Of a stretch of DNA of 15,190 nt, positions 1 through 15,190 are shown piece after piece. The DNA lies in the NCBI GenBank assembly GCA_964450845.1, contig CAYVGZ010000038.1, positions 1-15,190 of the forward strand. The letters run 5' to 3'. The notes below the pieces were generated by a model. That model did not search any database. It worked only from the letters and a program-made list of their open reading frames with translations, and had not been told where the DNA came from. The translations under genes were made by a program, and so were the position numbers. Numbering within the stretch: position 1 is the first letter of the stretch; each line of letters starts with the position of its first letter. Source of the DNA: an uncultured Candidatus Bathyarchaeia archaeon. GTDB taxonomy: Archaea > Thermoproteota > Bathyarchaeia > Bathyarchaeales > Bathycorpusculaceae.

Positions 1-472
1 CTATGACTTTTTTCATGCTTTTTGGCGCAGCTTGCCTCATGGCAAGTTGTTTCAAAATCTTTATCATCTGAGGCTGAAAACGAGCTATATCAGTTAACGT
101 CACCAAACCTACAAGACGTTTTCCATCGACCACTGGCAACTTCTTAATCTTCATCTGGAACATTAGTCTCACAGCTTCTTCCAACTCCATGCTGGGTTCA
201 ACAACAACCAATGGACTAGACATGATTTCCTTAACTTTAGTTTTTGTTGCATTCTTCGCTTCTGCAACCACTCTTTTTAAGAGGTCTCTTTCAGTTATTA
301 TGCCCATGGCTTTTCCTTTCCTAACAGCAATCAAGCAGCCTATCTCAAACTTGTTCATGATTTCGGCTGCCTCTTTAACTGTTGAATCCTCATCTATAGT
401 CATTACTTCTTTTACCATGGCATCGTCAACTTTTAGTGACATGCCGCTTTCGTCTCTTTTCTTTTCTGGCAA
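1..472 (-). CDS. CBS-domain pair protein, 3' end runs off the window
   Basis: Not in the ORF track because no stop lies inside the window. Manual translation of the minus strand gives (M)PEKKRDESGMSLKVDDAMVKEVMTIDEDSTVKEAAEIMNKFEIGCLIAVRKGKAMGIITERDLLKRVV...IMSSPLVVVEPSMELEEAVRLMFQMKIKKLPVVDGKRLVGLVTLTDIARFQPQMIKILKQL...KKVI. These are two typical CBS repeats. The start is either TTG at 472 (GGTGG upstream) or ATG at 442. Confidence 0.9.
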   Translation of the reverse strand, partial: MPEKKRDESGMSLKVDDAMVKEVMTIDEDSTVKEAAEIMNKFEIGCLIAVRKGKAMGIITERDLLKRVVAEAKNATKTKVKEIMSSPLVVVEPSMELEEAVRLMFQMKIKKLPVVDGKRLVGLVTLTDIARFQPQMIKILKQLAMRQAAPKSMKKVI

Positions 473-509
473 CAAAACCACCAGCTTCTCTATTGTCTTA
501 AAGCTCTCA

Positions 510-517
510 TATATAAA
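510..517 (-). promoter_or_regulatory. Putative TATA box (TTTATATA) for the CBS gene
   Basis: TTTATATA on the minus strand, about 38 nt upstream of the TTG at 472, in the gap between ubiD and the CBS gene. Confidence 0.45.
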
Positions 518-539
518 TTGGTGTGCAGAAACCCGTGTC

Positions 540-1880
540 TCACAACCCAGTCAACTTATGAACAAGCGTATCGACGCGTCTACTAGCCGGGATTTTTGCT
601 CTGCCAAACTTTTCCTTCGGCTTGGTAAATGGTCTAGTCGCATCAACACCCATCTTACTCGTCAAGCCCGTCTCTTGATCGGCAGAAGAATCTAACGTCG
701 AGCCACGCACATTCTTTATAACAAGCAGGTCTTCGCTGGCTTGGAAACGAGTTGCAATAGCCCATTCAACATCAGAAACATTAAACACGTCAATGTCAGA
801 ATCCACAACCACAGCATGTTTTAAACTTGGGTGTGCCGCAAAAGCAGCCAACAAAGCATTTTTTCCGTCGCCGTCAAGCTGTTTTTCAATGGATATTATG
901 GCGTGAAGCCATCCGCTTCCACCAACAGAAAGGTTAACCATGTAGACTTTCGGCACAACCTTTGAAACAGCATCCCAAATCAAAACTTCGTGCGGCAAAC
1001 CCATAAGAAGCCTATGTTCCGCTCCAGAAGGCAAAAGCGCCTGATAAACATAATCTTTCCTATGCATAACCCCCATAACTTCTACAATGGGCTGTTTTCT
1101 TTCAATGTCGTACGTTCCAGTTATATCTACAAAGGGTCCTTCAGCGACTTCTTTTGTCGCGGAGATTTTGCCCTCCAAAACCAATTCAGCCTCTGCAGGA
1201 GCATAAGCATCTACATTTTCACACTTAATTAAGCGGAGATTATTACCCATCAAAGCGTTTGCCACTTCAAATTCATTGACGCCAAAGGGAACAGGTGAAG
1301 AAGCCGCAAGCATGATTGCTGGATGAACACCAACAGAAATTGCCACTTCCAAGTCTTTACCGACCTCCTTTGCCATCTGCCACAACTTGAAAAGATGGCG
1401 TGGAACCAAACGAATTGCCAGGTGTTTCTTATTCAAAACTTGAAGGCGATGCACTGAAACATTCTCAACTTTTCCATCGATGCTTCTTGCATATACAACT
1501 GCCGAAGTTATGTATGGACCATCATCTCTTTCAAAATGTGTTAAGACTGGAATCTTTGACAAGTCATTTTCAACAATTTCTTTCACTGTGCTCTCCCCAA
1601 CAATTTTTGGTTTTCGTGGCGAACGCCAAGCATCCATCAACTTTCGATAAAGTTTATCATGATTAACGTTAAGCGCTGCACAAATTCTCTTCCGAGTTCC
1701 GCAAACGTTGGCAGCAATCTTTGTTTCATAATTTTTTACTTTTTCAAAAAGAAGGATTGCGTCTTGGTTGTCAAAGCGCTTCATTATAAATGGAATTTCA
1801 AAACGTGTGGACACTTCGTCTTTTACGTGTAAAATTTCTTTTTTCGTTTCTGCTTGCTTAAGAAATTCTCTAAGGCTCAT
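540..1880 (-). CDS. ubiD: UbiD-family prFMN-dependent decarboxylase, probably anhydromevalonate phosphate decarboxylase (archaeal modified mevalonate pathway)
   Basis: 446 aa. UbiD motifs SVHRLQV, GVHPA, EGPFVDITGTYD, HAVVVDSDID, EWAIATRFQ and KMGVDAT are present. The blocks EGPFVDITGTYD and GDGKNALLAAFAAHPSLKH match my recollection of the archaeal MJ1133-type subfamily. The family call is firm; the substrate is inferred. Confidence 0.88.
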   Translation of the reverse strand: MSLREFLKQAETKKEILHVKDEVSTRFEIPFIMKRFDNQDAILLFEKVKNYETKIAANVCGTRKRICAALNVNHDKLYRKLMDAWRSPRKPKIVGESTVKEIVENDLSKIPVLTHFERDDGPYITSAVVYARSIDGKVENVSVHRLQVLNKKHLAIRLVPRHLFKLWQMAKEVGKDLEVAISVGVHPAIMLAASSPVPFGVNEFEVANALMGNNLRLIKCENVDAYAPAEAELVLEGKISATKEVAEGPFVDITGTYDIERKQPIVEVMGVMHRKDYVYQALLPSGAEHRLLMGLPHEVLIWDAVSKVVPKVYMVNLSVGGSGWLHAIISIEKQLDGDGKNALLAAFAAHPSLKHAVVVDSDIDVFNVSDVEWAIATRFQASEDLLVIKNVRGSTLDSSADQETGLTSKMGVDATRPFTKPKEKFGRAKIPASRRVDTLVHKLTGL

Positions 1881-2248
1881 GTGGTTGTTCCTTCTTTTTC
1901 CTGTTCTTTGTGGACAACTTTTTCAATTAACTTCATAAGAATTGATTGAGCTCGCATTTCGTCGATTGTTTTCAGATAAATGGAAACTAGCGCTATTTTT
2001 CCTTTTTTCGAAGCTAAATACTCAGCGAACATGCGGGCTGAAATTGCGTTTTTATCGCCTAAAAGAATGGATGATGAAGCTGGCCCTAACAAGTCTCTTG
2101 GTTTTGGGACAGCAATTGCCAGCGTTCCAAGTTTGTCTTCGTTTTCGCTGAGTAAAATTAGACATGCGTTATTTGTTTCCATGTACACTGCTAGAAAATG
2201 CATGTTTTGCTCAATTATCTCGTCTTTAACAATCTTTGCGCGTTCCAT
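1877..2248 (-). CDS. Proteasome assembly chaperone 4 (PAC4/PSMG4)-like protein
   Basis: 123 aa. LGTLAIAV...SSSILLGD...FAEYLASKKGKIALVSIYL resembles recalled human PSMG4 (LRNLAVAM...STSLLGD...LAQRLARKTNKQVFVSYNL). GGAGA precedes the ATG, and the stop overlaps the ubiD start (ATGA). Confidence 0.6.
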   Translation of the reverse strand: MERAKIVKDEIIEQNMHFLAVYMETNNACLILLSENEDKLGTLAIAVPKPRDLLGPASSSILLGDKNAISARMFAEYLASKKGKIALVSIYLKTIDEMRAQSILMKLIEKVVHKEQEKEGTTT

Positions 2249-2310
2249 ATTGAAGTCTCCATTGCCTATTTATAGCTTCATAGATTCACTATTTATTGTT
2301 TTCAAAGGCG

Positions 2311-2976
2311 ATGCAACAAATGACTGAAAACCGTGCAGAAAAAATTCTGCAAATACTCCGAAAAACTTTCACGATGCCAGAATGGACAACCTCAAGCAAA
2401 AATGCATTTAAAACATTAATCGTAACAATAATTTCGCAAAACACCGCTGGCAGAAACACGGCAAAAGCCTTCGAAAACTTATCGAAACGATTCGAAATAA
2501 CGTCCGAAGTATTGGCGAATGCCAAAATAAGCCAAATTGAAGAACGTTTGAAAGTGGCTGGCTTGTATAGAGGTAAAGCTAAAGCAATAAAACAAACCTC
2601 AAAAATAATCCTTGAAAAATTCCACGGCAATCTAGAAGCAATTTTGTCGTTGCCCTTTGAAAAAGCAAGAAAAACACTTCTGCAACTTCCAGGAGTCGGA
2701 CCAAAAACAGCCGACGTCGTCTTGCTTTTCTGTTCGGAAAAACCAACAATCCCAGTAGACACTCACGTCAATCGTGTAGCAAAACGGTTAGGCTTAGCGC
2801 CTGCAAATGGAGACTATGAAACTATTCGTAAACGCCTTCAATCACTTTACGACGCAAAAGACTATTTAGCAGTTCATGTTTTGCTGATTTTGCTCGGTAG
2901 AAACTATTGCAGAGCTCGAAATCCCTTATGTAAGCAGTGTCCACTAAACTTACTTTGTCCATCAAAGCAGTTGTGA
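2311..2976 (+). CDS. nth: Endonuclease III (HhH-GPD DNA glycosylase/AP lyase with a [4Fe-4S] motif)
   Basis: IISQNT, HhH motif LLQLPGVGPKTA with the catalytic Lys, VDTHV with the catalytic Asp, and C-x6-C-x2-C-x5-C (CRARNPLCKQCPLNLLC). The start is ATG 2311 or 2320 (track: TTG 2296). Confidence 0.93.
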   Translation: MQQMTENRAEKILQILRKTFTMPEWTTSSKNAFKTLIVTIISQNTAGRNTAKAFENLSKRFEITSEVLANAKISQIEERLKVAGLYRGKAKAIKQTSKIILEKFHGNLEAILSLPFEKARKTLLQLPGVGPKTADVVLLFCSEKPTIPVDTHVNRVAKRLGLAPANGDYETIRKRLQSLYDAKDYLAVHVLLILLGRNYCRARNPLCKQCPLNLLCPSKQL

Positions 2977-3018
2977 GGTAAAATGAGGCTTGGACAAACA
3001 TTTCGGACTTGCATTTCT

Positions 3019-4335
3019 TCAAAAAAGTTTTCTAAGCGCTGCGAACTCTGATTGGTTTTCTTCTGTAAAATTCGGAATTTCTTTTAGGTTTTTGTCCAGT
3101 CTAACTTTTCCTAGAGCAACTATCGATATTTCTTTTGTGACGGGAGTTAAAACCTTTAGAGTTTTTCTTGCGTAGTCGACCTCTTTTAAAACGCCTATGC
3201 CTAGGAATTTTTTCTCAACATTATATAAAGCTATGAGTGTGTCTTCCTCTTCGCCCTTCCGAGTCACAACAATCTTCTTCTTCGCGAATTCTTCAACCTT
3301 CTTTATGTTGTCCTCGTCAATCCAGCGTCTTCTACCAATAACTATGAAAATTTTATCCTTCAGTTCCGCAAGGTGCAGTGGTTTCATTCCTAGAAGTTCA
3401 TAGATTTTCCTTGCCTGTCTAGTGTTCTCATGTGTTTCGCCTAAGCCAAATAGTTCGTTTTCTTCAATCTTCACCCAGCTTAGCGGAAGAGATTGCACTT
3501 TTGCATTTCTCAAATATTTCGTGTATCCAAGTTCCCGCAAGTTTCTGCGTTTTTCTCTACTTCTTTGTTTTATAGCCGAAGGAGAATCAACAACAACCTT
3601 CACGAACTTTTCGAGGGCATTAAAGAAGGGTGTCAACTCGTCTTTTTGTTGAATGCAGAAAATTATATCTGGGTTAAGTTCCTCAATGAGTTGAACCTTA
3701 TAATTAACAGCCTCTTCTCCCTCAACCCAACCGTCAGTATTTATAACAATAAAATCTGGATTACTGCCTAAAATTTCTTTTTTCAGCGATGTTAAACCTT
3801 CAATAACTTTGCTCATGGCGATGCTTGGTGAAGTGACACCAACAAAGAAAGCATTTTTCTCTTCCAGATTAAACAAGTCCGTTATGGGCTTCGTTACGAA
3901 GTTATAGGCAACTGTACATGGTGGTCCTATGTCTGATTGACCTAAATCTCCATCTAAAATCGCAACTTTCCTTTTTTCACGTAGCAGCTTGTTTAGTAAG
4001 TATGTGCAGAAACTCGTTTTTCCAGAATCAACTGTGCCAAGCACTATTGCGGTAACAGGCTTCGCTTGAATTTTCAGAAGTTCTTCAAATGATTTCATCC
4101 ACGATGGTGGAATAGTGGTACCATCAACTTCTTCTACACTGGCATTTTCTCCTAACGAAATGTCAAACGTTGCTTTTTCCTCTACTACAAAAGGCAATCT
4201 CTTTCCCTCACGTATCACAACTTTTCTTGCGCCACCCATTATGGAGCCAAATACCTCTACCTTACCTGAAGACGCAATGACAGATGCTGGACCATCAACT
4301 AACAGAGTTTTACCGTTTTCAACCGTTCGATTCAT
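3019..4335 (-). CDS. clp1: Clp1/Grc3/Nol9-family polynucleotide 5'-hydroxyl kinase
   Basis: 438 aa. Walker A GTVDSGKTS, the family block LDGDLGQSDIGPP, INTDGWV, the lid motif RSREKRRNLRE, and a C-terminal FLGIGVL. Confidence 0.88.
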   Translation of the reverse strand: MNRTVENGKTLLVDGPASVIASSGKVEVFGSIMGGARKVVIREGKRLPFVVEEKATFDISLGENASVEEVDGTTIPPSWMKSFEELLKIQAKPVTAIVLGTVDSGKTSFCTYLLNKLLREKRKVAILDGDLGQSDIGPPCTVAYNFVTKPITDLFNLEEKNAFFVGVTSPSIAMSKVIEGLTSLKKEILGSNPDFIVINTDGWVEGEEAVNYKVQLIEELNPDIIFCIQQKDELTPFFNALEKFVKVVVDSPSAIKQRSREKRRNLRELGYTKYLRNAKVQSLPLSWVKIEENELFGLGETHENTRQARKIYELLGMKPLHLAELKDKIFIVIGRRRWIDEDNIKKVEEFAKKKIVVTRKGEEEDTLIALYNVEKKFLGIGVLKEVDYARKTLKVLTPVTKEISIVALGKVRLDKNLKEIPNFTEENQSEFAALRKLF

Positions 4336-4972
4336 TCATTTTCCTCCTTGGAAATGTTTGTCCATTTCTTCCAGCTATTCTTATAGCCGATACGATATCT
4401 CTCAGACCTCTTCTATGCTCAGTTTGATTTAAGTATCGGTCTGTCCCAGCTTCGCTCACACTTTCCAACATTATATTTGAAGGTAGTGCATCATCTAAAA
4501 CTCGTAAAAGTTTTTCATTGTATACAGGAACTCCGTTGCCAACTTTTACCGAAACCGAAGTTATCGAAATTTTCTGAAGGTTTTTCAAGATATTCTTTAT
4601 TTTATCTAATGTTTCTTCAACACTGAAACAGTTTCCTGTTTCAATGACTTTTCCATCGGCAAGAACTGCCACCCCAAAAACTTCGCCAGGGTCTACGCCT
4701 ATAACGATTTTTTCATAATATTCCTTTCCCCGAGTAATCTGTAATGCTTCATTTATCAATGCCTCTGGTTCTACTCCGTCATGGTACACCAAGATTTTTT
4801 CGTGATCCATTAGATGTTGCTCCTCTTTTGTGGTTATGACAACTTTGATTTCTATAGGGATAGTATCATTTGGAGTTAAGCTTATGAAAGGTATGTTCTT
4901 CCTTTTCAACTCATTGACAATTAAGTAATAGGCTTTTCCTGAAACAGTCGCAACAGCAATCTTCGCTTTCAT
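4319..4972 (-). CDS. Conserved archaeal protein with a C-terminal RNase H-fold (YqgF/RuvC-like) domain
   Basis: 217 aa. VIGVDPGEVFGVAV, KVGNG, VSEAGT and RDIVSAIRIA parallel the YqgF pattern (GxDxG...G.A / V.G.P / DERxT / D..AA.IL). Overlaps the clp1 start by 17 nt. Confidence 0.6.
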   Translation of the reverse strand: MKAKIAVATVSGKAYYLIVNELKRKNIPFISLTPNDTIPIEIKVVITTKEEQHLMDHEKILVYHDGVEPEALINEALQITRGKEYYEKIVIGVDPGEVFGVAVLADGKVIETGNCFSVEETLDKIKNILKNLQKISITSVSVKVGNGVPVYNEKLLRVLDDALPSNIMLESVSEAGTDRYLNQTEHRRGLRDIVSAIRIAGRNGQTFPRRKMNESNG

Positions 4973-5047
4973 ACTGCTTTCCTATTTGTGTATATGTTTG
5001 AACACAAAACAAATTATTAGTTTCGTTGTTTATATTCGTTGATGTGC

Positions 5048-5743
5048 ATGACCGTGGTACAAAAGATTCCAACAGGCTGTAGGACAATTGACAAGGTTCT
5101 AGAAGGAGGCATCCCCTTTGAAAGCGTTAGCTTAATCTATGGGGAAGCAGAAACTGGAAAAACAACCCTAGCCATACAATGTGCCATAAATTGTGCAGCG
5201 CAAGGTTACAAAACGTTATTTGTAGATTGCGACGGCACTTTTTCCACCAGAAGGCTTTCTCAGATTGCCTCTGACAGATTCAAAGAAATTGCAGAACTGA
5301 TAATTTTAATGAAACCCAACAATTTCCGCGAACAAACACTAGTTATAGACCAGTTAACAGATTATATAACTAAAAACTTCGGACTCGTAATTATTGATAC
5401 CATCACAACGCTTTATCGTGCCGAGATTGCAGAATTTCCAGAAAAAGCGTTTGAACTAAACCGTGAATTAAATAGGCAGATGGCATTGTTAGCGCAGATA
5501 GCCAAAACTCGGAAAATCGCTGTTTTAATGACAAGCCAGGTGCGAAGCGTTTTCAACGAGGCTCACGTAAGCATAGAACCAGTAGCCACAAGAGTCATAA
5601 AATTCTGGGCTGACACAATAATAGCTATGAAACCTACGGAAAACCTTGGAATAATCAAGGCAATTTTGGAAAAAAATCCAAAAAAGTCTCAGCCCTTAGC
5701 TTGCCATTTAAAAATAGGAGAAACAGGAATACACGAGCATTAG
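5048..5743 (+). CDS. radB: RadB-like RecA-family ATPase (RadA paralog)
   Basis: IPTGCRTIDKVLEGG, Walker A GEAETGKTT, Walker B VIIDTI, SQVRS. It has no N-terminal HhH domain, so it is not RadA. The start is uncertain (5039, 5042, 5048 or 5054). Confidence 0.78.
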   Translation: MTVVQKIPTGCRTIDKVLEGGIPFESVSLIYGEAETGKTTLAIQCAINCAAQGYKTLFVDCDGTFSTRRLSQIASDRFKEIAELIILMKPNNFREQTLVIDQLTDYITKNFGLVIIDTITTLYRAEIAEFPEKAFELNRELNRQMALLAQIAKTRKIAVLMTSQVRSVFNEAHVSIEPVATRVIKFWADTIIAMKPTENLGIIKAILEKNPKKSQPLACHLKIGETGIHEH

Positions 5744-5748
5744 GCTCA

Positions 5749-6264
5749 ATGATGGTTATGGAAATGGAAATAATAGAGCTAATTATTGAAGCATTAAAGT
5801 TCATTTTTCCTGCATACTGTGCAAACGCCATACCAGTAATTACTGGTGGGGGCTATCCTATAGATTTTGGAAAAACATTTTTTGATGGGAAACCAATTCT
5901 TGGGAAAAACAAAACCTTTCAAGGTTTCTTTTCTGGACTGATTATTGGAACTGCTGTCGGTTTAGTGGAAAGCGCATTTTTTGGTTATCCACTTTTGTTC
6001 GGTTTGTTATTATCTCTGGGGGCATTATTTGGAGACTTAGCAGGGGCTTTTGTAAAGAGAAGACTTGGGCTTGCTTCTGGTGATCTTTTGCCAGTTATCG
6101 ACCAAATTGACTTCATAATCGGCGCAATTCTGTTTGCACTTCCACTTTCCTTACAAATCTTGTCTTGGGAGCTTATCCTAGCAGTGCTAATTATAACTCC
6201 TCCTATACACTTGCTAACGAATTTTGCAGCGTACAAACTGGGTTTAAAAAATAATCCCTGGTAG
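5749..6264 (+). CDS. carS: CDP-archaeol synthase (CDP-2,3-bis-O-geranylgeranyl-sn-glycerol synthase)
   Basis: PAYCANAIPV, PIDFGK...DGKPILGKNKTFQG, GDLAGAFVKRRLG and DQIDF are CarS signatures, and the protein has several TM segments. The start is one of ATG 5749, 5752, 5758 or 5764; the TTG at 5701 lies inside radB. Confidence 0.92.
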   Translation: MMVMEMEIIELIIEALKFIFPAYCANAIPVITGGGYPIDFGKTFFDGKPILGKNKTFQGFFSGLIIGTAVGLVESAFFGYPLLFGLLLSLGALFGDLAGAFVKRRLGLASGDLLPVIDQIDFIIGAILFALPLSLQILSWELILAVLIITPPIHLLTNFAAYKLGLKNNPW

Positions 6265-6269
6265 GCTTA

Positions 6270-6686
6270 TCAACTGGTTTTGATTTGTATCTCAACTTCA
6301 AGGAATATGTACGCCAATAGTAGAAGAACTGTTCCTACTATAAACATCATGTAAGCTTGTCTTGGTCTGTATGCGTATTTTGTGCTTTGATATATGGCTA
6401 TTAATCCAACGGTGCCAAGTGAGTATAGAATCATGGCAGCAACGCTGTCAGCTATAAATTGTTCTGAAAGGCTTGGATAGACTAAGACGAAGCGCCCTTG
6501 AGAATAAACTGCTGAATAGGGCTTCACCGCTAAGTCATATAGACCGCCTCCAAACAAAAATATCGCGATACCAATAGCGATTATTGAAAGAACAAAAGTT
6601 GACGGTTTCACTGTTGAGATTTTCCGATATAATCCATTTAAGGAATAAGACATTGATGAGATTTTTTTCTTAACCATTCGTGACAT
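6270..6686 (-). CDS. OSTC/DC2-like (OST3/OST6 transmembrane family) three-TM membrane protein
   Basis: PSTFVLSIIAIGIAIFLFGGGLYDLAVKP...SEQFIADSVAAMILYSLGTVGLIAI...MFIVGTVLLLLAY parallels recalled human OSTC ([29 protein letters not shown]...[25 protein letters not shown]...LLFIGFVCVLLSF). The start is ATG 6686 or 6677. Confidence 0.72.
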   Translation of the reverse strand: MSRMVKKKISSMSYSLNGLYRKISTVKPSTFVLSIIAIGIAIFLFGGGLYDLAVKPYSAVYSQGRFVLVYPSLSEQFIADSVAAMILYSLGTVGLIAIYQSTKYAYRPRQAYMMFIVGTVLLLLAYIFLEVEIQIKTS

Positions 6687-6903
6687 TTTGTTTTTCCTCA
6701 TTTTTAATTAAGTATTCCGCAACTTCTTTAGCCCATTCTCCTGTTAAAGAATTCTTGACAACCTCGCTTAAATACTCTTTCCAAGAGATTTTCAGAGCCC
6801 TTTTCCAAGCATCATATTTTTCAATGATTTTTCCATAGGCTTTCATGTGCAACTCACAATAACTGTTTTCGCCAGCTTCCCTGCTGCAGATTTTACAGTT
6901 CAA
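6670..6903 (-). CDS. Small putative Zn-binding protein (C-x2-C...C-x2-H), function unknown
   Basis: 77 aa, beginning CKIC...YCELH and followed by a Trp/Tyr-rich helical segment. It has a TTG start and overlaps both topA and the OSTC-like gene. Confidence 0.72.
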   Translation of the reverse strand: MNCKICSREAGENSYCELHMKAYGKIIEKYDAWKRALKISWKEYLSEVVKNSLTGEWAKEVAEYLIKNEEKQNVTNG

Positions 6904-8980
6904 TTTTTTTCCTCCTTTCCTCTTTTAGTGGGCACTTCGGATTGAAACATAGTGTCCACGGATGTCTTCCCTGTATTCGAACCTGAACCGTAGGCCAACC
7001 GCACCCACGACAGTTCTTTCCAAGCGGTCTAACGGTGCCTTTCTGTGGAAGTGGGAATGATGCTTTACATAGTCCTTTGAAGTAGTTTGTGCATCCAATG
7101 AAACGTTTGCCAGTTTTCCTCGAATAGATCATCATGAGTTTTCCTGTGTTACAGATGGGGCAGATGCCAATGGTTCTTTCTTCAAGTTTTGCCTTTTTTA
7201 TGGCGTTGCTTAGTTGTTCGCCGATTATCCTCTCTTTTTCTTTTAACTCGTCTGTTGCGGGTTTAAGGATTTCAACAGCTTCCAGAAGAATATTTTCTCT
7301 TTTTTCGCCGTTTGCTTGAATCTTATTCATTTTTTCTTCAAGTTCTTTTGTTAGTTTTATTGAAACAACCGTTGGGCAATATTTTTCCAAAACCTCAAGA
7401 ACCTCGAAGCCTAAATCTGTTACAATCATTCTTTCGTCTCTAGCATATTTTCTGTCATATAGTGTCTGTAAAATAGCCGCCCTTGTGGCTTTTGTTCCGA
7501 TTTCTGCTTCTTCCATTTTTTTAAGGAGACTACTTGGGTTATATCGTGGTGGCGGTTTAGCGAACTTGTCCTCCAAAATTACTTTTTTGATGTTGATCGT
7601 TTGTCCCTCTTCTATTTGGGGTAATAAAACTTCTTCTGACCTTATGTAAGGTCCATAGAATCGTAGCCAACCTTCCTTTAAAGTTTGTCTTCCCCTTAGG
7701 TAAAAGCGATGCCCATTTACATTAATGCAGACTTTGATGCTTTGTCTTATGGCTGGTTCGCCAAAAACCGCCATAAACCTTCGAATGACAAGGTCCCAAA
7801 TGTTTCTTTCAGAAGTGTCTAGAACCCTTTCTGGCAATTTTCCAGTTGGATATATGGCTGGATGTGCTGGGTCTTCCTTCTTTCCTTCATTGGGCTTCAA
7901 TTCTGTTTTTGCAAGAAGTTCCGTTGCAGGTTTCTTATATTCAGGAACTTTGTTTAGGTTTTTCAGTATTGCCTCATAATTTATTGCTGGCGGGAGTTTT
8001 TGACTGCTTGTTCTCGGGTAAGAGATTAAGGCGTCTAGGTATAAGCGTTGAGCGATGTTTGAGGTTCGCATTGGTGTATAACCGAAGAGGCTGTAGGCTT
8101 CGCTTTGAAGGGTGCCTAAATCAAAGGGCACTGGTGGCATTTGCTGAAATTTTTTAACATCTATTTTCTCTGTTTTCCCGTCTTTTCCCTTACAGTTGTC
8201 AACTATCGTGTTTGCTTCCATTTTGGTTTCGATGATTTTCTTTTCGTATCCCGCCTCGAAAATTGAACCAGCTATATCGATTTCTGCTATTACGCTCCAG
8301 TAAGGGGTTGGCACGAAACATCTGATTGCTTTTTCTCTAGCCACGAGGAATCTGAGCGTTGGACCTTGTACTCTTCCAGTGCTTAACGTTGTATATTTTC
8401 CACTCCAATCCCTTGCCGCTATTGTTAATGCCCGTGAAAGGTTTATACCATAGAGCCAGTCAATTTCGTGTCTTGCGCGTCCAGCTTCTATTAGAGCAAA
8501 ATCCAAATGTGGCAACAGTTCAGCATAGGATTTCTCTAGTTCCTCTGTGGTTAGGGTGGAGTATTTCATGCGTTTTGAAATGCGTTCTTTGTTGTTGCAT
8601 GCGTATTTTAGTAAGCAATATCCGATAATGCTTCCTTCAATGTCGTAGTCACATGCGTCAATAAACATGTCAGCGTCATTTGCAAATTTTGAAATTGTTT
8701 CAAGCCATTTGCGGGTTTGTTTTGCATCTTTTTCGGCGTCATGCCTTGGCACCCATTCAAAATTGAAAATAGGGTAATAGTTTCTTCCGCTTCTTTCTGC
8801 AGCAACCGTGTATAAATGTCCCAAAGCTGGAATAACAACTATCTCCTTATCCCGTTTTGCCACATAATATGGTACTCCATTATGCTCCATTTTCTTTGCT
8901 TTTCCTTGTGCGTCAAGGGCAGAGGTTATTCTTTGCGCTGCATCTGGCTTTTCAGTGATGATTAGCGTGTACTTTTCCAT
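6893..8980 (-). CDS. topA: Type IA DNA topoisomerase with C-terminal Zn ribbons
   Basis: TOPRIM motifs ITEKP, GHL and DACDYDIEG; STGRVQGPTL; active-site ISYPRT; AHPAIYPT; IGTKATR; C-terminal CPIC...CTNY...C...CRGC...C.NPKC. The likely start is ATG 8980 (MEKYTLIITEKP), not 9037. Confidence 0.95.
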   Translation of the reverse strand: MEKYTLIITEKPDAAQRITSALDAQGKAKKMEHNGVPYYVAKRDKEIVVIPALGHLYTVAAERSGRNYYPIFNFEWVPRHDAEKDAKQTRKWLETISKFANDADMFIDACDYDIEGSIIGYCLLKYACNNKERISKRMKYSTLTTEELEKSYAELLPHLDFALIEAGRARHEIDWLYGINLSRALTIAARDWSGKYTTLSTGRVQGPTLRFLVAREKAIRCFVPTPYWSVIAEIDIAGSIFEAGYEKKIIETKMEANTIVDNCKGKDGKTEKIDVKKFQQMPPVPFDLGTLQSEAYSLFGYTPMRTSNIAQRLYLDALISYPRTSSQKLPPAINYEAILKNLNKVPEYKKPATELLAKTELKPNEGKKEDPAHPAIYPTGKLPERVLDTSERNIWDLVIRRFMAVFGEPAIRQSIKVCINVNGHRFYLRGRQTLKEGWLRFYGPYIRSEEVLLPQIEEGQTINIKKVILEDKFAKPPPRYNPSSLLKKMEEAEIGTKATRAAILQTLYDRKYARDERMIVTDLGFEVLEVLEKYCPTVVSIKLTKELEEKMNKIQANGEKRENILLEAVEILKPATDELKEKERIIGEQLSNAIKKAKLEERTIGICPICNTGKLMMIYSRKTGKRFIGCTNYFKGLCKASFPLPQKGTVRPLGKNCRGCGWPTVQVRIQGRHPWTLCFNPKCPLKEERRKKIEL

Positions 8981-9142
8981 TTTTGCACAAACCATGTAAG
9001 CGTAATGAAATGCTGGTTTTCCAGAATTAATTGTCATCTAAAATTAAAGTTTTGTGCCGAATTGTAGGGTGACAAATTCTGATTAGCAACCAATAAATAT
9101 GCCGTAGATGCTTATTTCTTACGTTGTGTGGAGTGTGTGGAT

Positions 9143-9307
9143 TTGCCCCAACGTGTTGTATGCCAACAATGTGGCTGCGTTTTATATGATGGTGCTGAAC
9201 TAAGACCACCCGACGAAATTTTACATGAGCATAATGGGAAATGCCCAAAGTGCGGCAAGAAACTTGCACTGATACCCATTAATGTCGAAGTAAAGCCAAT
9301 AAAATAA
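9143..9307 (+). CDS. Small Zn-ribbon protein (54 aa), absent from the ORF track
   Basis: Manual translation from TTG 9143 to TAA 9305-9307 gives (M)PQRVVCQQCGCVLYDGAELRPPDEILHEHNGKCPKCGKKLALIPINVEVKPIK. It has two CxxC pairs and an SD-like GGAGTG at 9130-9135. Confidence 0.82.
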   Translation: MPQRVVCQQCGCVLYDGAELRPPDEILHEHNGKCPKCGKKLALIPINVEVKPIK

Positions 9308-9332
9308 GATGTTGGCGCAGGAGCGAAAGATT

Positions 9333-10475
9333 TTGGCAGAAAAAATTCGCAGAATCCAACTTTATGGAGTGCATCAGCAAATCGCGAAATTGACGGTTTT
9401 TGCTGGTTTTGAAATGCCCATATGGTATAAGGGCGTAATACCCGAACATTTGACAGTGCGAAACAGCGTTGGCATTTTTGATATCTCCCACATGGGACGG
9501 GTAATAATTAATGGCGCTGACTCTGAACGTTTCCTAAACTACGTGATAACAAACGATGTTTCTAGGCTGGCGCCTAATAGTGCCCAATATTCAGTCATGT
9601 GTAATGAAAACGGCGGCGTAATAGATGACTTTGTGATATACAAGTTGGAAAAGGAAAAGTTCTTGATGGTTTCCAACGCAACCAACAGAGAAAAAGATTA
9701 CAATTGGCTGGTTACAAATGCTAAAGGTTTCAACGTAAAAATCGAAGAAATTTCAGACGACGTGACAATGTTCGCAGTTCAAGGTCCAAACGCTGAAGAA
9801 ACCCTTCAAAAAATTTCTACAGAAGATTTAAGCAAAATTGAACGGTTCAAATGTGCCCATTCACGATTGGCAAATGTCGATGCTTTTCTCTCTCGAACAG
9901 GGTACACAGGCGAGGATGGATTCGAAGTTTTCATATGGAATGCCTCTTTAACAAATCCAGATAAGGCTATAAAGTTGTGGAATGCAATCCTCGAAGCTGG
10001 CAAAACCTTCGGAATAGAACCATGCGGATTGGGAGCAAGAGACACATTAAGGCTTGAAGCTGGAATGTGCCTGTATGGAAACGACATTGATGAAAACACG
10101 ACTCCTTTAGAAGCCGTGCTAGGTTTTGTTGTGAAACTTCAGAAGGAAAACTTCATAGGAAAGGAGGCGTTGCTGAAACAGAAGAATGAAGGAATTAAAC
10201 GCAAACGTGTCGGAATACGGATAATCGAGCAGGGAATACCACGACCAAACTATGAAATCTACAGCGATAAAGGTGAAAATATAGGACGCATAACGAGCGG
10301 AACATTTTCGCCACTGCTTAAATGTGGCGTAGGAATGGCTTATATTCAAACTTCCCAAGCTCAAGAGGGAAACATCATAAATGTGAAGATACGCGATAAG
10401 CTGGCAAAGGGAAAAATTGTGCCTTTTCCGTTTTATGACGCTGAAAATTACGGTTACAAGCGGAAAACTACTTGA
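9333..10475 (+). CDS. gcvT: Glycine cleavage system aminomethyltransferase T
   Basis: FAGFEMPIWY, IFDISHMG, GGVIDD, AVQGP, SRTGYTGEDGFE, GLGARDTLRLEAG, ITSGTFSP. The start is TTG 9333 (AGGAG at 9319-9323) or ATG 9309. Confidence 0.95.
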   Translation: MAEKIRRIQLYGVHQQIAKLTVFAGFEMPIWYKGVIPEHLTVRNSVGIFDISHMGRVIINGADSERFLNYVITNDVSRLAPNSAQYSVMCNENGGVIDDFVIYKLEKEKFLMVSNATNREKDYNWLVTNAKGFNVKIEEISDDVTMFAVQGPNAEETLQKISTEDLSKIERFKCAHSRLANVDAFLSRTGYTGEDGFEVFIWNASLTNPDKAIKLWNAILEAGKTFGIEPCGLGARDTLRLEAGMCLYGNDIDENTTPLEAVLGFVVKLQKENFIGKEALLKQKNEGIKRKRVGIRIIEQGIPRPNYEIYSDKGENIGRITSGTFSPLLKCGVGMAYIQTSQAQEGNIINVKIRDKLAKGKIVPFPFYDAENYGYKRKTT

Positions 10476-10516
10476 AATATCAGAAGCCATTCCAGCTTCG
10501 CTTTTTATTCGTTTTT

Positions 10517-10530
10517 GGAAAGGTATATAA
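10517..10530 (+). promoter_or_regulatory. Putative BRE/TATA promoter for aglB
   Basis: A purine-rich GGAAAG followed by TATATAA (10524-10530), about 60 nt upstream of ATG 10593. T-rich tracts just upstream may terminate gcvT. Confidence 0.55.
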
Positions 10531-10592
10531 CATTCGTTAACCGTAAGGGAAATAAAACACTTCAATAATCTTGTAAGAGAGATGGACTCGAA

Positions 10593-12845
10593 ATGAGGAT
10601 TAGAGAAATCCTATCGAAAGAACATGTTGTCAACGGTCTGAAAAGCTTAGGAAAACTGCGAATTAAAATAAGCCATGGGTCAGTAATCACTTTTTCAGCA
10701 TTGCTACTCATACTTTTCGTAGCTTTCATTATACGCCTATTTCCAATAAAATGGGAAATACAAGCCGGTTCAATACACCTCTCAGAGTTTGATCCTTACT
10801 TTCAATATCGTTTCACAGAATACGTAGTAAACAACGGGTTTATCTCATGGGTTTGGCCATCCCCTGGATGGTATGACACGCAACGCTGGTACCCAAGTGG
10901 AATACACGCAACAACGGGATATCCAGGATTACCGTTTACAACAGCGTTTTTCTATAAAATAGTTTCAGCGTTGGGTGTAAATATTGAACTAATGGATTTC
11001 TGTGCACTTTTTCCACCCATAATGGGTATGCTGGCTTGCTTAGCAATGTATTTTTTGGGCAAGGACATTGGCGGAAAACCAGTTGGACTATTTGCATCCC
11101 TCTTTTTAGCCTTGAGTCCTTCCTACATTCAACGAACGTCCCTTGGGTTTTTTGATGACGAAACAATCGGAATATTTGCCCTTGTGCTGTTTGCATTCTT
11201 GTTTTTAAGAGCGATTGAAGAAAACAAGCCTCTGTCCTCATCTGTGAAATATGCAGTTGGCTCCGGATTGACTTTGGGGTATTTCTGCGCTGGATGGGGT
11301 GCCGCATACTACCCTCTCGGCCTTACTGTTCTTTTTGTTTTTGTGTTAATTTTGCTTAAAAGATACACGCAACAGTTGCTTCTGTCATATAGTTTAACTT
11401 TTGGATTAGGGTTATTTATTGCGATAAATGTTCCCAGACTCACGCCTTCCTATCTAACTACAATCGCCATTTTGCCTGTTGCAGGCGTATTCGTATTGCT
11501 CTGTTTCTGTGAAGTTCTCAAAGTTTTGACATCTGCAAGATCGAAGAGCATTTTTGCGATAGTTCTTCTGGGTGCACTGATTGGCGGCTTTGTTGTGATG
11601 TGGCAGCTTGGCTACATGCGAAGTATAGGATCAAAGTTTATCTCGGTTATTGACCCAATTATGCGGGCAGCCTCTCCACTTACAGAATCTGTCGCGGAAC
11701 ATCGAATAACAGCTTGGGGCTCCATATATTACGAGTTTGGCATAGGAATAATATTCTTTATAGCAGGCTTTTTTTTCATTTTGAGAAATCTTAGTAACAG
11801 AAACCTATTTCTCTTACTTTTTGGTCTAACATCCCTTTACTTCGCCGGTTCCATGGTGCGATTGCTCGTACTTGTAGCTCCAGCCATCAGCCTTCTGGCA
11901 GCTATTGGAATAATAGGAATATTAAAACCCTTTATCACATTGTTGAAGGAGCCACCTAAAATCTTAACGAAAAAAAAGTACAGCTTGGAACATGTTGGAA
12001 AAGAGTTTAGCGGGACCACAATCTTCTTAATTTTCATTATTTTAATGACAAACTTTGCCTTTTCACCTCAATCTGGCGGCATGCCTAGAGTATATAGGCA
12101 AGCCTACGTTCCAGTCACTATTTCCGCGAGTAGTCTTTCGTTAGTACCTAACCAGCCTGTAACAGCGTGGATGGATTCGTTGGAATGGATGAAAAATAAT
12201 CTTTCGCCTACGACCGCTGTTTGTAGCTGGTGGGACTATGGATATTGGCTAACAATCCTTGGCAATGTAACGTCTCTTGCCGACAACGCTACAGTAAATA
12301 GGACTCAGATAGGACTAATAGGAAGAGTGTATGTTTCGAATGAGGCTCAAGCAGTGAGAATACTTAAAGAACAATTTAACGGTCCTCATGGATCCCCTAC
12401 CTACATTTTGGTATTCGTAACATTCTATAGCACAGGCCAAGATGGTAATGCTGGGGGGGATGAAGGGAAGTGGATGTGGATGGCAAGAATCGCTAACTCG
12501 TCTAGAGCAGTTCGAGAATTATACGAGCAAGAATGGGGCGTATGGGAATATAATGAATGGGGAGCTGGCATGCAAAACAACACTTTTGGGAGCTATAATT
12601 CTACATCTGGCTTGTTCGAATGGAATAGTGTGGGAACAAACACGACGATTTACAAATTGATGGAGAACGCAAAAAGCTTTCAAATTTCAGGATACACTGC
12701 TCCTACACTTACATATTTCAAGAATCCGCGATTCTTCGGAGGTGAGGTAGCCTCGTATACAACAACATCAGGAACTACTGTGTATCTGGACGCGTTGGTA
12801 TGCCTATATGAAGTGGACTATGAAAAGTACGACTTAGACCACTAG
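10593..12845 (+). CDS. aglB: Oligosaccharyltransferase catalytic subunit AglB/STT3
   Basis: 750 aa with many TM segments. Motifs: EFDPYF, YPGL, YIQRT..GFFDDE, SVAEH, WWDYG, DNATVN and DEGKWMWMARIA (DK motif). Confidence 0.95.
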   Translation: MRIREILSKEHVVNGLKSLGKLRIKISHGSVITFSALLLILFVAFIIRLFPIKWEIQAGSIHLSEFDPYFQYRFTEYVVNNGFISWVWPSPGWYDTQRWYPSGIHATTGYPGLPFTTAFFYKIVSALGVNIELMDFCALFPPIMGMLACLAMYFLGKDIGGKPVGLFASLFLALSPSYIQRTSLGFFDDETIGIFALVLFAFLFLRAIEENKPLSSSVKYAVGSGLTLGYFCAGWGAAYYPLGLTVLFVFVLILLKRYTQQLLLSYSLTFGLGLFIAINVPRLTPSYLTTIAILPVAGVFVLLCFCEVLKVLTSARSKSIFAIVLLGALIGGFVVMWQLGYMRSIGSKFISVIDPIMRAASPLTESVAEHRITAWGSIYYEFGIGIIFFIAGFFFILRNLSNRNLFLLLFGLTSLYFAGSMVRLLVLVAPAISLLAAIGIIGILKPFITLLKEPPKILTKKKYSLEHVGKEFSGTTIFLIFIILMTNFAFSPQSGGMPRVYRQAYVPVTISASSLSLVPNQPVTAWMDSLEWMKNNLSPTTAVCSWWDYGYWLTILGNVTSLADNATVNRTQIGLIGRVYVSNEAQAVRILKEQFNGPHGSPTYILVFVTFYSTGQDGNAGGDEGKWMWMARIANSSRAVRELYEQEWGVWEYNEWGAGMQNNTFGSYNSTSGLFEWNSVGTNTTIYKLMENAKSFQISGYTAPTLTYFKNPRFFGGEVASYTTTSGTTVYLDALVCLYEVDYEKYDLDH

Positions 12846-12866
12846 GAAATTGCAGAGGTTTGAATT

Positions 12867-13739
12867 TTGTTTCCCAAAGTTTCTGACAATCATAAGACGA
12901 ACAAGCCTTTAGTTCCGAACGGGTTAGGCGTAATATTTGTCATAGTGAGCGCAACCTATCTCTTTCTATTATATTATAATTTCCAATTAACAAAGGATTT
13001 TGATAATGCTTCTCGAGCGTTAACTTTGGCTGTTTGTGTCTTATTTGGAGGTTTTATGGGTTTGCTTGATGATTGGATGGATTTGCGGTGGCGTTATAAG
13101 GCTTTCTTTCCGCTAATAGCTGCAATACCACTTATTTCCTTAGCCATAAGTCTCGGATTGCGTACACATATGACGGTTCCAGTTTTTGGCACAATAAATT
13201 TTCATGACTCTTATTATTTCCTAATTATTCCGCTAATTGTAACCGTAACTACTAACACTGTGAATCAGCTTGGAGGTTTGAACGGTTTAGAAACAATATG
13301 TCCCGCAATAGTCATAATTGGACTAATGGCTGTCTCAGGATCGAACGCTGTTCTATTATACGTTCCCTTAATCGTGTGGCTTTTGCTCGCCTTTTTTAAT
13401 TTTCAAGGCAAAATTTTCGTTGGCAACACCGGGTCTTTTGCCATTGGAATGACCTTGGCTTCATTTGCAATTATTTCAGATACAAAAACTGTTCTGCTGA
13501 TTTCCATTTTGCCTTACATTTTTAACTCTTCCCTGATTTTGTTGACTTATTTCTTTTTCAGAAAAAAGGCAGCTGTCTCTTTTGATGGTAAAAAACTGTT
13601 TTCGGACCACAGAAGGAGTCTTATTACCCTTGTTACTCATCATCGTCACTTGACTGAGCGGCAGGTAGTTGTAATAATTTCACTTTTGGTGGCGGTTTCA
13701 ACTTCTGCTGCTTTGTTCGTTCAATGGCTGTTGATATAG
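12867..13739 (+). CDS. Polyprenyl-phosphate HexNAc-1-phosphate transferase (GPT/AglH/DPAGT1; MraY/WecA superfamily)
   Basis: KPLVPNGLG, GLLDD...WRYK, NTVNQLGGLNGLE, KIFVGNTGS and DHRR. SD GAGGT (12855-12859) precedes the TTG, and an in-frame TGA at 12861 fixes the start. Confidence 0.87.
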   Translation: MFPKVSDNHKTNKPLVPNGLGVIFVIVSATYLFLLYYNFQLTKDFDNASRALTLAVCVLFGGFMGLLDDWMDLRWRYKAFFPLIAAIPLISLAISLGLRTHMTVPVFGTINFHDSYYFLIIPLIVTVTTNTVNQLGGLNGLETICPAIVIIGLMAVSGSNAVLLYVPLIVWLLLAFFNFQGKIFVGNTGSFAIGMTLASFAIISDTKTVLLISILPYIFNSSLILLTYFFFRKKAAVSFDGKKLFSDHRRSLITLVTHHRHLTERQVVVIISLLVAVSTSAALFVQWLLI

Positions 13740-13926
13740 CTATTTGTTCTAAATGGTGATATGCTTATTATCATGGTTCAGTAGAAGGCGTAATTGTAGA
13801 AGGCAGTAACAGAAGCAACGTATGCTGTGACGGTTCAACCCGAAACCATAGAAGAAATAGGCGAGTTAGCGTTTCTCGTGAATGGCTTTCAGTAACATTA
13901 ATAGCCTAGGATTATGTGCATAGAAA

Positions 13927-13988
13927 GGGTTGGCGGGTGAGTGGGCCTCCACCCGTTCCGCCACTACAAACCCCGGCGTAGGAGGTGA
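13927..13988 (+). promoter_or_regulatory. Candidate structured 5' leader with an anti-SD sequence upstream of queT
   Basis: A GC-rich island with several perfect helices, plus GCCTCC (13945-13950) complementary to the SD GGAGGT (13981-13986). A TATA-like TTAATA lies at 13898-13903. Confidence 0.5.
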
Positions 13989-13992
13989 AAAA

Positions 13993-14496
13993 TTGAAATT
14001 TGACACTGAAGATTTGGCTTTAGCTGCGGTTTTCGCTGCGCTATATGCTGCGGGAGTTATTTTTCTGGCGCCTATAAGCTTTGGAGTCTATCAGGTTAGG
14101 GTTGCTGATGCTTTACTGCCATTATCAATGATTTTCGGGATGCCTGTTGCTATTGGATCAGGTTTAGGGTGCTTAGTTGCAAATGTCTATGGTGGCTTGG
14201 GCATCGTCGATATTGTTGGCGGAGCAGTTGCAAACTTTGTGGCGTGCACTTTGGCATGGTATGTTGGCAGAGGTGGGATTGTGCGTAGGTTTCTGGGATG
14301 TTTTGTTGAGACAGTAGTTATAACAGCGATTGTTGGTGGTTATTTGTCGCTTATATTTGGCGTCCCAGTTGAGCTTGGATTATTTGGCATCTTTGTTGGT
14401 TCCATCGTAGCAATAAACATTTTAGGCTTTGCGCTTGTAGAGGTTTTGCACCGAAGCGGCGTAGTGAAAAAACATGCTGAAAAGTATCCACCGTAA
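13993..14496 (+). CDS. queT: QueT-family transporter (ECF S-component-like; putative 7-deazaguanine precursor uptake)
   Basis: AAVFAALY, APISFGVYQVRVADAL, GCLVAN and GIVDIVGG fit the QueT pattern (AALY..PISFG..QFR.SEAL..GC..AN..G..D). A strong SD (GGAGGTGA) supports TTG 13993 over the track's start at 13930. Confidence 0.82.
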   Translation: MKFDTEDLALAAVFAALYAAGVIFLAPISFGVYQVRVADALLPLSMIFGMPVAIGSGLGCLVANVYGGLGIVDIVGGAVANFVACTLAWYVGRGGIVRRFLGCFVETVVITAIVGGYLSLIFGVPVELGLFGIFVGSIVAINILGFALVEVLHRSGVVKKHAEKYPP

Positions 14497-14515
14497 AGAA
14501 GCGTACAGTGCGGTT

Positions 14516-15190
14516 TTACATGAAGCGTTCCAGCTTCGTCAATCCCAGTATTTCTTCAAAATCTAAGCCCAGCGCATCCAGCACCTGGTCAAATGTCGAT
14601 TGCAAATAGGCAACATACTTGTCAACATCTACTTCATTGTTCATTGTAAGCTCAACAGGTTTGACGTGCGGTTCTTTAGTGACTTTGACGAAACTTATCA
14701 AGTCTCCAGCCCTGACATCTTTCATCATTTTTGCAGCTTTAACGTGCTGAGGCGTCGTTTTCGTGTAATGCCACAGCTCTTCGCCTAAGACTACGTTGAA
14801 CGCTAATTCTTCTAGGCTTTCCCACTCTCGCCTCTTCAAGCGGATGTAGCAGTCGCGAACGATTTCACATATATCCTTCTTTGCCTTCTCAAAGTCTGCT
14901 GGCGTCTTCACCATGGCTAGGCGTTCTTTCATTCTGTCAAAAGCTTTCTTAATGAATATTGGAATATGCCTCTTCTTTCCCGTTAATCCTTTGACGTCTA
15001 CGCTTCCGTCCTCTAAAACGCCCAGATAATTCTTCTTGCGTGAACTAAAAACGGCATATCTGTAAACCTTGTCCACGTCCAAACTCATCTTCAACTCATG
15101 CTCAGTCCACTGCGCCAAGTCTTCTATCTGCTTTTTCAAGGGATTTTTTAAGAAGATGCTGTCTGTGTCGCCGTAGAGGACTTGAATGTT
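14516..15190 (-). CDS. polB: Family B DNA polymerase, C-terminal part (PolB1-like), 5'-truncated by the window edge
   Basis: The frame is open to the window end: NIQVLYGDTDSIFL (catalytic YGDTDS), then KKNYLG...VDVKGLTGKKR and YTKTTPQHVKAA. The KKNY.G...VD.KG...KKR pattern resembles crenarchaeal PolB1. Confidence 0.93.
   Translation of the reverse strand, partial: NIQVLYGDTDSIFLKNPLKKQIEDLAQWTEHELKMSLDVDKVYRYAVFSSRKKNYLGVLEDGSVDVKGLTGKKRHIPIFIKKAFDRMKERLAMVKTPADFEKAKKDICEIVRDCYIRLKRREWESLEELAFNVVLGEELWHYTKTTPQHVKAAKMMKDVRAGDLISFVKVTKEPHVKPVELTMNNEVDVDKYVAYLQSTFDQVLDALGLDFEEILGLTKLERFM

Follow-up and report, generated by a model that had tools for sequence, protein, structure and literature searches.

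Does AglB, the archaeal oligosaccharyltransferase (OST), have accessory membrane subunits outside the Asgard archaea? In archaea, AglB is taken to work as a single subunit, and accessory OST subunits are usually listed among the Asgard-specific 'eukaryotic signature proteins'. A small gene found near aglB in a 15,190-nucleotide stretch of DNA from an uncultured Candidatus Bathyarchaeia archaeon (hereafter, the window) bears on both points. An earlier note, made from the sequence of this stretch, had read its product as an OSTC/DC2-like accessory OST subunit and had implied that such a subunit would be new in a non-Asgard host.

Among published studies, that of Lombard (2016) found no prokaryotic candidates (PMC4973528), and prokaryotic Ost1 and Ost3 homologues were described as Asgard findings by Eme et al. 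(2023; PMC10307638). More recently, Carilo et al. (2024) stated that TACK archaea, like eukaryotes and Asgard archaea, have OST1 and OST3/6 (PMC11417166). The host of the present gene is indeed non-Asgard, since NCBI taxonomy places the class Bathyarchaeia in the kingdom Thermoproteati, and the closest named homologues of both the OSTC-like protein and the OST1-like protein described below come from Candidatus Bathyarchaeia/Bathyarchaeota MAGs. The genome assembly, 93% complete, totals 1.64 Mb over 120 contigs. The DNA is best matched by a hot-spring metagenome, from which it may derive, and no RNA data set was listed for the locus.

A conserved gene with homology to OSTC/DC2 and OST3/6

The frame was listed as 6270-6701 on the minus strand (143 aa), and the start conserved in homologues is an internal ATG at 6686 (MSR...), which yields a protein of 138 aa (Table 1). 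The protein contains the motifs FGGGLYDLAVKP, EQFIADS and GTVG and a lysine, K136, followed by TS. The length of about 138 aa, the three hydrophobic segments and the motifs GGGLYD..V.P, QFIAD, G..G and Lys that the earlier note had listed were thus all found, the lysine being near-terminal rather than terminal.

Table 1. Coordinates of the features discussed, as positions in the window or, for the OST1 homologue, on a second contig of the same genome
Feature	Position	Strand	Description	Evidence
CDP-archaeol synthase (carS)	5701..6264	(+)	Convergent with the OSTC-like gene	Pfam CarS-like 9.9e-45
OSTC/DC2-like gene	6270..6686	(-)	138 aa, three TM helices, without thioredoxin domain	ORF, conserved start, profile, AF2 fold
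77-aa ORF	6670..6903	(-)	N-terminal CxxC...CxxH knuckle	No Pfam family
Topoisomerase IA (topA)	6893..9037	(-)	First gene of a probable transcription unit	Pfam Topoisom_bac 2.3e-119
gcvT	9309-10475	(+)	Between topA and aglB	
AglB/STT3	10593..12845	(+)	Only copy in the genome	Pfam STT3 1.6e-46
GT4-family (MraY/WecA/Alg7-type) polyprenol-phosphate sugar-1-phosphate transferase	12867..13739	(+)	Directly after aglB	Pfam Glycos_transf_4 2.9e-21
OST1/ribophorin I homologue	contig C5, L004:793-2523	(+)	576 aa	PF04597 30.8 bits, cut-off 25

Homologues of the 138-aa protein are numerous (1341 at E<=0.01), and a profile search of 1.84 billion cluster representatives returned 241 relatives at E<=1e-3, mostly of 110-190 aa. 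From these relatives we drew a diverse alignment of 75 sequences with 19-70% identity to the query. The motifs named above proved to be the most conserved positions of this family: G47 and G94 are found in 100% of the sequences, Q76 and G118 in 97%, K136 in 96%, Y50 in 85%, and G48 and G91 in 84%, while position 80 is acidic in about 92% (E, or D as in the Bathyarchaeia protein). These positions align with the same residues of human OSTC, namely GGIIYD, GQYIMEG, GGLG and MKL. The ORF at 6270-6686 is a real, strongly conserved gene, and strong purifying selection on it has been shown.

Any small hydrophobic helical bundle might resemble OSTC by convergence or by chance, and some of our data could be taken in this sense. 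In a single-sequence Pfam scan of the 138-aa protein the OST3_OST6 family (PF04756) came out on top, matched over model positions 173-288 of 294, with a score of 19.5-20.2 bits (E 5e-4 to 7e-4) that lies below the curated gathering cut-off of 27, an operational threshold and not a biological feature. Furthermore, a first AlphaFold2 (AF2) model, built from 26 close homologues, reached a pLDDT of 61 without any Foldseek match, and helical bundles often reach middling Z-scores.

We nevertheless find a chance or convergent resemblance scarcely credible, contradicted as it is by the profile E-values, the aligned invariant positions, the structural Z-scores and the intermediate sequences. When the profile of the 26 close homologues was run against all 177,635 PDB sequences, human OSTC was the sole match (E 5e-7). 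With the 75-sequence profile, human OSTC was the top match (E 1.6e-18, residues 15-145 of 149), followed by MagT1 over TM2-4 (E 2.8e-6) and yeast Ost3 (E 0.53), with scores of 70, 30 and 13 bits, respectively; judged by sequence, MagT1 and Ost3 are much more distant from the family than OSTC is. PF04756 was matched individually by 62 of the 75 homologues, always at about model positions 173-288 and with a best E of 6e-13. Moreover, homologues linked to the 138-aa protein by BLASTP exceed the Pfam cut-off (47.8, 35.1 and 33.8 bits), among them the Lokiarchaeota protein TXT65921.1, annotated 'OST3 / OST6 family protein' (47.8 bits; 31% identity, BLASTP E 3e-10), and the homologue from Infirmifilum (33.8 bits; BLASTP E 2e-10). 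For a 70%-identical homologue, the protein clusters carrying PF04756 come from Bathyarchaeota and Promethearchaeota only. An NCBIfam scan of the 138-aa protein gave no match.

The structural comparison points the same way. The 75-sequence alignment gave an AF2 model with a pLDDT of 93.1 and a pTM of 0.78, predicted to consist of an N-terminal helix (8-25), TM1 (30-54), a beta-hairpin (60-67), TM2 (78-101) and TM3 (108-137). The top 10 Foldseek matches of this model were all OSTC (9N9J, 8B6L, 8PN9, 6S7O, 6FTG), yeast Ost3, Ost6 or MagT1, with target-normalised TM-scores of 0.53-0.84 and an rmsd of 1.7-2.5 Å for the best ones, after which E jumps to 0.5. Likewise, VIA-align, which is independent of Foldseek, ranked MagT1 (Z 13.4), OSTC (12.7), Ost6 (10.8) and Ost3 (9.2) first, so that all four clear matches belong to the family and Z then falls from 9.2 to 7.0.

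Taken together, the profiles and the modelled fold make a solid case that the 138-aa protein is a true homologue of OSTC/DC2 and of the TM module of OST3/6. The colinearity with OSTC/DC2 that had been proposed from the sequence extends over nearly the full length of OSTC, and the proposed homology to the TM region of OST3/6 is upheld both by the profile match to TM2-4 of MagT1 and by the fold matches to Ost3, Ost6 and MagT1.

Averaged over the family, lysines and arginines together number 8.6 in the N-terminal part, against 1.3 in loop 1 and 2.3 in loop 2, which is 8 residues long. Since the N-terminal part and the TM2-TM3 loop are basic and the long loop has few such residues, the N-terminus lies inside and the C-terminus outside, in agreement with the lumenal C-terminal tail of DC2 (PMC5674889). 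The N-terminal helix is basic and cytoplasmic, the short beta-hairpin belongs to the outside loop, and the near-invariant lysine sits on the outside C-terminus. The match of the 138-aa protein to PF04756 is confined to the C-terminal part of the model, the protein has no other domain, and no thioredoxin domain was found among the archaeal family members scanned. Therefore, the architecture is of DC2 type, with three TM helices, N-terminus inside and C-terminus outside, and without a thioredoxin domain.

Longer archaeal forms add unrelated cytosolic N-terminal parts such as HEAT repeats or a zinc ribbon. In one metagenomic fusion of 341 aa, a zinc ribbon and HEAT repeats, both cytosolic, precede the OSTC-like 3-TM module (PF04756, 35 bits), which suggests that some archaea may add a cytosolic docking domain to the OSTC-like subunit. 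Public pipelines have named members of this family 'energy-converting hydrogenase Eha subunit C/H', 'TRAP-type C4-dicarboxylate transport permease small subunit' or 'divalent metal cation transporter'. Because of the homology to OSTC, these labels are probably mis-annotations.

Other OST components of the genome and the spread of the gene

The AglB encoded in the window carries the motifs EFDPYF, FFDDE, SVAEH, WWDYG and DEGKWMWM (DK-type), as well as a eukaryote-style double sequon, NATVNRT, shortly after WWDYG; a double sequon has been reported for TACK and Asgard AglB (PMC8993221). Among proteins of solved structure it is closest to canine and human STT3A (E 2.6e-72 to 4.4e-72), STT3B and yeast STT3, and the match to AglB of Archaeoglobus fulgidus is far weaker (E 7.6e-9, 38 bits vs 247 bits for STT3A). 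By these comparisons, this AglB is eukaryote-like, far closer to human STT3A than to the characterised euryarchaeal AglB. The GT4-family transferase encoded directly after it probably initiates the assembly of lipid-linked glycans.

A search of the whole genome for further subunits, as the earlier note had advised, was successful for ribophorin I/OST1 and for none of the other subunits it had named (DAD1, WBP1/OST48, OST4). As read from its sequence, the OST1-like protein would start with a signal peptide and have a large outside domain, joined by one TM helix to a helical tail in the cytosol. A profile of its family matched human RPN1 (E 1.9e-6; residues 236-522 to 271-558), and its tail matched the cytosolic domain of OST1 from the Asgard archaeon MK-D1 (PDB 8WHN; E 1e-8 to 3.3e-9), a domain that pulled down ribosomes (PMC11417166).

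In this 93%-complete genome, no credible Pfam match was obtained for DAD1/OST2, WBP1/OST48, OST4 or OST5, of which the very small OST4 and OST5 may easily escape detection, nor for SWP1/ribophorin II, for which the ribophorin II control matched nowhere. The subunits that a full eukaryote-type OST with subcomplexes I-III would require beyond those described above were thus not found. Neither KCP2 (PF09775) nor TRAP-beta and TRAP-gamma were detected in the same genome, and the intergenic ORFs of the window include no Ost4-like single-TM mini-protein. Two further sub-threshold matches to PF04756 (contigs C37:5192-5590 and C59:1512-1754) cover model positions 3-154 only, that is, the thioredoxin part, and are probably ordinary thioredoxin-fold proteins; one of the two has an in-frame TAA.

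The OSTC-like gene is present as a single copy in 192/201 sampled Bathyarchaeia genomes (119/121 of the high-quality ones) and was found in 173 of 301 genomes sampled across the phylum. Outside Bathyarchaeia, many families in the 301-genome sample are fully positive, and several large ones have no match or marginal matches only. Named carriers are Infirmifilum sp. NZ, Methanosuratincola, Caldarchaeum subterraneum, Culexarchaeum and Thermoprotei MAGs. The gene is therefore a near-universal core gene in Bathyarchaeia and is widespread in other TACK lineages. The OST1-like protein is conserved across most Bathyarchaeia families and was detected in three further families; it was found in far fewer lineages than the OSTC-like protein, its profile being narrow.

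These findings bring us back to the question of novelty. The homologue of Infirmifilum sp. NZ (Thermofilaceae; WP_318536540.1) had already been named 'OST3/OST6 family protein' by NCBI and, with the statement on TACK OST1 and OST3/6 in PMC11417166, this means that the presence of the family in non-Asgard TACK archaea is already known, from the literature and from annotation. The novelty implied in the earlier note was therefore overstated, and the value of the finding is limited accordingly. What is new concerns the Bathyarchaeia: the near-universality of the gene in the class, its DC2-type architecture, closer to OSTC than to OST3/6, its co-occurrence with an OST1 homologue that keeps a tail matching a ribosome-binding domain, and a quantified linkage to aglB.

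Gene neighbourhood and possible functions

The 77-aa ORF overlaps the topA stop by 11 nt, and its own stop overlaps the start of the OSTC-like gene by 17 nt; because of these overlaps, topA, the 77-aa ORF and the OSTC-like gene are probably co-transcribed. We considered the 77-aa ORF as a partner of the OSTC-like protein and dropped it, since in relatives it directly follows topA even where topA lies 8 kb away from the OSTC-like gene. It may instead encode a topoisomerase-associated small protein. The intergenic region between topA and gcvT holds a further small ORF of 59 aa (9128-9307, plus strand) with two zinc-ribbon-like CxxC pairs, which ends at the gcvT start.

The aglB start at 10593 lies 3.9 kb from that of the OSTC-like gene, on the opposite strand and with gcvT in between, which agrees with the distance given in the earlier note. 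The block (radB-carS> <OSTC-like / 77-aa ORF / topA, then aglB-GT4>) is kept within the taxonomic order of this genome, and the aglB-GT4 pair is conserved in relatives. In most genomes of this order the divergent region of topA is directly followed by aglB; in the window and in one relative, gcvT separates the two, a local rearrangement in an otherwise frozen block. On the carS side, synteny with the OSTC-like gene extends throughout the order for a housekeeping block (540-6264 of the window: UbiD-like, a 123-aa ORF, EndoIII, Clp1-like kinase, YqgF-like, RadB and CarS), and its RadB-CarS core is kept beside the gene across several classes.

We found aglB within 10 kb of the OSTC-like gene in nine of the 12 loci from the same taxonomic order (there at about 3-4 kb), in 0/8 loci from other Bathyarchaeia orders and in 8/18 loci from other classes of the phylum, or 17/38 in total. 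The loci from other classes show several different arrangements, among them aglB and the OSTC-like gene as direct divergent neighbours, 0.3 and 0.55 kb apart. This recurrent proximity is far above the chance expectation, which by our own estimate is about 1%. On the other hand, the most persistent neighbours of the gene across the phylum are carS and radB, which are unconnected with glycosylation and more consistent than aglB, so part of the aglB-linkage signal is frozen synteny. The linkage may be inherited synteny, the 3.9 kb distance reflects an inherited gene block, and the OSTC-like gene and aglB do not form an operon.

Given the steadiness of carS and radB, which flank the gene in most loci, one might think that the OSTC-like protein partners not AglB but the metabolism of polyprenol or membrane lipids, or else a different membrane machine, for instance SecYE-beta or YidC alone. 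We regard this as distinctly improbable: carS is convergent with the gene and thus not co-transcribed with it, radB has no membrane role, and the presence of Clp1 and YqgF-like genes in the same block fits frozen synteny and not shared function. In addition, we know of no member of the OST3/6-DC2 family that works with lipid synthases.

Alternatively, the protein may be a true OST3/6-DC2 homologue that acts independently of AglB, for example as a small oligomeric protein of cation (Mg2+) transport or membrane homeostasis, as once proposed for MagT1/TUSC3. The transporter idea survives in the Pfam title, 'OST3 / OST6 family, transporter family', the gene stands outside any aglB operon and is not linked to aglB in over half of the sampled lineages, and about half of the sampled phylum lacks it, whereas AglB is regarded as near-universal among Archaea. 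We still consider this alternative unlikely, because in every matched solved structure the module is an OST subunit lying against STT3, because a 3-TM protein with no conserved intramembrane charges save E/D80 is a poor candidate for a transporter, and because aglB turns up nearby in different arrangements, at a rate well above that estimated for chance.

Based on homology, conservation and gene neighbourhood, we think it fairly probable that the OSTC-like protein partners the single, STT3A-like AglB in the membrane, without a catalytic role of its own. As such, it would pack against the TM helices of AglB, as DC2 does on STT3A and TM2-4 of Ost3/MagT1 on STT3/STT3B, and it could stabilise AglB or its groove for the lipid-linked glycan. 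Together with the OST1-like protein, it might further keep AglB close to both the ribosome and the SecYE-beta channel, which would allow chains to be glycosylated as they emerge. This coupling to the translocon is considerably less likely than the role as an AglB partner. KCP2, with which DC2 cooperates where it touches Sec61, was not found, and purified AglBs, euryarchaeal as well as crenarchaeal, are active alone.

If AglB, the OSTC-like and the OST1-like proteins do form a complex, a multi-subunit, translocon-associated OST would be older than the Asgard archaea, and the archaeal 3-TM protein would offer a simple model for the action of DC2 and Ost3 in the membrane. A broader scenario, which we put forward tentatively and hold to be rather doubtful, is that the TACK-Asgard ancestor already had a three-part OST docked to ribosome and translocon, consisting of an STT3-like AglB, a 3-TM subunit of DC2 type and an OST1 whose tail binds ribosomes. 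The thioredoxin-less DC2 form would then be ancestral to the OST3/6 family, eukaryotic DC2 would be a direct archaeal descendant rather than something that arose late in animals or plants, and co-translational N-glycosylation would be older than the Asgard archaea.

Comparison with known OST systems

In eukaryotes, OSTC/DC2 is the STT3A-specific subunit of OST-A (PDB 6S7O chain H, 8B6L, 8PN9, 9N9J). Human OSTC resembles the archaeal protein in size (149 vs 138 aa), in its three TM helices, cytosolic N-terminus and lumenal or outside C-terminus, and in having no thioredoxin domain. The two share 21-23% identity and superpose with an rmsd of 1.8-2.5 Å (Z 12.7), and GG-x-Y, Q-x-x-x-E, G-x-x-G and a C-terminal K are common to OSTC and the archaeal family. 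Unlike OSTC, which resides in the ER, the archaeal protein would be located in the cell membrane, and no KCP2 homologue was found in its genome. DC2 mediates the docking of OST to the Sec61 translocon together with KCP2, and its reported range among eukaryotes is limited to animals, multicellular plants and Dictyostelium (PMC5674889).

The second group of relatives comprises Ost3/Ost6 and MagT1/TUSC3 (6C26, 6EZN, 7OCI, 6S7T), whose TM2-4 superpose on the three archaeal helices, as exemplified by MagT1 (Z 13.4, rmsd 1.5 Å over 103 residues). In contrast to these proteins, the archaeal one has neither the lumenal thioredoxin domain nor TM1.

The Asgard OST3/6 homologues, such as TXT65921.1 of Lokiarchaeota, belong to the same family, carry the same 3-TM module and are retrieved by the same profile, but they are longer (about 180 aa vs 138 aa here) and have an N-terminal extension. 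The Bathyarchaeia genome differs from the Asgard ones in that TRAP-beta, TRAP-gamma and the further OST subunits reported there (PMC10307638) were not detected, while it has the same three-part complement as the OST1-OST3/6-STT3 set of MK-D1 (PMC11417166).

Finally, the proteins of other TACK archaea, including WP_318536540.1 of Infirmifilum, BAJ50548.1 of Caldarchaeum subterraneum and those of Methanosuratincola and Culexarchaeum, are members of the same family by profile and by BLASTP (E 2e-10). Such TACK homologues are often encoded close to aglB; at 116-132 aa they are shorter, and their sequences have diverged much further. Compared with them, the Bathyarchaeia clade shows unusual conservation, many genera sharing about 70% identity, and its OSTC-like protein co-occurs with a detectable OST1-like protein.

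Follow-up and report, generated by a model that had tools for sequence, protein, structure and literature searches.

A conserved pseudoknotted leader RNA of archaeal queT genes, a candidate translational riboswitch most likely for preQ0

The queT locus

The window, by which we mean the whole stretch of 15,190 nucleotides that was analysed, comes from an uncultured Candidatus Bathyarchaeia archaeon and ends with a queT gene and a family-B DNA polymerase gene convergent to it (Table 1). The first-pass annotation, made from the letters of this DNA, had named the gene queT, and this was confirmed by its match to the Pfam QueT model; translation starts at a TTG placed 7 nt past the Shine-Dalgarno (SD) sequence, a spacing that is also the mode for the family. 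The two genes directly upstream of the queT leader, encoding AglB/STT3 and a GT4 glycosyltransferase, form an N-glycosylation pair. queT is preceded by a spacer of 253 nt that contains the leader element described here. The GC-rich island that had been pointed out upstream of queT is also real, with a GC content of 0.63 at 13920–13979 against 0.42–0.45 in the flanks. The minimum free energy of the 81-nt RNA from the window is −23.9 kcal/mol, and that of shuffled sequences is −23.1 ± 2.9 kcal/mol (z −0.28). The fold of the lone sequence is thus no better than that of shuffled ones, and it is through comparative evidence alone that the leader exceeds chance.

Table 1. Features of the queT locus and of the leader element (positions in the window)
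Feature	Position	Strand	Remarks
AglB/STT3 gene	10593–12845	same as queT leader	750 aa
GT4 glycosyltransferase gene (AglH-like)	12867–13739	same as queT leader	
TATA-like box ATTAATA	13897–13903	+	−35 to −29 from P1
P1 5' strand GGCGG	13932–13936	+	pairs with 13958–13962; optional extra pair T13931:A13963
J1/2 (G6 U7)	13937–13938	+	unpaired; G 162/162, U 162/162 (distinct sequences)
P2 5' strand GAGUGG (G8–G13)	13939–13944	+	pairs with 13949–13954; A9-C22 mismatch
P3 5' strand, anti-SD GCCTCC	13945–13950	+	pairs with 13981–13986
P2 3' strand CCACCC	13949–13954	+	13949–13950 common to P2 and P3
J2/1 (G24 U25 U26)	13955–13957	+	unpaired, nearly invariant; G 161/162, U 157/162, U 162/162
P1 3' strand CCGCC	13958–13962	+	pairs with 13932–13936
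A-rich linker L3 (ACUACAAA)	13963–13970	+	final two A (A38, A39) 162/162; length 6–15 nt
Tail CCCCGG	13971–13976	+	C41–C43 162/162; first C is C, U or A
Shine-Dalgarno GGAGGUG, P3 3' strand	13981–13987	+	covaries with anti-SD
queT, ECF-type S component	13993–14496	+	TTG start; Pfam PF06177 QueT, 89.8 bits, E 2.7e-25
Family-B DNA polymerase gene	14516–15190	−	convergent to queT

Architecture of the leader element

The element comprises about 60 nt and three helices, in which P1 encloses the hairpin P2 and the third helix, P3, forms a pseudoknot. The anti-SD strand of P3 is made up of the P2 loop together with the first two to three bases of the P2 3' strand, and the SD with which it pairs lies about 30 nt downstream, only 3–7 nt beyond the CCCCGG tail. 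P2 spans G8:C23 to G13:C18 with one mismatch, which shifts among GUGAG, GUAGG and GUGGG variants. The P2 loop is 4 nt long in 110 of 160 sequences, and in 128 of the 160 the 5' strand of P3 overlaps the 3' strand of P2 by 2–3 nt. Since the two helices share these nucleotides, full P2 and full P3 cannot coexist and must compete. An upstream coding extension, the open reading frame from 13930, was considered for the same stretch and rejected because the lengths of the P2 loop and of L3 differ by non-multiples of three.

Six helices had been proposed for the window sequence. Three of them stand: TGGCGG/CCGCCA (13931–13936 with 13958–13963) is P1, GTGG/CCAC closing GCCT is part of P2, whose full extent is 13939–13944/13949–13954, and the pairing of GCCTCC (13945–13950) with GGAGGT (13981–13986) is P3; all three are conserved and covary in relatives. 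The other three find no comparative support. A GGGTT/AACCC helix pairs in 46.5% of alignment cells and a CGCC/GGCG helix in 73%, in both cases the shuffle expectation, and the latter has no change on both sides. The CGGGTG/CACCCG helix, which had been put forward as a mutually exclusive alternative, can form in 91.8% of cells, again exactly as expected from shuffling; it shows no double changes and is broken in 10 sequences that carry a compensated swap of a P1 pair from G:C to C:G. It is a possible minor conformer at most.

Covariation and conservation

The covariance alignment A2 contains 99 true matches (101 rows if two antisense junk rows are included). P1 and the extended P2 have standard pairs in 85.7% of its cells, with 72 cells changed on both sides compared with 27 ± 4 in shuffles, and a covariation score of 0.194 compared with 0.104 for shuffled alignments and at most 0.065 with slid partners. 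Tolerance of G-U wobbles is confined to the sense strand, and the reverse strand scores about 12 bits. The first pair of P1 is GC in 69 sequences, AU in 19, UA in 3 and GU in 5, and occurs as C:G in Asgard; the last is GC in 91 and CG in 10 with zero mismatches, GGCGG/CCGCC being replaced by GGCGC/GCGCC in those 10 sequences. The middle three pairs of P1 are invariant. Within P2 the 11:20 pair is UA in 76 sequences, GC in 8 and CG in 3, so that U11:A20 is exchanged for G:C or C:G in 11 sequences, and swaps at 8:23 and 9:22 turn one of the variants GUGAG, GUAGG and GUGGG into another.

P3 was tested without fitting the alignment to it. The helix score of the loop with the downstream region of its own sequence was 17.1, compared with 15.7 ± 0.16 for permuted partners (z about 9), and the corresponding duplex energies were −14.3 and −13.0 ± 0.14; none of 2000 permutations reached the observed value in either case. 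When the CCUCC and GGAGG cores served as anchors and only the bases flanking them were counted, 106 of 134 were paired on one side against 81.7 expected and 63 on the other side against 36.3 expected, values reached by none of 5000 permutations. These permutation statistics overstate the significance, since the sequences share ancestry. The argument from the many independent helix types is unaffected by this kinship: there are 61 distinct P3 helices of 5–9 bp that span the whole SD, among them CCUCCC:GGGAGG, CUUCC:GGAAG, CCCUC:GAGGG and UCACCUCC:GGAGGUGA as against CCACCUCC:GGAGGUGG, and two types, GUCUC:GAGAC and UCCGAC:GUCGGA, are not SD-like.

About twenty nucleotides are invariant across the element. 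Over 162 distinct sequences they include G2 C3 G4 and C28 G29 C30 of P1, G6 U7, C22, U26, the last two A of the linker and C41–C43 of the tail. Covariation is blind at all candidate pocket positions and, within P1, counted as six pairs with the optional U:A added to the five-pair core, at three pairs; none of these ever varies. In the same 162 sequences the CCC tail has no covarying partner and no mutual information to any column. Three partners for it were considered: GGGU at the P1/J junction, rejected as the GGCGC variants keep the tail; G12–G14 of P2, which are 86–94% conserved while CCC never varies; and CCG of J2/1, which offers 3 bp only and is missing from the CCCCAAAA subgroup.

An absence of conservation or covariation among queT leaders had been named beforehand as what would speak against the proposed 7-deazaguanine-sensing RNA. 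What was found is a leader that stays near-invariant while QueT falls to about 32% identity, and in which P1, P2 and P3 all covary. We therefore hold it very probable that the leader is a real, conserved, pseudoknotted cis-regulatory RNA.

Distribution and controlled genes

QueT is present in 54 of 61 relatives. A near-identical leader lies upstream of queT in 27 of the 30 loci that were fetched, with QueT identities of 32–85%, and in two of the remaining three the motif precedes a queT paralogue some 1.2 kb further upstream, and a QueC-like C-terminus lies between. A covariance model, R1, was built for this short archaeal queT-leader motif. It finds exactly one copy in the genome of the window, on the sense strand at 13929–13987 (76.4 bits, E 3e-19, model positions 1–60). 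It also has matches in 92 of the 151 Bathyarchaeia genomes that were sampled, seldom with more than one in a genome. In a phylum-wide sample 29 of 151 genomes are matched, other classes and families of the phylum included: 9 of 15 (f44), 3 of 3 (f56) and 2 of 2 (f60). The Asgard phylum contributes matches in 19 of 121 genomes, some of them on megabase contigs. Three bacterial occurrences were discarded as chance pattern matches, two (L131 and L164) with no model match and one (L201) scoring 30 bits with no que gene. Two other contigs filed under bacterial MAGs (Acidiferrales, Krumholzibacteriaceae), L195 (DASPPK010000097.1) and L196 (DATKLC010000021.1), have the motif in full together with QueT and a TATA of archaeal type. 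The former also shows the archaeal synteny of queT with the polymerase (PolB) and is probably a misbinned archaeal contig.

The genes downstream of the motif were tallied over 177 model matches (167 distinct sequences). QueT follows in 158 of these by phmmer, a QueE-like gene whose top five NCBIfam matches are all QueE models in three, and QueC (212 bits) in one. Three more are followed by membrane proteins with no Pfam or NCBIfam family (L060:1569–2270, L155:5727–6557 and L046), which may be further 7-deazaguanine carriers; the L060 protein resembles clusters of ECF S components in the ESM Atlas (0.94). One match is the chance occurrence L201, and the rest were seen on inspection to be QueT with ACG, ATT or ATA starts or at contig ends. 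One lineage has an operon of queT and queC with the motif at its head and a convergent PolB after it. The arrangement of queT, or queT-queC, with a convergent family-B DNA polymerase after it is kept in the window, in another class of the phylum (L252–L255) and in L195. A sensor of what preQ0 synthesis finally yields would be expected to control such a set of genes. The starts of the genes are mostly weak, with TTG in 67, GTG in 33, ATG in 29 and apparently ACG, ATA, ATT or CTG in 13 of about 150 related loci controlled by the motif.

The region upstream of the element was compared in 160 relatives, where the A/T information peaks at −35 to −28 from the first base of P1 and an A-rich stretch precedes the peak. 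The TATA-like box that had been suggested for the window falls in this place and thus has the backing of the family. From the usual archaeal spacing between TATA box and start, we infer that transcription begins 2–6 nt before P1 and not past the structure, so that the element would stand at the beginning of the queT mRNA. L3, which in relatives often reads AUAUAAA, lies about 26 nt before the start codon, where the TATA box of a leaderless transcript would be placed, and a second, internal promoter at L3 is possible.

Comparison with preQ1 riboswitches

A 2024 review of the preQ1 riboswitch family lists three classes, all of them bacterial, and never mentions archaea (PMC11625349); no report of the archaeal leader element was found in the literature searched. 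As the first-pass annotation had proposed checking, the sequences were compared with the Rfam preQ1-I, II and III models. With Rfam 15 the window gave no match at the gathering score and its region 13740–14100 none at E ≤ 10, and among 20 diverse members of the family neither a preQ1 family nor a credible other family was matched at E ≤ 1. The observation that canonical preQ1 ligand-binding nucleotides are not recognisable also holds, as none of the known pocket signatures occurs in the element.

The preQ1-II class (RF01054; COG4708/queT motif) is found in the 5' leader of queT in Streptococcaceae and Lactobacillales, within Bacillota only, and is an HLout pseudoknot of about twice the size of class I with helices P1–P4, including an orthogonal P4 hairpin before the SD (PMC11625349). 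The archaeal element likewise stands in the queT leader, would act on translation only and with the same OFF logic, and has its anti-SD:SD helix P3 in a pseudoknot stacked by the presumed pocket; as in preQ1-II, the SD is fully paired with an upstream anti-SD, here over 5–9 covarying base pairs. In contrast to preQ1-II, P1 encloses a hairpin whose loop has the anti-SD, the consensus is unrelated, and no conserved P4-type hairpin separates the tail from the SD, the gap being 3–7 nt and the CGCC/GGCG pairing showing no covariation. The likeness to class II that had been drawn is therefore only partial: the anti-SD:SD pseudoknot is shared, and the small hairpin between aptamer and SD is not conserved.

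In preQ1-I riboswitches (RF00522, types 1–3) UC or AC invariably comes before the 3' strand of P1 and supplies in its C the specificity base that pairs with the ligand, no hairpin occurs within the P1 loop, and only the first SD bases are buried in a short P2 (PMC11625349). The element resembles them in its small size, its 5-bp P1, A-rich linker and C-containing 3' tail that directly precedes or lies within the SD, in its ties to queC/D/E and transporter genes, and in that the ligand would sit at a helix junction. It differs in that GUU precedes the 3' strand of P1, with the near-invariance listed for J2/1 in Table 1, and in that P3 covers the whole SD. As for the H-type pseudoknot of preQ1-I, where an A-rich L3 comes after P1 and the tail is paired to the P1 loop, the element has an A-rich L3 with two invariant A; the possible partners of its CCC tail inside the P1 loop are all invariant, and none covaries with it. 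The preQ1-III class (RF02680), known from Ruminococcaceae and gut metagenomes, has about 100 nt and five helices, with a pocket far from the expression platform (PMC11625349). Common to it and the archaeal element are the position upstream of queT and an anti-SD in the loop of a stem-loop onto which the SD of the 3' tail docks (P5 in class III); the archaeal element has about 60 nt and three helices, and its anti-SD hairpin abuts the conserved junction.

A long form of archaeal queT leader (L008:1380–1500, G054; also L261–L265, L269 and L270) has the same P1, GGCGG/CCGCC, with a loop of 8 nt that starts with G and ends with YU and an ACCC(C/A) tail after P1. Unlike the short form it has no P2 inside P1 and is not detected by R1. 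Its tail pairs with a downstream GGGG or UGGG, CCCC:GGGG and CCCA:UGGG covarying. Two further hairpins occur in it, one of them inserted and covarying and the other formed locally and separately by anti-SD and SD, and its AAAUCAACC is invariant.

Ligand and proposed mechanism

Archaeal ArcTGT uses preQ0 in archaeosine synthesis; the QueE/QueC pathway ends at preQ0, and QueF makes preQ1. QueF passes the cut-off in 1 of 151 Bathyarchaeia genomes. The genome of the window, a MAG that is 93.5% complete, encodes ArcTGT (C23:14244–15215, 286 bits); in it we found no PTPS/QueD, no QueE-like match and no credible QueC, the only matches to the QueC model being those of other PP-loop enzymes at 22–29 bits. 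With ArcTGT present and QueC, QueD and QueE not found, the organism seems to live on imported base and may depend on scavenged preQ0. Together with the rarity of QueF and the use of preQ0 by archaeal ArcTGT, this makes preQ0 the most likely ligand.

The element has the hallmark of a riboswitch, namely a conserved structured RNA in the 5' leader of the genes of one pathway, with an expression platform. The proposal of a new 7-deazaguanine-sensing RNA with an anti-SD:SD pseudoknot gains support from the conservation, the covariation, the placement of the motif before QueE-like and QueC genes and the lack of an Rfam match, even though half of the helices originally drawn for it are not conserved. 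We think it likely that the leader is a translational OFF riboswitch of an undescribed archaeal class, most probably for preQ0.

As we picture it from the sequences, the queT mRNA would open with this cis-acting RNA of about 60 nt, whose ligand pocket at the P1/P2 junction would be built by the invariant G6 U7, G24 U25 U26, linker AA and tail CCC. These unpaired bases are taken as a pocket or tertiary core because occlusion of the SD alone needs none of them, and by analogy with preQ1-I the A's of the linker may dock in the minor groove of P1. Binding of the base would fix the tail and keep the immediately following SD against the loop of P2, which would open at its top and let P3 form, and the ribosome could not load; with no ligand, P2 would close over the anti-SD and leave the SD free. 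The OFF logic is suggested by the control of biosynthesis genes. In this organism the switch would throttle preQ0 uptake when the base is plentiful, given that ArcTGT is present and QueC, QueD and QueE were not found. The P3 duplex averages −10.3 kcal/mol and is more stable than the section of P2 that it displaces, so that P3 might form without ligand.

A more far-reaching version, which we put forward only tentatively, would make this the first archaeal 7-deazaguanine riboswitch class, with a new fold and selectivity for preQ0 over preQ1. In it C41–C43 would pair with G24, the ligand and G6 as a three-base mini-helix at the P1/P2 junction and so pull the SD onto the P2 loop, and the class would be common to Thermoproteota (Bathyarchaeia and sister classes) and Asgard archaea. 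For a class shared in this way, the origin would have to be old unless the RNA was transferred along with queT.

Alternative explanations

The same RNA might sequester the SD in response to a ligand other than preQ0, one of the purine-like bases imported by QueT-type carriers, such as preQ1, queuine, archaeosine base, guanine or 7-deazaguanine. This is unlikely in view of the motif's control of QueE-like and QueC genes, which belong to a pathway with preQ0 as its end point, the passing of the QueF cut-off by 1 of 151 class genomes and the established use of preQ0 by archaeal ArcTGT. In its favour, the QueT of bacteria is reported to transport preQ1, and the bacterial aptamers for preQ1 accept preQ0 and guanine as well (PMC11625349). 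Bacterial preQ1 present in the environment could also be salvaged.

Autoregulatory proteins also use conserved leaders that occlude the SD, and the invariant unpaired bases could be protein contacts, so the leader might instead bind a trans-acting RNA-binding protein, or a small RNA, that stabilises the pseudoknot. We consider this improbable. No conserved partner gene adjoins the motif, the neighbours differing between lineages; one copy per genome tied to que genes in two phyla is the usual pattern of a riboswitch; and the sequence of the GU/GUU junction, which has no tandem G-A pairs, carries no k-turn signature, on which ground a k-turn was also rejected as a component of the fold.

The strength of P3, which may form constitutively, and the weak starts of most controlled genes would both fit a ligand-independent attenuator or RNA thermometer that keeps a membrane protein low or tunes it to temperature. 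Such a device, to which we give slightly less credence than to a binding factor, leaves unexplained why the unpaired G6 U7, G24, U26, AA and CCC are conserved throughout 162 sequences from two phyla (G24 in 161), and why the motif is restricted to genes of preQ0 uptake and synthesis. That the leader is instead a DNA element, in which L3 would serve a leaderless queT mRNA as TATA box and the inverted repeats of high GC content would serve as operator, is very improbable: L3 does lie at the right leaderless distance from the start codon and is often TATA-like (ATATAAA), but P1 and P3 covary across it, which places both sides on one RNA, the G-U wobbles are strand-specific, conservation extends to the strong SD 7 nt ahead of the start, which covaries with the anti-SD, position −3 of L3 is G or C in 29% of sequences (the window has ACUACAAA), and a better TATA-like peak lies upstream of P1.

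Significance

Validated archaeal riboswitches are few. If the preQ0 riboswitch reading is correct, the element would be a fourth RNA solution for the recognition of 7-deazaguanines, small, abundant and specific to archaea, and its 60-nt RNA would be well suited to structural work. It would also mean that SD-based translational riboswitching takes place in uncultured archaea, Asgard lineages included, and it would provide a sequence marker for genes of archaeosine-precursor salvage, candidate new transporters among them. For the Bathyarchaeia themselves, the analysis suggests that many depend on scavenged preQ0.
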